Source: an uncultured delta proteobacterium (GTDB taxonomy: Bacteria; Myxococcota; Myxococcia; Myxococcales; Anaeromyxobacteraceae). From it: a stretch of DNA of 64,000 nucleotides. Both the position numbers and the translations under genes were made by a program. The DNA lies in assembly GCA_963766715.1 (NCBI GenBank), contig CAVYBH010000015.1:256001-320000 (forward strand). The letters are read 5' to 3'. Position 1 is the first letter of the stretch; every line of letters begins with the position of its first letter. This document shows, piece by piece, positions 1-64,000 of the stretch. The notes under the pieces are model-generated. The model ran no database searches. It was given only the letters and a program-made list of their open reading frames with translations, and was not told where the DNA came from.

Positions 1-2
1 TC

Positions 3-98
3 GTGAACGACCTGCGCGCGCGGCGGGCCATCTACCACCAGGCGGCGGCGCCCTTCATCGAGGCGGCGCGCCACCTCCTCGACGAGCCGTCGGCGTAG
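3..98 (+). CDS. 3' end of a gene truncated by the window edge, product unknown
   Basis: Open frame VNDLRARRAIYHQAAAPFIEAARHLLDEPSA* with GC3-rich codons, TAG at 96-98. Confidence 0.5.
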   Translation: MNDLRARRAIYHQAAAPFIEAARHLLDEPSA

Positions 99-702
99 GG
101 CCCTGGCCCTTTCGGGCCAGGCCGCGCTCCCGCCGGCGGGCGAGCAGCACCCAGATCGCGGCGCCCGCCGTGACGGCGACCGCCAGCGCCAGCTCGACCC
201 AGTGCAGGTCCCGCTTCAGCTGCTCGACGTGGCCGGCGAAGTACCAGCCCAGCCCCACCACCAGCGGCACCGACGCGAGCGCCGAGAGGCCGTCGGCCAG
301 CAGGAAGGTCGCGCTCCGCACGCCCGAGGCCCCGGCCAGCGCGAAGACCGGCAGGCGCAGCCCCGAGGCGTGGCGGGCGGCCACGATGGTGAGCAGCGCG
401 TGGCGCGCGAAGTGGCGCTCGATGAAGGCCCGGCGCCCGGGGGTGAGGACGCGGGCCACGTGGCGCGACTCGAGGAACCGGGGACCGTGCCGGCGGCCGA
501 GCCGGAAGAGCAGGTAGTCCCCGGCGACGATGCCGACCCAGGCCACGGCGGCGGCGGGGACGAGGGAGAGGATGCCGCGCCGCGCCAGGTATCCGGCCGT
601 CAGCTGGACGAGCTCCTCGGGCACCGGCACCCCGAGCCCGCCGGCCACCAGCAGGCCGAGGATGGCCGCATACGTGAAATGGGCGAGGAGGTCCTGGACC
701 AT
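55..702 (-). CDS. DedA family membrane protein
   Basis: GLGVPVPEE, GDYLLFRLGR and ARHASGLR motifs typical of DedA/SNARE-associated proteins; start placed at MVQDLL. Confidence 0.9.
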   Translation of the reverse strand: MVQDLLAHFTYAAILGLLVAGGLGVPVPEELVQLTAGYLARRGILSLVPAAAVAWVGIVAGDYLLFRLGRRHGPRFLESRHVARVLTPGRRAFIERHFARHALLTIVAARHASGLRLPVFALAGASGVRSATFLLADGLSALASVPLVVGLGWYFAGHVEQLKRDLHWVELALAVAVTAGAAIWVLLARRRERGLARKGQGPTPTARRGGGAPPR

Positions 703-760
703 GGAGGAGCCTTCCGGCGAGCCTCGCTTGACGGCTCCCGGAACGCTATCATGCCGAGCC

Positions 761-1957
761 ATGTCCATCCCCGCCCCCACCGTCGGAGAGCTCGCTCCTT
801 CCGTCCGCCTCCTGCTCGGCCCCGGCCCGAGTCCCGTCCACCCGCGCGTCTACCGCGCCATGACCACCCCGCAGCTCGGCCACCTCGATCCCCAGTTCCT
901 CGGGATCATGAACGAGGTGCAGGCCCAGCTCCGCTACGCCTTCCAGACGACGAACCCCTTCACCATCGCCGTGTCCGGAACCGGATCGGCGGGCATGGAG
1001 GCCGCGCTCGTGAACGTGGTCGAGCCCGGCGACACGGTGATCATCTGCGCCGCCGGCGTCTTCGGAAACCGCATGGCCGACATCGTCGGGCGGGCCGGAG
1101 GCAAGCTGGTGAAGCTCGAGGTCCCCTGGGGCCAGGTCTTCCCGCACGCCGCCATCGAGGAGGCCCTGAAGAAGCACGCTCCCGTGAAGGCGGTGGGCAT
1201 CGTCCACGCCGAGACCTCCACCGGCGCCCAGCAGCCCATGGACGGCCTCGGCAAGCTCTGCCACGCGCACGGCGCCCTGCTGGTGGTCGACACCGTCACC
1301 TCGCTGGGCGGCATCCCGGTGAACGTCGATGCGTGGGAGGCCGACGCCGTCTACTCCGGCACGCAGAAGTGCCTCTCCTGCCCGCCGGGCCTGGCCCCGT
1401 TCACCCTCTCGCCCCGCGCGCTGGACGTGGTGCGGGCGCGCAAGACCAAGGTCCAGTCCTGGTACCTGGACGCCGGGATGGTGGCCGACTACTGGGCGGA
1501 GGGGAAGCGCGTCTACCACCACACCGCGCCCATCACCATGGTCTATGCGCTGCGCGAGGCGCTCCGCCTCGTCGCCGAGGAGGGGCTCGAGGCCCGCTTC
1601 GCGCGCCACCAGAGGAACAGCGCCGCCCTCATCGCCGGCTTCGCGGCCCTGGGGGCGAAGCCCCTCTCCAAGGACGGCGAGCGGCTGCCCTCGCTCAACG
1701 CGGTGACGCCGCCCGAGGGCGTCGACGAGGCCGCGGTGCGCAAGTACTTGCTCAACGACCACGACATCGAGATCGGCGGCGGCCTCGGCCCGCTCGCCGG
1801 CAAGCTCTGGCGCATCGGCCTCATGGGGTTCGGATCGAGCCAGGCCAACGTGCTCGCCGTCCTCTCGGCCATCGAGCAGGGCATGAAGAAGCAGGGCAAG
1901 GCGGTCGCCCCGGGCGCCGCGGCCGCCGCCGCGCTGCGCGTCTACGAAGCCGCATGA
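761..1957 (+). CDS. Alanine:glyoxylate / serine:pyruvate aminotransferase (class V PLP)
   Basis: LLLGPGPS, SGTGSAGME, VHAETSTG, DTVTSLGG, SGTQKCLSCPPG (PLP lysine), YHHTAP. Confidence 0.92.
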   Translation: MSIPAPTVGELAPSVRLLLGPGPSPVHPRVYRAMTTPQLGHLDPQFLGIMNEVQAQLRYAFQTTNPFTIAVSGTGSAGMEAALVNVVEPGDTVIICAAGVFGNRMADIVGRAGGKLVKLEVPWGQVFPHAAIEEALKKHAPVKAVGIVHAETSTGAQQPMDGLGKLCHAHGALLVVDTVTSLGGIPVNVDAWEADAVYSGTQKCLSCPPGLAPFTLSPRALDVVRARKTKVQSWYLDAGMVADYWAEGKRVYHHTAPITMVYALREALRLVAEEGLEARFARHQRNSAALIAGFAALGAKPLSKDGERLPSLNAVTPPEGVDEAAVRKYLLNDHDIEIGGGLGPLAGKLWRIGLMGFGSSQANVLAVLSAIEQGMKKQGKAVAPGAAAAAALRVYEAA

Positions 1958-1970
1958 CGAGGAACGACAC

Positions 1971-3437
1971 GTGAGCGCCCGCGCCTCCCTCGCCGATCTC
2001 GCCAGCCGCATGGCGGCGGTGGTGGGGGCGCGCAACTGCTTCTCGTCGGGGCCCGACCTCCTCACCTACGAGTGCGACGGGCTCACCCACGGGCGAACCC
2101 GGCCCGACCTGGTCGTGCTGCCCGGCTCCACCGAGGAGGTGGCCGCGGTGGTCCGCCTGGCGCGCGCCGCGGGACACCCCATCGTCCCGCGCGGCTCGGG
2201 CACCGGCCTCTCCGGAGGCGCCCGGCCGGTCCCCGGCTCGGTGGTGGTGGCGCTCTCCCGGATGCGCCGCATCCTCGAGACGAACCTCGAGGACGGCTGG
2301 ATCCGCGTCGAGCCGGGCGTCCTCAACCTGGACGTGACGAAGTCGGTGTCGGGCGCCGGCTACTACTACGCCCCCGACCCCTCGTCGCAGAGCATCTGCT
2401 CCATCGGCGGGAACGTCGCCGAGAACTCGGGCGGCGCCCACTGCCTCAAGTACGGCTTCACCGTGAACCACGTGCTGGGCGCCCGCGTCGTGCTGCACGA
2501 CGGGCGCGTCGTCGACATCGGCGGACCGGCGCTCGACTCGCCCGGGCACGACCTGCTCGCGGCGCTGGTGGGCAGCGAGGGGATGCTGGGCATCGTCACC
2601 GAGGTGACGCTGCGGCTGCTCCGCAAGCCGGAGGCCACCCGGACGTTCTTCGCCACCTTCCCCTCCACCGACGAGGGGGGCGAGGCGGTCTCGCGCATCA
2701 TCGCCGCGGGCATCCTCCCCGCCGCCATCGAGATGATGGACCGGCTCGCCATCGTGGCCGCCAAGGCCGCCACCGGGCTCGACTGGCCCGACGTGGGCGC
2801 GGCGCTGCTCATGGACGCCGACGGGCCGGCGGCCGAGGTGGAGGACCTCTCCGCCCGCGCCGTCCGCATCGCCCGGGAGGCGGGAGCGCTCGAGCTGCGG
2901 CTCCCGCGGAGCGAGGCCGAGCGGCAGCTCATGTGGAAGGGGCGCAAGAGCGCCTTCGCCGCGGTGGGGCGCATCTCGCCCAACTACCTGGTGGAGGACG
3001 GCACCATCCCCCGCTCCGAGATCGCACCCGTGCTGCGCGAGATCGAGGGCATGGCGAAGGACCACGGCCTGCGCGTGGCCAACGTCTTCCACGCCGGCGA
3101 CGGCAACCTCCACCCGCTCGTCCTCTACGACGCCCGGGAGAGCGGCCAGGAGGAGCGGGCCGAGCACCTGGGCGGCGAGATCCTGCGCATGTGCGTGCGG
3201 CGCGGCGGCTCCATCACCGGCGAGCACGGCGTGGGCGCCGAGAAGGCCGCCTACATGGCCGACATGTACGGCGAGGCCGACCTCGAGACCATGAAGTGGG
3301 TGCGCGCCGCCTTCGACCCGGCGGAGGCCTTCAACCCGGGCAAGGTCTTCCCCTCGCTGCGGCTGTGCGGCGAGAAGCCCGGTCCCGGCGGCGTGGAGCA
3401 CCCCGCCGTGCGATCCGGCGAGGTGCAGCGATGGTGA
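1971..3437 (+). CDS. glcD: Glycolate oxidase FAD-linked subunit GlcD
   Basis: [53 protein letters not shown]; first gene of a glcDEF-type trio. Confidence 0.9.
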
Positions 3438-4672
3438 CGCCCGGACGCCCCGGGACCCCGGCCGACGCCGTCCAGGGCGTGGTCCCGGGCCTCGTCCTCG
3501 AGCCGGCCACGGTCGAGGAGGCGGTCGAGGCCATGGCCCGCGCGGCCGCCGAGAGGAAGGCGCTCGCCTTCGTGGGCGGCGGCACCGACCTGGGCCTGGG
3601 CAGCCGCCCGTCGCGCCTCGACGCGGTGATCCGGACCGGCGCCCTGTCGCGGCTGGTCGACCACGCGCCCGCCGACCAGGTGGTCACCGCCGAGGCCGGC
3701 ATGACGCTCTCCGCGCTCGCCGAGGTGCTCGCCCGCCACGGCCAGCGGCTCGCCCTCGACGCGCCTTACCCGGGCCGGGCCACCGTGGGGGGCGTGGTGG
3801 CGGCCAACGCCTTCGGCCCGCGGCGGGCCCGCTACGGCGCCGCCCGCGACCTCGTCCTGGGCGTCGCCCTCGTCCGCGCCGACGGGACGGCCGTGCGCGG
3901 AGGCTCCAAGGTGGTGAAGAACGTGGCCGGCTTCGACCTGCCGCGCCTCATGGTGGGCTCGCTCGGGACGCTCGCGTTGCTCACCCAGGTGACCTTCCGC
4001 CTGCACCCGCTCCCGGAGACCGCGGGCACGGTGCTCTTCCCGGGGCTCGACGCCGGCCAGGCCTGGTCGCTGGCCTCCGGCTGGCGGGCGGCGCAGCTCG
4101 AGCCCACCTCCTCGGCGGGGATCTTCGCCTCGGACCGGCTCGACCTGGGGGTCCGCTTCGAGGGGTTCGAGGCCGGCGTGGCCGACCAGGCGACGCGGCT
4201 CCTCGAGCTGGGGCGGAAGGCCGGGCTCTCCGGCGAGCGGCTCGACGCCGCCGGGGCCGAGGCCTTCTGGCGCCGGCACGACGCGGTCCGGGAGCTCGGT
4301 TCGCTGCGGGTGAAGGTCACCGCGCCCCCCTCGCGCCTCCCCGACATGGCGCGGGGCTGGCTCCCGCTGGTCCTCTCCGAGCTCTCCCCGTCGTCCGCGG
4401 TCGTCTACCCCACGCTGGGCATCGGCTTCGCCTCCGGCGAGCCCGCCTCCCCCGCCTCCCCGGCCGGCCTGGCCGCGGCGCTGCGCGAGGCCAGGGTCGC
4501 GGCGGCGGCGACGGGCGGGGCCCTCGTCCTCTGCGAGGCCCCCGTCGCGGTCCGGGGGGCGTTCGACCCCTGGGGCGCGGCGCCCGCGTCCATCGACCTC
4601 ATGCGCGCGCTGAAGGAGCGCTTCGACCCCGATCGCCGGCTCGCGCCCGGCCGCTTCGTGGGGGGGATCTGA
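3431..4672 (+). CDS. glcE: Glycolate oxidase FAD-binding subunit GlcE
   Basis: [30 protein letters not shown]-terminal LKERFDP; overlaps glcD and glcF. Confidence 0.88.
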
Positions 4673-5949
4673 TGTCCGGCCGCCACCCCGCCCTCGACTG
4701 CGTCCACTGTGGATTCTGCCTCCCCGTCTGCCCGACCTGGGTGGCGTGGGGCCGCGAGCCCGACTCGCCGCGCGGCCGCATCGAGATCGCGAAGGCCATG
4801 CTGGACGGGGCGACGCCCACGCCGGACATGGTGCAGCACCTCGACTCCTGCCTCGGCTGCATGGCCTGCCTGGCGGCCTGCCCGTCGGGCGTCCGCTACG
4901 ACGTGGTCATCGAGGAGGCCCGCGCGAAGGTCGAGGCGGCGCACGTTCGAACGAGCGCCGACGCGAGCCGGCGCTCCGCCATCTTCTCCCTCTTCCCCTA
5001 CCCCGGCCGCCTGCGGGTGGCGGCGGTGTTCCTCTGGCTGTGGCAGGTGACCGGCCTGCGCTGGCTCACCCGGGCCACCGGGCTCACGCGCCTCCTCCCC
5101 TTCCTGGGGCGGCTCGACTCGCTCGCCCCGGCCCTGGGCCTCTCCGAGGTGACCTCGCGCCTCCCGGTCGCCACGCTCGCCACCGGCGCGAGACGCGGCC
5201 GGGTGGCGCTGGTGGGCGGCTGCGTGCAGCGGGTCTTCTTCCCCGGCGTGAACGAGTCCACGCTCCGGGTGCTCGCCGCCGAGGGCTTCGAGGTGATCGT
5301 GCCCGCCGGCCAGGGGTGCTGCGGCGCGCTCTCGGTGCACGCCGGCCGCGACGAGGAGGCCAGGGCGATGACCCGGGCGCTCGTCGAGCACCTCGAGGCG
5401 TCCGGCGCCGACACCTTCCTCGTGAACGCCGCCGGCTGCGGCTCCCACCTGAAGGACCTGGCGCACCTGTTCCGCGACGACCCGGCCTGGCGCGATCGGG
5501 CCGTGGCCTTCTCCGGGAAGGTGAAGGACGTCACCGAGTTCCTGGCCGCGGTGACCGCGCGCGCCGAGCGCCACCCCATTCCAGCCCGGGTCGCCTATCA
5601 CTCTCCGTGTCACCTGGGCCACGCCCAGGGCATCCAGGACCCGCCCCGGGCGCTCCTCCGCGCCATCCCGGGGCTGGAGCTCGTCGAGGTCCCCGAGGGC
5701 GACCAGTGCTGCGGCAGCGCCGGCATCTACAACCTCACCCAGGTCGAGGCCGCCGACGAGCTGGGGGCGCGAAAGGCCGCGAACGTGCTCGCCACGAAGG
5801 CTCCCTTCCTGGCGAGCGCCAACCCGGGCTGCACCCTTCAAGTCCTGCGGGTCCTTCGCGAGAAGGGCGCCTCGATCCAGGCCGCCCACCCCATCGAGAT
5901 CCTCGACGCGTCGATCCAGGGGAAGCCCTTCCCGCACGGGCGTTCCTGA
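4672..5949 (+). CDS. glcF: Glycolate oxidase iron-sulfur subunit GlcF
   Basis: Two 4Fe-4S motifs (CVHCGFCLPVCP, CLGCMACLAACP) and two CCG domains (CCGAL, CCGSAG, ANPGC). Confidence 0.9.
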   Translation: MSGRHPALDCVHCGFCLPVCPTWVAWGREPDSPRGRIEIAKAMLDGATPTPDMVQHLDSCLGCMACLAACPSGVRYDVVIEEARAKVEAAHVRTSADASRRSAIFSLFPYPGRLRVAAVFLWLWQVTGLRWLTRATGLTRLLPFLGRLDSLAPALGLSEVTSRLPVATLATGARRGRVALVGGCVQRVFFPGVNESTLRVLAAEGFEVIVPAGQGCCGALSVHAGRDEEARAMTRALVEHLEASGADTFLVNAAGCGSHLKDLAHLFRDDPAWRDRAVAFSGKVKDVTEFLAAVTARAERHPIPARVAYHSPCHLGHAQGIQDPPRALLRAIPGLELVEVPEGDQCCGSAGIYNLTQVEAADELGARKAANVLATKAPFLASANPGCTLQVLRVLREKGASIQAAHPIEILDASIQGKPFPHGRS

Positions 5950-6023
5950 TCCTCCTCCTCCCCGTGCCGCGCCCGCCCTCCCCGGATAGATCCCGGGGAG
6001 TCGCCGCTCGAAAGGAGCACCAC

Positions 6024-6431
6024 GTGAAGCTCTTCCTCGCCGCCTTGATCCTCTCCTCCGCCCTCCCTGCCCTGGCCCAGGCGCCGGCTGCTCCGGCAGC
6101 GCCCGCACCGTCCGCCGCCGCCCCGGCGGTGAAGCCCGGGAAGGTCGACGGCGCGACCGCCAAGGCCCTCGTCGCCGCCGGCGCGAAGGTGGTGGACGTC
6201 CGCACGCCGGACGAGTTCGCCTACGGGCACGTGCCGGGCGCCCTCAACATCCCGTTCGACGAGATCGGGAAGCGCACCGCCGAGATCGGGCCGGCCTCCA
6301 CGCCGGTGGTGCTCTACTGCCGCTCGGGACACCGCAGCGGCATCGCCGTGGAGACGCTCTCCAAGGCCGGGTACGGGAAGCTCTACGACCTCCAGAGCGT
6401 GACCCACTGGCCGGGGCCGCTCGCGAAGTGA
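6024..6431 (+). CDS. Secreted single-domain rhodanese-like protein
   Basis: AAGGAG RBS, GTG start, signal peptide, Ala/Pro linker, VDVRTPDEF..GHVPGALNIP, active loop YCRSGHRS. Confidence 0.85.
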   Translation: MKLFLAALILSSALPALAQAPAAPAAPAPSAAAPAVKPGKVDGATAKALVAAGAKVVDVRTPDEFAYGHVPGALNIPFDEIGKRTAEIGPASTPVVLYCRSGHRSGIAVETLSKAGYGKLYDLQSVTHWPGPLAK

Positions 6432-7301
6432 TCGCCGCCGCCCTCGCCGCGCTGCTCGTCACGGCGCCCCCGGCCGCCGGCGTCCGGCAGGGCACGGTGC
6501 GCGCCGAGGACGGGGTCTCGATCGCCTACGACGTGCGCGGCCAGGGGAAGGTGGCGGTCGTCCTCCTCCACTGCTGGGCCTGCGACCGGGGGTTCTGGCG
6601 CGACCAGGTGGACGTGCTGGCCCGGCGGTACCGGGTGGTGACCATCGACATGGCCGGTCACGGCGACTCGGGCGCGGACCGGGCGCGGTGGACCGTCGCC
6701 GGGCTGGGGGGCGACGTGCAGGCGGTGGTGCTCGCGCTGAAGCTCGACCGGGTGGTGCTGGTGGGCCACTCCATGGGCGGCGCCGTGGCGCTGGACGCCG
6801 CTCGCCGCATGCCGGGCCGCGTGGCCGGGATCGTGGCCGTCGACTCGCTCCACGACGTGGAGAAGCCGGTGCCCCGCGAGACCGCCGAGAAGCTCGCCGC
6901 GCTCTACGAGGAGGACTTCCCGGGCACCATGTCCTCCATGGTCCACCGGATGTTCCCGCCGTCGACCGACCCGGCCATCGTGGAGTTCGTCGTCCGCCGC
7001 GCCTCCGCCGCGCGCCCGGTCCCGGCCGTCGCGCTGCTCCGCGACTACCCCGGCCTCGACCTGGCCCGCTGGATGGAGGCGGCCGGCGTCCCGGTGCGGG
7101 CCATCCAGTCCGGGCCCCCGCTCTCCCCGGTCACGAAGATCGGCACGAACCGCAAGCACGGCAGCTACGACGCGTCCTTCATGGACGGCGTGGGCCACTA
7201 CCCGATGCTGGAGCGCCCGGCCGAGTTCAACCGACGCCTGGAGGCGGCGGTGGCCGAGGTGCTCGCCCTGGCCCCCGCGAAGCCCGTACCCTTCGCGCTA
7301 G
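6428..7301 (+). CDS. Secreted alpha/beta hydrolase (true stop probably displaced by an indel; end approximate)
   Basis: GHSMGG nucleophile elbow, DMAGHG, GVGHYPMLE catalytic His. The fold ends near 7270, and the listed ORF runs on through the opposite-strand ATPase. Confidence 0.75.
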
Positions 7302-7305
7302 GCGC

Positions 7306-9837
7306 CTATCGCTCGCGCAGCCAGGCGGGCCTCACCGCCTTCAGGATCTCGAACCAGGCCAGGCTCCCCAGCCCCACCGCCGCGGCCAGGCCCAGGTCGT
7401 GGAGGTCGACGGTCCCGAAGCGGAAGAGGTTCCGGAAGAACGGGACGGCGAGCGCGAGCGCGAGCGTCGCCACGGCGCCCGCGATCACCGCCCAGGCGGC
7501 CAGGTTGCGGGCGGAGAGGATCGAGAGGACGCTTCCCCGCCAGGTCCGGTTCACCAGGATGAGCCCGGCGTTGCCGGCGATGAGCGTGGTGAAGGCCATG
7601 GCCCGGGCCGACGCGTCCGCCCCGGTGTGGGCGAGCCCGAGGCGGAAGGCGAAGAGCGTGGCGGCGAGCAGGCTGGCGCCCTGCAGGATCGACACGACCA
7701 GCATGCGCCGGTCGAAGAGCGGCGCGTCGACGCGGCGAGGGGGGCGCCGCATGAGGTCCGGGTCGCCGGGCTCGGCCTCGAAGGCCATCGAGCAGGCCGG
7801 ATCGATGATGAGCTCCAGGAAGACGATGTGGACCGGGAAGAGGATCATGGGCCACCCGAGGAGGAGCGGCAGGAGCGCCAGCCCGGCGGTGGGCACGTGC
7901 ACCGCGAGCACGTAGCCCATGGCGCGCCGGAGGTTGTCGTGGATGCGGCGGCCGAGCCGGATCGCGCCGACGATGGAGGTGAAGTCGTCGTCGGTGACGA
8001 TGAGGGCGGCCGCCTCGCGGGCCACGTCGGTGCCGCGCCCGCCCATGGCCACCCCGATGTCGGCCGCCTTGAGCGCCGGCGCGTCGTTCACGCCGTCGCC
8101 GGTCATGGCGACGATCTCCCCGTCGGCCCGCAGCGCCTGCACCAGCTTCAGCTTCTGCTCGGGGACCACGCGGGCGAAGATCTCGGCGCCGCGGACCCGC
8201 GCGGCCAGGTCCTCCGGCGGGAGCGATTCCAGATCCGCGCCCGTCAGGACCTCGGCGGGGTGCAGCCCCACCTGCCGTCCGATGGCGCGGGCGGTGTCGG
8301 GCGAGTCCCCGGTGATCATGACCACGCGCACGCCGGCGCCCTCGCACTCGGCGACGGCCGCCGGCACGCCCGGGCGCACCGGGTCGGCCAGGCCCACCAG
8401 CCCCACCAGCCGGAAGTCGAAGTCGTGCTGCGCCGCCGGGAGCGGACCGTCGACCAGGTCGGCCCGCGCCACCGCCAGCACGCGAAGCCCGTCCGCTCCC
8501 ATCTCCGCGGCGTGCGCCCGCATCTCCGCCGCGGCCGCCGCGTCGAGGTGGCAGAGGTCGGCGATGGCCTCGGCGGCGCCCTTGGCCGCCACCACCCGGA
8601 CGCCTCCCTCGGCGGCGTCCCAGACCTGCGCCATGGCGAGCAGCCCGGGCGAGAGCGGGTACTCCCGGAGCAGCGTCCACCGGTCGTGAACGTGCGGGGT
8701 TCCCTGGAGGGCGGCGGCGGCGAGACGGTGGAAGGCCTGCTCCATGGGGTCGAAGGGATCGCGCTGGCTGGCGAGCAGCCCGAACTCGACCACCTCGTGG
8801 ACCTCCTCCGGGAGGGAGGGCTCGTCGACGACGTGCAGGAAGCCCGGCGACCAGATCCGGGCCACGCCCATGCGGTTCTCGGTGAGCGTGCCGGTCTTGT
8901 CGGTGCAGAGCACGGTGGCGGCGCCGAGCGCCTCCACCGCCGGCAGCCGGCGCGTGAGGACCCGGTTCCGGGAGATGCGCCAGGCCCCCATGGCCATGAA
9001 GATGGTGAGGACGACGGGGAACTCCTCCGGCAGGACCGCCATGGCGAGCGCGATCCCGGCCAGGAAGCCCTGGAGCCACTCGCCGCGGGAGAGGCCGTGG
9101 ATCAGCACCAGCGCGATGCACGCCGTCCCGCCGAGAGCCGCGACGATGCGCACGAGGCGCGAGACCTCGACCTGGAGCGGAGAGCGCCCCAGGTCGATGG
9201 AGGCCAGCGCAGTCCCGATCCGCCCCATCTCCGTGCGCGCCCCGGTGGCCTCGACCACCGCGAGACCGTGCCCCCGGACCACGAGCGTGCCGGCGTAGGC
9301 GAAGGGCAGGTCGTCGCCGCCCGGCCTCGCCAGCGGGGCAGGACCGACCGCGACGCGCTTGCGCACCGGGACCGACTCGCCGGTGAGGAGCGACTCGTCG
9401 GCCTCGACGTGGGTGGCCTCGACGAGGACCGCGTCGGCCGCCACCCGGTCTCCCTCGGCGAGGACGAGCAGGTCGCCTCGGACCACCTCGCGCCCGGGGA
9501 TCCGCACCCGCTCCCCGTCCCGGACGACGAGCGCCCGGGGGCTCGAGAGGTCGCGCAGCGCGGCCAGCGCCCGCTCGGTCTTCCGCTCCTGCACGAGCGT
9601 GATCCCCACGACCACGAGGGCGGAGAAGAGGAGCGCGAGCGCCTCCTCGGTGTCCCCGAGCAGGAGGTAGACCCCGCCCGCCGCGAGCAGCAGGGCGAGC
9701 ATCGGCTCCTTCACGACGTCGGCGACGGCGCGGAGGATCCCGCGGGGCGCGTCCCGGGACAGCTCGTTCGGCCCGTCGGCGGCGAGGCGAGCCGCCGCCT
9801 CGGCCCCGGTGAGCCCCCTCTCCCCCGGCGCGCCCAT
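7306..9837 (-). CDS. Cation-translocating P-type ATPase (type II, Ca2+-like)
   Basis: LTGES, PEEFP, DKTGTLT, MITGD, TGDGVNDAPALK. Confidence 0.95.
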   Translation of the reverse strand: MGAPGERGLTGAEAAARLAADGPNELSRDAPRGILRAVADVVKEPMLALLLAAGGVYLLLGDTEEALALLFSALVVVGITLVQERKTERALAALRDLSSPRALVVRDGERVRIPGREVVRGDLLVLAEGDRVAADAVLVEATHVEADESLLTGESVPVRKRVAVGPAPLARPGGDDLPFAYAGTLVVRGHGLAVVEATGARTEMGRIGTALASIDLGRSPLQVEVSRLVRIVAALGGTACIALVLIHGLSRGEWLQGFLAGIALAMAVLPEEFPVVLTIFMAMGAWRISRNRVLTRRLPAVEALGAATVLCTDKTGTLTENRMGVARIWSPGFLHVVDEPSLPEEVHEVVEFGLLASQRDPFDPMEQAFHRLAAAALQGTPHVHDRWTLLREYPLSPGLLAMAQVWDAAEGGVRVVAAKGAAEAIADLCHLDAAAAAEMRAHAAEMGADGLRVLAVARADLVDGPLPAAQHDFDFRLVGLVGLADPVRPGVPAAVAECEGAGVRVVMITGDSPDTARAIGRQVGLHPAEVLTGADLESLPPEDLAARVRGAEIFARVVPEQKLKLVQALRADGEIVAMTGDGVNDAPALKAADIGVAMGGRGTDVAREAAALIVTDDDFTSIVGAIRLGRRIHDNLRRAMGYVLAVHVPTAGLALLPLLLGWPMILFPVHIVFLELIIDPACSMAFEAEPGDPDLMRRPPRRVDAPLFDRRMLVVSILQGASLLAATLFAFRLGLAHTGADASARAMAFTTLIAGNAGLILVNRTWRGSVLSILSARNLAAWAVIAGAVATLALALAVPFFRNLFRFGTVDLHDLGLAAAVGLGSLAWFEILKAVRPAWLRER

Positions 9838-9878
9838 GCATCGAGCCTACGCCTCGGCGGCGCGAGGAGAAGCCCCGT

Positions 9879-10580
9879 TCAGCGCTCGGCCCGGATGGGC
9901 ACTCCCTGGGCGCGGTAGGCGACGTACTCCCCCTCCGGGGTCTGCCAGCTCGCCTCGAGCCGCGTGGGCAGGCGCAATCCCTCCCACAGGACGGGTTCGC
10001 CCATGCGACCCGACCAGGGGCGTTCGATGAACTTTCTCCCATGAAGGGCGGGGCGCACCGCCCGCATGGCGACCGGGTCGCCCTCGCCGCCCATCTCCAG
10101 CTCCACCGTGGCCCCGCCGGGGCCGCCGGAGTCCCGGAGGCGCAGCCAGCGACCGCCCGCCGAGGAGGCCTCGAGGCGGGGATGGAGGAGCAGCGCGACC
10201 GGGCAGCGCCCCAGGTCGGCGAGGTAGCGCTGGACCTGGCCGCGGTCCATCTCCGGCCCCTCCACGCGGGCCACCGGCACGAGCCCGGCGGCGCGGGCCG
10301 TCGACCAGCCGTGGCCGTCGTCGCAGGCGTCGGTGACCGCGGTCCGGCCGAGGAGCCCGGTGGCCAGCATGGCCTCCCAGCGGAACGAGGTTCGCGCGGC
10401 CTCGGTCCGGTGACGGGCAGTGAAGGGGATCCAGCGGGCCCGGGGAGCGCTGCGGAGCTCCCCCTTCTCGGTCCACTCGACGGCGCGGATCGCGCGCGCG
10501 GCCTCCTCCCCGCCGGGGAAGGCCCGGGCGCGCCAGGCGGCCAGCAGGGACTCGGCGGCGGGGTCGAGGGCCAGCATCAC
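9879..10580 (-). CDS. Conserved hypothetical protein (DUF6544-like)
   Basis: GELR...WIPFTA...F.W.A, QRYLADL and P..LEASW patterns as recalled for this family; directly downstream of bfr. Confidence 0.55.
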   Translation of the reverse strand: MMLALDPAAESLLAAWRARAFPGGEEAARAIRAVEWTEKGELRSAPRARWIPFTARHRTEAARTSFRWEAMLATGLLGRTAVTDACDDGHGWSTARAAGLVPVARVEGPEMDRGQVQRYLADLGRCPVALLLHPRLEASSAGGRWLRLRDSGGPGGATVELEMGGEGDPVAMRAVRPALHGRKFIERPWSGRMGEPVLWEGLRLPTRLEASWQTPEGEYVAYRAQGVPIRAER

Positions 10581-10598
10581 GCCGGCAGCCTACCTCGA

Positions 10599-11078
10599 CT
10601 ACTCCTCCTCTTCCTTCATCTGCTGGGCGAGGTAGTTCTGCTCCCCCACCTGGGCCACCAGCGTGAGCTGGGCCTCCAGCCAGTCGGCGTGCTCCTCCTC
10701 GTCGACCAGGATCTCCTCGAGGAGCTCGGCGGTGCCGTTGTCGCCCTTGTCGCGGCAGAGGGCGATGCCGGCGTTGAGCACCGGGATGGCGCGCTTCTCG
10801 AGGGCGAGGTCGCTCTTCAGCTGCTCGACCACGGTCTCGCCGATCTCGAGCTTGCCGAGCTTCTGGAGGTTGGGCAGGCCGTCCAGGTAGAGGATGCGCT
10901 GGATCACCTGGTCGGCGTGCTTCATCTCGTCGATCGACTCGGCGCGGACCTTCTTCCAGAGCCGCTCGTAGCCCCAGTTCTCGCACATGCGCGCGTGCAG
11001 GAAGTACTGGTTGATGGCGGTGAGCTCGTTCGTGAGCACGTCGTTCAGGAGCGCGAGGACCTTGACGTCACCCTTCAT
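10599..11078 (-). CDS. bfr: Bacterioferritin
   Basis: MKGD..V...[26 protein letters not shown] (heme-ligand Met present), [10 protein letters not shown]. Confidence 0.97.
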
Positions 11079-11094
11079 GGTGTTCCTCCTCCGA

Positions 11095-11328
11095 TCAGGC
11101 GGCGACGAGGCCGCGGGCGTCCTCGGCGTGTAACGCGCCCGGGCAGCCCGCGCACGGCGTGGAGCGGCAGGGGCGCTTCGCGGCCACGATCCGCTCCACC
11201 TCCTCGGCGCAGCAACCGCAGTCGGTGGTGACGCCGGTGAGCCGGACCACCTCGTCGAGGGAGCGCCCGGACTCCACGGCCCGGTGGAGTTCCCGGTCGG
11301 AGACGGCGCGGCAGGAGCAAACGATCAT
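11095..11328 (-). CDS. bfd: Bacterioferritin-associated [2Fe-2S] ferredoxin
   Basis: [11 protein letters not shown]...GVTTDCGCC, immediately upstream of bfr. Confidence 0.88.
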
Positions 11329-11362
11329 GTCATCCTCCGGCCGGCAACCCGGCCGCTGTTTC

Positions 11363-11382
11363 AATCTTGATAATCATTATCA
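11363..11382. promoter_or_regulatory. Fur box
   Basis: Perfect 7-1-7 TGATAAT-C-ATTATCA at 11368-11382; 16/19 match to GATAATGATAATCATTATC; AT-rich island upstream of bfd. Confidence 0.9.
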
Positions 11383-11443
11383 GAATGAACCGGCCCCTGC
11401 AAGGGCTCCTTCGCGCGGGCCCCGGACCGCCTAGAATCCGCGC

Positions 11444-12080
11444 ATGAGCGAGTTTCCGAAGGACCTCTTCACCGAGCCGGACGTCGACCCCGACACGCTG
11501 GCGAACCTGGGCCCGCTCGCCGGCATGGCCGGGATCTGGGAGGGGACGAAGGGCTCGGACGACCACCCGGTCGCGGAGGGAACCGAGAACGACGCGTACG
11601 TGGAGCACTACGAGCTCCAGCCCATCGACGGCCAGACCAACGGCCCGCCAGCTCTTCTACGGGCTCCGCTACCACACGCACATCGTGAAGCCGGGCGAGG
11701 TCCAGACCTTCCACGACCAGGTGGGCTACTGGCTCTGGGAGCCGGCCACGAGGACCGTCTACCAGACCCTGGCCATTCCCCGCGGGCAGGTGGCGATGGC
11801 GTCGGGCACCGCCGAGCCGGACGCCAGGCGCTTCACGATCCGCGCCCAGCGGGGCAGCACGGTGAACGGCATCTGCTCGAACCCGTTCCTGGAGTACGGG
11901 TACCGGACGACCGACTGGTCGATCGCCGTCTCGGTGAACGCCGACGGGACCTTCTCCTACGAGCAGGAGACCGTGCTCGTGATCCCGGGACGGGCCGAGC
12001 CCTACCGGCACGTCGACCGGAACACGCTCCGGCGAATCGCCCCGCCCACGCCCAATCCCACGGCGCGCGGCAAGCGCTGA
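11444..12080 (+). CDS. Nitrobindin / DUF1794 heme-binding beta-barrel protein (frameshift near 11645)
   Basis: LGPLAGMAGIWEG..G.D.HP and QTNGP|QLFYGLRYH...FHDQVGYWLW...IPRGQ, C-terminal HVDRNTL; the two listed ORFs join by removing one base. Confidence 0.8.
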
Positions 12081-12092
12081 AGGCCGCCGCGG

Positions 12093-12728
12093 TCAGGCCA
12101 CCGACCGCCGGGAGCCCCGGCGCCGGGCCTCCCGGACCCAGCCCGGGAGCCGCGCCGCCAGCAGCAGGAAGAAGATGGCGGCGAAGAGCAGCGGCTTTCG
12201 TCAGGTCCGCCTTCACCCGCCACACGAAGTGGACGACCGCCAGCGCGGCCGCCAGGTAGGCGAGCCGGTGGATCCGCTTCCAGGTCCGGAAGCCGAGCCG
12301 CCTCACCCACCCGTCGGTGGAGGTGATGGCCAGCGGGGCCAGGCAGAGCAGCGCCGCGAACCCCACCATGATGAACGGACGCTTGGTGAGATCCTGGGAG
12401 ATGGTCCGCCAGTCGAAGAACTTGTCCACGACCACGTAGAAGGAGAAGTGGAGCAGCGCGTAGGCGAAGGCGGTGACGCCCAGCACGCGCCGCAGCCGCT
12501 GCAGCCAGGCCACGCCGAGCAGGTCCTTCGCCGGCGTGGGGACGAGCGAGAGGGCGAGCAGCGTCATGGCCCAGAAGCCGAGGCGATTCAGGGCCGCCTC
12601 GATGGGGTTCGCGCCCAGGCCGTCGCTCGGAAGGCGTCCCAGCCCAGCTTGGCGAGCGGCAGGAGGAGCACGGCGACGGCGGCCGGCTTCACCCAGCGCG
12701 ATGGACCGCGAGCCAGGGGGACGCGCAC
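12093..12728 (-). CDS. msrQ: Methionine sulfoxide reductase heme-binding subunit MsrQ (frameshifts near 12630 and 12195)
   Basis: GLGANPIE...GFWA, RRVLGV.AF.YALLH, KRPFIMVG, PLAITS, WKRIHRLAY...HFVW; downstream of msrP. Confidence 0.85.
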
Positions 12729-12739
12729 GCGCGCGGGCC

Positions 12740-13696
12740 TCAGTAGAGCTTTCTCGGGTCCATGCCCGCGTACATCCCGGCCACCTCGGCCGCGTAGCCG
12801 TTGAAGGGCAGCGTCTCCCGCCGGAAGAAGTCCCCCAGGCGGCGCTCCTTGGCCTGGCTCCAGCGCGGGTGGTCGACGGCGGGATTCACGTTGCCGTAGA
12901 AGCCGTACTCGTTCGGCGCCATGAGCCACCAGGTCGTCTTCGGCTGCTCCTCGACGAAGCGCATGCGGACGATCGACTTCGGCCCCTTGAAGCCGTACTT
13001 CCACGGGAGGATCACCCGCACCGGCGCCCCGTTCTGGTTGGGGAGCACGCGGCCGTAGAGCCCCACCGTGAGGAGCGCGAGCGGGTTCGTCGCCTCGTCG
13101 ATGCGCAGGCCCTCGGTGTAGGGCCACTCGAGCACCCGGCTCCGCTGTCCGGGCATCTCCTTGGGGTCGAGCAGCGTCTGGAAGACCACGTACTTCGCCC
13201 TGGAGGTGGGCTCGAGCCGCTTGATCAGGTCGCCGAGCGGAAACCCCACCCAGGGCACGACCATCGACCAGGCCTCGACGCAGCGGAAGCGGTAGATGCG
13301 CTCCTGGAGGGGGAACATCCGGAGGAGGTCCTCGATGCCGAGGAGCTGGGGCTTCTTCACCTCCCCCTCGACGGCGACGGTCCACGGGCGCGTCTTCAGC
13401 GAGCCGGCCAGGCGCGCGGGGTCCTCCTTGGAGGTCCCGAACTCGTAGAAGTTGTTGTAGGTCGTGACCGACTTCCACGGGGTGGGCTTCTCGCCGCCGG
13501 CCTGGTTCACGGACGCGGCGGTCTGGAGCACCTCGCCCGCCGGGTCGTCGGCGCCCGCCAGGGCGGGAAGCGGAAGGCCCGCCGCGGCCGCGCCGATGGC
13601 GCCTGCGGCCCCGAGCCGGAGGAACTCGCGGCGGCGCAGGTAGAGCGCCTCGGGGGTGGCGTCGGCGTCGCGCAGGTCGGGTTTCCAGGTCGTCAT
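12740..13696 (-). CDS. msrP: Methionine sulfoxide reductase catalytic subunit MsrP
   Basis: Tat motif [63 protein letters not shown]. Confidence 0.95.
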
Positions 13697-13795
13697 GGCG
13701 GCTCCGGCAAGGCGTTCCCTTAACCGCGGGAGGGCCTCGCCCGCCCGTGTCACAAATGCGCCCGCCGCGTCTCCATTCCGGGAAAGGAGGCAGTC

Positions 13796-14185
13796 ATGCA
13801 GAACCTGAAAGCACTCCGGATCGCGGTCGTCTCCGTCGCCCTGGCCTGGGCGGGACAGGCCCTCGCGCAGCCCATCACCGGGCAGGTGGTCGGCGTGGTC
13901 ACCGACGCCGAGACGGGAAAGCCCATCGCGGGGGCCACCGTCACGGCCAGCAGCCCGGGCTGGATTGACCAGTCGTTCACCACCGACGGGTCCGGCTACT
14001 ACGTCATCACCGCGCTGCCGCCCATGAACTACACGCTGATCGCCACGGCGCCCGGCTACAAGGAGTCCTTCACCCCCGACGCCTCGATCATGGTCGACCG
14101 GCGGATCAAGAACGACATGCGGCTCGCCCCGGCCCGCGCGAAGGCCGGGGAGACCCCATCGGCCTCCCCGGTGGCGACGCGCTGA
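13796..14185 (+). CDS. Secreted carboxypeptidase-regulatory-like domain protein
   Basis: AAGGAGG RBS, signal peptide, [24 protein letters not shown]...LPP..Y. Confidence 0.75.
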
Positions 14186-14188
14186 GCC

Positions 14189-15550
14189 TCAGAAGTTGTA
14201 GGCGATGGCGTAGAGGAGGCTGATGCTCCGGATGGAGAGCCGCGTGGTGACCGGCGGCTCTCCCGGTTACTGGGGGGCCAGCTCGAAGTTCTTCGAGTCG
14301 CCCCAGCTGAACCCCAGGCCCAGCGACCCGGAGAGGTGGGACCCCTTGAGCTTGGCCCCCAGGGTCGCGCCGAAGAGGTTCACGCTGCGGAAGAGGCTCG
14401 AGCCGGCCGGATCGACCGGCGCGGCGTCGGAGTAGAACCCGCCGTGGAAGCTCCAGGACTCGTCGAGCCTGTAGTGTCCGCCCACCGCCACGTTCCACAC
14501 CGCGGCGGCCCCGTAGGTCAGCGCCGGAAGCGGGGAGAAGGTGTGGACCGGGAGCCCGTCCGGGCCCGTGGTCACGCTCTCGACCTTCTGCGTCGAGCCG
14601 AGCAGGGTGTACTGGGAGATGGCGGAGTGGTAGCGGACGTCCAGCTCCGCCTCGAACTTCTTGTCGCGCCAGGCGAGACCGAAGTTCACGGTGAGCGGCA
14701 GGCGGTACGCGAAGGTGGCGTCGGGATCGCGGAAGTAGACCTGGTTCCAGGGCGTGCCGTCCGCCGCCATCGACTGGTAGGCGAGCGAGCCCGTCTGGAG
14801 GATCTGGAGCGTGGGCGTGGAGAGGCTCGCACCGACCAGGAAGTGATCGGTGATGTCCCACTGGACCCCGAAGGTCCCCTGCGCCCCCCAGGTGACGCCG
14901 GTGGCGTCCGCCGTCCGCAGCGACGCGGCGGCGGTCGCATCGGTGTCGACGGCACGCTGGGAGAGGATCTGCGTCTGGGAGAGGCTCGTGACGGCCACGC
15001 CCAGGCCCGCGCCGAAGCGCAGGTTCGGCAGGGCCGCCCAGGCCGCCGAGATGGTCGGGATCAGGGTCGAGATGCTCACCCGGGAGGAGTAGGTGATCCG
15101 GTTGCCTTCCAGCGTGGCGCCGTTGACCGCGACCGACCAGGAGGTGGGCTTGGTGGCCGAGAAGCCGATGCGCCAGGCGTCCGAATGGAGGACGTCGTTG
15201 CCCAGCACGGCGCCGAAGAAGCTCGGCAGCTGGGCCAGGGAGACGCGCCCCGAGGAGGTCTGGATCGACCCCAGGTCGATGATGTCGAGCTCGTAGCCGG
15301 TGGCGCTGGCGCCGATGATGCTCCGCTCCACCCGCGCCAGGCCGGCCGGGTTGTACCAGCCGGAGGTGGTATCGGCGACGCGGGCCACGTAGGCGCCGGA
15401 CTCGAGCGCCTCCTCCTGCCCGATGAGGACCCGATCGTAGTTGGTCAGGATGGCGCTGGGCGGGAGCGGGAGGGAAGTCTGGGCGACGCCGGCGGCGGGC
15501 AGGAGGGCCGCGGCCAGTGCCGCGATCCGGGGGGTAAGAGACCAGTTCAT
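14189..15550 (-). CDS. Outer-membrane beta-barrel protein, FadL/OmpP1-like (frameshift near 14270)
   Basis: Signal peptide, GAYVA..D....WYNPAGLA hatch motif, amphipathic strands; another frame supplies the C-terminus ...[10 protein letters not shown] ending in Phe. Confidence 0.7.
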
Positions 15551-15648
15551 GGCCCGACGAAGCTAGCACGCCACCACCGGATCGCCGCGGCCGTCGGGGG
15601 CGGTTATGCTCCGCGGCGCGGGTCCGGAGCGACCCGCCGGAGGTCGCC

Positions 15649-16107
15649 ATGGTCACGCTGCTCGTCAACGGTACCAGCCACCCGGTGGACGTCTCGCCGG
15701 AGACCCCTCTCCTCTGGGCGCTCCGCGACACCCTCGGGCTGACCGGCACCAAGTTCGGCTGCGGCATCGGCGCCTGCGGCTCCTGCACGGTGCTCGTGGA
15801 GGGCGAGCCCACCCGGAGCTGCCAGCTCACCGTCGGCGAGGCCGCCGGCCGCCGCATCACGACCATCGAGGGGCTCTCGCCCGACGGGAGCCACCCCGTC
15901 CAGAGGGCCTGGATCGCCGACGAGGTCCCGCAGTGCGGCTACTGCCAGTCCGGACAGATCGTGGCCGCCGCCGCGCTGCTCGCCCGCAAGCCGCACCCCA
16001 CCGACGCCGACATCGACGACGCCATGGACGGCATCCTCTGCCGCTGCGGGACCTACGAGCGGATCCGGCGCGCCGTCCACCTCGCCGCGAAGGGAGGCAC
16101 GCCATGA
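15649..16107 (+). CDS. Isoquinoline 1-oxidoreductase-type (2Fe-2S) small subunit
   Basis: [32 protein letters not shown]. Confidence 0.9.
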
Positions 16108-18247
16108 GCGCGGGCACGATGGGGCGCCGCACCTTCCTCGAGATCGCGGCCGGGACGGGGCTCTGGCTGGCCGCCAGCCCGCTGCGGGTGGCCGCCGCCG
16201 ATCCCGCCTCCCCGGCTTCCGCGTCCGGGTTCCAGCCGAGCGTCTGGCTGAACGTCGATCCGAAGGGCGCGGTGACCGTGTTCCTGGGCCGCTCCGAGAT
16301 GGGGCAGGGCAGCTACACCGGCATGGCGGTGCTCGTGGCGGAGGAGCTCGACGCCGACTGGAAGACGGTGCGCGTGGTCCAGGGCGACGCCGATCCGAGG
16401 TACGGCCGGATGATCACCGGCGGGTCGTCCAGCGTCCGCCAGTCCTGGGAGCCGCTCCGGAAGGCCGGCGCCGCCGCCCGCGAGATGCTCGTCGCCGCAG
16501 CGGCCGCGCGCTGGGGCGTCGAGCCGGCGTCCTGTCGCGCCGGGAACGGCGAGGTGACCCACGCCGCCTCGGGCCGCCGCGCGACCTACGGAGAGCTGGC
16601 CCAGGAGGCCTCCCGGGTGCCGGTGCCGGAGAGCCCGCGCCTCAAGGACCCGAAGGACTACCGGCTCATCGGCAAGGCCGTTCCCCGGCTCGACACACCG
16701 GCGAAGACCCGCGGTGCGGCCACCTTCGGGATCGACGTCCGCGTCCCCGGAATGCTCCACGCCGCGGTGGCCCGGCCGCCCACGCTGGGCGGCAAGGTGG
16801 TGCGCTTCGACGCGAAGAAGGCCCTCGCGATCCCGGGCGTGCGGAAGGTGTTCGAGGTGCCGAGCGGGATCGCGGTGGTCGCCGACACGACCTGGAGCGC
16901 CTTCCGCGGCCGGGATGCGCTCGACGTCGTCGTTCGAGCCGGGGCCGAACGGCTGCCCTCGACTCGGCGGCCATCGCCCGGCTCGTGCTCGCCGCGCCGG
17001 TGGACGAGAAGCCCGCCCGCAGCGAAGGGGACCTCGAGAAGGCGCTCGCCGGCGCCGCGAAGAAGGTCACCGCGACCTACCACCTCCCCTTCCTCGCCCA
17101 CGCCACCATGGAGCCCATGAACTGCGTGGCCCGGGTCGACGCCGGCGGGGCCGAGATCTGGGCCCCCACCCAGGCGCCGCTGTGGGCGCGCGGCGACGTG
17201 GCCAAGGCGCTCGGCCTTCCGGACGACAAGGTGGTGGTGCACGTCACCTTCCTCGGAGGGGGCTTCGGTCGCCGCGCCTTTCCCGACTTCGTGCTCGAGG
17301 CCGCGCACGTCTCGAAGGGAGCCGGGGCCCCGGTGCAGGTCACCTGGACCCGCGAGGACGACCTCCGGGGCGACTACTTCCGCCCCTGCGGCGTGAACGA
17401 GCTGCGCGCCGGCCTCGACGCGAAGGGGAACCTCGTCGCCTGGCACCACCGCGTGCGGAGCCCGTCCATCTCCGCGCAGCACTTCGGAAGCTCCGGGCGC
17501 AACGGCCATCCGGACGTGGTGGAGGGAGCGGTGGACGTCCCGTACCGGTCCCGCGCCATCCGCGTCGACAGCGCCATGCCCGAGGTCGGCGTGCGGCTCG
17601 GCTGGTGGCGCTCGGTCTACGCGTCCCAGAACGCCTTCGCCGAGGAGAGCTTCGTGGACGAGGTGGCGCACGCCGCCGGGAAGGACCCGCTGGCCTTCCG
17701 GCTCGCGCTGCTCCCGCCCGATCATCCCCTGCGGACGGTCCTCGCGCTGGCCGGCGAGAGGGCCGGCTGGGGAAGGAAGCTCCCGAAGGGGGTCGCCCGC
17801 GGCATCGCCTGCCAGTCGTCCTTCGGCAGCCACGTCGCGGAGGTGGCGGAGGTCACGCTCGTGAAGGGGAAGGTCCGCGTGAACCGGGTCGTGGTGGCCG
17901 TCTCCTGCGGCACGGCGCTCAACCCGGACAGCGTGGCCCACCAGATGGAAGGGTCCGTGGCCTACGGGCTCTCCGCGGCGCTGCGCGGCGAGATCACCTT
18001 CGCGAAGGGGGCCGCGGTCCAGGACAACTTCCACCTCTACGAGCCCCTGCGCATCTCCGAGATGCCGAAGGTCGAGACCTTCATCGTGCCGAGCACGGCC
18101 GCTCCGGGCGGCATCGGCGAGCCGGGCCTTCCCCCCATCGCACCGGCGGTGGCGAACGCGCTCTTCGCGCTCACCGGGGAGCGGCTGCGCAGCCTGCCCT
18201 TCAAGGTCGCGGCAGCGGGTCGTCCTTCCGGAACGCCGTCCCGGTGA
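16104..18247 (+). CDS. Xanthine dehydrogenase family molybdopterin-binding large subunit, IorB type (frameshift near 16935)
   Basis: Tat-like [57 protein letters not shown]. Confidence 0.88.
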
Positions 18248-18602
18248 AGAGGGCGACGAGCTCGCCCTTCTCGTCGGTGACGCGGACGGTGCAGGTGGAG
18301 AGGCGGCGCGAGCCCGACTCCTCCCGCGCCTCCGCCCGGAGCACGCCCGCGCGCACGGCCCGCAGGAAGGTGACGTGGGCCTCGATGGCCAGCGCCACGT
18401 TTCCCCGGGAGTTGGACGCCGCGGCGAAGGCGAAGTCGGCGAGCGTGAAGACCGCCCCTCCCTGCACGACGCCGGCCGCGTTGAGGTGCTCGCCGCTCAC
18501 GGTGAGCCGGGCGACCGCCCTCCCCTCCTCCACCTCGAGGAGCTCGATGCCGTTTCGGGCGGCGAAGCGGTCCCCACCGAAGAACGAGCGCAGCTCGGAC
18601 AT
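18201..18602 (-). CDS. PaaI family hotdog-fold thioesterase
   Basis: DRFA...[37 protein letters not shown]. Confidence 0.85.
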
Positions 18603-18682
18603 CCGCCGATCCTACCCGTTCGCGCCCGTGCCGGGGTTGCGAAGCGGACCGGGCGGGATATGGGACTGCGAAGGAGGCACCC

Positions 18683-19237
18683 ATGGCCAAGAAGGCTCGA
18701 GGCAAGGCTCGTCCGGCGAGGAAGGTCGCGAGGAAGGCGGCGCGCAAGCCCGCCAGGAAGAAGGTCGACGCGGTCCCGCGCGCCTCCGGCGCCCTCGTCC
18801 CCGGGCTCGCCATCCGCGGCGCCGCCGCGGCGATCGAGTTCTACAAGAAGGCGTTCGGCGCGAAGGAGCTCTCCCGGATGTCCAGCCCGGACGGGAAGAT
18901 CATGCACGCGGAGCTGAGGCTCGGAGACCGGGTGCTCTTCCTGGGCGACGAATCCCCGGAGATGGGCGCGCCGTCTCCCCAGACGCTGGGGGGCTCGCCG
19001 GTCTCCCTCATGCACTACGTGAAGGACGTGGACGCCGTGTACGCCCGCGCGGTCGCCGCCGGGGCGAAGCCGGTCATGCCCCCCGCCGACATGTTCTGGG
19101 GCGACCGGTTCGGACAGGTCACCGATCCCTTCGGCCACCGCTGGGCGCTCGCCACCCACCAGGCCGACCTGACGCCCAGGCAGATGAAGAAGGCCATGGA
19201 CGAGTGGATGGCGTCGCAGGGGATGGCGCAGGGATGA
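18683..19237 (+). CDS. VOC/PhnB-like glyoxalase family protein with a basic N-terminal tail
   Basis: [46 protein letters not shown]. Confidence 0.88.
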
Positions 19238-19256
19238 GCCTCGACGGCGGCGCGGC

Positions 19257-20072
19257 GTGAAGGAGGCCGATCGGGAGGCCCTCGCCCGCGCGCGCGACGT
19301 GCTCGAGAACCCCGGGCTCGCCATCCGGCTCACCGACCTGGTGGGGCGCCCGGTGGAGATGGCGGTCGCCGCCCTCCCCGCGGCCGCCTCGCGCCAGATC
19401 CACCGCGCCACGGGTGCGGCCCTCGACCGGGCGCTCTCGGTCGCGCTGCGCACCATGGACGCCGACCCCAATCCACCTGCCAAGTGGTTCCACCGGCTGG
19501 CCGCCGGGGCCGCCGGCGCGGGCGGGGGCGCCTTCGGGCTCGCCGGCCTCGCCATCGAGCTTCCGGTGTCGACCACCCTCATGCTCCGGGCCATCGCCGA
19601 CCACGCCCGGGCGCAGGGGGAGGATCTGGCCCGTCCCGAGGCGCGCCTCCAGTGCCTGGCGGTCTTCGCCTACGGCTCGCCCCGGGCCTCGGACGACGCG
19701 GCGGAGGCCGGCTACTTCGCCGTCCGCGCCGCGCTGGCCCGCTCGATCGCGGAGGCCTCCGAGTGGGTGGCGACGAAGGGGCTCACGCGCGCCGCCGCGG
19801 ACCGGGGCGCCCCGGCGCTCGCCCGCCTGCTCTCGACCGTGGCGCAGCGCTTCGGGGTGGCGGTGTCGGAGAAGGCCGCCGCGCAGCTCGTGCCGCTCCT
19901 CGGCGCGGCCGGGGGCGCGGCCGTGAACCTGGCCTTCATGAGCCACTACCAGCGCACGGCCTGGGGCCACTTCACCGTCCGGCGACTGGAGCGGATCCAC
20001 GGGGAGGCGGCCGTCCGCGCCGCCTGGGGACCGCCGGGGCGCGGACGCCCCCGGATCACGTCGCGTCGCTGA
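19257..20072 (+). CDS. EcsC family protein (start may be 19234 with an indel)
   Basis: LENPGLAIRL...GRP.E, GGAFGL.GL.IELPVSTTLMLRAI, KAAAQLVP.LGA.GGA.VN..F..HYQ. Confidence 0.75.
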   Translation: MKEADREALARARDVLENPGLAIRLTDLVGRPVEMAVAALPAAASRQIHRATGAALDRALSVALRTMDADPNPPAKWFHRLAAGAAGAGGGAFGLAGLAIELPVSTTLMLRAIADHARAQGEDLARPEARLQCLAVFAYGSPRASDDAAEAGYFAVRAALARSIAEASEWVATKGLTRAAADRGAPALARLLSTVAQRFGVAVSEKAAAQLVPLLGAAGGAAVNLAFMSHYQRTAWGHFTVRRLERIHGEAAVRAAWGPPGRGRPRITSRR

Positions 20073-20746
20073 ACTTCATGGAGGCGTGGGTGCCGTCGCA
20101 GAACGGCTTGTTCTGCGAGGCCCCGCAGCGGCAGAGGGTCTGCCGGTTCCGCACCTCGTAGCCCTTCCCGTCGGCGCCGACCACCTCGATCCCGCCCCAC
20201 AGGGCGATGCCGCCGCTGCACCCCTGGGCCGGGTCCTCGACGAGGCCGGCCTGGGGCTGGAGCGTCGGCTCGTGGGCCTTGCCGGTCGCCTTGTCCCAGG
20301 CGACCAGGCGCCCGCCCGGGCAGGCGGCGGCCTCCTCCTCGGTGTGCCGGCGGGCCTCGGGCTCGTCCGACCGCTCGACCAGGTTCCAGACCCGGCCGTG
20401 GGGATCGCAGAAGCGCGCGAAGGCGCAGAGCGGCTCGGCGTCGGTGAGGCGCAGGGTCGGCCCGTCGATCGCCTCGGCCTGCTCCAGATAGGGATCGCGG
20501 CTGGCGGTCTCGGCCCCGTCGAAGCCGATCCGGGCGTGCGTGCCGTCGCAGAAGGGCTTCTTCTTCGAGCCCCCGCAGCGGCACAGGGCGTACTGCGCCT
20601 GCGCCGGGAAGGTCTCCCCCCGCTCCCAGCGCACCGACTCGCCCTCGGCGTTCACGCCGATGGTCAGCTTCACGAGCGGTACCGACCCGGTCACGAGGTA
20701 CGGCCCGTCCTTCGAGGATGGTCACTCGCCTCGGCTTCTCCGCCAT
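20056..20746 (-). CDS. Double CDGSH iron-sulfur domain protein (frameshift near 20710)
   Basis: LCRCGGSKKKPFCDGTH and LCRCGASQNKPFCDGTH flanking CAFARFC...CPGGRL; the N-terminus MAEKPRRVTILE|DGPY is in another frame. Confidence 0.85.
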
Positions 20747-20845
20747 GGTGCCTCCGTTCCGGGCCTTGCGCCCCCTGCCTCGTTCCTCTAACGGTGGAGG
20801 GCGAATCCCGCGAGCCCCTCCGGGGGGTGGACGAACGGAGAACGG

Positions 20846-21748
20846 ATGAGCCGGAAGCTCTCGACCCGCAGGCTGTCCCGCTTCCTCGACCCCTACCGGA
20901 TCACCCGCGGGAAGGGGTTCCGCCTGCGCGACCACGATCCGGCCGACACCGGCGGCCTCGGGTCCGAGGACAAGCCGGAGGCGAAGCGGATGCTCGCCGA
21001 GGGCGTGGAGCGCCTGTCCGAGCTCCAGGAGAAGCTCTACGCCAGCGACGAATGGGGCGCGCTGCTCATCTTCCAGGCCATGGACGCGGCGGGGAAGGAC
21101 GGCACCATCAAGCACGTCCTCTCCGGCGTGAACCCGCAGGGCTGCCAGGTCACCTCCTTCAAGCAGCCCTCGCCGGAGGAGCTGGACCACGACTTCCTCT
21201 GGCGGACCCAGCGCGTCGCGCCGGAGCGGGGGCGGCTCGGCATCTTCAACCGCTCCTACTACGAGGAGGTCCTGGTGGTGCGGGTGCACCCGCAGATCCT
21301 GGCCCGCCAGCGCATCCCGCCCAGCCTGGTGGGGAAGGACATCTGGGAGGAGCGGCTCGAGGCCATCGCCGACTACGAGCGCCACCTGGCCCGGAACGGG
21401 TTCCTCGTCCTCAAGTTCTTCCTCAACGTCTCGCGCAAGGAGCAGAAGCGGCGCTTCCTGGAGCGGCTCGACGAGCCCGACAAGCACTGGAAGTTCTCCT
21501 CCGCCGACGTGCGGGAGCGGGCCCACTGGTCGAGCTACATGAAGGCCTACGAGGAGGCCATCCGGGGCACGGCGAGGAAGCACGCCCCCTGGTACGTGGT
21601 CCCGGCCGACAACAAGTGGTTCACCCGGCTGGTGGTCGCGGCGGCCGTCGTGGAGGCGCTCGAGTCACTGCGGCTGGAGTACCCGCGGGTCAGCGACGCC
21701 CAGAAGGAGGAGCTCGCGCTGGCCCGGGTGCAGCTGTCGAAGGAATAA
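20846..21748 (+). CDS. ppk2: Polyphosphate kinase 2 family protein
   Basis: QAMDAAGKDG, VNPQG, FKQPS..ELDHDFLWR, IFNRSYYEEVL, HAPWYVVPADNKW. Confidence 0.93.
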   Translation: MSRKLSTRRLSRFLDPYRITRGKGFRLRDHDPADTGGLGSEDKPEAKRMLAEGVERLSELQEKLYASDEWGALLIFQAMDAAGKDGTIKHVLSGVNPQGCQVTSFKQPSPEELDHDFLWRTQRVAPERGRLGIFNRSYYEEVLVVRVHPQILARQRIPPSLVGKDIWEERLEAIADYERHLARNGFLVLKFFLNVSRKEQKRRFLERLDEPDKHWKFSSADVRERAHWSSYMKAYEEAIRGTARKHAPWYVVPADNKWFTRLVVAAAVVEALESLRLEYPRVSDAQKEELALARVQLSKE

Positions 21749-21793
21749 ATCTGCTAACATCGACGCCCTTCTTTCCTCCCGAAAGGCGCTCCC

Positions 21794-23173
21794 ATGTCCC
21801 TCACGCTCCAGGACGTCAGCCACGCGGTTCGCGAGACCCAGTACGCGGTTCGCGGTGCCATCGTGGCTCGCGCCGGCGAGCTGGAGCGGCAGGGGCGGCG
21901 GATCATCTACTGCAACATCGGCAACCCCCAGTCGCTCGGGCAGAAGCCGCTCACCTACGTCCGGCAGGTCCTCGCGCTCTGCGAGTACCCGGCGCTCCTC
22001 GAGGGGCCGGCGGCGGCGGCCTTCCCGGAGGACGCCCGCGAGGCGGCCCGGCTCGTGCTGCGCGAGAGCGGCGGGCACGGCGTGGGGATCTACACCGAGA
22101 GCAAGGGCTGGCGCTTCGTCCGGCAGGCGGTGGCCGACTTCGTCCACGAGCGCGACGGCATCCCCGCCGACGCCGAGCACGTCTTCCTCACCGACGGCGC
22201 CAGCAAGGGCGTGCAGTCGGTGCTGCGCCTGCTCGTCGACGGCCCGGCGGACGGGGTGATGATCCCCATCCCGCAGTACCCGCTCTACTCGGCCTCCCTC
22301 ACGCTGCTGGGCGGCACGATGGTCCCGTACTACCTGGACGAGGCGAAGGACTGGAGCCTCTCCCGCCACGCGCTCGAGACCGCCCACGCGGAGGCGGTGA
22401 CGCGGGGGATCCGGGTCCGGGCCATCGCGGTCATCAACCCGGGGAACCCCACCGGCGCGGTGCTCGACGAGTCCAACGTGGCGATGGTGCTCGACTTCGC
22501 CCGCGCCCACGGGCTCTCGGTGCTGGCCGACGAGGTCTACCAGGAGAACGTCTACCGGGCGGGCGACCGCTTCGTCTCCTTCGCCAGCGTGCTCGTCCGG
22601 CGCGGCCTCCTCGACGTGCCCCTCTTCAGCTTCCACTCCGTGTCGAAGGGGTTCTTCGGCGAGTGCGGCCACCGGGGCGGATACCTCGAGTGCCGCAACG
22701 TCCCGGCCGAGGTGATGGCGGAGGTCGAGAAGCTCCAGTCGGTGGCGCTGTGCGCCAACTCGGCGGGACAGCTGGTCACCTGGATCCTGGTGCGGCCGCC
22801 CCGGCCCGGCGAGCCCTCCTTCCCGCTCTTCGACCGGGAGCGGCGCGGGATCCTCGAGTCGCTGAAGCACCGGGCCGCGCTGCTCGGGAAGGGGCTGAAC
22901 GCCATCCCGGGCATCCAGTGCAACGCGCTCACCGGGGCGATGTACGCCTTCCCGCGGATCACGCTCCCGCCCGGGACCACCGACGCCGAGTACTGCCTCG
23001 CCTTGCTCGAGGAGACCGGCATCTGCGTGGTCCCGGGGTCGGGGTTCGGCCAGCTCCCCGGCACCTGCCACTTCCGGACCACCATCCTGCCGCCGGTCGA
23101 GGAGATCGAGACGGTGGTGCGGAAGCTCTCCGGGTTCCACGCCGCGTTCGTCCGGGCCCACGGCGGGGCCTGA
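21794..23173 (+). CDS. Alanine aminotransferase, eukaryote-like AlaAT/GGAT type
   Basis: QYAVRG, CNIGNPQSLGQKP, LTDGAS, PIPQYPLYSA, INPGNPTG, ADEVYQENVY, SFHSVSKG..GECG.RGGY, VVPGSGFGQ..GT.HFRTTILP. Confidence 0.9.
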   Translation: MSLTLQDVSHAVRETQYAVRGAIVARAGELERQGRRIIYCNIGNPQSLGQKPLTYVRQVLALCEYPALLEGPAAAAFPEDAREAARLVLRESGGHGVGIYTESKGWRFVRQAVADFVHERDGIPADAEHVFLTDGASKGVQSVLRLLVDGPADGVMIPIPQYPLYSASLTLLGGTMVPYYLDEAKDWSLSRHALETAHAEAVTRGIRVRAIAVINPGNPTGAVLDESNVAMVLDFARAHGLSVLADEVYQENVYRAGDRFVSFASVLVRRGLLDVPLFSFHSVSKGFFGECGHRGGYLECRNVPAEVMAEVEKLQSVALCANSAGQLVTWILVRPPRPGEPSFPLFDRERRGILESLKHRAALLGKGLNAIPGIQCNALTGAMYAFPRITLPPGTTDAEYCLALLEETGICVVPGSGFGQLPGTCHFRTTILPPVEEIETVVRKLSGFHAAFVRAHGGA

Positions 23174-23179
23174 TCCCGA

Positions 23180-23584
23180 TCAGTGCGGGTGGGTCGACGC
23201 GCCGGCGCGCTCCTCGGCGTGCCGGCCGGGCCGGGCGTAGTCGGCGAAGCCCGCGAAGTCGAGGAGCACGCAGGGCTCGCTCCCCACCGTCCACGCGTCG
23301 TGCCCGGGCGGGATGGTGACGAAGTCCCCGGGGGCGATCTCCGCCTCCTGCCCGTCGTCCATGACGACGCGCATCCGCCCGGAGAGCACGTAGCCGGCGT
23401 GCGCCGCCTCGCAGCTCGCGGTCCCGGCGATGGGCTTCACGTGCTTCGACCAGCGCCACCCGGGCTCGAAGATGCCGCGGCCGACGAGGTCGTCGCCGAG
23501 GCGGATGAGCTCCAGCCGGCCCTTGTCCACGAAGGGCCTCGTCTCGTCGGGTGCGGAGAACCGCTTGATCGCCATGCGGGTCAT
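23180..23584 (-). CDS. Cupin domain protein
   Basis: FEPGWRWSKHVKP..GT.SC...H.GYVLSG, IPPGHDAW. Confidence 0.85.
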   Translation of the reverse strand: MTRMAIKRFSAPDETRPFVDKGRLELIRLGDDLVGRGIFEPGWRWSKHVKPIAGTASCEAAHAGYVLSGRMRVVMDDGQEAEIAPGDFVTIPPGHDAWTVGSEPCVLLDFAGFADYARPGRHAEERAGASTHPH

Positions 23585-23738
23585 GTGGCTGCCTCCTCGA
23601 CCGGCGCGCCTCCCGCGGCCGGCCGTCGAGCACGTTGCGCCCCGCCGGAGGGCGCGATCAAGCGACCGCCGGGCTCTTGCGGGTTCCCCCGTCGGGCCCG
23701 TGGGAAAACCGCTTTTCGCGCCACGCTGGCCCCGCCGC

Positions 23739-24263
23739 TCACCTGGCCGGGAGCACCGCCTCCAGCTTCTTCTTCAGCTCGGCGGAGGTGGGCTCGACGC
23801 TCGAGTCGAGGTGCGCGACCACCTTGCCGGAGGGATCGACGAGGAACTTGTTGAAGTTCCAGGTCACCGCCCCGCCGTTCACGGGAAGGGTGGTCAGGTA
23901 CGCGTACAGCGGCGCCGCGCCGGCCCCCTTCACCGCGATCTTGGCGAAGAGCGGGAAGGTCGTCTTGTAGCGCGCCTCGCAGAACTTCTTGATCTGGGCG
24001 TTCGAGCCCGGCTCCTGCGCGCCGAAGTCGTTCGACGGGAAGGCCAGCACCTCGAATCCCCGCGCGCGGTAGGCCTGGTAGAGCTCCTCGAGCCCCTTGT
24101 ACTGCGGGGTGTACCCGCACTCGGAGGCCGTGTTCACGAGCAGGAGCGCCTTGCCCTTGTACTGGGAGAGCGAGACCTCCTTCCCGTCGATGGTGGTCAC
24201 CTGGAAGTCGTGGACGCTCATCGGGGCACCTGCCAGCAGGAGGGAGAGAAGGGCGGCGTTCAT
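23739..24263 (-). CDS. Glutathione peroxidase family protein (Cys type)
   Basis: VNTASECGYTPQY, AFPSNDFGAQEPG, WNFNKFLV. Confidence 0.93.
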   Translation of the reverse strand: MNAALLSLLLAGAPMSVHDFQVTTIDGKEVSLSQYKGKALLLVNTASECGYTPQYKGLEELYQAYRARGFEVLAFPSNDFGAQEPGSNAQIKKFCEARYKTTFPLFAKIAVKGAGAAPLYAYLTTLPVNGGAVTWNFNKFLVDPSGKVVAHLDSSVEPTSAELKKKLEAVLPAR

Positions 24264-24316
24264 GGCGGGGAGCTAACCGGGGCGGGTATGCTGCGCCAGC
24301 CCCGGACTCCTGCCTC

Positions 24317-25400
24317 GTGATCGCCCTCTACCTCTCCGGCCACGGCTACGGCCACATGACCCGGGCCTGCGAGGTGCTCGCCGAGCTGCGCCGGCGGGAT
24401 CCGTCGGTCCCCCTCGCCGTGGTCGGCTCGGTCCCCGAGCGGCTGGTGCGGCGGGCCGTCCCGGGGCCGCTCACGTTCCGGACGGCCGCCTGCGACGTGG
24501 GGCTCGTCCAGCACGACGCCCTCCGCATCGACGAGGCGGCCACGGCCGCCCGGTGCCGGGAGTTCGAGTCCACCTGGGACGCGCGGGTCGAGGCAGAGGC
24601 GGGCTTCCTGCGCGAGGCCCGGGTCGGCCTGGTGGTCGGCGACATCCCCGCCCTCGCCTTCGCGGCGGCCGCGCGCGCCGGGGTCCCCTCGGTGGGGCTC
24701 GGGAACTTCTCCTGGGACTGGATCTACCGGCACCTGTCCGTCCGGGAGCCCGGCCTGGCCGCGTCGGCCGCGCTCGCCGCGTCGGCCTACCGCCAGGCGT
24801 CGCTCCTCCTCGAGCTCCCCTTCGCCGGAGACCTGTCGGCGTTCGCGCACCGGGAGCCGGTCGGCCTGGTGGCCCGGCGCCCCAGGGTGGCCCGCGCGGA
24901 GGCGCGCCGCCGGCTCGGCCTCGACGATCGGACCGCGGTCCTCCTCTCCTTCGGCGGCGTGGGGCCGCCCGCTCTCCCCCGGGACGCGACGCCCGCCGCC
25001 GGCGACCTCCGCTGGCTGCGGCCGGAGGACGTCGACCATCGGCTGGAGGCGCTCGATCTCACCTTTCCCGACGCGGTGGCGGCGGTGGACGTGGTGGTGA
25101 CGAAGCCCGGGTACGGCATCGTCTCCGACGCCATCGCCGCGGGAACCCGGGTCGTCTACACCGAGCGGGGCGACTTCCCCGAGTACCCGATCCTCGTGGA
25201 AGGGATGAGCCGCCACCTGGCCTGCACCCACGTCTCGAACGCCGACCTGCTGGCCGGGCGGATCGTGGAGCCGGTGCGACGAGTCCTCCGGCTGCCGATC
25301 CCGCCGCCCCCGGAGATGGAGGGCGCGACCCGGGCGGCGAGCCGCCTGCTCGAGTCATATCCACCGGGGCGGCGTGGCGCCGGGGATTCGCTCCGGATAG
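24317..25400 (+). CDS. GT-B glycosyltransferase-like protein (end approximate)
   Basis: SGHGYGHMTR, LVVGDIP, NFSWDWIY, LLSFGG, VVTKPGYGIVSDAI, RGDFPEY. Confidence 0.75.
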
Positions 25401-25408
25401 ACCCGGGC

Positions 25409-25750
25409 ATGCCCGTCATCCTGGCCGTCCGCGACCTCGTCTTCCGCTCCAAGATCCTCGCCGCCGCCGAGCGGCTCGGCGCCGACGTGAAGCTCGCGCC
25501 GCGCGGCACCCCGCTCGAGCAGGCGGCGCGCGACCTCGGCCCGGGCACCCTCGTCCTCGACCTCGGCGAGCCCGGCGTCGTCGACCAGGTGCCTGCCGCG
25601 AAGGTCGCCGGCGCGACCCGGGTCGTCGGATTCCTCGGCCACCTCCAGGCCGACCTGATGGACGCGTCGCGCAGGGCCGGGGTCGACGAGGTGCTCACCC
25701 GCGGCCAGTTCGTTCAGCGGCTCGACGACATCCTGCGCGGCACCGCCTGA
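25409..25750 (+). CDS. Stand-alone receiver-like (response-regulator fold) protein
   Basis: Own ATG; VRDLVFRSKI, LVLDL, VVGFLGHLQ.DL...RRAG.DEVL.R. Confidence 0.6.
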   Translation: MPVILAVRDLVFRSKILAAAERLGADVKLAPRGTPLEQAARDLGPGTLVLDLGEPGVVDQVPAAKVAGATRVVGFLGHLQADLMDASRRAGVDEVLTRGQFVQRLDDILRGTA

Positions 25751-25850
25751 TCCGTTCGGACTGCACCCGAATGGGTGGGGTCAGGACGAAGGAAATGCTT
25801 ACCGAACGCCTCCTTCGCATGATTTCGCGCTCCATGAGAGGGGCCTCATC

Positions 25851-26818
25851 ATGCTGGCAGGTTCGCGGTCGTCTCCGGCGAAGCTCCTTCCCGTAGGGCT
25901 CGCCGCGGCGAGGAACTTCGGGAGCTTCGAGGAGCTCGCCACCTGGGCGCCGGCCTGGAACGAGTCGGAGATCCAGCTCGGGCGGGGCAGGTTCCGGGGC
26001 AGGCTGGTCGTCGCCCACACCGCGCGGATCCAGCTCGCCCTCGTGGTGCGCCGGCCGGGCGTCCTGTGCCGCGGCACGCCGCCTCCGGGAACCCGGGTGG
26101 TCGGACTCTGCCTGTCGGCGGGGCCCGCCTTCCTCCAGGGGCGGCCGTTCCGCCGCGGCGACGTCCCGGTGATCCTCGGGGGAATGCCCTACGAGTTCCG
26201 CGCGCCCGGCGCGCACCTCGTCTTCCTGCTGGCGGTGGAGGAGTTGCTGCTTGTCCCGGCATGCGGCCTCGCGGGGGCGCCCCCAGGCCTTCGACGTGGA
26301 CGGGTGGATGCGCCTCCGGGACGGCGAGGCCGGGCGCGCGCTCGGGCGCGCCTGGTACGGCGAGCTTCGGCGGGCGCTGCGGGACGCCGGGGGCGCTCGT
26401 CGATCCGGTCACCTCCTCCCGCTTCGAGGACGCCGTCCTCGACGCGCTGCTCGACGCCACCACCGAGCTCCCCTCCGCGGGCCGGCCGGCGACGCGGACC
26501 GATCCGCTGCGGCGGGCCGAGGAGTACCTCACGGCGCACCTCGCCGAGCCAGTGACGGTCAGTGAACTATCCCGGGCCGTCGGCGTCCCGGTGCGCACCC
26601 TCCACAGCGGCTTCCGCCGGTCGCTCGGCCTCCCCCCCAAGACCTACGGCAGGGTGCTGCGCCTCAACGCCGCCCGCGTCGACCTGCGCAAGGCCGGGCC
26701 GGGCGTGACGGTGAGCCAGGTGGCGATCCGCTGGGGCTTCTTCCACCTCGGCAACTTCGCGGCCGACTACCGCCGGATGTTCGGCGAGAGCCCGTCGGAG
26801 ACGCTGCGCCCCGGCTGA
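25851..26818 (+). CDS. AraC family transcriptional regulator, EutR-like (frameshifts within 26230-26400)
   Basis: N-terminal IQLGRGRFRG; C-terminal AEEYL..HLAEPVTVSEL...GV..RTL..GF and RLN.AR..L...TVSQVA.RWGFFHLG.FAADYRRMFGE.PSETL. Confidence 0.85.
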
Positions 26819-27436
26819 TCAGGGACGCTCGACCTCGACCGCCTCGACCCAGACCTGCTCGCAGGCGCCCGAGCCGACGTCGTCCCGGGACAGGCTGGTG
26901 GGCGACTGGAAGGCGGTGCGCCCGGCGCGGTCCCGGATCACCACGTCGACGAGCTTGCCTCGGAGCGTCACCAGGTCGCCCTCGCGGATCCGCTTCATCT
27001 CCCGGGCCACCTCGTCCGACGCGGGCACCAGGTGGTGGTTCGCCACGTGGCGCTCGATGACCTGCTGCCCGGGAAAGGCCCCACCGCCGTCGTGCCACCA
27101 GCTGACGTACCGGCCGGAGAGGTGGAACTTCATGTGCGCCAGCACCTCGGGGGTGGCGACCGGGCCCCAGGCGAGGGCCAGGTCCATGGGGAGGACGAAG
27201 TCCCACTGATCGAGCAGCGTCCGGCTGGTGTCGACCGCGTAGCCGGTGATGCGGTAGCCGGCGCGCGGCGTGAGGGTGACGTGGTGCTCCTTGGCCTCGA
27301 ACTCGATGGGCGCCTCCCCGGCGAGCGCCACCTGCTCCGGCTCCGCCGCGGCGCGGGCCGGATCGACGCGGGCGCGCCAGTCCCGGCAGCCGGCGAGGAC
27401 GAGGAGCGCGGCCAGTGCCAGCCGGCGCGCGATCAT
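26819..27436 (-). CDS. Conserved hypothetical lipoprotein
   Basis: MIARRLALAALLVLAG-C lipobox; PMDLALAWG, ANHHLVPA, SLSRDDVGSGACE. Confidence 0.7.
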   Translation of the reverse strand: MIARRLALAALLVLAGCRDWRARVDPARAAAEPEQVALAGEAPIEFEAKEHHVTLTPRAGYRITGYAVDTSRTLLDQWDFVLPMDLALAWGPVATPEVLAHMKFHLSGRYVSWWHDGGGAFPGQQVIERHVANHHLVPASDEVAREMKRIREGDLVTLRGKLVDVVIRDRAGRTAFQSPTSLSRDDVGSGACEQVWVEAVEVERP

Positions 27437-27864
27437 GGGAGGCGGAGCACCATGCAGGCGGCCGAGGCGGGACAGAGCGACCGGAACTGGTCCCCCTCCC
27501 GGATCGAGGCGGGCACGAGCTCCCTCGGCACGTCCACGAAGCCGGCCCGGAGCGCCCGCTCTCGAACGGTGGTGGTGAGCAGGAAGAGGCGCCGGACCCC
27601 GAGCGCGGCGGCCTCCTTCACGGCGCGATCGTGCAGCGCCGCTCCCAGCCCCCGGCGGCGCTGGCCCGGGGCGACCGCGAAGGATCGCAGGAGCCCGTCC
27701 TGCCCGTGGACCTCGAACCCGATGCAGCCCAGGAGCTCCGCCCCGCTGCGGGCGACGAGGAAGCGCTGCCCGGGCCGACCGACGTCGTCGTCCTGCAGGG
27801 CGCAGGCCCGCAGGAGCGCGCGGATCTCCGGCAGGTCCCCGTCCGAGGCCCATCCGATGTCCAT
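27433..27864 (-). CDS. GNAT N-acetyltransferase, ArsN2-like
   Basis: GLLRSFAV, QRRRGLG acetyl-CoA loop, LFLLTTT, QFRSLCPASAACM. Confidence 0.75.
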   Translation of the reverse strand: MDIGWASDGDLPEIRALLRACALQDDDVGRPGQRFLVARSGAELLGCIGFEVHGQDGLLRSFAVAPGQRRRGLGAALHDRAVKEAAALGVRRLFLLTTTVRERALRAGFVDVPRELVPASIREGDQFRSLCPASAACMVLRLP

Positions 27865-27923
27865 GCGCCACCATACCCCGACGCCCCTCGGCACCGCGCC
27901 CCGAAGCGGGTTAACCTCCGGCC

Positions 27924-28679
27924 GTGCGCCTCGACACCTATGGCTGGCTGGTCCTCCTGGAGATCGCGCTGGCCGTCCCCACCCTGCTCTCGCTCGTCTT
28001 CATCCCCGCCCCCTACGGCCGTCACGAGCGGAAGGGCTGGGGCCCCACCATCCCCGCGCGGGTCGGCTGGATCGTCATGGAGAGCCCGGCGGTCTGGTTC
28101 TTCGCCTGGGTCTACTTCCAGGGCCCGAACGCGCTGCGGCCGGTGCCGCTCGTGCTGCTCGCCCTCTGGCAGCTCCACTACCTGTACCGGGCCTTCGTCT
28201 TCCCCTTCCTGCTGCGGGCCGAGGGGCGGCGCATGCCGGTCACGGTGGCCGCCATGGCCTTCCTCTTCAACCTGCTCAACAACTGGATCAATGCCCGCTG
28301 GATCTCGGCGATGGGCGACTATCCCGCCGGCTGGCTCTCCTCCACCCCGTTCCTGGTGGGCTCCGCGCTCTTCCTGGGGGGCTTCGCGCTCAACGTGACC
28401 TCCGACCGGACCCTGCGGAACCTCCGGGCCCCCGGGGAGACCGGCTACCGGATCCCCCGAGGCGGCGCCTTCGAGCTCGTCACCGCCCCCAACTACCTGG
28501 GCGAGATCATCGAATGGACCGGCTGGGCCATCCTGACCTGGTCGCCCGCCGGCCTGGCCTTCGCCGTCTACACCTTCGCCAACCTGGCCCCCCGCGCCGT
28601 CTCTCACCATCGCTGGTACCGGGAGCGCTTTCCCGACTACCCTGCGGGACGCAAGGCCTTCATCCCCTTCCTCCTCTAG
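27924..28679 (+). CDS. 3-oxo-5-alpha-steroid 4-dehydrogenase (SRD5A-type 5-alpha-reductase)
   Basis: APYGRH, WIVMESP, HYLYRA, SD..LRNLR..GETGYRIPRGG.FE.V..PNYLGEIIEW.G, PRAVSHHRWY...FPDYP..RKA.IPF. Confidence 0.92.
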   Translation: MRLDTYGWLVLLEIALAVPTLLSLVFIPAPYGRHERKGWGPTIPARVGWIVMESPAVWFFAWVYFQGPNALRPVPLVLLALWQLHYLYRAFVFPFLLRAEGRRMPVTVAAMAFLFNLLNNWINARWISAMGDYPAGWLSSTPFLVGSALFLGGFALNVTSDRTLRNLRAPGETGYRIPRGGAFELVTAPNYLGEIIEWTGWAILTWSPAGLAFAVYTFANLAPRAVSHHRWYRERFPDYPAGRKAFIPFLL

Positions 28680-28690
28680 GTGGACAAAGA

Positions 28691-29644
28691 GTGAAGATCC
28701 TCCTCACCGGACCCTTCGGCAACATCGGTTCCCACGTCATCCCCGAGCTGCTCCGCGAGGGGCACCAGGTCCGCGCCTTCGACCTGGACACCCCGGCGAC
28801 CCGCAAGGCGGCCCGCGACCTCGGCAAGAAGGTCGAGCCGGTCTGGGGCGACGTCCGCGACGCCCGGGCGGTCGCGCGGGCGGTCGAGGAGATGGACGCG
28901 GTGCTGCACCTGGCCGCGGTCATCCCCCCCGGGTCGGACGAGGACCCCGAGCGCACCCGGGCCGTGAACGTGCAGGGCACCGCGAACGTGGTGCAGGCCA
29001 TCCAGGGGCGCTCGCGCAAGCCGAAGCTCCTCCTCACCTCGACCTTCGACGTGCACGGCCACACGCTCCAGAAGCCGCCGCCCCGGCGGGTCGACGACCC
29101 CGTGGTGGGGACCGATCCGTACACGGAGAGCAAGATCGCGTCGGAGGCGCTGGTGCGCGAGTCGGGGCTGGACTGGTGCATCTTCCGGTTCACCGACGTG
29201 CCGATCATCGGCCTGCGCGACCCGCACCCGATCATGTTCGAGATCGGGCTCGACAACCGCATCGAGGCCCTCCACCCCGACGACGCCGCCACCGCGGTGG
29301 CCCGGGCGCTGCGGACGCCGGCGGTGTGGGGGCGCACCCTCTTCGTGGGCGGCGGAGCCTCCTGCCAGCTCACCTACCGCGAGTACCTCACCCGCATGCT
29401 CCGGGCCATGGGCATGGACATGCTGCCCGACGAGGCCTTCAGCGACGCCGAGTACCCCACCGACTGGGTGGACAGCGAGGAGTCGCAGCGCCTGCTCCGG
29501 TACCAGCGGCACAGCTTCGACGACATCACGGCCGACATCGCGAAGTGCCTGGGGTGGAAGAAGGCCTTCGTCCCCATGGCCTCGCCGATGGTCCGCAAGA
29601 AGATGCTGGAGATGTCGCCCTACTGGAAGCAGCGGCAGCGGTAG
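28691..29644 (+). CDS. Extended SDR, NAD-dependent epimerase / 3-beta-hydroxysteroid dehydrogenase-like
   Basis: TGPFGNIG, VLHLAA, NV.GT.N, YTESK catalytic motif; starts 11 nt after the SRD5A homolog. Confidence 0.8.
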   Translation: MKILLTGPFGNIGSHVIPELLREGHQVRAFDLDTPATRKAARDLGKKVEPVWGDVRDARAVARAVEEMDAVLHLAAVIPPGSDEDPERTRAVNVQGTANVVQAIQGRSRKPKLLLTSTFDVHGHTLQKPPPRRVDDPVVGTDPYTESKIASEALVRESGLDWCIFRFTDVPIIGLRDPHPIMFEIGLDNRIEALHPDDAATAVARALRTPAVWGRTLFVGGGASCQLTYREYLTRMLRAMGMDMLPDEAFSDAEYPTDWVDSEESQRLLRYQRHSFDDITADIAKCLGWKKAFVPMASPMVRKKMLEMSPYWKQRQR

Positions 29645-29680
29645 TCGAGCCGCCGCCGCGCTTCCCGGGCCGCCGGCCGC

Positions 29681-30463
29681 CTACTCGCCCGCGGCGGTCT
29701 TGTGGTGGGCGTGGCCGTGCGAGTGGGCCGACGCGATGTGCGGCTTCCCGTGGCGCCCCGGAAGCACCTTGGCCGGGCGCGCGCCCGGGCCGGCCGGGAT
29801 GGCGTCGTCGGGGGGCTTCGTCGCGAAGACGCGGTTGACGATCGGCGCCATGAGACCCAGGCTGGTGGCCGCCAGCTTGCGCAGCGGGTTGCGCGAGGCC
29901 TCGCCGTTGGGGAGCGGCTGGCTCCAGGCCTTCCCGAGCAGGTCCATGTACATCCCCACGGTCTGCCCCGCGGTGGCGAAGTCGAGCGTGGAGAGGATCT
30001 CGTCGGCCAGGCCGAACGGCATGGACGTCATGATGGGGCCGCGCATGTACTCGGTGGCCCAGACGCCGTCGGTGAAGTTCATGGCGCGAGCCTGGCCGGG
30101 TCCCACCCAGACGCGGTCGCCCGGCTTGTAGATCCGCTTCTCGAACTGCCCCTCGCCGAAGTAGTGCATCTCGCCGTCGATGACGGTGTCCCAGAAGCCG
30201 ACCGCGTGGCGCCCCGAGTGCCCCTCGGAGCCGATGGGGGTGCCCCAGATCATGAGGTATTCCATCGACGACGCGAAGTAGAGCTTCATCTGGATCATCG
30301 CGCCGCCGGCGATGCTGTACATCCAGGGCTGCGAGCGGTCAATCCGGCCCGGGTAGGCATCCTCCCAGGCGTCGGCGATGGCGTCGAACATCTCGGGCTT
30401 GGGCTTGCCGATCCCCTGCAGGGAACACTCGTGGATGACGTCGGCGTCGAAGATGTAGTCCAT
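29681..30463 (-). CDS. ERG2 / sigma-1 receptor family protein (C-8 sterol isomerase-like)
   Basis: W...AGGAM..M....AS..EYL.IWGT.IGSEGHSGRH, DTVIDG, Y.PGD....GPG.A, W..EY.RG.I....PFGLAD...STLDF, colinear with yeast ERG2 and human SIGMAR1 as recalled. Confidence 0.9.
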   Translation of the reverse strand: MDYIFDADVIHECSLQGIGKPKPEMFDAIADAWEDAYPGRIDRSQPWMYSIAGGAMIQMKLYFASSMEYLMIWGTPIGSEGHSGRHAVGFWDTVIDGEMHYFGEGQFEKRIYKPGDRVWVGPGQARAMNFTDGVWATEYMRGPIMTSMPFGLADEILSTLDFATAGQTVGMYMDLLGKAWSQPLPNGEASRNPLRKLAATSLGLMAPIVNRVFATKPPDDAIPAGPGARPAKVLPGRHGKPHIASAHSHGHAHHKTAAGE

Positions 30464-30541
30464 GGCCAGGCTCCGGTGGGGTGGGAGAAGGCCGGGATTC
30501 TACAACGCCTCGACGCAGTGTGTCGAAGCCCCCGGTACGGG

Positions 30542-31577
30542 TCAGGCCCTCCCCGGGCGGCGGGGCGGGATGGGCCGGTTGAGGGGGCTGTCCGGGTGGG
30601 TCTTCATCCAGTCCCAGGCGTCCCGGAGCGTCTGCACGACCGGCCGCGGGGCATGGCCGAGCTCCTCGCGCGCCTTCCGGTCCCGGATCTCGAAGTCGAC
30701 GGCCAGGGTGTGCACCGCATAGGGGGTGAGGAGCGAGCGTCGCCCGGTGACCTTCTCGAAGACGGGCGCGAAGGCGGCGATCCCCGCGGCGACCCGGAGC
30801 GGGATGAAGACCCTCGGAGGCGTCCTCCCCGCCAGGCCGGCCAGGTTCCGCATCAGCTCGCGGACGGTCATGCGCTCCCCGGAGAGGAGGTAGCTCTCCC
30901 CCTTGCGCCCCCGCTCCGCGGCGAGCACGTGGCCGATGGCGACGTCGCGGACGTCGACGAAGTCGTAGCAGCCTTCCGTCCCCGCCGGCACGGGGAAGCG
31001 GGAGAACAGGACGATGACCTCCCCGATCTCGGAGAGCCGGTAGTCGTGGGGGCCGAGCACGTAGACCGGGTTCACGATCACCGCGTCCAGCCCGTCCCGG
31101 ACCGCGTCGAGCACGATCCGGGAGGCGGCGGCCTTGGCCTTGCCGTAGTCGCCGGGCGCGAGCGCCGGGTCGTAGCCGGCCTCCTCGGTGAGCACGCCCC
31201 CCTTGCCCGGCTCGGTGAGGGCGTGGACCGAGCTCGTGTAGACGAGCCGCCCCACCCCGGCCTCGCGCGCCGCCGCGACCACGTTCCGCGTCCCGTCGAC
31301 GTTCACGGTGCGTACGCTCTCGATGTCGAGCGAGCTGATGCTCACCACCCCGGCCAGGTGGAAGACCACGTCCGCCCCGGCGAAGGCCGCGGGCAGGGTC
31401 GTCGGGCCGCAGCACGTCGCCCTGCACCCGCTCCACGTCGAGGCCGGAGAGCGCGCGGGCCTCGTCGCCCGGCTGCACCAGCGCGCGAACCCGCTTCCCG
31501 CGCCGGAGGAGCTCGCGCACCAGCGCGTTGCCGAGGTGGCCGGTGGCCCCGGTGACGGTCGCGGTCTGGAAGTCCAT
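30542..31577 (-). CDS. Extended SDR, HpnA / dihydroflavonol-reductase / 3-beta-HSD-like (frameshift near 31400)
   Basis: VTGATGHLG, VFHLAG, NVDGTRNV, YTSSV, YGKAK, IVNP..V.GP.D, FVDVRDVA.GH. Confidence 0.82.
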
Positions 31578-31599
31578 GCGCGGGTTCGCTCCTCTTCCT

Positions 31600-32106
31600 T
31601 CAGGGCGAGGCCAGGAGGGCCTCGAGGGTTCGCTGCCGGTGGGCGAAGGTCCGCGCCATCTCGGGCCCCACGAAGAGCCGCTCGGCGATCGCGCCGAGGG
31701 GACCGAGGCCGACATCGTACTCGAGCAGGTCGCGAACCACCGTGCCCTCGCGCCCATCCACCCGGCGAGGCTCGAACTCGTGCCGGTGGGACCAGCGGCG
31801 GAAGGGTCCCCGCTCCTGGACGTCGGCGAAGTGGTGGTCGCGCTCGTACGAGACGATGCGGGCCACCCACTGGCTCCGGAGGGGCAGCGGCGGGAGCAGC
31901 CGCACCGAGACCACGATCTCGGTGCCGGCGCCGGCCTCCTCCGAGCCCGGGGAGGCGCCGGGCGGCGGCACCCGCACGATCCGCACGATCTCGGCCCCGA
32001 GCCGCGGCGGCATGATGCGCGGGAGGTTCCGCGGATCGGAGAAGAAGCGGAACACGCGGGGGAGCGGGACCGGGACCCACTGCTCGAACTGGATGCGCTG
32101 GCTCAT
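31600..32106 (-). CDS. SRPBCC (START/Bet v1-like) family protein
   Basis: VF.FFSDPRNL..I.PP, W.ARI, F.DVQ..GPF..W.H.H.F, F.HR. Confidence 0.82.
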   Translation of the reverse strand: MSQRIQFEQWVPVPLPRVFRFFSDPRNLPRIMPPRLGAEIVRIVRVPPPGASPGSEEAGAGTEIVVSVRLLPPLPLRSQWVARIVSYERDHHFADVQERGPFRRWSHRHEFEPRRVDGREGTVVRDLLEYDVGLGPLGAIAERLFVGPEMARTFAHRQRTLEALLASP

Positions 32107-32127
32107 GGCTTCCGGACCTGGGCCCTC

Positions 32128-32980
32128 TCACCACTCGAAGAAGTAGGAGAGCAGGACGCCCACCATGAAGACCTCGCCCTCGGCGGCCACGGGGTCGAGC
32201 GCGGTCTCGTACTCGGCCGCCAGCACCACCGATCGGCTGGCGGTGAGGAATCTCCCGGCGGTGAACTTGAGGAGCGACCCCACGTTTCCGTCCTGGAAGC
32301 TCCAGCTGGTCTTGTCCTGGGCCGACACGAAGAACCAGGCCGGCAGCGCCACCGAGACGGTGGGCTTGAGCTGGAGGGTGTTCACCGGCTTGTAGCTGCC
32401 CAGGTTGCCGAACGACTTCTGCCAGTTGAGCTCGACCGAGAGCGCCACGATGGAGGAGAGGCGGAAGGCGACCACGTAGACCGGCTCGATGATCCAGGGC
32501 TGGCCCACCGCGGCGTTCGTGCCGGTGTTCCACTGGAGCTCCAGCCCGGCCGCCTGCCGGATCCCCTCGTGCGCGTAGAAGGCCCAGAGGAGCGTGCTGG
32601 TGAGGCTCGCGAAGCCGGAGACGGTGGGCTCGCCGGCGGTGTTCGGGTAGTGGGTCTCGACGGGGATCTCCAGGCGGAGCGAGAACTCCCGCTCGACGCC
32701 CCAGACGAAGATCGGCTTGAAGGTGAACTCGCCCGTGGCGGCCCCGGCCGCCTTCTCGGTCCACTCGTACTTGAGCTGGAGCGTGTTGCGGGTGAAGACC
32801 GGCGAGTCCACCAGCTCCATGATGTCGAGCAGGTGCCGGAAGCCGTGGTCGTGGCCGCGCCGCTCCTCCGAGGTCTCGGCCTCCTTGCGCTCCGCTCCGC
32901 CTCCTCCTGGGCCCGGGCGGAGGGGAGCCAGCAGCAAGGCGAGCAGGGAGAGCGTCGCGAGCGCGGGTCGTGGGGCGCAT
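32128..32980 (-). CDS. Putative outer-membrane beta-barrel protein (N-terminal indels)
   Basis: Reconstructed signal peptide ...LATLSLLALLLAPSARA-QEE, alternating amphipathic strands, C-terminus LSYFFEW ending in an aromatic residue. Confidence 0.55.
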
Positions 32981-33113
32981 CCGTCGACTGTACGGCAGTC
33001 GCGGGCCGATCGAGGGGCTCGATGCGGGATGCCCCGATCGGGCGCTCCTGGCCCCCCGGATGAGCCCTCGTCACTGAGCGGCAACTGTCCCATTGTCGTG
33101 CGGGGGTGTGGCC

Positions 33114-34430
33114 ATGTTCTGGGTCGAGCTCGCCGTCGTCCTGGCGATGATCGTGATCGGGGCCCGCTACGGCGGCCTGGGCCTGGGGATGATGGGCGGG
33201 CTCGGGGTCGCGATCCTCGCGTTCCTCCTCGGCGATCTCCCGTCCAGCCCTCCCATCGAGGTCATGCTGATGATCGCCGCGGTGGTGACCGCGGCCGGGA
33301 CCCTGCAGGCGGCGGGGGGCATGGACTACCTCGTCGACCTGGCCGAGAAGGCGCTTCGCCGCTACCCGCCGGCGATGACCTTCGTGGCGCCGCTCGTCGC
33401 CTACGTCTTCACGCTCTTCGCGGGGACGGGGCACGTCGCCTACGCCATCCTCCCCGTCATCGCCGAGGTCTCCCGGGAGGCCGGCGTGCGGCCGGAGCGG
33501 CCCCTCTCCATCTCGGTCATCGCCTCGCAGCAGGCCATCACCGCGAGCCCCATCTCGGCCGCCACGGTGGCCCTGCTCGTCCTCCTCGAGGGAACGGCAT
33601 CACGCTCGGCGGGCTCCTCGCGGTGTGCATCCCCGCCACGCTCCTGGGCGTCCTGGCCGGCGCGCTCGTCGCGAGCCGCATGGGCAAGGAGCTCGACGTG
33701 GACCCGGAGTACCTGCGGCGACTGGCCGAGGGGGAGATCGAGCCCCACGGACAGATCGGCCGCCCGGCCGCCACCTGGCAGGCGAAGGCTCGGTGGTCCT
33801 CTTCGTCCTCGGCGCCATGTCCATCGTCGCCTTCGGGTCGTTCCCGGCGCTGCGCCCCAGCTACGCGTCGGGCGGCAAGGTGGTCCAGATGGAGATGGCC
33901 GACGCCATCGAGATGGTGATGCTCTCGATCGCGGCGCTGATGGTGATGGTCTGCAAGGCGAAGGTGGAGAAGGTGGCCCACGGCTCGGTCTTCCAGGCCG
34001 GCATGCAGGCGGTGATCGCCATCTTCGGCGTGGCCTGGATGGGGGACACCTTCTTCAAGGCCAACCAGGCCACCGTCCAGGGACCGATGACGGCCATGGT
34101 GACAGGGCGCGCCGTGGACCTTCGCCATCGCGCTCTTCGTGATGTCGATCCTGCTCTACAGCCAGGCCGCCACCGTCCGCACGCTCGTCCCGCTGGGCGT
34201 CTCCATCGGGATGCCGGGCTGGGCGCTGGTGGGGATGTTCCCGGCGGTGAACGGCTACTTCTTCCTGCCCAACTACCCCGACCCTGGTGGCCGCCATCAA
34301 CTTCGACCGGACCGGCACCACCCGGATCGGCAAGTACCTGCTCAACCACAGCTTCATGATCCCGGGGCTCGTCGCCTCCGTCGTCTCGGTGGCGTCCGGG
34401 CTCCTGCTCGCGCGATTCATCCTCCTGTAG
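33114..34430 (+). CDS. Anaerobic C4-dicarboxylate transporter DcuA/DcuB (about 4 frameshifts)
   Basis: [34 protein letters not shown]...[63 protein letters not shown]. Confidence 0.9.
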
Positions 34431-34459
34431 CGACGTAGCGCCCCATCACGGAGAACCCC

Positions 34460-35932
34460 ATGGCCGCGAATCCCACCCGCATCGAGCACGACTTCCTGGG
34501 CGATCGAGAGGTCCCCGCCGACGCCTACTACGGCGTCCAGACCCTGCGCGGCGCCGAGAACTTCCCCATCACCGGGCTGCCCATCCACCCGGCGCTCATC
34601 CGGGCCATGGCCATCGTCAAGAAGGCCGCGGCGCTCGCCAACCGCGACACCGGCCACCTCGACGCGAAGATCGCGAACGCCATCGCGAAGGCGGCCGACG
34701 ACGTCATCGCCGGGAAGCTCAACGCCCAGTTCATCGTCGACCCCATCCAGGGCGGCGCCGGCACCTCCATCAACATGAACACGAACGAGGTGATCGCCAA
34801 CCGGGCGCTCGAGATCCTCGGGGAGGCCAAGGGGAGCTACAAGGTCATCAGCCCCAACTCCCACGTGAACATGGCGCAGTCGACCAACGACGCCTTCCCC
34901 ACCGGCGTCCACATCGCCGCGCTCGACCTGGGGCGCTCGCTCGTCGTCGAGCTGCAGAAGCTCCACGACGCCTTCGCGGCCAAGGAGAAGGAGTTCCACG
35001 GCCTCATCAAGATGGGGCGCACCCACCTCCAGGACGCCGTGCCCATCCGGCTCGGCCAGGAGTTCGGCGCCTACCGGCGCGTCATCGGGCGCGACATCAA
35101 GCGCATCCAGCAGGTCGGCCAGCAGCTGCTCGAGGTGAACATGGGGGCGACCGCGGTCGGCACGGGCCTGAACGCCGACCCCGACTACATCGTCGCGGTG
35201 GCGAGGTACCTGGCCGAGTTCAGCGGCTTCCCCATGCGGACGGCCGAGGACCTGGTCGACGCCACCCAGAACACCGACTGCTACACGGAGGTCTCGGCGG
35301 CGCTCAAGGTCTGCATGATGAACCTGTCGAAGATCGCCAACGACCTCCGGCTCATGGCCTCCGGGCCGCGCTGCGGGCTCGGCGAGCTCAACCTGCCCGC
35401 CCGCCAGCCCGGCTCGTCGATCATGCCCGGCAAGGTGAACCCGGTCATGGCCGAGGTGGTGAACCAGGTGGCCTTCCAGGTCATCGGCAACGACCACACC
35501 ATCTGCCTGGCCTCCGAGGCCGGCCAGTTCGAGCTCAACGTCATGGAGCCGGTGCTGGTCTTCAACCTGCTCCAGTCCATCGGGATCATGACCAACGTCT
35601 TCGTGGTCTTCCGGAAGTTCCTGGTCGAGGGGCTCACCGCCAACGCCGATCGGATGAAGGCCTACGTCGACGGCAGCGTCGGGGTGATCACCGCCATCAA
35701 CCCGCACGTGGGCTACGAGACCGCGGCCCGCATCGCCCGCGAGGCGAACCTGACCGGAAAGCCGGTGCGCGAGCTCATCCTGCGTGACAAGGTGCTCACG
35801 AAGGAGCAGCTCGACGCGATCCTCGACCCGTTCGAGATGACGAAGCCCGGCATCGCCGGGGCCAAGGCGAAGAAGCACGACGACGTCTGGTTCAAGGAGC
35901 ACGGAAGCGAGAAGGAGGAGAAGGGATCATGA
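34460..35932 (+). CDS. aspA: Aspartate ammonia-lyase
   Basis: YYGVQTLR..ENF, QGGAGTS.NMN.NEV, QSTND, MGRTHLQDA, QPGSSIMPGKVNPV. Confidence 0.96.
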   Translation: MAANPTRIEHDFLGDREVPADAYYGVQTLRGAENFPITGLPIHPALIRAMAIVKKAAALANRDTGHLDAKIANAIAKAADDVIAGKLNAQFIVDPIQGGAGTSINMNTNEVIANRALEILGEAKGSYKVISPNSHVNMAQSTNDAFPTGVHIAALDLGRSLVVELQKLHDAFAAKEKEFHGLIKMGRTHLQDAVPIRLGQEFGAYRRVIGRDIKRIQQVGQQLLEVNMGATAVGTGLNADPDYIVAVARYLAEFSGFPMRTAEDLVDATQNTDCYTEVSAALKVCMMNLSKIANDLRLMASGPRCGLGELNLPARQPGSSIMPGKVNPVMAEVVNQVAFQVIGNDHTICLASEAGQFELNVMEPVLVFNLLQSIGIMTNVFVVFRKFLVEGLTANADRMKAYVDGSVGVITAINPHVGYETAARIAREANLTGKPVRELILRDKVLTKEQLDAILDPFEMTKPGIAGAKAKKHDDVWFKEHGSEKEEKGS

Positions 35933-37020
35933 GGAACGCGCGAACCCTGAAGAGCACGATGGTCCTGGCCGCCCTGGCGGTCCTGGTCCCCACCCTCGGG
36001 ATGGCCCAGGCGGCGAAGCAGCTCGCGCCGGCGAAGCCGACCGTCACCATCCTCGCCACCGGCGGCACCATCGCCGGGGCCCAGCCCAAGCCCGGCGAGG
36101 CCGGCTACAAGGCCGGCAGCTTCTCGGTGGAGTCGCTCATCTCGGCGGTCCCCGGGATGGAGAAGGTCGCCGTCGTGAAGGGCGAGCAGATCGCCAGCAT
36201 CGGCAGCCAGGACATGAACGACGCCGTCTGGATCAAGCTGGCGCGCCGGGTGAACGAGCTGCAGAAGGATCCGGGCGTGGACGGGATCGTCATCACCCAC
36301 GGCACCGACACGCTGGAGGAGACCGGCTACTTCCTCGACCTGGTGGTGAAGGGCGACAAGCCGGTGGTGCTGGTCGGCTCGATGCGCCCGGCCACCGCCA
36401 TCTCCGCCGACGGCCCCATGAACCTCTACAACGGCACCGCCGTCGCCGCCGACCCGGCGGCACGGGGGCGCGGCGTGCTCATCGTGATGAACGACGACAT
36501 CCACTACGCGCGCGAGGCCACGAAGACCAACACCACCTCGCTCCAGACCTTCACCTCGCCCAACCGCGGGCGCGCCGGCATCGTGCTGTTCGGCAAGCCC
36601 ACCTTCTACTCCCCGCCGGTGCCGAAGCACACGAGCGGCAGCGCCTTCGCCGGCAACGTGCCCGACGCGCTCCCCAAGGTCTTCATCGTCTACGCGCACG
36701 CCAACGTGGGACCCGAGTTCGTGGACGCGGCGGTCGCCGCCGGGGCGAAGGGCATCGTGCTCGCCGGCGTGGGGGACGGGAACGGAACCGACCCGCTCAT
36801 CCAGGCGCTGGCCGCGGCGGCGAAGAAGGGCGTGGTGGTCGTTCGCAGCTCGAGGGTGGGAACGGGCACCGTGGCCCGCAACGTGGAGCTCGACGACGAC
36901 AAGCTCGGGTTCGTGGCCGCCATGGAGCTGAACCCGGCCAAGGCGCGGGTGCTCCTGCAGCAGGCGCTCACGAAGACGAAGGACGTCGCCCAGATCCAGA
37001 AGTACTTCGACGAGTACTAG
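35929..37020 (+). CDS. ansB: Type II (periplasmic) L-asparaginase
   Basis: Signal peptide, ILATGGTIAG, IGSQDM, ITHGTDTLEET, GSMRP, ADGP.NL, LNPAKAR. Confidence 0.93.
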   Translation: MRNARTLKSTMVLAALAVLVPTLGMAQAAKQLAPAKPTVTILATGGTIAGAQPKPGEAGYKAGSFSVESLISAVPGMEKVAVVKGEQIASIGSQDMNDAVWIKLARRVNELQKDPGVDGIVITHGTDTLEETGYFLDLVVKGDKPVVLVGSMRPATAISADGPMNLYNGTAVAADPAARGRGVLIVMNDDIHYAREATKTNTTSLQTFTSPNRGRAGIVLFGKPTFYSPPVPKHTSGSAFAGNVPDALPKVFIVYAHANVGPEFVDAAVAAGAKGIVLAGVGDGNGTDPLIQALAAAAKKGVVVVRSSRVGTGTVARNVELDDDKLGFVAAMELNPAKARVLLQQALTKTKDVAQIQKYFDEY

Positions 37021-37028
37021 GGGGCCAC

Positions 37029-38263
37029 ATGAACCGAGAACGTCCTCCTCGTCGCTGCTGACCGCGGCGTCTGGCCCTCCCTGCGGCGGCGGCGGCCGAC
37101 GACGCGGCGCCCGCGACGTCCCCGGCGCCCGCGGTGAGGCACGCGCAAGCCCACCTTCGAGGTCTACGGCTTCGCCCAGGTCGACTTCATCCAGGACTTC
37201 CAGCGGGTGCGTCCCGACTGGAACGCCACCCTGCGCCCCACCCGCATCCCGACGGTGGAGGGGCTCTACGGCGCGAACGGCGAGTCCATCTTCAGCGCCC
37301 GGCAGACCCGGCTCGGGGTTCGGGGCTCGATCCCGGCCGGCGAGTACGACCTCTTCGCCCGCGTCGAGTTCGACTTCTTCGGCCTGGGCGAGGGAAGGCC
37401 GGACGCCGGCGGGCAGAACACGCTCCGGCTCCGCCAGGCCTACGGCTCGTGGGGCCCGGTCCTCGGCGGCCTCACCGCCAGCCTCTTCATGGACGACGAC
37501 TTCTGGCCGACCATCATCGACTACTGGGGCCCGGCCGGGATGGTCTTCTACCGGAACGTCCAGATCCGCTACACGCCCTTCACCGGCGAGCACTCCTTCG
37601 CGGTCGCCCTGGAGCGCCCCGCCACCGACCTGGATCCCACCGGCGCACCGGCGGCGAACGTCGCGCCGCGCTCGCTCCTCCCCGACCTCACGGCCCAGTA
37701 CCGGCTCTCCCAGGGCTGGGGCTACCTCCAGCTGTCCGGCATCCTGCGCTGGGTGGGCTACGACACGCCGGGCGCGGCGGTGCAGACGAAGGGCAGCGCC
37801 GTCGGCTGGGGCCTCCACGCCAGCTCGCAGGTGAAGCTCATCCCCGACAAGCTGAAGCTCCTCGTGGCGTTCGTCGGCGGGACCGGCTTCTCCTACTACA
37901 TGAACGACGCCACGCCGGACCTCGCCTTCGGCGGCACGCTCGCCGATCCCGAAGGCCGAGGCGGTCCCGCTCATCGGCATCACGGCCTACCTCGACGTCT
38001 ACTGGAGCAAGCTCTTCTGCAGCGCGGTGGGCTACAGCACGACCATGATGTTCCCCACCGCCCTGCAGGGGCCAGATGCCTTCAAGACCGGGCAGTACGC
38101 CTCGGTGAACTTCCTGGTCACGCCCTTCCGGAACTTCATGGCCGGCCCCGAGTTCCTCTGGGGCCACCGCACCGACAAGAGCGGCGCCACCGGCTTCGAC
38201 ACGCGCCTCCAGATCTCGGTGAAGTACAGCTTCACGAGCCTCGACTTCTGGAAGCCGGGATAG
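37029..38263 (+). CDS. DcaP family outer-membrane porin (several frameshifts)
   Basis: EVYGFAQVDFIQDF, FSARQTRLG, EFDFFG, LRLRQAYG, DYWGP.GMVF.RNVQIRY, PDLTAQYR, RLQ.S.KY.F. Confidence 0.75.
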
Positions 38264-38275
38264 AGAGTCCGGTCC

Positions 38276-38710
38276 CTAGTTGGCCAGCTCGACGGCGCGC
38301 ATCGCCGCTCGCAGCTTGCCCGCCAGCGACTTGGCGATGGCGCGGAAGAGAAAGTGTCCGGCTTCGTGGTTGTCGCCGAGCGCCTCGCGAAGCTTGGCCG
38401 AGCGGAGGATGAGGAGCTTCGTCGGCTCCACCGTCGTCGCAGTCAGCGCGAGCGGCCCTCCATCGATCAGCGACAGCTGTCCGAACGCCTGGCCCGGCCC
38501 CATCACCAGATGGGTCGCGTCTCCGTGCCGGAAGCCCTGAACCGAGCCGCTGAGGATGATGTAGAGCGCATCGACGGCCTGATCCTCGTTGGCGATCGGG
38601 TCTCCGCCTGGCAGCGTCCGTTCCTCGGCGCAGCGGGCCACGATCTCGAGAATCGACTGAGGAACGTCTCGGAAGAGGAAGGTGGTCTTCAGGGCCTGAA
38701 GCGCGTCCAT
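38276..38710 (-). CDS. Stand-alone cyclic nucleotide-binding domain protein
   Basis: LFRDV, LYIILSGSV, GQAFGQLSLIDGGP...TA cNMP pattern; GGAGG RBS. Confidence 0.8.
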   Translation of the reverse strand: MDALQALKTTFLFRDVPQSILEIVARCAEERTLPGGDPIANEDQAVDALYIILSGSVQGFRHGDATHLVMGPGQAFGQLSLIDGGPLALTATTVEPTKLLILRSAKLREALGDNHEAGHFLFRAIAKSLAGKLRAAMRAVELAN

Positions 38711-38830
38711 GGAGGCTCCTCGGGAAGTGGGCACGCGAGAATCCGGACGCCGCGGGGCGGCCGATTCGCGTTCGGGGCATGACTGTAGTCGATGAATCCG
38801 CCACGGGCACCACAAACCGACGGGCGGCGT

Positions 38831-40514
38831 TCAGCGCATCAGCGCGACGATCACCGGTCCCCACGCGGTGAGGAGGATGTTCCCCACCGCGTAGGGGACG
38901 GTGTAGCCGAGCACCGGCAGGCGGCTGTGGGCCGCGTCCTGGATGGCCCGCAGCGCCGCCGTCGTGGTGCCGGCGCCCGACTCGGCGCCGAGCAGGATCA
39001 CCGGGTTCATCTTCAGCACGTACCGGCCGAAGAGCAGCCCCACCGCGTGGGGCACGATCGAGACGAGGAGCGCGGCCGCGATGAGGCTCGGGCCGGTCTT
39101 CTGGATGCTCGCGACGAAGCTGGGGCCGGCGCCCAGCCCGACGATGCCGATGAAGGCCGCGAGCCCCACGCTGTCGAACACCCAGAGCGCGCCGTCGGGG
39201 ATCCTCCCGAAGGTGGGCCTCACCGAGCGCAGCCAGCCGAAGAAGAGCCCCATGACGAGCGCGCCGCCGCTCGTGGTGATGGTGATGGACACGCCGAACA
39301 CCGGGACGGCCACCAGGCCGATGAGCCCGCCCAGGAAGATGCCCAGTCCCGACGAAGATCATGTCGGTGGCGGCGGTGACGCGATCCGCGTAGCCGAGGC
39401 GCCGGGCGACCCGGGCGGTGTCGACCTGCCGCCCCTCGATCTGCAGGAGGTCGCCACCCTCGAGGAGCCGTGCTTCCCTCGAAGGGAATCTCCTGGCCGG
39501 CGCGGACGAGGCGGCGCAGCCGGATGCCGCGGCCGATCTCGCGGGCCAGCTCGGCGAGCGTGCGCCCCGCCACCTCGCGGTTCGTCACCACCACCTCGAG
39601 CTGCTCGGTCGGGAAGTCGAGCAGCTCGCGGTCCTGCACCTCGGCGCCGAGCCCCATGAGCTTCTCGATCAGGTCCGCCCGCTGGGCCACGATGGCCACC
39701 GTGTCGCCGTCGTGGATGACCGTGTCGGGGGTCGGTGTCGAAGACCAGGCCGTCGCGCCGGACCCGCTCCAGGAAGTACCGGACGCCGGGGACCGAGCCC
39801 TCGATCTCGTCCACGCGCCGGCCCGGCCGCCCCGAGGCCCGCGACCCGGATGGCCCGGACGTCCCACTCCGCGTAGGCCGAGGCGACGCCCTCCTCGGGG
39901 GTCTCCTTCCCGGCCAGCTGGATCTCGAGCTCCCGGGCCGCCTTCTGGAGGTCGACCTTCATGAGCCGCGGGGCGAGCGACGAGAGGAAGTAGACGAGCG
40001 TGGTGGTCCCGACCAGGTAGGTGACGGCGTAGGCCACCGGGACCTGGTTCGCCATGCGGGTCCGCTCGGCGGCGTCGATGGGGAGCCGCTGGATGGCCTC
40101 GGCGGCGGTGCCGATGATGGTCGACTCGGTGAAGGCGCCCGCCAGCAGCCCCGCCGCGGTCCCGGCGTCGTAGCCGAAGAGCTTCGAGACCACCACGGCG
40201 ACCGCGAGGCAGGTGACGGCCACCACCACCGCGAGGACGAGCTGCGGCAGGGCGTCCTTGCGGAGGCCGCGGAAGAACTGGGGACCGACCTTGTAGCCGG
40301 TGGCGAAGAGGAAGAGGTCGAAGAAGACGACCTGGACCGTCGGCGAGACGTGCACGTCGAGCTGGCCGATGACGACGCCGGCCAGCAGGCACCCCAGCAC
40401 CGTTCCCACGGTGAAGGTGCCGATGCGCAGCCTTCCGACGAGGAACCCCACGGCGAGCGTGAGGAAGATCGCCAGCTCGGGGTGCTGTTGGAGGATGTTC
40501 GCGAAGCCGGCCAT
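38831..40514 (-). CDS. aspT: Aspartate:alanine antiporter (multiple frameshifts)
   Basis: PELAIFLTLA.G, FLFATGYKVGPQFF.GL, AGLLAGA.TES..IG, VAYAVTY..GT, TrkA-C-like middle region, GA.TTTAAL, LGYTVPYAVGNILLT.WG. Confidence 0.85.
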
Positions 40515-40570
40515 GACCTACCTCATGCCACGGCCGGAGGCCGGCGTATCGCGCCCCGGACGGGGTGGTC

Positions 40571-41621
40571 CTACTTCCTCAGGCTCTTCGCGTCGATGAC
40601 GAAGCGGTAGCGGACGTCGGCCTTCAGCATGCGCTCGTAGGCCTCGTTCACCTTCTCGGCGGGGATGACCTCGACGTCGGCGGTGATGCCGTGCTTCCCG
40701 CAGAAGTCGAGCATCTCCTGGGTCTCGGCGAGGCCGCCGATGAGGGAGCCGGCCAGCGTCTTGCGGCCGAAGATGAGCCCCATGGCGTGGACCGGGGCCG
40801 CCTCGGGCGGCACGCCCACGAGGACCAGCGCCCCGTCGGTCTTGAGGAGGGAGAGGTAGGCGTTCAGGTCGTGGGGCGCCGAGATGGTGTCGAGGATGAA
40901 GTCGAACTTGCCGGCCAGGCGCTTGAAGGTGCCCTTGTCGGAGGTGAGGCCGAACCCGGTGGCGCCCAGCCGCCGCGCGTCGGCCTCCTTGCCCTTCGAG
41001 GTGCTGAGCATGGTCACCTCGGCGCCCATGGCCGCCGCGAGCTTCACGGCCATGTGCCCGAGGCCGCCCAGGCCCACCACGCCGACCTGGTCGCCCTTCT
41101 TCACCTTCCAGTGGCGAAGCGGCGAGTAGGTGGTGATCCCGGCGCAGAGCAGCGGGGCTGCGCCGGCGGGGTCGAGGTTCGCGGGGATCGAGAGGACGAA
41201 CTTCTCGTCGACCACCTCGTCGGTGGCGTAGCCGCCGTAGGTCGGCGTCTTCCGGTCCATCTCGGTGCCGTTGTAGGTGAAGGCGGCGCCCTTCTCGCAG
41301 AACTGCTCCAGGTCCTTCTTGCAGGGGGAGCAGACGCGGCAGGAGTCGACCAGGCATCCGACGCCGACCCGGTCGCCGACCTTGAACCGCTTCACCTCGG
41401 CGCCGACCTTCGTCACCCGTCCGACGATCTCGTGGCCGGGGACCATGGGGAACGTGGAGTTCCCCCATTCGTCCCGGACCTGGTGGATGTCGGAGTGGCA
41501 GATCCCGCAGAACTCGACGTCGAAGGCGACGTCGTGCGGGACCGACGGCGCGCCGCTCGAACTCGAACGGGGCGAGGGGGCTCTTCGGATCGAAGGCGGC
41601 GTAGGCCTTGGTCTTGGGCAT
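40571..41621 (-). CDS. Zn-dependent NAD(P)H alcohol dehydrogenase, cinnamyl/YahK type (frameshift near 41550)
   Basis: CGICHSD, GHEIVG, C.VC..C...EQFC, PLLCAGIT.YSPL, GLGGLG, DVRYRFVID. Confidence 0.92.
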
Positions 41622-41631
41622 GCGGGGAGAG

Positions 41632-42715
41632 TTAGGCGAGGGAGCCCGCTGCCGCAACGCCGAGAGGGGGGGTCACCGGATCGCGTCGCATGCCCTCCCG
41701 CGCGTCGGCTTCCAGGCGAACGGGCCCGAGGCGGCCGTCGAAGAACTCGGGGACGAGGACGTCTGCGCCGAGCGCCGGGGCGCCGGCCGCCCGGGCGGCG
41801 AACCCGCCCACGGCGATGCAGGCGTGGGGCGCCGCGTGCCGGACCATCGCCGCGGCCTCCCGCGCCGCGGGCAGGTGCGCGATGGTCGACACGCCGATGC
41901 CGACGAGCGTCGGCTTCCGCTCCACCGCCGCCACGGCGAGCTGCACCGCCGGCGTGTCCGCCCCCAGCACCTCCACCGAGAAGCCCTCCAGCTCGAGCAG
42001 GTGGGCGGCCAGGCGGATCGCGGTGACGTGGAACTCCCCCGGCGCCGCCGCCAGGATGGCCGGGCCCCGGAAGCGCTTCCCGGGAGCGCCCCAGGTCTCG
42101 GAGACCAGCGTGGCCATCCCGAGCTCGGCGAGCTCGGTGGCCCGGTGCTCCTCCACCACGGTGGCCTGGTGGCGCATCCACGCCTCGCCCGCCTGCCGCT
42201 GCACGTGGGCGATGCCGAGGATCGCCCCGCGCGACGCCGCGCGCCTCCCGCCAGCCGTCGACCTCGGAGAGGTAGAGCTCCCGCGCACCCCGGAAGGCCG
42301 CGCGCACGGCGGGCTCGAGCTCCACCAGGCTAGTCGAGGTGCTCCTCCTCGGCGGCCTCGATGCCGCGACTCGAGCGCCCTCCCGAGCCAGGACCGCTCC
42401 TCGGCCGGCAGGTCGAGCCGGGGAGCCCGGCCGGCCATCGCCCGGAGGCAGGCGCCCACGCTGCCCGGGGGGAGCCCCGACGACTCGTGCACCTGCGCCG
42501 CCCAGTGGGCGTGGGCCCGGAACACCGACGGGGCGCGGAGGTCGACGGCCGCGGCGAGCGCGCGGGCGTGGCTCTCCATCTCCCACTCGCAGGCGTGGCG
42601 CCCCTGCGTGCGCCGGTCGCGCAGCGGCTCGGAGGCCGCCAGGATCTCCTCGATCAGGGACGGGCGCCTCGGCGAGGAGCACCGAGGCCACCCGTGCGTC
42701 CACCCGCGCGCGCAT
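41632..42715 (-). CDS. Cobalamin-binding domain protein with CarH-like motifs and no MerR HTH (frameshifts; start approximate)
   Basis: GEAW-x9-EH (W MRHQATVVE EH), PGEFH base-off His loop, LGADTP, VGIGVS, VGG. Confidence 0.75.
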
Positions 42716-42741
42716 GGGGAAGGAGCCTTGCCCCCAGACCC

Positions 42742-43863
42742 TAGATCGTCGCGGCGAAGATGGCCACCCTCCTCCAGACCCTGCTCGAAGGACGCCAGGT
42801 CGAACCCGCTCCCCGACGCCATCCAGTCGAAGTGGGGCGGGATGTGGTTGGGCTGGTTGTAGTGGCCGATGACGTCGTGGTGGTCGGCCCAGGCGGCCGC
42901 CACGAGCTCCCCGTGGATCTGGGAGAGCGTGGGGACGATGCCGTCGTTGGCGGCGGCGTCGGGGATGCGCCCGTAGGCGCGCCGGAGCACGGCGGCGTGG
43001 TCGCGCGTGATGCGCGGCATCCAGCCCTCGGGCGTGCTGGCCGAGAGCCGGTAGAGGGCCACGAAGAGCGCGTGGGTGACCTGGTGCGAGGGGTTCCACC
43101 CGGCGCCCCAGAGCGACCGGAACCCCGGGGAGCGGGCCTGGGTGACCACGGAGCCGTAGCGGAGGCCGGGGCGGTCCTGGCTGGAGGCGTTGAAGACCTC
43201 CATCCCGGCCGGCGAGATCTGGGAGACGAGCCCCTGGTCGCTGCGAACTCCCTCGAGGAACTGGGCGACGGCGCGGCGGCGGTCTCCCTCGAAGTCGCCG
43301 AGCAGCTCCAGGAAGATCTGGTCGACGGCGCCGGTGGCGCGGGAGCGGGGGTTGCGCAGCAGGCGCGCCAGCCGCAGCCCCGCCGAGATGGGCAGCTGCC
43401 CGGTCCGCAGCGTGTAGATCGAGACGAGCGAGAGGAGGCGGAGGAACTGCTGGCCGAACATGCCTCCGAAGAACTGGGCCAGCGGCGTGCCGTGGTGCGG
43501 GGTCGACACCGTGACCACCGACCGGACCGCCCGGGCGCAGCGCTCCACGTCGGCGGGGGTGGGGAGGACCACGCCCGGCGTCACCATCAGCCGGGCGTCG
43601 AGGCCGCCGCTCGAGTGCCCGACCAGGCTCACCCGGCCGGGCGACTCGTCGAGGAGCGCGCTCACCGCCTCGCAGAGGAGCGCGGCCCGGCGGGCCAGGG
43701 AGGCGGTGGGCTCGGTGCGCGCCACCCGGACCTCCCCGTCGATGCCCAGCTCGGGCCCCTTCTCGGCCACGTAGTTCCGGACGTGGCCGAAGTAGGTGAA
43801 GTCGCCGAGGTTGGCGAACCCGAAGAAGCCCGGGACGAGCAGGAGGTGATGGGGGCGGCCCAC
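42742..43863 (-). CDS. Triacylglycerol lipase-like alpha/beta hydrolase (indel near the 3' end)
   Basis: LVPGFFGF, LVGHSSGGLDAR, STPHHGTPLA, NDGIVP..SQ, ADHHDVIGH. Confidence 0.85.
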
Positions 43864-43963
43864 GCCGTCAATCTAGACCGGCGGCGCCCCGGGCGCGCAA
43901 TCCCTTCGGGAGCGCTCCGCCAGGGGGGCGGCGGCGGCCTGGGTCACCAAAAGTGAAATCGGC

Positions 43964-44281
43964 TCAGAGGGTCGACGTCCCGTCCTGCGGGAAGAGCGGG
44001 AAGGCGCGCGCCCCGCCGTCCACCGGGGGGTGGCCGGCCGGGAGCCGCTCCCGCCCCACCGGCGGATGGCCGGGCGGCAGGCGGGGGCACCCGTCGACGT
44101 CCGGATGGCCGGGCGGGAGGTCGCCCTCCAGCTGCTCCTCGGCGGCGGGCTCGACGGAGCGGGCCATCGCCGAGCGGTGCGGCTCCCCCAGGACCCGCAC
44201 CGCGACGACCAGCGTGAAGGCCGTCATGGCGAGCAGCAGGGTGCGCGCGACGGCTTGGACCACGAGCGGGGACGGCTTCAT
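43964..44281 (-). CDS. Small membrane-anchored protein with three LP(P/A)GHP repeats
   Basis: GGAGG RBS, N-terminal hydrophobic helix, LPPGHPDVD / LPPGHPPVG / LPAGHPPVD. Confidence 0.65.
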   Translation of the reverse strand: MKPSPLVVQAVARTLLLAMTAFTLVVAVRVLGEPHRSAMARSVEPAAEEQLEGDLPPGHPDVDGCPRLPPGHPPVGRERLPAGHPPVDGGARAFPLFPQDGTSTL

Positions 44282-44496
44282 GGCGCCTCCTCGGTCGAAC
44301 GATGTCGACCTTCGCGCTCCATAATTGCCCCCTCTCCCTGGCGCGACCTCTCTTTCGCCGCGCCCGGCCACCCGCCGGTGGGGGGGACCCCGGACACGCC
44401 CCGGACAATTGCGCTCGATCAGGGCGGTGCCCGGTCGGTCCGCTATGGTCGGCCCGGAAAAAAAGACGGGATCGCAGCACCGCTCGGAGGTGGGGA

Positions 44497-45790
44497 ATGT
44501 CCGTGTCGTCGAAGAAGGGCTGGATCGTCACGCTGGCCGGCGTGGGCCTCAACCTGGCCCTGGGCATCCTCTACGCCTGGAGCATCTTCTCGAAGCAGCT
44601 GACCGAGCCCGTGGCGCGGGGCGGCTTCGGGTGGACGCGGACGCAGGCCACGATGCCGTACACGGTCGCCATCGCGTGCTTCGCGATCATGATGGTCCCG
44701 GCCGGCCGCCTGCAGGACAAGCTCGGTCCCCGGATCATCGCCAGCATCGGCGCGGTCCTCACCGGGATCGGGCTGCTCGTGGCGAGCTTCGCCTCCCCTT
44801 CCTCCTCCCTCCCCGCCGTCCTCGGCTTCGGCCTGCTCGCCGGGACCGGCTTCGGCCTGGGCTACGCGGCGGCCACCCCCGCCGCGGTGAAGTGGTTCCC
44901 GCCGCAGAAGAAGGGGCTCATCACCGGCCTCGTGGTGGCCGGGTTCGGCGTCGCGCCCGTCTACATCGCGCCGCTCTCCAAGTACCTGCTCGCCAACCAC
45001 GGCGTGGCCTTCTCCTTCCGCGTGCTGGGCGTCGCCTTCCTCCTCGTCACGCTGGTGCTCTCCCAGTTCATCGTGAACCCGGAGAAGCCGCTCAACGTGG
45101 CGGCGCCCGGCTCGGCCGCGGCGAAGGCCGCCGGCGCCGACGTCTCCTGGCGCGTCATGATCCGCAGCCTCGACTTCTGGTCGCTGTGGCTGCAGTACGC
45201 CTGCGGCGCCACCGCCGGCCTCATGATCATCGGCCACCTGGCCAAGATCGTCGCCGCCCAGTCGGGCAACGCCATCCAGGCCGGGTTCGTCTTCGTGGCG
45301 CTCCTGGCGGTCTTCAACGCCTCGGGTCGCATCGTGGCCGGCGTCGTCTCCGACCGCATCGGGCGCACCGTGACGCTCGTCTCGGTCTTCCTGCTCCAGG
45401 CGCTGAACATGATCTTCTTCGCCAACTTCTCCACCTTCGCCGGCTTCCTGGTGGGATCGGCGGTGGTGGGCTTCAGCTACGGCGCCTGCCTGTCGCTCTT
45501 CCCGGCCACGGCGGCCGACCGCTGGGGGACGAAGAACCTGGGGCTCAACTACGGCATCCTCTTCACGGCCTGGGGCGTGGGCGGCGTCTTCGGGCCGGTG
45601 CTGGCCGGGCGCATCGCCGACAGCACGGGCTCCTACGAGCTCGCCTACCAGACCTCGGCCGGGCTGCTCGTGTTCGCCTCGCTGCTCGCGATGTTCTCCT
45701 ACGTCGCCGTGTCGGTGAACCTCCCCGAGGGGGAGATCACCATCAAGGTGGGCAAGAAGAAGCCGGGGACCCGCCGCGGCGGACGGTCAG
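44497..45790 (+). CDS. OFA family MFS transporter (oxalate:formate antiporter-like; stop displaced, end approximate)
   Basis: LG.LYAWS.F, GRLQDK.GPR, AVKWFP..KGL.TG, NA.GR...G..SDRIGR, GLNYG.LFTAWG.GG. Confidence 0.88.
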
Positions 45791-47583
45791 GTCCAGGCGA
45801 GCGGGTAGCGCCCCTTCTCGAGGGTGGGGACGACGATGGTCTCGCGCCAGGCGGCCACGTCGCCCGGCTCGTCGTCGAGCAGGCGGCGCAGCTTCTCCAG
45901 CAGGGGCCGCGCCGCCGCCGGGTCCTTCACCGACCCGAGGATGGCCGCGCGGGCGCGGGTCCAGGCCCGGAGGTGGGCCTCCTCCGCGTAGAGCTTCACG
46001 CAGGCGTCGGCCACGGGGTCGGGATCGGCCTGGAGCGCGCGGGCCACGCCGCTGTCGACGGCGTACGCCTCGGCCGCCACGTCCGCCAGCGCGCCCAGCA
46101 CCTCCTGCTGCTCGCCCACCGCCGGCCCGTGGATCCGGGCGGCGACGCCGAGGGCGTAGGCGAAGAGGAGCTTGTTCAGCTCGGCGACCCGCCTCTCCCG
46201 GGCCAGGCGGCCGGTCCCGAGCTTCGGGAGGTCGCCGCGTCTCGACCGCCTTCGCGGCGCGCTGGGCCAGCTCGAGCAGCGGGAAGGCGCCCTTGGCGGC
46301 CCGCTTGAGCAGCGTGCCGGGCACGAGCAGCCGGTTGATCTCGTTCGTGCCCTCGAAGATCCGGTTCACCCGGTTGTCGCGGTAGGCCCGCTCGATGGGG
46401 TACTCCTCCACGAACCCATACCCACCGTGGATCTGCACCCCCTCGTCGGCCACCCAGGACAGGGCCTCCGAGCCCCACACCTTCAGGATCGAGGCCTCGA
46501 CGTTGTACTCCTCGACCGCGGCGATGTAGTCGCGCTCGTGCTCCTTCGTCCCCGCCACCGTCCCGCCGGCGGCGGTGCGGCGATCGATGAGGCCGGTGGT
46601 CCGGTAGCTCATGGCCTCGCCGACGTAGATGGTCGCCACCATCCGGGCCAGCTTCTCGCGGATCAGGCCGAACTCGGAGATGGGCTTGCCGAAGGCCTTC
46701 CGGTCCTTGGCGTACGGGGCGGCCAGCGCCACCACGTTGCGGCAGCCGGCCACGCAGGTGACGCCCAGCTTGAGCCGGCCGATGTTGAGGATGTTGAAGG
46801 CGATGCGGTGCCCCTTGCCAATCTCGCCGAGCAGGTTGCCCACCGGGATCCGGGCGTCCTCGAAGATGAGCGGCCGCGTCGAGCTGCCGCGGATGCCCAT
46901 CTTGTGCTCCTCCGGACCCGTCGTGAACCCCGGGGCGTCCTTCTCCACGATGAAGGCGCTGAACTTCTCGCCGTCCACCTTGGCGAAGACGATGAAGACG
47001 TCGGCGAAGCCGGCGTTGGAGATCCACTGCTTGGTGCCGTTCAGGATCCAGTGCTTCCCGTCGGGAGAGAGGACGGCGCGGGTCTTCGCGGCCATGGCGT
47101 CGGAGGCCGAGGAGGGCTCGGAGAGCGCGTAGGCCGCGATCCACTCGCCGGACGCGAGCTTCGGCAGGTAGCGCGCCTGCTGCTCCGGGGTCCCGAAGAA
47201 CACGATGGGCAGCGTGCCGATCCCCACCTGCGCGCCGAACATCACCGACCAGGAGCCGAGCACGGTCATGGCCTCGGCGACGAGCGCGCTCGTGGTCATG
47301 TCCTGGGCGAGCCCCCCGTGCTCCTCGGGCACGTCGAGGGAGAGGAGCCCAGCTCCCCCGCCTCGCGCACCAGGCGGCGCACCACCGCGAAGTCCTTCGC
47401 CTCGATGGCGTCGGCCGAGGGCAGCACCCGCTCGACCGCGAACTTGCGGGCGGTGCGGAAGAAGTCCCGCTGGTCCGAGGTGAAGCGGTCGGGCGTGTCG
47501 ATCGGCGTGGCGCCGACCTCGGCGAGGAGGAAACCGCCCCCGGACGGGAGCGTCGCTGCGGTGACCTCGGTGACCTCGGCCAT
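45787..47583 (-). CDS. Acyl-CoA dehydrogenase (about 3 frameshifts)
   Basis: [72 protein letters not shown]. Confidence 0.9.
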
Positions 47584-47661
47584 GGTTCGCCTCCGGAGTT
47601 GATTCGGGAATCGAACGATGATCTACGCGCAGCAAGCCCCGGGGCGTCAAGCAGTCCCGGG

Positions 47662-49242
47662 TCAGCGGCCCGAAAGGTCCGCCGTGGGCAGGAAGCGGGG
47701 CGGGCGGCGCTTCCGGGTGGCCTGCTCGTACGCGTACGCGAGCCGGAGCAACTTCCCCTCTTCCCAGGCCTTTCCGATGAAGCTCACGCCGACCGGGAGG
47801 CCGAACGCCTGGCCGGCAGGAACGGTGATCGAGGGGTAGCCGGCCACGGCCGCCGGGGTGGAGCTTCCCTCCACGAAGTGGTCGCCGTTCACCAGGTCGA
47901 TGGTCCAGGCGGGGCCGCCGGTGGGCGCCACGATGGCGTCGAGCCGGTGCCGGGCGAAGACGGCGTCGAGCCCCTGCGTGCGGGAGAGGCGCCCGCACGT
48001 CTCGAGCGCCTTCCGGTAGGCCGGGCTGGTGAGCGGACCCTTCGCCTGCGCCTTGACGAGGAGGTCCTGCCCGAAGAACCGCATCTCCTCGTCCCGCCGG
48101 GCCTCGTCGAAGGCGATCACGTCGGCGAGGGTCTTCACCCGCGCGCCCGGCGCCCACTCCGGCAGCCAGGCGTCGATCCCGGCCTTCAGCTCGTGGAGCA
48201 GCACCTCCATCTCCGCGTCGTCGTACTCGCCGAGGTGCGGGATGTCGGCCGGGTCGACGATGACGGCCCCTCGACGCCGCATCTCCTCGACGGCGGCGTC
48301 GAAGATCCGGTCCGCCGGCGGCGAGCTCCCGTAGACCTTCCGGCGGGCCACCCCGATCCGCGCCCCTCGCAGGCCGTCGGGGTCGAGGAAGCGCCGGTAG
48401 TCGGGCCGCGCGTGCTCCCGGGCCGCGCGGGTGGCCGGGTCGGCGGGGTCGGGTCCTGCGAGGGCGGCGAGGAGCACGGCGGCGTCGGCGACGGTGCGGG
48501 TCATCGGCCCGGCGGTGTCCTGCGTCCGCGACACCGGCGCGATCCCGGTGCGGCTCACCAGCCCCACCGTCGGCTTGAGCCCGACCAGGCCCGTGGCGGC
48601 CGAGGGGCACACGATCGACCCGTCGGTCTCCGTCCCCACGCCCACCGCGGCCAGGCTCGCGGCCACCGCCGCCGCCGTGCCCGACGAGGAGCCGCACGGG
48701 GTCCGGTCGAGGGCGTACGGGTTGCGGGTCTGGCCTCCCCGGCCGCTCCATCCGGACGACGACTGGGACGAGCGCATGTTGGCCCACTCCGAGAGGTTCG
48801 CCTTGGCGAGGATCACCGCCCCGGCCTCGCGCAGCCTCGCCACCAGGAAGGCGTCGCGCGGGGCGCGGTTCCCCGAGAGCGCCAGCGACCCGGCGGTGGT
48901 CTCCATCGAGTCGCCGGTGGCGACGTTGTCCTTCACGATCACCGGGATCCCGTGGAGCGGTCCGCGGGTGACCCCATCCTTCCGCTCCCGGTCGAGCCGG
49001 TCGGCGACGTCGAGCGCGTCGGGGTTCACCTCGAGGACCGACCGCAGCGCGGGGTCGAGCCGGGCGATGCGGGCCAGGTACCCCTCGACGAGCGTCCGGG
49101 AGGTGGCCCGCCCCGCCGACATGGCCTCCTGGAGCTCGGCGACCGTCGCCTCCTCGAGCTCCACCCCTGCCGCGCCGGCTCCCGCCGGGACCGAAGGGAG
49201 GAAGGCGGTGATCGCGGCCGCTACCGCAACGAGTCGTCGCAT
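47662..49242 (-). CDS. Secreted amidase-signature family enzyme
   Basis: Signal peptide, [45 protein letters not shown]. Confidence 0.92.
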
Positions 49243-49412
49243 CTTGGGGGACCTCCGGTCCGGCAGCGTAGCCCAGCCGCCCTCCCTCGTCGGTGTTTTT
49301 GCTCGACAATCTGGAAAACGCACGATAGAGGATTCGTTCCCGCCCCTCTCTGGGACGGAGCCGCCCGCCACTTTCTGGCGTACGGATTTCGAGAAGAAAA
49401 GAGCAAGAAGCA

Positions 49413-49616
49413 ATGGGTACCGGCACCGTGAAGTGGTTCAACGACGCGAAGGGCTTCGGATTCATCACGCAGGACGGCGGCGGCGAGGACGTGTTCGTCC
49501 ACCACACCGCAATCCAGTCCGATGGTTTCCGCACCCTCGCCGAGGGCCAGAAGGTGGAGTTCGACGTCAACAAGGGGCCGAAGGGGCTCCAGGCAGCGAA
49601 CGTCCGCGCCATCTGA
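49413..49616 (+). CDS. cspA: Cold-shock protein
   Basis: [31 protein letters not shown]. Confidence 0.96.
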
Positions 49617-49643
49617 TTCCACTTCACGTCCGCTGAAGTGGCG

Positions 49644-49677
49644 AGAGCCCGGCTCCTCGGCCGGGCTCTTCGGTTTT
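49644..49677 (+). terminator. Rho-independent terminator after csp
   Basis: AGAGCCCGGC-tcctcg-GCCGGGCTCT 10-bp stem followed by TCGGTTTT. Confidence 0.75.
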
Positions 49678-51020
49678 CAGAAGTTCTCGTTGATGTTGAG
49701 GTAGATGCCGTGGGAGCCGTCGAGCCCCACGCCGTACTCGATGAGCCCGTTCGTCCGGGTGGGCTTGTTCACGAGCACGCGGATCCCCACCGTGGCCGCC
49801 GGGTACCAGTACTGGAACGCCGGCGCGTTCTGGGGATAGCCGGGAACCCAGGCCTGGCTCGCCGAGTGGACGTTCATCCCCACCGCGCCGCCCACGAAGT
49901 CCCAGATCTGGAAGCGGTACTCCGCCTCGGCGTAGAGCAGCGACTTCCCGATGTGGCGCCCCTCGATGTAGCCGCGGCCGGAGCGCGCGTCGGGGTCGCT
50001 GCCGATGGAGGGCAGGTTCAGGTAGGGGACGTTCCCGAAGGAGAACCACCCGTAGGCCCAGAGCGCGAGCACGTTCGGCTTGGGGAGCGAGAAGTAGGCC
50101 CGGCCGTCGACGTACAGCGACTGCCAGTCGTAGTCGCTCCCCATCCACTTCGGGAAGGCGCGGTACGTGGCCGTGGCGTAGTAGCCGCGGGTGGCGTTCA
50201 CCGGGTTGTCGCGGCTCTCGTAGAGCAGGTCGACCGAGAGGCCGACGTTGTTGTACGGACCGGCCGTGCCGTACGGGTAGCTGGCGAAGGGATCCACGAC
50301 CCCCGGCGCCGCGCCCCGGTCGGACACCGCGTAGAAGCGGTCGAAGTAGACGCCGGCCCCGACGTAGAGGTCGGCGAAGACGCGCCGGTAGGCCGTCTCC
50401 CAGAGGCGGAGCAGGCTCTTGTCGACGATGACCTCGGCGGAGTCCGGGGTGTTTCCGCCCAGTCCCCAGGTGGGCGCCGGGAAGATCTGCCAGTTGGCGT
50501 AGCCGACGAGGCTCCAGTCTCCCCCGCCGAAGTAGATGCTCGTCCGCAGCGGGATCGAGAGCTGGCCCTTCACCGTGTAGAGGATGTTGGTGGCGAACTT
50601 GGAGAGCTTGGCCACCTTGTCGTCGAAGTGGAAGACGCCGGCGCCGGCCACGCCGAAGCCGAAGCCGATGAGGGGACTGGTGAGGATGAAGGGGACGGCG
50701 TTCCAGTGGAACTTCTTCTTCGCCGCCGCCTCCCGCTCCTCGGGAGTGGGCTCGGAGTAGAGCCCGAGGCCGCGCACGATGGCCTCGGGGAGGTCCATGG
50801 TGGCCTCGCTGGGCTCGACCGTGCCGGTCTCCTCCACCGGGCCCGGGCGGGCCGCGGGAGGAAAGGCGGTCTCGAGATCGGGGGCCTTCTCTGAACCTGG
50901 GGGGGGTGAATCCGCGGCCGCCGCCGCCGCCGGATCTCCCGCCCTCACCCAGGCGGGCGCGGCTCCGAGGAGCGCGCTCGCGAACAGGGCGATGGCGGGA
51001 ATACCGGGGCGGCGCGGCAC
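49677..51020 (-). CDS. BamA/TamA (Omp85) family outer-membrane protein, no POTRA domain evident
   Basis: Signal peptide, [26 protein letters not shown]-terminal YLNINENF. Confidence 0.75.
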
Positions 51021-51044
51021 GCGCGCAAGATAGCAGCGAAGGGG

Positions 51045-51680
51045 CTAGTTGGCGGCCTTCTTCGGGCCTTGGCGGCCTTCTTCGGGGCCGGCTCGACGGC
51101 GATGGCGACGGCCTCGGTGTACTCGGCGTTGACCTTGTCGCCGACCTTGACCTTCTCGAGCGGGATCTCCTTGCCGGCGGCGACCTTGAACTTGCGCCCC
51201 TCGGGGCCGACCAGCGTGACGACGCGGGTCTTCATGTCGATGGCGGCGATGGTGACCGTGCCCTTGATGGTGGCCTTCACGTCGGCGGCCGGCTTCTCGC
51301 CCGGAGCGGCGGCGGCGCCGGTGGCGGTGGCGGTGGGCTCGACCGGCTTGGCGCCGGGGGCGGCCATCGAGAGGACGACGCCCTGGCTGAAGGTCACGAC
51401 GACGAGGTCGCCGACCTTCACCTGGTCGAGGTTCTTCACGTCGGGGCTGACCGTGATGGTCTCCTCCTTGCCCTTCTTGCCCTTGAGCGTCACCTTGCGG
51501 GTGGCGACGTCGACGGCGGTGACGGTGGCGGTGAGCTGCTCGGCGCGGCCGCCGGACACGGTGCCCTTCTTCGACGACTGGTGGACGGTGAGGGGCTTCT
51601 CGGCGTCAGCGGCGCTGGACGGCCATCGGGACGAGCGAGAGCGAGGCGGCGCAGAGGGACAGGAAGAGCTTGCGATTCAT
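51045..51680 (-). CDS. Secreted hypothetical protein with a duplicated OB-fold-like repeat (indels near both ends)
   Basis: GGAGG RBS, MNRKLFLSL signal; repeats TATVTAVD...RKVTLKG...VKVGD.V and GTVTIAAID...RVVTL.G...VKVGD.V. Confidence 0.7.
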
Positions 51681-51778
51681 CGGACCTCCAAAGGTCGTGG
51701 GAGTGGGCGGACATTTTACGCGTGGTGGGAGGAGATTGCCGCTCCTTTTGGGGCGCTGCGCCCCCCGAAGGACGCCCC

Positions 51779-52865
51779 TCAGCTCGCCGGGTAGCGGGCC
51801 CAGGTGCCGCACTGCCCGCCGGCGCAGGGCATGGTGCCGGTCCCGTAGTGTCGGTGCAGGTCGTCGGCCACCTGCTCGATCACGTCCCGCAGCTCGAGCC
51901 GGTCGACCCAGCGCCGCGGGATGGCCTGCTCGCCCAGCACCAGCCCGAGCAGGCTTCCCGCCACGCTCCCCGTGGAGTCGCTGTCGCCGGAGTGGTTCAC
52001 GGCCAGGAGGACGCCGTGCTCGAAGTTCTCCGCCACCATCGCGGCGTAGAGGCCGATGGCGAGCGCCTCCTCCGCCGACCCAGCCTCCCCCGATCGACTC
52101 GATCTCCGCCGCCGACCCGCGCGGCGACCGGGACAGCCACAGCGCCCGCTCCACGGCGCGGGCGGTCTCCTCGTGGCCGGGCTGCCGCCGCAGGACGTCG
52201 AGGGCGCGCACCGCTCCCTCGTCCAGGCTGGCGCCCTCGGCCACCTCGTGGACGAGCTGCGCCAGGTAGCCGGCGGCCAGCCAGCCGGTGGGGTGGCCGT
52301 GGGTGATGGCGGCGAGCTCGCAGCCGGTGCGGAACGGCTGGCCCGGGGGGAAGCCGGCCGGGGCGATGCGCATCACCCCGCCGCAGCCCTTGCTCTCGTT
52401 GATGGGCTCCTCCGGGGTTCCCATGCGCCCCTTGCGCAGCGCCGACAGGCAGGTGTCGCCCGGCCCCCGCACCGCGTGGAGCCCCTTCAGGCGGAAGAGC
52501 CAGCCGTCCTCGTCGGGCAGGCCGCGGCGCTGGACCACGTCCCCCTGGGTCTCCAGCCAGCGCAGGTAGGCGTGCCAGGCCACCTCGGCGACGCGGGCGC
52601 CGGGGTCCTTCTGGCGCAGGTGCTCGGCGCGCAGGAGGGCCTCGGCGGTGAAGAGGGTCATCTGGGTGTCGTCGGTGATCGCGCCCAGTCGCCGGTAGGC
52701 CATGGCGTAGTCGCGAAGGCCGGCGGGGCCGAACTGCTCCTTGATCTCGGCGTGGCTCTTGAACTCGATGGCCGCGCCGAGCGCATCCCCCACCGCGCCG
52801 CCCACCAGGCAGCCGCGGAAGTTCGCCCTCGTCCTCCCGCCCCGGATCGTCCTGGCCTCGTTCAT
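51779..52865 (-). CDS. ADP-ribosylglycohydrolase family protein (frameshift near 52075)
   Basis: [46 protein letters not shown]. Confidence 0.9.
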
Positions 52866-53166
52866 CTCGCGCCCCCTGGCCCGTTCCCGCCGCCGCGCAT
52901 TCTGGCACACCTCCGTCGGGGCGCCTCTCCCCTGCGGGGCAGGGGTCCGACATTCACCATTGAGTCTTCATGTGTACGCCGGAGCGACGCGCCACCACAT
53001 CCGCACAGCCCGACGCACGTTTCCCTCGATGAACACAGGGTTTCCTGCGCTACCCGGGTGCATCGGACCCCTCGATGCCCGTGGGACGGAGAGCGCTTCA
53101 AACCCCGTCCGGACGCGCGTCTTCGGCCGGGCGCGACTTGGCTCGCCAGGTGCTCCTCTCGTGGGC

Positions 53167-53776
53167 ATGACCGGCGCATCGCTCACCTTGACCGCGCTCC
53201 TCGTCCTCCTGGCCGGGCCGAGCACGGAGGACCGCACCCAGTTCAACGCCTACCAGGTGCAGCTGGCGCGCATCATGGCCTCGGAGGCCGGCGCCCGGCC
53301 GTCCACGCTGTCGACGTCCGCGTCCGCCCCGGGAGGCTGCCTCCTCGTCCCGGGCGCCACCAACGTCGCGACCACGCGCGACTGCACCGCCTGCCACGTG
53401 GGCTTCGAGGGGAACCACTCCCACCCGGTCGACGTGGACCACGAGGCGGCGCGGTTCCGCTCCCGGGGCGGCTCGGGCCCGACGCTTCGCCCGGCGGCCG
53501 AGGTCGTGAAGCGCGGCATCTTCCTGGCCGACGGCAAGGTCACCTGCCTCACCTGCCACGACGGAAGCTCTCCCTGGAAGGCCAAGCTGGCGCTGCCTCC
53601 CGACGCCCAGCTCCGCGAGCCGGTGAAGCCGGGCAACCCCCAGACCTACGACCCCGCCCGGATGCGCGCCCTCCGCGATGAAGGGGCTCACCGCCGCCAC
53701 CGGCAAGCAGGTCCTCCCGGCCGGGACCGAGGTCAGCCCGACCCCGCTCTGCAAGGCGTGCCACTCGTTCGACTAG
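53167..53776 (+). CDS. Small multiheme c-type cytochrome, doubled-CXXCH family (frameshift near 53670)
   Basis: CTACH, HSHPV, VTCLTCHD, and LCKACH in the downstream frame. Confidence 0.78.
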
Positions 53777-53810
53777 CGCATCCCCGAGCATGGCCCGTAG
53801 ACTCCGGGCC

Positions 53811-56080
53811 ATGCTCCACCTCTCCGTCCGGGCGGCCGCCGCCGCGATCGCGGTCGCCACCGCCCTCCCCGCCCTTCCCGCCGCCACCCCGCCCGGCCAC
53901 CACGCCGCCTCCTTCACGTCAGTGGAGGGGCCGCGCTGGGCTCGTACGAGGCCGGCTTCCTCTACTACATGCTGGCCGCCGGGCAGGTGAACGGCGGCGG
54001 CGGGCTCGACCTGCGGCTGGCGACCGGCGCCTCTGCCGGGAGCATCAACTCGCTCCTCGCGCTGGTCCACGCCGAGGGAGGGCTCCCGCTCGATCCCGAC
54101 CAGAGCCTGTTCGCGCGGGTCTGGCTGCCCATGGGCTTCCGCGAGCTCTTCCAGCCGGGCATGACCACGACGCTGGGCGCGTTCTCCCGCCAGGCCCTCC
54201 TCCAGGACGCGAGGCGGGTCGAGGAGGCCTTCCGCGCCGGGCTGCCGGCCTCGCTCGACGTGGTGCTGGCGGTGGCGGTGACCCGCGTCACGCCGCGGCA
54301 GCGCCGGATCGCGGCGGGCCGGGCCTCGGTCCCGCGCACCGAGGAGAAGTTCATCGTCCGCATCCAGGGGCGAGGTCCGGGGCAGATGCCCCGGATCACC
54401 AACTACGCGTCGGAGAGCCTGGAGGAGGAGCAGGCGCTCCTCCCGGAGGACGGCAAGGGCGAGATCGCCTTCGAGCGGCTGGCCAGCCTGCTCGTGGCGT
54501 CGGCCGCGTTCCCGGTGGCCTTCGCGCCGGAGAAGCTGGCCCACTGCATGGTGTCGACGCGCGGGAAGTCGCGGCCCTTCTGCCCGGTGTCGGAGGCGCG
54601 CGAGGAGCTCTTCGTCGACGGCGGGGTCTTCGACAACGCGCCGCTCCGCGTGGCGGCCTGGATCGCGGCCGGCGGCCTCCGCCCCGTGGACGGCAGGCTC
54701 CGCTGGCTCGACGCGCCGGTCTACGACGATCCGCGACCGCCGCGCGACGTCGACTTCGCCTTCCTCTCGGCCGAGGCCCGGGCCTACCCCACCGAGTCGG
54801 AGGCCCGGCGGGCCGAAGGCGACGGCGGGCTGCCCTCGCTCGTCGAGGAGGAGCTCGCGAGCTTCGTCGCGACCGCGCGGTCGAAGGAGCTCGACACGCT
54901 CGTCTCCGAGTACCCGGCGGTCACGAACGGGCTGCTCTTCGCCCAGCGCCACGTCCCCGCGGCGAGCGAGCCGATGCTGGCCTTCTTCGGCTTCTTCGAG
55001 CGTTCCTTCCGGTCGTTCGACTTCGCGCTGGGCATGTACGAGGCCCGCCGGCAGCTGCGGAAGAACCCGCTCGCGCGCGTGCAGGACCACCCCGGATCGA
55101 CCCGGTTCGTGCTGCCGGAGGAGTCCCCGGGCGCGAGGGAGAACGCCGCCTCCTGGGCGCCGCTCGCCTGCCTGGACGCGGTGCTCGACGGGGAGGGCGA
55201 CCCGGCCGTCGCCTGCGCCGGGGAGCGGCTCTCCAGCCTGCGCATCGTCCTGCAGACCTCGCTCGACCGGCTGTGGAACGCCTGCCAGGCCTTTCCCGCC
55301 ACCGGCCCCGAGGCGGCCGCCTACCCGGCCTGCACGCGGATCGTGGGGCACGCCAGGCGCCTCGCGTCCCCGGCGTCCCGGCCCCGCCCGGCTCCACGCT
55401 TGCGGGGCGCCTCCGAGTCGGAGACGGAGTACGTGGTCCGGCTGCTCGCCGACTACGGCTTCGACTGGACCGACATGGGCTACGGCCGGGCCGACGCGGC
55501 CCACGCGCTGGTGGGCATCCGGGGAGAGCTGCAGGCCGTGTCGCGGACGCTGGCGAGGCGCCAGCCCACCCTCGCCGCCCGGAGCACCGTGCAGGCCGCC
55601 ACCAACCTGGCGGTCGACTCCGTCCACTACCTGCCCCCGCGCAGTGCACTCTGGGTCACGTTCGGGCGCGCGCTCGAGGTGGGCGGCGGGGTGGCGGTGG
55701 TCGACACGCTCTGGCTGCGGCTCAGCGGCGCGCTGAAGCTCCAGAACCTCCTGACCGCCGTCTCCTCGGACCCGACCTCGGTGAGCCTGCTGCCGGTGGC
55801 CGGCGTCGAGGTGGTGCCGGCCGCCATCGGGACCTCGGTCGTCCAGCCGAGCTTCCTGCTCCGGGGCGGCTACCTCTTCGACTTCAACGACGCGGGCTGC
55901 GGCGGGAGCGCCGGGACCAGCATCGGCGAGTGCTCGCGACCGGAGGTCGAGATCGGGGCGGCGGTGGTGATCGCCTCCCTGCTCCGGATCCAGTTCCTGG
56001 TGGAGTGGTACCCGGCGGCCCGCGGCGCCCGCGGCCTCTGGGGGCTGGCGCCGTCGATGGGCTTCCAGCTCGGGTTCTGA
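53811..56080 (+). CDS. Patatin-like phospholipase with a C-terminal beta-rich domain (N-terminal indels)
   Basis: Reconstructed SGG..LGSYEAG, GASAG nucleophile, ASAAFP, DGGVFDN; ends GFQLGF. Confidence 0.78.
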
Positions 56081-56084
56081 TCGG

Positions 56085-56215
56085 GAGGAGGAGGAACGGG
56101 AGAGGGGGCCGGCCGTCCTTCCGGAACCCCTCTCCCCCTTCACGCCGCGTGCGCCCCTAGGGAGGACGCGCGCGTCGCCTTCGTTCAGGCCCCGGCAGCA
56201 CCGCCGGGACCTCGA
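56085..56215 (-). ncRNA. Candidate three-hairpin small RNA
   Basis: Three consecutive stem-loops (about 56188-56212, 56143-56177, 56098-56136) with purine-rich linkers, starting just downstream of a -24/-12 motif; no credible ORF. Confidence 0.4.
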
Positions 56216-56225
56216 CTGGGAGTGT

Positions 56226-56241
56226 AGCAAGCCCGGGGCCA
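56226..56241 (-). promoter_or_regulatory. Possible sigma-54 promoter
   Basis: Minus strand reads TGGCCCCGGGCTTGCT (GG-N10-GC with TTGCT). Confidence 0.45.
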
Positions 56242-56456
56242 TCCGGTCTCCCCGCCGGCCGATCGCCCAAGCGGTCGGGATCGCGGTGAATCCAACTTCT
56301 TTTCCCGCGCCCCCCCGGCCCGCGCCGGCGCGGACGGCCACCCTGGGTGCCCGGGGCACCCCGCCCCCCGGCACCCTTCCGGTCTCGGGGCCCCGAGGTT
56401 GTGGTACCTTTTCCGGCCCGGCCACGTGGGCCGGCTGCAACGTTCACGGAGACAGC

Positions 56457-57545
56457 ATGAGCACGAAGAAGCTCCGCGTCGGCGTCCTCGGCGCCACCGG
56501 CATGGTCGGCCAGAGGTTCCTGTCGCTCCTCGAGAACCACCCCTGGTACGAGATCACCCTCGTCGCCGCCAGCGCCAACTCGGCGGGCCAGAAGTACGCC
56601 GACGCCGTGAAGGGTCGCTGGGCGCTCGGGAGCCCCCCGCCGGCGAAGTCCGGCGCGCTGGTGGTCCAGAACGCCTCCGACGTGGCCCGGATCGCCGACC
56701 AGGTCGACCTGGTCTTCTGCGCGGTGGACATGAGCAAGGAGGAGACGGCCAAGCTCGAGGAGGACTACGCGCGCCGCGAGACGCCGGTGGTCTCCAACAA
56801 CTCGGCCCACCGCGCCACGCCCGACGTGCCGATGATGGTGCCCGAGGTGAACCCGGAGCACGCCTCGGTGATCGAGGCCCAGCGGCGCCGGCTCGGCACC
56901 CGCCGCGGCTTCGTGGCCGTGAAGCCCAACTGCTCGCTGCAGAGCTACGTGCCGGCCATCCATCCCCTCATGGCCTTCGGGCCGAAGCGCATCGCGGTCT
57001 GCACGTACCAGGCGATCAGCGGCGCCGGGAAGACCTTCGAGAGCTGGCCCGAGATGGTGGACAACCTCATCCCCTTCATCAAGGGCGAGGAGGAGAAGTC
57101 GGAGAAGGAGCCCATGAAGATCTGGGGCAAGGAGGTGGACGGCCGGATCGTCCCCGCCTCGAACCCGGTCATCTCGGCCCAGTGCCTCCGCGTCCCGGTC
57201 TCCGACGGCCACATGGCCGCGGTCTTCGTCCAGTTCGACCGCAAGCCGTCGAAGGAGGAGATCATCGAGCTGTGGCGAGGGTTCGTGGGCAAGCCGCAGG
57301 TCCTCGACCTGCCCAGCGCGCCGAAGCCCTTCCTCACCTACTTCGAGGACGACAGCCGCCCCCAGACGAAGCTCGACCGGGACGCGGGTGGCGGCATGGG
57401 CGTGACCATCGGCCGGCTGCGCCCCGACGCCCTCTTCGACTACCGGTTCGTGGCCCTGAGCCACAACACGGTCCGCGGGGCGGCGGGTGGCGCGGTGCTG
57501 ACGGCCGAGCTGCTCACCCAGGAAGGCTACATCCAGGCGAAGTAG
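56457..57545 (+). CDS. asd: Aspartate-semialdehyde dehydrogenase
   Basis: VGVLGATGMVGQRF, SNNSAHR, PEVN, KPNCS (catalytic Cys), QAISGAG, RVPV.DGH, HNTVRGAAG. Confidence 0.95.
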   Translation: MSTKKLRVGVLGATGMVGQRFLSLLENHPWYEITLVAASANSAGQKYADAVKGRWALGSPPPAKSGALVVQNASDVARIADQVDLVFCAVDMSKEETAKLEEDYARRETPVVSNNSAHRATPDVPMMVPEVNPEHASVIEAQRRRLGTRRGFVAVKPNCSLQSYVPAIHPLMAFGPKRIAVCTYQAISGAGKTFESWPEMVDNLIPFIKGEEEKSEKEPMKIWGKEVDGRIVPASNPVISAQCLRVPVSDGHMAAVFVQFDRKPSKEEIIELWRGFVGKPQVLDLPSAPKPFLTYFEDDSRPQTKLDRDAGGGMGVTIGRLRPDALFDYRFVALSHNTVRGAAGGAVLTAELLTQEGYIQAK

Positions 57546-57681
57546 CTCCTGGCCGGACCTGGGTGGGTGAAGGCACGCAGCCTGGGCCCTTTGCGGGGCC
57601 TTTGCCCCACGGGTCCGGCGTCCCTCACCTCGCAAGCGCCCGATCTCCGGGGATCCCGGGGTGGGCGTGGGGCGCCGAACT

Positions 57682-57698
57682 CTGGCACCTACCTTGCT
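57682..57698 (+). promoter_or_regulatory. Sigma-54 (RpoN) -24/-12 promoter
   Basis: CTGGCACCTACCTTGCT against consensus YTGGCACG-N4-TTGCW, with exact GG-N10-GC spacing. Confidence 0.75.
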
Positions 57699-57708
57699 GT
57701 AAGTGCGA

Positions 57709-57864
57709 GTGGGACCGCGACGGGACCCAATCGGATTGGCGGTTTCTGGAGGGGGATCGCCAACCCGACGGCGCACTGCGCCAGACCCGCCTGCCGGCCC
57801 CGCCTATTGCTGGGGGAGATTCAGAAGGAGGCCACCTCGGAAGAGATGGCCTCCTTCCTCTTTT
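57709..57864 (+). ncRNA. Candidate sigma-54-dependent small RNA (~155 nt)
   Basis: Lies between the RpoN promoter and an intrinsic terminator; internal hairpin TTGGCGGTTTC...GGGATCGCCAA; no RBS-led ORF. Confidence 0.5.
57824..57864 (+). terminator. Rho-independent terminator
   Basis: GAAGGAGGCCA-c-CTC-GGAA-GAG-a-TGGCCTCCTTC followed by CTCTTTT. Confidence 0.8.
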
Positions 57865-57884
57865 CGGGCCCGGCCTCCGGCCGG

Positions 57885-58583
57885 CTAGTCCCGCCTGCCG
57901 CCGAAGACGTTCAGGATCGACAGGAACAGGTTGATGAAGTCGAGGTAGAGGGCCAGCGCGCCGTTCACCGGCAGCGCGGCCACGCCCGCACCGGCGGCCG
58001 CCATGCGACGCAGGCGCTGGGTGTCGTAGGCGGTGAGCCCGGTGAAGACCACCACCCCGGCGGCGGAGAGCACCCACTGCATCATGCTGCTCTTCAGGAA
58101 GATGTTCACCAGGCTGGCGATGACGATGCCGATGAGCCCCATGAAGAGGAACGAGGACCAGCCGGAGAGGTCGCGCTTGGTCACGGTGGCGAAGACGCTC
58201 ATGGCGAGGAACGTGCCCGCCGTGACCGCGAACGCGGCCGCCACCGACGTGCCGGTGTAGGCGAGCAGCACGACCGAGAGGGTCGCGCCGGTGAGCGCCG
58301 AGTAGAGCAGGAAGAGCGCGCCGGCCACCCCGGCCGAGAGCTTGTTCACTGCCGCGGACAGCGCGATGACCAGGCCGAACTGGGCGATGACGAGCCCCCA
58401 GAAGACGGCGCGGTTGCCGAGGACGACCTGCAGCGCGGCGGGCGTGCTCGCCACGTAGAAGGCGACGCCGGCCGTGACGAGCAAGCCGAGGCTCATCCAG
58501 CGGTACACGGCGGACATGAAGCGGCGCTCGACGTCGGACGCGCCGCGGACCATCACCTGATAATTTTCGTATCCCTGTGCCAT
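57885..58583 (-). CDS. Bax inhibitor-1 / YccA family membrane protein
   Basis: FM..VY.WM..GL, LYSALTG.TLS, TKRDLS, FTGLTAYDTQ, GALALYLDFINLFL. Confidence 0.93.
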   Translation of the reverse strand: MAQGYENYQVMVRGASDVERRFMSAVYRWMSLGLLVTAGVAFYVASTPAALQVVLGNRAVFWGLVIAQFGLVIALSAAVNKLSAGVAGALFLLYSALTGATLSVVLLAYTGTSVAAAFAVTAGTFLAMSVFATVTKRDLSGWSSFLFMGLIGIVIASLVNIFLKSSMMQWVLSAAGVVVFTGLTAYDTQRLRRMAAAGAGVAALPVNGALALYLDFINLFLSILNVFGGRRD

Positions 58584-58661
58584 GCCGGGGATCTTAACCA
58601 TCCCGGCGGGGGAAGCCAGCACCGGCCGGGGCGTTTCCGGCCCGGAAGGCCCGCCAGCGCG

Positions 58662-59306
58662 TCAGAGCCGCTCGAGCACCGGCAGGAGCTCCCCCACCTC
58701 GGCGGCCCAGGCCCGGGGAGCGGCGGGCTCGAGCTCGGCCCGGGTGAACGGCCCCCAGAGCGTGGCCACGGTGGCCACCCCGGCGGCGTTGCCGGCGCGC
58801 ACGTCGTGGGGCGAGTCGCCGACGAAGGCGGCCTCTCCCGGCGCGGCGGAGAGCGCGCCCAGCGCGAACCGCACCGGCTCGGGGTCGGGCTTGTGGCGAG
58901 CCGTGGACTCGAGCCCGACCACCACCTCGAAGTGACCGAGGAGGCCGAGGAATTCGAGGGAGCGGCGCGCCGAGGGCTCGAGCTTGGAGGTGACGACCGC
59001 CATGCGCACGCCGCGGCGGCCGAGCGCGTCGAGCACGTCCGGCACCCCCGGGAAGGCGCGCACCATGGCGTCGTGGTGCGCCCACTGGTGCTCCTTGTAG
59101 CGCTCCTTGAGGAGCGCCACGTCGGCCTCGTCCGCGGCCCAGCGCCGGATCATGGCGTCGAGCGGGGTTCCGATGAGGGCCACCCATTCCGGCACGGAGG
59201 GCGCGCAGGCACGCCCGGCGAAGGCGTGCTGCATCGACGCCACGATGAGCGGGATCGAGTCGATGAGGGTCCCGTCCAGGTCGAACAGGACCGCGCGGGG
59301 CATCAT
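58662..59306 (-). CDS. HAD family hydrolase, PpaX-like
   Basis: FDLDGTL.DS, VTSK, HKPDPEP, VGDSPHD..AG..AG. Confidence 0.88.
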   Translation of the reverse strand: MMPRAVLFDLDGTLIDSIPLIVASMQHAFAGRACAPSVPEWVALIGTPLDAMIRRWAADEADVALLKERYKEHQWAHHDAMVRAFPGVPDVLDALGRRGVRMAVVTSKLEPSARRSLEFLGLLGHFEVVVGLESTARHKPDPEPVRFALGALSAAPGEAAFVGDSPHDVRAGNAAGVATVATLWGPFTRAELEPAAPRAWAAEVGELLPVLERL

Positions 59307-59328
59307 CGACCCGATCCCGGGGCGGCGC

Positions 59329-62300
59329 CTACAGGAGGCCGGGCTTGCCGGCCTTGAAGCGGTTGAACTCGGTGACCAGCAGGTCGACGTGCTCCCGCTC
59401 CTCGGCGGCCAGCTCCCTGTAGAGCTGCCCCTCGACGGATCCGGCCGGCGCCTGGGCGCCCTTCTCGGCGAAGAACTTCACCGCCCGCTGCTCGAACGCG
59501 ATGGCGATCCGGAAGAGGTTGGCGGGGTCCTTGGGGTCGTTGGGGATCCCGGCGTACACGGCGGCACGCTCGGTCTTGAAGCCGGCCGACGCCTCGGCCA
59601 CGTCGGCGTGGTAGCGCGCCGACAGGGTGGCCATGTGCTCCTTCTCCATCTCGGCGAACTTGCCGAAGAGGTCGCGGAGCAGCGGGTCGGTCGACTCGGC
59701 GGCGGCCCGCTTGTAGAAGGCCATGCCGCCCAGCTCGATCTCGAAGGCGGTGCGGATGGCGTCGAGGGCCTTGGCGTCGGCGATGGAACGCTCGCCCATC
59801 TGCGCGAGCTTGCCGCCGCAGGCCGGGCACTGGCCGTACGGGAAGGCGAAGCCCTCGCTCACCTTGGCGCACGCCTCACAGCGCCACTGGATCTTGGCGT
59901 CGGCGCAGCAGATGTACTCCTCGTCGCCGTCGAGCGGCTGGCGGCACTTCGGACAGGTCTTCGCACCGGCATCCACGGGGGCGGCTCCCTCTGCGGTCGG
60001 GGCGGCGCCGGCGACTCCCTTGCCGAGCGCCGTCATGGGGACGAAGGCTTCCAGGTCGGCGCCGGTCACCGGCCACTTCGACTTCCGGGCCGACAGCCAG
60101 GTGGCGATGCCCTTGGCGGCCCGGCGACCCGCGCCCATGGCGAGGATGACCGTGGCGCCACCGGTGACGATGTCACCGCCGGCGAAGACGCCGGGAAGGG
60201 TCGTGGCCTGGGCGACGTCGTCGGCGACCACGTTGCCCCACTTGTTGAGGCCGAGCCCCGGGGTGGCCTGGGTGATGATCGGGTTCGCCTTGGTGCCGAG
60301 CGCGTAGATCACCGTGTCGCACTGGAGGTCCTTGAAGCGGCCGGTGGGGACGGGCTTGCGGCGCCCCTTCTCGTCCGGGTCGCCGAGCTGCATCTCCTCC
60401 ACCTTCATGCCGCGGACGTTGCCCTCGGCGTCGGTGTAGATCTCCACCGGCGCGTGGAGGAAGAAGAAGTCGATCCCCTCCTCCTTGGCGTGGCGGATCT
60501 CCTCGATGCGGGCCGGGGCCTCGGCCTCGGTGCGCCGGTAGACGCAGCGGACGGTGGCCGCGCCGATGCGCTTCGAGACGCGCAGGCAGTCCATGGCGGT
60601 GTTGCCGGCGCCGATGACCACCACGCTCTGCCCGACGTTCACCGGGGTGTCGAGGTAGGGGAACTTGTCGCCGCCCATGAGGTTCACGCGGGTCAGGAAC
60701 TCGTTGGCCGAGTAGACCTGCCCGGCGAACTCACCGGGGATCCCGAGGAACGTGGGGGCGCCGGCGCCGACGCCGAGGAACACCGCGTCGAAGCCCTTGT
60801 CCTTCATGAGCTGGTCGACCGTGAAGGTCTTGCCCACCACCTTGTTGGTCTCGAGCTTCACGCCCATGTCCTTCAGGCGGTTCACCTCGCGGTCGATGAT
60901 GTCGCGGGGGAGCCGGAAGGACGGGATGCCGTAGCGGAGCACGCCACCGACCACGTGGAGCGCCTCGTAGATGGTCACCTCTGCGCCGTAGCGCACCAGG
61001 TCGGCGGCGGCGGCGAGTCCGGCCGGGCCGGAGCCCACCACGGCCACCTTGCCCAGCTTGCGCTCGAAGCGCGGGGGCACGGCCGGAGGCGGCTTGGCGT
61101 TGTCACCGACGAAGCGCTCGAGCCGGCCGATGGCGACCGACTCGACCTTCTTGTTGATGATGCACTGGGCCTCGCACTGCGACTCCTGCGGGCAGACGCG
61201 GCCGCAGACCGAGGGGAACATGTTGGCGTCGTAGATGGCCTCGAGGGCGCCGTCGAGGTCGCGGACGAGGAGGTGCCGGATGAAGCGCGGGATGTCGATC
61301 TGGACCGGACAGCCGGCGATGCAGGTCGGCTTCGCGCACTGGATGCAGCGCTCGGCCTCGCGCAGGGCGTCCTGCAGCGAGAAGCCCAGGTTCACTTCCT
61401 TGAAGTTGCGGGAGCGCTCGAGCGCGTCGCGCTCGGGCATGTGGACCTGGTGCGGCTCGAGCTCCTTGATCTTCTTGTAGTTGCGCTTCTGCTCGTCGAA
61501 GAGCTGCTTCTCGAGGTTGCAGACGTGCGCGTAGTCCTGGTTCGCCGTCTCCTCCTGGCCCTTGAAGCGCTTCTGCCGGGCCATGAGCTCCTTGAAGTCG
61601 ACCTTGTGCCCGTCGAAGTCCGGGCCCTCGACGCAGGCGAACTTCACCTGGCCGTCGACCGTGACGCGGCAGGAGCCGCACATGCCGGTCCCGTCCACCA
61701 TGATGGCGTTCAGGGACACCATGGTCTTCACGCCGAACGGGCGGGAGGTCTCCACGCAGCCGTACATCATCGGGAGCGGCCCGATGGCGACGACCATGTC
61801 GGGCTTCTGCGTCTCGAGGATCTCCTTCAGCGCCACCGTGACGAAGCCGGGCTTGCCGTAGCTGCCGTCGTCGGTGCAGACGATGAGGTTGTCCGAGTAC
61901 TTCTTGAACTTGTCCTCCCAGAAGACCAGGTCCTTGTTGCGGAACCCAATGATGCTGGTGGTCTTGCAGCCCGCCTCCTTGAAGGCGCGCAGCTGGGGGA
62001 AGACCGGGGCCACGCCCAGGCCGCCGCCGACGAAGACCACGTGCTTCCCGGCCTCGACGTGCTGGGGCATCCCCAGCGGGCCGACGAAGTCGAGGAAGGA
62101 GTCGCCCTGGGCGTAGTTCTCCATCATCTCCTTCGTGGTCTTCCCGAGCGCCTGGATCACCATGGTGATCGTCCCGGCGTCGCGGTCGTAGTCGGCCACC
62201 GTGAGCGGGATGCGCTCGGCGCCCTCCCGCAGGCGCAGCATCACGAAGTGACCGGCCTGGGCCGACTTCGCGACGTCGGGGGCCTCGACCTCCCAGAGGA

Positions 62301-62343
62301 AGGTGGTGGGCGAGAAGACCTGGTGGCGGACAATCTTGTACAT
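59329..62343 (-). CDS. Fused NfnA-NfnB (SudB-SudA) transhydrogenase with a C-terminal Cys-rich segment and a ferritin-like/rubrerythrin domain
   Basis: ERIPLT, GPLG, GGG.GVAP, MVDGTGMCGSCR..CVEGP (NfnA); CIQC..PTC..GCP, CGRVCPQESQCE..C, GSGPAG, GAGNTAMDC, GDIVTG (NfnB); then CPKC, CC, CEAC, CPAC and E..EH/E..EH diiron pairs. Confidence 0.9.
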   Translation of the reverse strand: MYKIVRHQVFSPTTFLWEVEAPDVAKSAQAGHFVMLRLREGAERIPLTVADYDRDAGTITMVIQALGKTTKEMMENYAQGDSFLDFVGPLGMPQHVEAGKHVVFVGGGLGVAPVFPQLRAFKEAGCKTTSIIGFRNKDLVFWEDKFKKYSDNLIVCTDDGSYGKPGFVTVALKEILETQKPDMVVAIGPLPMMYGCVETSRPFGVKTMVSLNAIMVDGTGMCGSCRVTVDGQVKFACVEGPDFDGHKVDFKELMARQKRFKGQEETANQDYAHVCNLEKQLFDEQKRNYKKIKELEPHQVHMPERDALERSRNFKEVNLGFSLQDALREAERCIQCAKPTCIAGCPVQIDIPRFIRHLLVRDLDGALEAIYDANMFPSVCGRVCPQESQCEAQCIINKKVESVAIGRLERFVGDNAKPPPAVPPRFERKLGKVAVVGSGPAGLAAAADLVRYGAEVTIYEALHVVGGVLRYGIPSFRLPRDIIDREVNRLKDMGVKLETNKVVGKTFTVDQLMKDKGFDAVFLGVGAGAPTFLGIPGEFAGQVYSANEFLTRVNLMGGDKFPYLDTPVNVGQSVVVIGAGNTAMDCLRVSKRIGAATVRCVYRRTEAEAPARIEEIRHAKEEGIDFFFLHAPVEIYTDAEGNVRGMKVEEMQLGDPDEKGRRKPVPTGRFKDLQCDTVIYALGTKANPIITQATPGLGLNKWGNVVADDVAQATTLPGVFAGGDIVTGGATVILAMGAGRRAAKGIATWLSARKSKWPVTGADLEAFVPMTALGKGVAGAAPTAEGAAPVDAGAKTCPKCRQPLDGDEEYICCADAKIQWRCEACAKVSEGFAFPYGQCPACGGKLAQMGERSIADAKALDAIRTAFEIELGGMAFYKRAAAESTDPLLRDLFGKFAEMEKEHMATLSARYHADVAEASAGFKTERAAVYAGIPNDPKDPANLFRIAIAFEQRAVKFFAEKGAQAPAGSVEGQLYRELAAEEREHVDLLVTEFNRFKAGKPGLL

Positions 62344-62552
62344 GGGCTTCCGTTCCTCTTTCGGCGATGAGGGAGCACCGGGAGGGGTTTCCGGCGGGAC
62401 GACGTTGGTACCAGCGACCACTGTACCCGTCAAGGGCAACCCGTAGGGTCAGGGTCGCCAAAAAACGTGTAAACGGCGGGGGGTTGCGCCGCGTCAAGCT
62501 CTTCGGGGCACGTCCCCTTGCGCCCGGCGCCCCGCGGGGGCAGGAACTAGCC

Positions 62553-63149
62553 ATGGCGAGCGAGCAATCGGCATCCCACCTGGCCCCCGGCTTCCTCGTC
62601 GCCGCCCCCGCCCTGCGCGACCCCAACTTCGCCGGATCGCTCGTCCTCATGACCGGCCACCGCAAGGAAGGGGCGATGGGCTTCGTCGTGAACCGGCCCG
62701 CCGCGCTCACGGCGGCGGTCATGCTCGCGGCGGTCGACGACCGGCTCGGGGGGCTGGCGCGGGAGTCGGCCCACGGGAGCCAGCCGGTGCTGGTGGGGGG
62801 CCCCGTGGCGCAGGAGCAGGTCTGGGTGCTCTACCGGCGCGGCTCCGTGACCGACGACGACGACGCCATCCGGGTGGGCCGGCACTTCGCGGTGGGGAGC
62901 TCCCGGCCGGTGCTGGAGTCGATCCTGCGCAGCGCGGACGCCGGCCCGGTCCAGCTCTTCATCGGATATTCCGGCTGGGCGCCCCTCCAGCTCGAGAACG
63001 AGATCGCGCAGGGCGCCTGGGTCCCCGCCGCCTTCGACGAGGAGCTCGTGACCACCGTCCCCGTGGCCGATCGGTGGGGCGCGGCGGTGCGGCGCCTGGG
63101 GCTCGACCCGGCCGGGTTCCTGGTGGGAGGCGGCGGCGCGCTGGCCTGA
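62553..63149 (+). CDS. YqgE/AlgH family protein
   Basis: LVA.P.L.DPNF, GAMGFVVNRP, GGPV, GYSGW...QLE.EI..GAW. Confidence 0.9.
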   Translation: MASEQSASHLAPGFLVAAPALRDPNFAGSLVLMTGHRKEGAMGFVVNRPAALTAAVMLAAVDDRLGGLARESAHGSQPVLVGGPVAQEQVWVLYRRGSVTDDDDAIRVGRHFAVGSSRPVLESILRSADAGPVQLFIGYSGWAPLQLENEIAQGAWVPAAFDEELVTTVPVADRWGAAVRRLGLDPAGFLVGGGGALA

Positions 63150-63172
63150 TAGGATCGGCGCCGGAGGGGACC

Positions 63173-63508
63173 TTGTTCCAGACGATCGAGCAGCTCGTGT
63201 TCGGCGCGGTCCAGTGGCTCCGGCTGGGGCTCGAGGCAATCGGCGCTCTCGTCATCGTGGCCGGCGCGGTCCGGGGATTCCTGGGGCTCTTCGGCCGCAT
63301 GTCCGGAGCCCAGGAGGGACAGTTCACCCCGGTGCGGCTCACGCTCGCCCGCTACCTGTCCCTGGCCCTGGAGTTCCAGCTGGCGGCGGACATCCTCTCC
63401 ACCTCCATCGCTCCGAGCTGGGACCAGATCGGCAAGCTCGCCGCCATCGCCGTGATCCGGACCGGTCTCAACTACTTCCTCGGTCTCGAGCTGAAGGGAG
63501 AGGCCTGA
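63173..63508 (+). CDS. DUF1622 family membrane protein
   Basis: GGAGGG RBS with TTG start; RL.LAR.L.LALEFQLAADIL.T...P.W..IG.L.AIA.IRT.LNYFL. Confidence 0.85.
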   Translation: MFQTIEQLVFGAVQWLRLGLEAIGALVIVAGAVRGFLGLFGRMSGAQEGQFTPVRLTLARYLSLALEFQLAADILSTSIAPSWDQIGKLAAIAVIRTGLNYFLGLELKGEA

Positions 63509-63610
63509 GGCTTCGACGGAGGGCGTCGCGGGACCCTTGCGGGAGCAGGCGAACCCGCTCTCGCCCTCTTAGACTACGGGTCCGCACTCCACGCGAAAGG
63601 AAAACCCAAG

Positions 63611-64000
63611 ATGGCCACCGTCACGCTGAAGGGGAACCCGATCCACACCAATGGCGAGCTTCCCGCCGCCGGCGCTCCCGCCCCGGACTTCAAGCTCACG
63701 GGGGTGGACCTGAAGGACGTCTCCCTCGCCGACTACAAGGGCAAGAAGAAGATCCTGAACATCGTCCCCAGCCTCGACACCGCCGTGTGCGCCGCCTCGA
63801 CCCGCCGCTTCAACGAGTCGGGCGGGAAGCTCGCGAACACCGTGGTGCTCGTGGTCTCCGCCGACCTGCCCTTCGCCATGAAGCGCTTCTGCACGACCGA
63901 GGGGCTCCAGAACGTGGTCAGCCTCTCCATGATCCGCGGCAAGGGCTTCGCCAAGGACTACGGCGTGCTCCTCCAGGACGGCCCGCTGGCCGGCCTGTCG
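63611..64000 (+). CDS. tpx: Thiol peroxidase Tpx (truncated by the window end; missing from the ORF track)
   Basis: [11 protein letters not shown]...[40 protein letters not shown]. Confidence 0.93.

Follow-up and report, generated by a model that had tools for sequence, protein, structure and literature searches.

A conserved SRD5A–SDR–ERG2-like gene trio in Anaeromyxobacteraceae and Actinomycetota as a candidate steroid-remodelling module

Introduction

Bacterial steroid-ring remodelling clusters have been described from the metabolism of bile acids and cholesterol in the gut. In Bacteroidota, a gene for an SRD5A1-like 5α-reductase (5AR) is clustered with a 3β-HSDH gene, and the remodelling of the bile-acid A-ring leads to isoallo-lithocholic acid; the genes named in the passages of PMC10382948 also include a flavin oxidoreductase but no ERG2-like one. 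ERG2 homologs sit in bacterial sterol-synthesis clusters, the CSGs of sponge symbionts, which, according to the accessible part of the source, contain OSC, CYP51 and ERG24 for an oxygen-dependent synthesis of sterols (PMC9531527). The reductase PbSRD5A reduces progesterone with NADPH, and the same report, in its available portion, defines the QEY motif of the steroid 5α-reductases and describes the loss of activity in the human Q56A/L mutants (PMC7815742). Stanol/sterol and 5β/5α ratios serve as environmental and fossil biomarkers, as stated in the accessible text of PMC12362056. In the literature searched, no description was found of an SRD5A, SDR and ERG2-like combination, or of a steroid-ring remodelling cluster of free-living soil or sediment anaerobes. 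Here we analyze a locus with this combination. The window under study comprises 64,000 nt of the assembly GCA_963766715.1 (contig CAVYBH010000015.1) of an uncultured member of the Anaeromyxobacteraceae.

Results and Discussion

Gene calling by GC3 phase, followed by a Pfam scan of the window, placed six genes at 27924–32980 in two convergent units, and their position, order and strands agree with the initial annotation. The first gene of the forward unit (27924–28679, + strand) encodes a 251 aa homolog of the SRD5A1/2-type integral-membrane steroid 5α-reductases (PF02544, 7.1e-53). Its score of 179.1 bits lies above the curated cut-off of 22.6 and covers profile positions 2–150 of 150. The protein matches PbSRD5A (PDB 7C83) over the full length with an E-value of 1.1e-88, query residues 6–250 being aligned to chain residues 12–257 of 258. 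The match to human SRD5A2 (7BW1) is also full-length (3.6e-47), and that to the enoyl-CoA reductase branch is far weaker (2.5e-13). The proposed SRD5A family membership is thus borne out, and the full-length alignment would fit a seven-helix architecture as in 7C83. As in PbSRD5A and human SRD5A2, the C-terminal NADPH-binding half is conserved, as are the catalytic glutamate and tyrosine (E53 and Y86), which are kept in 28 of 28 copies linked to the module described below. Unlike in those two enzymes, the glutamine of the QEY signature is replaced by methionine throughout the clade (Met52, MEY); each of the 28 module-linked copies shows this change, as do 118 of the 120 closest relatives. SRD5A-family proteins are very numerous in bacteria, with 5226 matches at E <= 0.001 among 8000 scored.

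The stop codon of the reductase gene is separated by 11 nt from the start of SDR1 (28691–29644, + strand), which encodes an extended SDR of 317 aa. Its Pfam matches to Epimerase (82.6 bits, 3.7e-23) and 3Beta_HSD (72.1 bits, 5.2e-20) are both restricted to the N-terminal (Rossmann) half. The sequence contains the Rossmann motif TGPFGNIG (TGxxGxxG), the acidic residue of FDLD and the YTESK motif of the Ser/Thr-Tyr-Lys type, in which Y144 and K148 do not vary across 27 orthologs. To judge from these residues, the enzyme is probably NAD-dependent. The best PDB sequence matches are sugar epimerases and dehydratases (GDP/UDP-sugar 4-epimerases and 4,6-dehydratases), over residues 1–185 only, and NSDHL is matched with only 2.2e-06. 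The folds nearest to the structure model (pLDDT 92.7) are likewise NDP-sugar epimerases and dehydratases (TM 0.76–0.79), and neither the family models nor the fold comparison revealed a steroid-specific signature. The likeness of SDR1 to sugar epimerases is therefore at least equal to that with 3β-HSDs. The initial annotation had named a grouping of the SDRs with sugar epimerases as an outcome that would speak against a steroid function. Since the nearest relatives of SDR1 are NDP-sugar enzymes, this outcome has come about in part; the second dehydrogenase, SDR2, falls with HpnA and SdmB.

The gene facing SDR1 (29681–30463, - strand) encodes an anchor-less homolog of ERG2 and the sigma-1 receptor of 260 aa (ERG2_Sigma1R PF04622, 1.2e-43). 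With 149.3 bits at a cut-off of 21 and an E-value of 3.6e-28 to the sigma-1 receptor structure 5HK1, its assignment to this family is confirmed. The cupin core aligns with that of the fungal C-8 sterol isomerase ERG2 and of the animal sigma-1 receptor, and the acidic pair is kept: D92 and E138 are invariant in 15 bacterial sequences and align to D126 and E172 of sigma-1, which we take to be the acidic pair of the ligand pocket, assuming this numbering and a chain offset of 4. In contrast to ERG2 and the sigma-1 receptor, which have an N-terminal transmembrane anchor, the bacterial protein starts behind it. The alignments begin at profile position 21 of PF04622 and, with query residue 3, at chain residue 39 of 5HK1, and 15 of 15 aligned bacterial sequences begin past the anchor. 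The protein instead carries a variable Pro/Ala/Gly-rich C-terminal tail. The gene is present in all 13 genomes of the genus (13/13). Unlike in the fungal ERG2 and sigma-1 settings, the bacterial hosts of ERG2-like genes are mostly without sterol synthesis. Features that count against a steroid reading include MEY in place of QEY, the ERG2-like protein without an anchor and the nearness of SDR1 to sugar enzymes.

The remaining three genes of the reverse unit encode SDR2, an HpnA/SdmB-like extended SDR (30542–31577, - strand), a small SRPBCC/START-like protein of 168 aa (31600–32106, - strand) and an exported outer-membrane β-barrel (32128 to about 32980, - strand). SDR2 is broken into two frame pieces by one extra base near 31401, as compared with four relatives that have a single ORF, and the 5′ end of the barrel gene spans three frames in the present assembly, whereas its orthologs carry clean signal peptides. 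The neighbouring dcuA gene is found in five frame segments, which marks the assembly as indel-prone, and the breaks in SDR2 and the barrel gene are therefore probably artefacts. An intact SDR2 ortholog (locus L025) aligns full-length to the HpnA and SdmB models with 260.8 and 223.8 bits, respectively; both scores lie below the NCBIfam equivalog cut-offs of 367.65 and 600. The PDB matches of SDR2 are 3WJ7 (2.4e-49) and NSDHL (1.2e-15). The protein groups with HpnA, the sterol C-4 demethylase SdmB and NSDHL, and the initial interpretation is supported for SDR2 to the extent that it falls with the triterpenoid-associated HpnA and SdmB, below their cut-offs. The locus showed no SdmA-type partner. 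The SRPBCC assignment rests on Polyketide_cyc (PF03364, 4.7e-08), which bears out the earlier claim, and no solved relative was found by sequence. The barrel, too, had been recognized correctly. It ends in SYFFEW, and the model of an intact ortholog is confident (pLDDT 85.5), with about 12–13 strands and a long N-terminal helix. It matches the folds of FapF, NanC, OmpG and the COG4313 channel 4RL8. The present barrel resembles FapF, NanC and 4RL8 (TM 0.6–0.75) as a small outer-membrane β-barrel of about 12 strands; it differs from them in the long helix, the identity of about 10–14% and the lack of any Pfam family at E <= 0.01, including PF13557 (COG4313/Phenol_MetA_deg). Only 41 relatives were found among 1.84 billion representatives, and in one nearest Atlas cluster 17% of the members carry PF13557.

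The arrangement of SRD5A and SDR1 convergent with the ERG2-like gene was found in all nine related Anaeromyxobacteraceae loci. SDR2 is present in six of these nine, the SRPBCC gene in four and the barrel gene in three. The conserved core therefore consists of SRD5A, SDR1 and the ERG2-like gene only; the other three come and go within the genus, and the idea of six genes forming one conserved unit has to be given up. Among 80 ERG2-like loci, the partners within 3.5 kb are a classical SDR in 40, an SDR1-type gene in 34 and SRD5A in 25. The 25 SRD5A-linked loci belong to Anaeromyxobacteraceae/delta-proteobacteria (17) and to Actinomycetota (8); the eight Actinomycetota loci have the whole core and include those of cultured Rugosimonospora species. 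Neither SRD5A nor the SDR1 type accompanies the other 46 loci, of which 26 have the classical SDR only and 20 none of the three. The classical SDR, the commonest partner elsewhere, is absent from the present locus. The trio proteins are about 60–65% identical between Myxococcota and Actinomycetota and are adjacent in both; this adjacency persists even where a fourth gene has been inserted or lost, with a 2 kb spacer in the locus L063. Since the arrangement recurs in all nine related genomes and in two phyla, the association is not due to chance, and the predicted co-location is confirmed for these three genes.

The absence of squalene epoxidase and oxidosqualene cyclase, noted earlier for the window, extends to the whole genome (84.6% complete). 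No Pfam match was obtained there to an OSC/SHC-type cyclase, squalene epoxidase, ERG4/24, squalene synthase or P450 (PF13243, PF08491, PF01222, PF00494 and PF00067). The cyclase model PF13243 likewise gave no match in the 16 other genomes searched from the three ERG2-bearing genera, the 11 of the present genus included. A full-length cyclase is lacking in 30 of the 40 ERG2-like-bearing genomes examined. A squalene-hopene-type cyclase is present in three of the four SRD5A-linked Actinomycetota genomes tested, and an endogenous triterpenoid is therefore a possible substrate there.

Similar to the Bacteroidota cluster, the present locus combines an SRD5A-like gene with SDR-type genes in bacteria that do not make steroids. 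It shares the adjacency of SRD5A and SDR genes, while the flavin 5β-reductase is missing, and the Pfam scan showed no flavin oxidoreductase in or beside the cluster. The Bacteroidota cluster, as far as the available excerpt describes it, acts on bile acids in the gut without an ERG2-like protein (PMC10382948), whereas the present module belongs to sediment and soil Myxococcota and Actinomycetota. With the sponge-symbiont CSGs it has in common a bacterial ERG2 homolog linked to enzymes of sterol-modifying type; it differs from these sterol-building clusters, as excerpted, in a genome without a cyclase, P450 or ERG4/24 match (PMC9531527).

As no sterol-synthesis family was matched in the genome, the remodelling of exogenous sterols toward 5α-stanols is regarded as the best reading. 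We consider the chances about even that the genes form a module for remodelling the rings of steroids or sterols not made by the cell, and the soil or sediment host would probably take its sterols from outside. We infer the substrate, the order of the steps, the roles of the SDRs and the purpose of the module (membrane use, detoxification or another). The first reaction would be the oxidation by a dehydrogenase to a 3-oxo steroid. The ERG2-like protein may then move a ring double bond, with the conserved Asp/Glu pair as acid-base catalyst. In the third step SRD5A would saturate the conjugated Δ4 bond with NADPH to yield the 5α-3-ketone, which would finally be reduced by an SDR to a 5α-stanol-type product. 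In sister lineages a classical SDR joins the core of SRD5A, SDR1 and ERG2-like protein. Within the genus, the HpnA/SdmB-like SDR, the START-like lipid binder and the outer-membrane barrel are putative accessories for the import and handing over of the hydrophobic substrate.

The module might instead act on an endogenous hydrophobic molecule that is not a steroid, such as an isoprenoid, a quinone-related or a polyketide-like lipid. The family names would then reflect shared chemistry only (enone reduction, alkene isomerization and alcohol/ketone redox). We consider this unlikely. It would fit the occurrence of ERG2-like genes in many anaerobes (Spirochaetota, Dehalococcoidales), often with the classical SDR only or with none of the three partners, the many cyclase-free hosts, the size of the SRD5A family, the MEY clade and an SDR1 lacking steroid-specific features. 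Against it stand the full-length similarity to a progesterone-reducing enzyme, the grouping of SDR2 with SdmB, HpnA and NSDHL, and a locus in which no candidate pathway for an endogenous substrate was seen; ERG2 homologs moreover occur in bacterial sterol clusters, as the available text reports (PMC9531527). That the genes are mere neighbours without a common pathway is very improbable. The accessory genes do vary within the genus, and the convergent orientation implies two separate transcripts, but the trio stays adjacent across two phyla at the protein identity given above.

The initial annotation had suggested steroids as an electron sink, and anaerobic steroid use for energy, either in this way or as a first catabolic step, would agree with anaerobic-type genes of the host, both near the locus and farther away (DcuA/B, aspartase, NiFe hydrogenase, class I fumarase) and with two plausible reductive steps in the module. 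The SRD5A enzymes are, however, NADPH-dependent membrane proteins, nothing at the locus points to respiratory coupling, and in the Pfam scan no genes for ring cleavage, side-chain degradation or a respiratory reductase appeared in the cluster flanks. The electron-sink idea finds no support, and energy use as a whole appears improbable. A role in envelope glycan or carrier-lipid formation, with SDR1 and SDR2 as nucleotide-sugar epimerases or dehydratases and the SRD5A-family protein as a polyprenol-type reductase, seems quite improbable. The relatives of SDR1 in sequence and fold would suit it, HpnA carries the name of a sugar epimerase, and the SRD5A family includes polyprenol reductases. Yet the reductase falls with SRD5A1/2 rather than with the distant branch, the sugar-enzyme matches of SDR1 stop at residue 185, no glycosyltransferase or flippase was seen in the cluster, and the ERG2-like and SRPBCC genes would be left unexplained.

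Conclusions

Carried further, the reading as a sterol-remodelling module leads to a wider proposal, which we put forward only tentatively and hold to be rather doubtful. The module would be a microbial route for the hydrogenation of plant, algal and fungal sterols to 5α-stanols where soils and sediments are anoxic. Anchor-less ERG2-type isomerases of a new class would supply the conjugated enone to SRD5A, and hosts without sterol or hopanoid synthesis would saturate scavenged sterols for their own membranes. Since the trio is present in cultured Rugosimonospora species, the question is open to laboratory experiments. We know of no agents identified for the formation of 5α-stanols. If the module acts on sterols, it would provide candidate genes for this process and a function for the anchor-less relatives of the human sigma-1 receptor that are widespread in bacteria. 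Natural partners would also be named for the clade neighbouring PbSRD5A, an enzyme used as the structural model of a human drug target.

Organization of the gene cluster

The window belongs to a genome of 4.2 Mb in 18 contigs (84.6% complete, 3.5% contaminated), with a G+C content of ~72%. Since shadow ORFs swamp plain ORF lists at this composition, the genes in the window were called by third-position GC phase (GC3). A Pfam profile search of the window confirmed the gene families named in the initial annotation, each at its proposed position. The plus strand carries the SRD5A gene (27924–28679; 7.1e-53) and the extended SDR gene SDR1 (28691–29644), which starts 11 nt past the SRD5A stop. A gap of 36 nt separates this pair from the convergent minus-strand unit with spacers of about 20–80 nt, which comprises the ERG2_Sigma1R gene (29681–30463; 1.2e-43), a second extended SDR gene, SDR2 (30542–31577), the SRPBCC gene (31600–32106) and an ORF belonging to no Pfam family, the barrel ORF (32128 to about 32980). 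SDR2 and SRPBCC were likewise identified with Pfam. According to the same profiles, both flanks are unrelated to the cluster. One encodes an AraC protein, a lipoprotein-like unknown and a GNAT protein, and the other encodes DcuA/B, aspartase and asparaginase. The lipoprotein-like gene (26819–27436, minus strand) encodes 205 aa that match no family; the N-terminus reads ...LVLAGC. Together with the GNAT acetyltransferase gene, this gene adjoins SRD5A genus-wide, and it does not do so in other genera. Farther away in the window, a 743-aa protein (41632–43863, minus strand) has a B12-binding domain at its C-terminus in addition to a PGAP1-like alpha/beta-hydrolase region. Metagenomes from freshwater, sediment and wetland contain close relatives of this DNA (four runs, four studies aligned); the best pieces show two differences each, over 263 and 362 letters.

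Conservation of the cluster

A genome search detected PF04622 (ERG2_Sigma1R) in all 13 other genomes of the genus. Elsewhere in the family it was detected in two genera (3/3 and 1/2 genomes), and the 24 genomes searched from the order's other families gave no match. At all nine related loci the SRD5A–SDR1 pair is convergent with ERG2. The cluster had been proposed to comprise six genes; SRD5A, SDR1 and ERG2 are indeed constant (9/9), but SDR2, SRPBCC and the barrel gene are patchy, being found at six, four and three of the nine loci, respectively. The six-gene picture is reduced to a conserved core of three or four genes with lineage-specific accessories.

A scan for ERG2-like relatives with one genome per species yielded 132 loci, of which 80 were retained, from Anaeromyxobacteraceae, other Myxococcota, Actinomycetota, Spirochaetota and Chloroflexota. 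Neighbors were counted with tblastn within 3.5 kb of ERG2 at identity ≥ 35% and coverage ≥ 60%, and the counts are lower bounds because several contigs stop near ERG2. A classical SDR (adh_short) accompanies ERG2 at at least 40 loci, an SDR1-type gene at at least 34 and SRD5A at at least 25. Seventeen loci contain SRD5A with SDR1, and eight contain both together with adh_short; SDR1 occurs with adh_short at six loci and as the only one of these neighbors at three, adh_short is the only one at 26, and the remaining 20 have none of them. Of the 25 SRD5A-linked loci, 17 are Anaeromyxobacteraceae/delta-proteobacterial and 8 are from Actinomycetota, among them the trio-bearing Rugosimonospora africana NBRC 104875 and R. 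acidiphila JCM 18304. In sister genera, adh_short is placed between SDR1 and ERG2, and in Dehalococcoidales it shares the strand of ERG2 and sits immediately upstream of it. One Dehalococcoidales MAG (L099:10678–14133, minus strand) has genes for an Abhydrolase_3 esterase and a glycyl-radical enzyme (PFL-like plus Gly_radical) after the adh_short–ERG2 pair. In a midpoint-rooted ERG2 tree built with a quick method, all SRD5A-linked proteins fall into one large group, inside which a clade of SRD5A-less Spirochaetota is nested. The linkage of SRD5A and ERG2 may have arisen once and then been lost in some lineages.

Frame breaks

In the window, SDR2 is split over two frames. It has one extra base near 31401 compared with four relatives, in which the gene is a single ORF. 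The 5′ end of the barrel gene is spread over three frames, and its orthologs have clean signal peptides. Such breaks could reflect decay of the cluster or errors of assembly. The dcuA gene (33093–34424, plus strand), encoding a DcuA/B C4-dicarboxylate transporter, consists of five frame segments when compared with an intact ortholog, and a classical SDR gene on another contig (G000:C12:340379–341153, minus strand) is likewise frame-shifted. Because these other genes, including the unrelated dcuA, are also affected and the relatives are intact, the breaks in SDR2, the barrel gene and dcuA are probably assembly indels and not decay. Among the contigs of four public runs aligned to 30500–32200, none spans 31390–31470, the site of the SDR2 break. 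The middle segments of dcuA show a lower identity of 72–74% to the intact ortholog. The SDR on contig C12 is about 50% identical to the adh_short partner of ERG2 in the sister genera; its neighbors, a NiFe hydrogenase, ABC-F and fumarase, are uninformative. Further assembly indels may account for an Asp-Al_Ex permease in two separate pieces (38831–39313 and 39669–40514, minus strand), a zinc alcohol dehydrogenase without its N-terminus (40571–41446, minus strand) and a seemingly truncated molybdopterin-binding subunit (16985–18247, plus strand).

Predicted functions of the gene products

The SRD5A protein aligns end to end with the solved bacterial steroid 5-alpha-reductase PbSRD5A (7C83; E 1.1e-88) and with human SRD5A2 (E 3.6e-47), and its match to enoyl-CoA reductase is weak (2.5e-13). 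PbSRD5A is described as reducing progesterone with NADPH in PMC7815742, which also defines the QEY signature of steroid 5-alpha-reductases. The protein from the window retains Glu53 and Tyr86 of this signature, and its Gln is replaced by Met. The resulting MEY motif is shared by 28/28 module-linked SRD5A copies and by 118 of the 120 closest database relatives.

The ERG2-like protein aligns from profile position 21, corresponding to chain residue 39 of the sigma-1 receptor structure 5HK1, and therefore has no N-terminal anchor. An alignment of 15 bacterial ERG2-like sequences contains 83 invariant columns, including the residues aligned to what we take to be D126 and E172 in sigma-1 receptor numbering.

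Both SDRs had been considered possible steroid enzymes. SDR1 contains the motifs TGxxGxxG and YTESK, and its acidic residue following beta-2 suggests NAD as the cofactor. Its matches to known families are confined to residues 1–185 or less. The nearest folds to its confident model (pLDDT 92.7) are NDP-sugar epimerases and dehydratases, and its best PDB sequence match is 8RDG, a structure cited by a paper on GDP-sugar 4-epimerases. SDR2, scored on the intact ortholog from the related stretch L025, aligns over its full length with HpnA and with SdmB, a sterol demethylase; the scores of 260.8 and 223.8 bits, respectively, fall short of the equivalog cut-offs. SDR2 also matches NSDHL (1.2e-15).

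The last ORF of the minus-strand unit encodes a real exported barrel. The protein ends in ...SYFFEW, and a model of an intact ortholog, built from an alignment of 16 sequences (pLDDT 85.5), has about 12–13 strands behind a long helix. Its fold matches FapF, NanC, OmpG and the COG4313 channel 4RL8. The family is rare, with 41 matches at E ≤ 0.001 among 1.84 billion representatives.

Steroid-ring remodelling and the origin of the substrate

The best-supported mechanism for the cluster would be remodelling of the steroid rings of scavenged sterols, for which we consider the chances evenly balanced. Its chief supports are SRD5A, the ERG2-like protein, SDR2 and the lack of matches to biosynthesis families, whereas the likeness of SDR1 to sugar enzymes and the MEY motif count against it. 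A review (PMC10382948) describes an SRD5A1-like 5AR of Bacteroidota clustered with a 3-beta-HSDH and a flavin reductase, with allo-bile acids as the product, and ERG2 is reported in PMC9531527 among the genes of some bacterial sterol-synthesis clusters. Literature searches, with most subscription journals outside their coverage, returned no published SRD5A–ERG2 module, and neither PMC13277303 nor PMC12667688 mentions it.

The lack of squalene epoxidase and oxidosqualene cyclase genes noted for the window was borne out by a search of the whole genome (84.6% complete), in which the models for OSC/SHC-type cyclases (PF13243), squalene epoxidase (PF08491), squalene synthase (PF00494) and P450 (PF00067) had no match. 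ERG4/24 (PF01222) gave no match either, a weak blank as this model is silent in all control genomes too. The genome encodes a 182-aa protein of the EXPERA/EBP family (G000:C8:847770–848318, equal to L103:7771–8319, plus strand; PF05241, 42.9 bits, above cut-off). Sterol delta-8/delta-7 isomerases occur in this family as well as in that of ERG2, and sigma-2 receptors belong to it too. An RND efflux operon runs divergently from the gene and an aldehyde dehydrogenase gene lies beside it, an uninformative context.

A search for PF13243 in 16 other genomes from the family's three ERG2-bearing genera likewise gave no match. A cyclase is present in four other genera, and another four lack both it and an ERG2-like gene. 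No Anaeromyxobacteraceae genome among those searched, in partly different subsets, combines the two genes. This lack of co-occurrence within the family would fit a role of the cluster products as a hopanoid surrogate, an idea weakened by the four genera with neither gene and by the full-length cyclases in 10 of 40 ERG2-bearing genomes outside the family. These ten include three of the four SRD5A-linked Actinomycetota tested. For this lineage, the simplest assumption is therefore that the substrate is exogenous, though not as a universal rule.

Follow-up and report, generated by a model that had tools for sequence, protein, structure and literature searches.

What might a relative of ERG2 and of the sigma-1 receptor be doing in a bacterium in which no sterol-making genes are detected? 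This question is raised by a gene, here called ERG2L, that lies on the minus strand at 29681..30463 of the window (the whole stretch of 64,000 nucleotides that was analysed) in a soil metagenome-assembled genome of the Anaeromyxobacteraceae. The open reading frame occupies exactly these coordinates, encodes 260 amino acids plus the stop codon, and has a third-position GC of 0.96 and an ATG start with a GGAG 7 nt upstream. A preliminary description of the sequence had recognised an ERG2/sigma-1 homolog, and a significant HMM match bore this out: the protein matched Pfam PF04622 (ERG2_Sigma1R) at E=1.2e-43, with 149.3 bits against a cut-off of 21. Residues 2-174 (29942..30460, minus strand), which hold the two acidic residues discussed below, correspond to profile positions 21-200 of 210. 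NCBIfam held no model matching ERG2L, and a phmmer search of the PDB returned human sigma-1 (5HK1) with E=3.6e-28 and 102 bits. The reading frame, the Pfam and 5HK1 matches and the predicted structure agree, and ERG2L is a genuine member of the ERG2/sigma-1 superfamily.

The AlphaFold model of ERG2L (pLDDT 89.1, pTM 0.81) is predicted to contain two N-terminal helices, a beta-barrel at residues 48-141 and, beginning over residues 144-181, the C-terminal helices. When this model was searched with Foldseek, 5HK1 superposed with an rmsd of 1.3 Å over 184 columns, the best 40-odd matches were all sigma-1 receptors, and small cupins came next. The cupin-like beta-barrel closed by C-terminal helices, which had been expected from the sequence, is thus present in the predicted structure. 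The claim that the acidic pair of sigma-1 is retained was also upheld. In the 5HK1 alignment 'isDtiisg' of sigma-1 pairs with 'fwDtvidg' of ERG2L and 'wmvEygrg' with 'watEymrg', and these columns make D92 and E138 the equivalents of what we take to be sigma-1 D126 and E172; the offset of 34 agrees with the alignment after allowing 4 extra chain residues. The lining of the pocket was judged from alignments.

ERG2L starts 2 residues ahead of the conserved domain motif, with no signal peptide or transmembrane segment at its N terminus. Because an in-frame stop lies 12 codons upstream of the ATG and the preceding gene ends at 30542, an N-terminal transmembrane helix cannot be added to the protein. 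No hydrophobic 19-mer (KD >= 1.6) was found in ERG2L or in any of the 120 homologues listed. The missing anchor noted in the preliminary description is therefore correct for ERG2L, but it is general in bacterial members and not a special trait of this one. Beyond the domain, an extra, clade-specific helix is predicted at residues 193-212 (29828..29887, minus strand; DSSP on the model, pLDDT 96-97). It is moderately amphipathic (muH 0.36, <H> 0.17) and is followed by a disordered, low-complexity tail at residues 213-260 (29684..29827, minus strand; pLDDT 53-80) with 7 His in 48 residues and a His-rich run, HIASAHSHGHAHH, at residues 242-254 (29702-29740, minus strand). The C-terminal extension, including a P-x-D-x-I-P motif, is kept across the ERG2L clade and missing in 185-aa ERG2-clade proteins. 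Among the 120 homologues listed, one (P0003) has 4 His in its final 30 residues and all others have 0-2. Both the amphipathic stretch and the His tail described earlier are present, but the His run is not conserved among homologues and is peculiar to ERG2L and its nearest kin. A conserved metal site in the His-rich tail was ruled out, since the tail is not conserved.

In a maximum-likelihood tree of 69 rows (supports given as UFBoot/SH-aLRT; groups first defined on a quick tree, with named anchors), ERG2L belonged to a third clade of its own (100/99). This clade lies outside both the ERG2 clade (100/99), in which bacterial proteins of the Enhygromyxa type join fungal ERG2, and the sigma-1 clade (100/93), for which a bird SIGMAR1 (P0332) served as anchor. 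Similarity to human sigma-1 was higher for the sterol-producer-type bacterial ERG2 (137 bits) than for ERG2L (102 bits), and ERG2-clade proteins scored 212-260 bits against PF04622 whereas the ERG2L clade scored 150-169. Because ERG2L has its own clade and sterol-producer-type ERG2 is nearer sigma-1, ERG2L is not a stage on the path from ERG2 enzyme to sigma-1 receptor, a transition on which the preliminary description had expected a monotopic bacterial form to be informative. Nor is its D126-type aspartate distinctive: Asp is common at this position family-wide, and the ERG2 clade proper, which lacks it, is the exception. Six residues (E138, H82, R85, E68, Y69 and D154) were invariant in 79 sequences from two clades, and D92 was invariant in a 16-sequence alignment of the ERG2L clade with a mean column identity of 63%. 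Between phyla, ERG2L proteins share about 60-70% identity, with long invariant motifs such as G-S-E-G-H-S-G-R-H. At 50% identity the whole ERG2/sigma-1 family has 564 representatives, and the majority are uncharacterised. Among the papers listed by a literature search, none, judged by titles and abstracts, dealt with the ERG2L clade or with bacterial sigma-1/ERG2 homologues; bacterial ERG2 homologues are already in print, as uncharacterised proteins, in the supplementary information of Hoshino & Gaucher 2021 (PMC8237579).

Many ERG2L homologues bear the JGI name 'C-8 sterol isomerase'. This name, together with PF04622 membership and a report that some Myxococcota make sterols and carry ERG2 homologues (PMC8237579), would fit an enzyme that serves as C-8 sterol isomerase where bacteria build sterols de novo. 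We searched the own genome of ERG2L and about 40 relatives for such a pathway. The own genome gave no match to SQHop_cyclase_C, squalene epoxidase or P450, absences that are no proof because this genome is 84.6% complete. Triterpene cyclases were detected in none of the 16 ERG2L-positive relatives, 12 of which have a completeness of 90% or more and a contamination of 5% or less, versus 10 of 25 ERG2L-negative ones; in a search with the ERG4_ERG24 profile, the control itself matched nowhere. ERG2L also lies outside the ERG2 clade of Enhygromyxa salina and the fungal enzymes, and the lineage labels of many carriers are those of anaerobes (Dehalococcoidales, Spirochaetia). A de novo sterol pathway was rejected on the missing pathway genes and the cyclase-free carriers; a role for ERG2L in one is largely refuted and very improbable, and the 'C-8 sterol isomerase' annotation is probably wrong for this clade.

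The genes around ERG2L point to a different context. Convergent with it on the plus strand lies a homologue of SRD5A-type steroid 5-alpha-reductases (27924..28679, 251 aa), which matched PF02544 at E=7.1e-53 and, in the PDB, the bacterial PbSRD5A (7C83, E=1.1e-88) and human SRD5A2 (7BW1, E=3.6e-47). The Glu and Tyr aligned with the human catalytic E57/Y91 are retained; the match to a very-long-chain enoyl-CoA reductase in the PDB reached E=2.5e-13. The stop of this gene is overlapped by an extended short-chain dehydrogenase/reductase, SDR_A (28676..29644, plus strand; Epimerase E=3.9e-23, 3Beta_HSD E=5.4e-20), which may in fact begin at the GTG at 28691. Its PDB matches were generic extended-SDR relatives only, which counts against a steroid-modifying cassette. 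Directly upstream of ERG2L and on the same strand is a second extended SDR, SDR_B (30542..31580, minus strand), which resembles HpnA (E=1.3e-77) and SdmB (E=4.5e-66) in NCBIfam, both under their cut-offs; these nearest named families are triterpenoid-associated. In this assembly its reading frame is broken near 31390-31400 into two frames, and the orthologue at locus L011 is intact at 344 aa. The same operon contains a small SRPBCC/START-like protein (31600..32106, minus strand, 168 aa; Polyketide_cyc E=4.7e-8, no NCBIfam model), whose gene occupies the corresponding place in L011, 13 and 21 bp away from the genes on either side. The operon begins with a gene for a probable outer-membrane beta-barrel protein (32128..33093, minus strand), the true start of which is probably downstream of the first ATG. 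The barrel protein had no Pfam match (E<=1) and no NCBIfam match, and its L011 orthologue has 286 aa and an aromatic last residue; its nearest Atlas clusters are nameless, with PF13557 Phenol_MetA_deg in 10% of the members of one cluster as a weak lead. No BaiCD-type flavin 5-beta-reductase was seen among the ORFs scanned over 26.8-33.1 kb of the window.

This arrangement recurs across phyla. We kept 80 ERG2L loci from Anaeromyxobacteraceae, other Myxococcota, Actinomycetota, Spirochaetota and Chloroflexota (Brachyspira contributed none). A classical SDR lay within 1.5 kb of ERG2L in 41 of the 80, SDR_A within 4 kb in 34 and SRD5A within 5 kb in 25. Altogether 61 loci had one or more of these partners nearby and 8 had all three; the 19 loci with none of them count against a steroid-modifying cassette. 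In 13 loci the classical SDR was upstream on the same strand at a gap of 35-108 bp, the position that SDR_B takes within the window's genus. The best named NCBIfam matches of the classical SDR were mycolate reductase, at the top, and 7-beta-HSDH, both far under their cut-offs. At the genome level, a strong SRD5A match (E <= 5e-47) was present in all 16 ERG2L-positive relatives versus 3 of 25 ERG2L-negative ones. Of 5 genomes tested in which SRD5A does not adjoin ERG2L, 3 had a strong match elsewhere. No strong match turned up in one genome of the Spirochaetia or in Amycolatopsis alkalitolerans, which again counts against a cassette. Beyond the SDRs and SRD5A, the wider neighbourhood (52 ORFs from eight diverse loci, searched with Pfam) showed no consistent linkage; the transporters, kinases, sugar enzymes and other genes around ERG2L differed among these eight loci.

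The position of an ERG2/sigma-1 relative beside SRD5A and dehydrogenases, with no detected sterol-making genes, suggests a role in modifying exogenous steroid-like lipids. We tentatively favour, at somewhat less than an even chance, a reading in which ERG2L shifts double bonds as a peripheral isomerase and belongs to a cassette for reducing such lipids. ERG2L would be cytoplasmic and probably membrane-peripheral, with a closed cupin-like lipid pocket in which E138 would be buried with D92 as its Asp partner. It would bind a steroid-like polycyclic lipid from the environment and, as ERG2 does, move a ring double bond by protonation and deprotonation. Its partners would be the NAD(P)-dependent SDR_A and SDR_B, the classical SDR of other genomes and the membrane-bound SRD5A-type 5-alpha-reductase. 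One possible order begins with oxidation of a 3-beta-hydroxy-delta-5 steroid to the 3-ketone by an SDR, after which the double bond would move into conjugation, the candidate ERG2L step. SRD5A would then reduce the 3-oxo-delta-4 bond, and reduction of the ketone by an SDR could yield a 5-alpha-saturated, stanol-type product. The delta-5 to delta-4 ketosteroid shift is normally carried out by enolisation, in enzymes unrelated to ERG2/sigma-1, so that the step proposed for ERG2L is to our knowledge without precedent within its family. It also counts against an isomerase that ERG2L lies outside the sole clade with proven isomerases and that sigma-1 shows the fold without catalysis. Steroid binding by the fold is illustrated by Xenopus sigma-1, crystallised with progesterone and DHEA-sulfate (PDB entry titles). 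The bacterial PbSRD5A, as summarised in its report, reduces progesterone in vitro and held monoolein in its crystal pocket (PMC7815742).

This last observation, of an acyl lipid in the pocket, would also suit a substrate that is not a steroid. ERG2L might isomerise or bind a polyprenol or isoprenoid, an unsaturated acyl chain or a secondary metabolite, with the SRD5A-family protein and the SDRs acting like polyprenal or enoyl reductases and ketoacyl reductases. The Steroid_dh family includes enoyl and polyprenol reductases, in keeping with the enoyl-CoA reductase match of the window's protein, mycolate reductase heads the matches of the classical SDR, the gene immediately upstream of ERG2L at one Spirochaetia locus (L034) encodes a cyclopropane-fatty-acid synthase, and no sterol or hopanoid pathway was detected in the hosts. 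However, the reductase is far nearer the SRD5A1/2 type, with E=1e-88 and E=4e-47, than the enoyl reductase, with E=2.5e-13, and the nearest named families of SDR_B are associated with triterpenoids. Moreover, all ligands and substrates of the ERG2/sigma-1 fold that we know of are sterols, steroids or cationic mimics of a sterol carbocation. We regard this joint proposal as a serious possibility, though an unlikely one.

ERG2L could instead be a non-catalytic, sigma-1-like binder of lipids or steroids, either a carrier or gate that hands a membrane substrate to the SDRs and SRD5A, or a sensor. Such a function would agree with the Asp that ERG2L has at the sigma-1 D126 position and that the catalytic ERG2 clade is missing, and with sigma-1 itself, described as having the same fold without known isomerase activity (PMC10094450). 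An SRPBCC lipid-binding protein in the operon likewise makes lipid handling part of the locus. The very high conservation between phyla is nevertheless more typical of an enzyme, and the pairing of ERG2L is fixed with oxidoreductases, not with regulators or transporters; we therefore consider a non-catalytic role unlikely.

The linkage of ERG2L to SRD5A hints at a physiological setting for bacterial 5α-reductases of the PbSRD5A type. A more specific and rather improbable extension is that ERG2L, SDR and SRD5A form a horizontally spread cassette with which anaerobic soil and sediment bacteria, namely Anaeromyxobacteraceae, Spirochaetota, Dehalococcoidales and some actinomycetes, hydrogenate exogenous sterols to 5-alpha-stanols, with ERG2L performing a carbocation-type isomerisation. 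In that case ERG2L would be the first bacterial protein of the sigma-1/ERG2 fold to be placed functionally outside the making of sterols, a hint that the fold handled steroids before the eukaryotic receptor arose. Reduction of sterols to stanols in reducing settings has long been observed, and we know of no genes assigned to it; if the idea holds, a geochemical redox proxy would be tied to genes. The ERG2L clade is anchor-less, highly conserved and found in cultured actinomycetes (Rugosimonospora africana NBRC 104875, R. acidiphila JCM 18304 and Amycolatopsis alkalitolerans), and it thus offers an accessible system for the role of the fold outside sterol making. Sigma-1 papers, as far as their statements on evolution go, still call the receptor an evolutionary isolate with yeast ERG2 as its sole known homologue (PMC10094450).

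Compared with sigma-1 structures (5HK1, 6DJZ, 7W2B and 8W4B), the ERG2L model is predicted to have the same fold (Foldseek E about 1e-18, rmsd 1.3-1.5 Å, 182-184 columns, 31-32% identity), with both acidic pocket residues, and the equivalents of E102, Y103 and R119 (numbered by the offset of 34) are invariant. Unlike sigma-1, ERG2L lacks the N-terminal transmembrane helix, forms its own clade, has an extra C-terminal helix and tail, and is encoded among bacterial oxidoreductase genes; the counterparts of the membrane-facing helices of sigma-1 are less hydrophobic in ERG2L (mean KD 0.54, versus 0.86 in a bird sigma-1). With the 185-aa bacterial ERG2 family proteins of Enhygromyxa salina and Paraliomyxa miuraensis it shares the Pfam family, the lack of an anchor and the F-D-P start motif. 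In contrast, the ERG2 clade carries an aromatic residue in a 'D-D-Y-F' type motif where ERG2L and sigma-1 have Asp, and the ERG2L clade differs from it by a C-terminal extension of 40-100 residues and by a host in which no sterol pathway was found. The closest parallel in gene content is a Bacteroidetes cluster that produces isoalloLCA, described as a 5-beta-reductase, an SRD5A1-homologous 5-alpha-reductase and a 3-beta-HSDH, with no mention of an ERG2-like gene in that description (bioRxiv 10.1101/2021.01.08.425963). Its hosts are gut Bacteroidetes, whereas ERG2L is found in lineages of soil, peat and sediment. In that cluster, as described, a bacterial SRD5A homologue beside HSDH-type SDRs acts on exogenous steroids, and the window, to judge from its predicted proteins, likewise sets an SRD5A1/2-type reductase with the catalytic Glu and Tyr next to SDRs, as in bacterial 5-alpha-reductase/HSDH clusters.

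The gene encoding the ERG2/sigma-1 family protein (ERG2L; 29681..30463, minus strand) is an ORF of 260 residues with an ATG start, a GGAG 7 nt 5' of it, and a third-position GC of 0.96, which is typical of real genes, in a window of 72% GC. Upstream of the ATG only 12 codons are open and the stop of the preceding gene lies at 30542; therefore, a wrongly assigned start could not be hiding an N-terminal helix. The Pfam family ERG2_Sigma1R matched ERG2L with E=1.2e-43, residues 2-174 aligning to profile positions 21-200 of 210 and leaving the first profile positions without a counterpart, and no signal peptide was found in the protein. Sigma-1 receptors were its sole phmmer matches in the PDB (human 5HK1, E=3.6e-28), and in the alignment to 5HK1 the Asp of 'isDtiisg' pairs with D92 and the Glu of 'wmvEygrg' with E138; we take these two receptor residues to be human D126 and E172 as matched to the printed alignment. 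Together, these results uphold the preliminary description of ERG2L as a true ERG2/sigma-1 homologue that keeps both acidic residues and lacks an N-terminal anchor.

We built an AlphaFold2 model of ERG2L on a 79-sequence alignment (mean pLDDT 89.1, pTM 0.81). Two N-terminal helices precede the barrel strands (48-141) and helices 144-181, followed by an extra helix (193-212) and a disordered tail. The top 40-odd Foldseek matches in the PDB were all human or Xenopus sigma-1 receptors (E about 1e-18, rmsd 1.3-1.5 Å over 182-184 columns, 31-32% identity), with small cupins next. The predicted fold thus superposes on sigma-1 and has the cupin-like barrel on which the assignment had been made to depend. 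In the model and alignments, the pocket appears closed and of the lipid type seen in sigma-1, with the Glu invariant and the Asp invariant within the clade.

A word-index search with ERG2L returned 527 homologues at E<=1e-3, the best 120 of which were compared. Among these, 115 start at most 3 residues from a conserved [YFH]-x-F-D-P motif and five carry 8-18 extra N-terminal residues; none of the 120 has a hydrophobic 19-residue window (mean Kyte-Doolittle >=1.6; maximum 1.53). The C-terminal extension is a clade feature, consisting of a helix, a P-x-D-x-I-P motif and a basic tail of low complexity whose length varies. The extra amphipathic stretch described previously is therefore a real helix and tail shared throughout the clade, with helix 193-212 moderately amphipathic at most (muH 0.36). 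The His run is not conserved and does not stand as a shared trait: the C-terminal 30 residues contain 4 His in one of the best 120 homologues and 0-2 in the rest. Helices 144-181, the counterpart of the membrane-facing helices of sigma-1, have a mean Kyte-Doolittle value of 0.54 vs 0.86 in bird sigma-1; given this lower hydrophobicity and the moderate moment of helix 193-212, membrane association of ERG2L is plausible.

To place ERG2L within its family, HMMER was run against 1.84 billion representatives and gave 564 members at E<=1e-3 and 32 at E<=1e-30. The ERG2L clade amounts in this set to about one full-length representative at 62% identity, the next dropping to about 40%. Its nearest outgroup representative, P0247 (360 aa, metagenomic), is extended at the N-terminus by about 150 residues, not hydrophobic in character, that precede the ERG2-like domain. 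Within the phylum, a PF04622-type match occurred in 33/401 sampled genomes and scores fell into three classes: 212-260 bits (two genomes), 150-169 bits (ERG2L clade) and 54-61 bits (a distant set). The highest class consists of a 185-aa protein that likewise lacks an anchor and opens with the F-D-P motif. Among its 2,522 relatives are the Enhygromyxa salina protein and those that NCBI names 'ERG2 family protein' in Paraliomyxa miuraensis and Sandaracinaceae; human sigma-1 is nearer to this 185-aa protein (137 bits) than to ERG2L (102 bits). In a 10-Mb myxobacterial genome (G147; L088:726-3539), this ERG2-clade gene lies between a SnoaL_2 (NTF2-like) gene and a FAD_binding_2 oxidoreductase, a context that differs from that of the ERG2L clade. 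The distant PF04622 protein (54-61 bits, 301 aa; L112:1222-2127 in genome G132 and three sister genomes) begins with what resembles a signal peptide and has about 100 additional residues ahead of the domain, and its carriers are small genomes (1.1-3.4 Mb) of another family of the phylum.

Of 134 gathered sequences, 110 covered at least 168 of the 172 domain positions and were retained, 24 being dropped; a quick tree of these 110 set three clades apart. Names, looked up afterwards, put the Eremothecium and Auriculariales C-8 sterol isomerases in one clade and canary SIGMAR1 in another. In a careful tree of 69 of these rows, unrooted and with groups predefined on the quick tree, UFBoot/SH-aLRT supports were 100/99 for the ERG2L clade, 100/99 for the ERG2 clade and 100/93 for the sigma-1 clade, and 97/94 for the ERG2L clade joined with seven unnamed rows. 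On these sequences ERG2L is in neither named clade, and this unrooted phylogeny does not support it as a step on an enzyme-to-receptor path, the transition that such a protein had been expected to inform. The ERG2-type group has an aromatic residue after an acidic pair (D-D-Y-F type) at the position of sigma-1 D126, whereas Asp occupies it in the ERG2L clade, in sigma-1 and in many further groups without names. Bacterial ERG2 homologues figure in a tree of Hoshino & Gaucher (PNAS 2021; PMC8237579), who describe them all as uncharacterised and their ancestral function as unclear; for Methylotuvimicrobium, a C-8 isomerase is noted in a J Bacteriol paper of 2026. Our literature search found nothing in print on the separation of the ERG2L clade from both named clades.

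The source genome is a 4.2-Mb MAG in 18 contigs (84.6% complete), in which the window spans C15:256001-320000, and the closest public loci (proteins 88-96% identical to ERG2L) are labelled Anaeromyxobacter or Anaeromyxobacteraceae. ERG2L is present in 13/13 other genomes of the genus, in 2/11 genomes of other genera of the family and in 0/16 genomes of other families of the order. A relative is encoded in 136 of 185,579 species genomes, from which we kept 80 loci for comparison; these belong to Anaeromyxobacteraceae, other Myxococcota, Micromonosporaceae, Pseudonocardiaceae, Spirochaetota and Chloroflexota, with Rugosimonospora africana, R. acidiphila and Amycolatopsis alkalitolerans as cultured carriers. 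This patchy distribution, with about 60-70% protein identity between distant phyla, points to horizontal spread.

Upstream of ERG2L on the minus strand lie a probable outer-membrane barrel (32128-33093), an SRPBCC (START-like) protein (31600-32106) and the extended SDR SDR_B (30542-31580), whose nearest named families, HpnA (E=1.3e-77) and the sterol demethylase protein SdmB (E=4.5e-66), are both under cut-offs. In a relative (L011), the four genes barrel-SRPBCC-SDR_B-ERG2L are intact with gaps of 13, 21 and 82 bp. Convergent with ERG2L on the plus strand are a Steroid_dh protein homologous to SRD5A (27924-28679) and the extended SDR SDR_A (28676-29644), which ends 36 bp from the ERG2L stop. 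The Steroid_dh protein matched PDB 7C83 (PbSRD5A) with E=1.1e-88 and human SRD5A2 with E=3.6e-47, and retains the Glu and Tyr aligned to the human catalytic pair, presumably E57/Y91 of SRD5A2 as matched to the printed alignment. After the SRD5A gene come two minus-strand ORFs with no evident link to the cassette, one for a GNAT acetyltransferase (27433-27894) and the other lipoprotein-like and without family (26819-27424); most genomes of the genus have them at this position. SDR_B is split into two frames at 31390-31400, its L011 orthologue being intact; a DcuA_DcuB anaerobic C4-dicarboxylate transporter (33093-34150) matches over the N-terminal 156 profile positions (E=7.7e-72) before a frame change; and a classical-SDR orthologue elsewhere in the genome (contig 12, C12:340373-341153) is also in two frames. 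Assembly indel errors seem likelier than three pseudogenes.

We assessed linkage by tblastn of the window neighbours against the 80 loci (taxon groups assigned from record titles; flank on one side shorter than 3 kb in 14/80) and by unsupervised clustering of all ORFs within 6 kb. The commonest neighbour, a classical SDR, is absent from the window's locus, its orthologue in the source genome being the distant contig 12 gene. It lies within 1.5 kb of ERG2L in 41/80 loci, where it is the nearest gene, convergent downstream or same-strand upstream, in every taxon group but the window's genus. SDR_A was found within 4 kb in 34/80 loci and SRD5A within 5 kb in 25/80; at least one of the three occurs near ERG2L in 61/80 loci and all three in 8/80. 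The rest of the neighbourhood differs among loci. A strong SRD5A match occurred in 16/16 ERG2L-positive relatives vs 3/25 negatives (plus one intermediate), genomes that are kin, so that the comparison is not a statistical test; in five carriers where SRD5A does not adjoin ERG2L, a strong SRD5A lies elsewhere in three and is lacking in two. Our literature search found nothing in print on linkage with SRD5A and extended SDRs.

Among the matches listed, many ERG2L homologues carry the automatic name 'C-8 sterol isomerase'. In the source genome (MAG, 84.6% complete), triterpene cyclase C-domain, squalene epoxidase and P450 gave no match, with controls matched for all three; in the ERG4_ERG24 search, the control itself gave no match. 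Across 41 relatives, a cyclase match was found in 0/16 ERG2L-positive vs 10/25 ERG2L-negative genomes, absences that rest on MAGs. We therefore consider the automatic name unlikely to describe the function of the ERG2L clade, and de novo sterol synthesis is very improbable. Cyclase absence in ERG2L carriers likewise returned nothing in print from our literature search.

In its fixed company, ERG2L has dehydrogenases that are NAD(P)-dependent and a membrane protein homologous to 3-oxo-Δ4-steroid 5α-reductase, and in the operon of this genus also a START-like protein and a probable outer-membrane protein. From this gene content and a predicted structure, we tentatively infer that ERG2L may be a steroid-type isomerase, a reading to which we give slightly less than even chances. 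The locus would take up an exogenous steroid-like lipid and saturate it in four steps: an SDR would oxidise the 3-hydroxyl, ERG2L would shift a ring double bond to the position that the reductase needs, SRD5A would reduce it, and an SDR would reduce the ketone. A non-steroid lipid substrate is less likely; a single case hints at such a context, in a Spirochaetia MAG (L034:6470-7921) where a CMAS-family cyclopropane-fatty-acyl synthase gene (E=1.6e-94) on the same strand ends about 80 bp upstream of ERG2L. Somewhat more doubtful again is a non-catalytic binding role.

Reduced sterols are described in two sources that none of our results ties to the ERG2L genes: 5α- and 5β-stanols in reducing settings, attributed in the geochemical literature to natural sterol reduction (PMC12179283), and cholestanol beside cholesterol in the outer membranes of Brachyspira, according to a review (PMC4683989). 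PbSRD5A is described as converting progesterone to 5α-dihydroprogesterone in vitro (PMC7815742). As described in part of a preprint, a Bacteroidetes isoalloLCA cluster comprises a 5β-reductase, an SRD5A1 homologue and a 3β-HSDH (bioRxiv 10.1101/2021.01.08.425963). That cluster and the Xenopus sigma-1 structures with steroids named in PDB titles are the precedents for the proposed four-step scheme.
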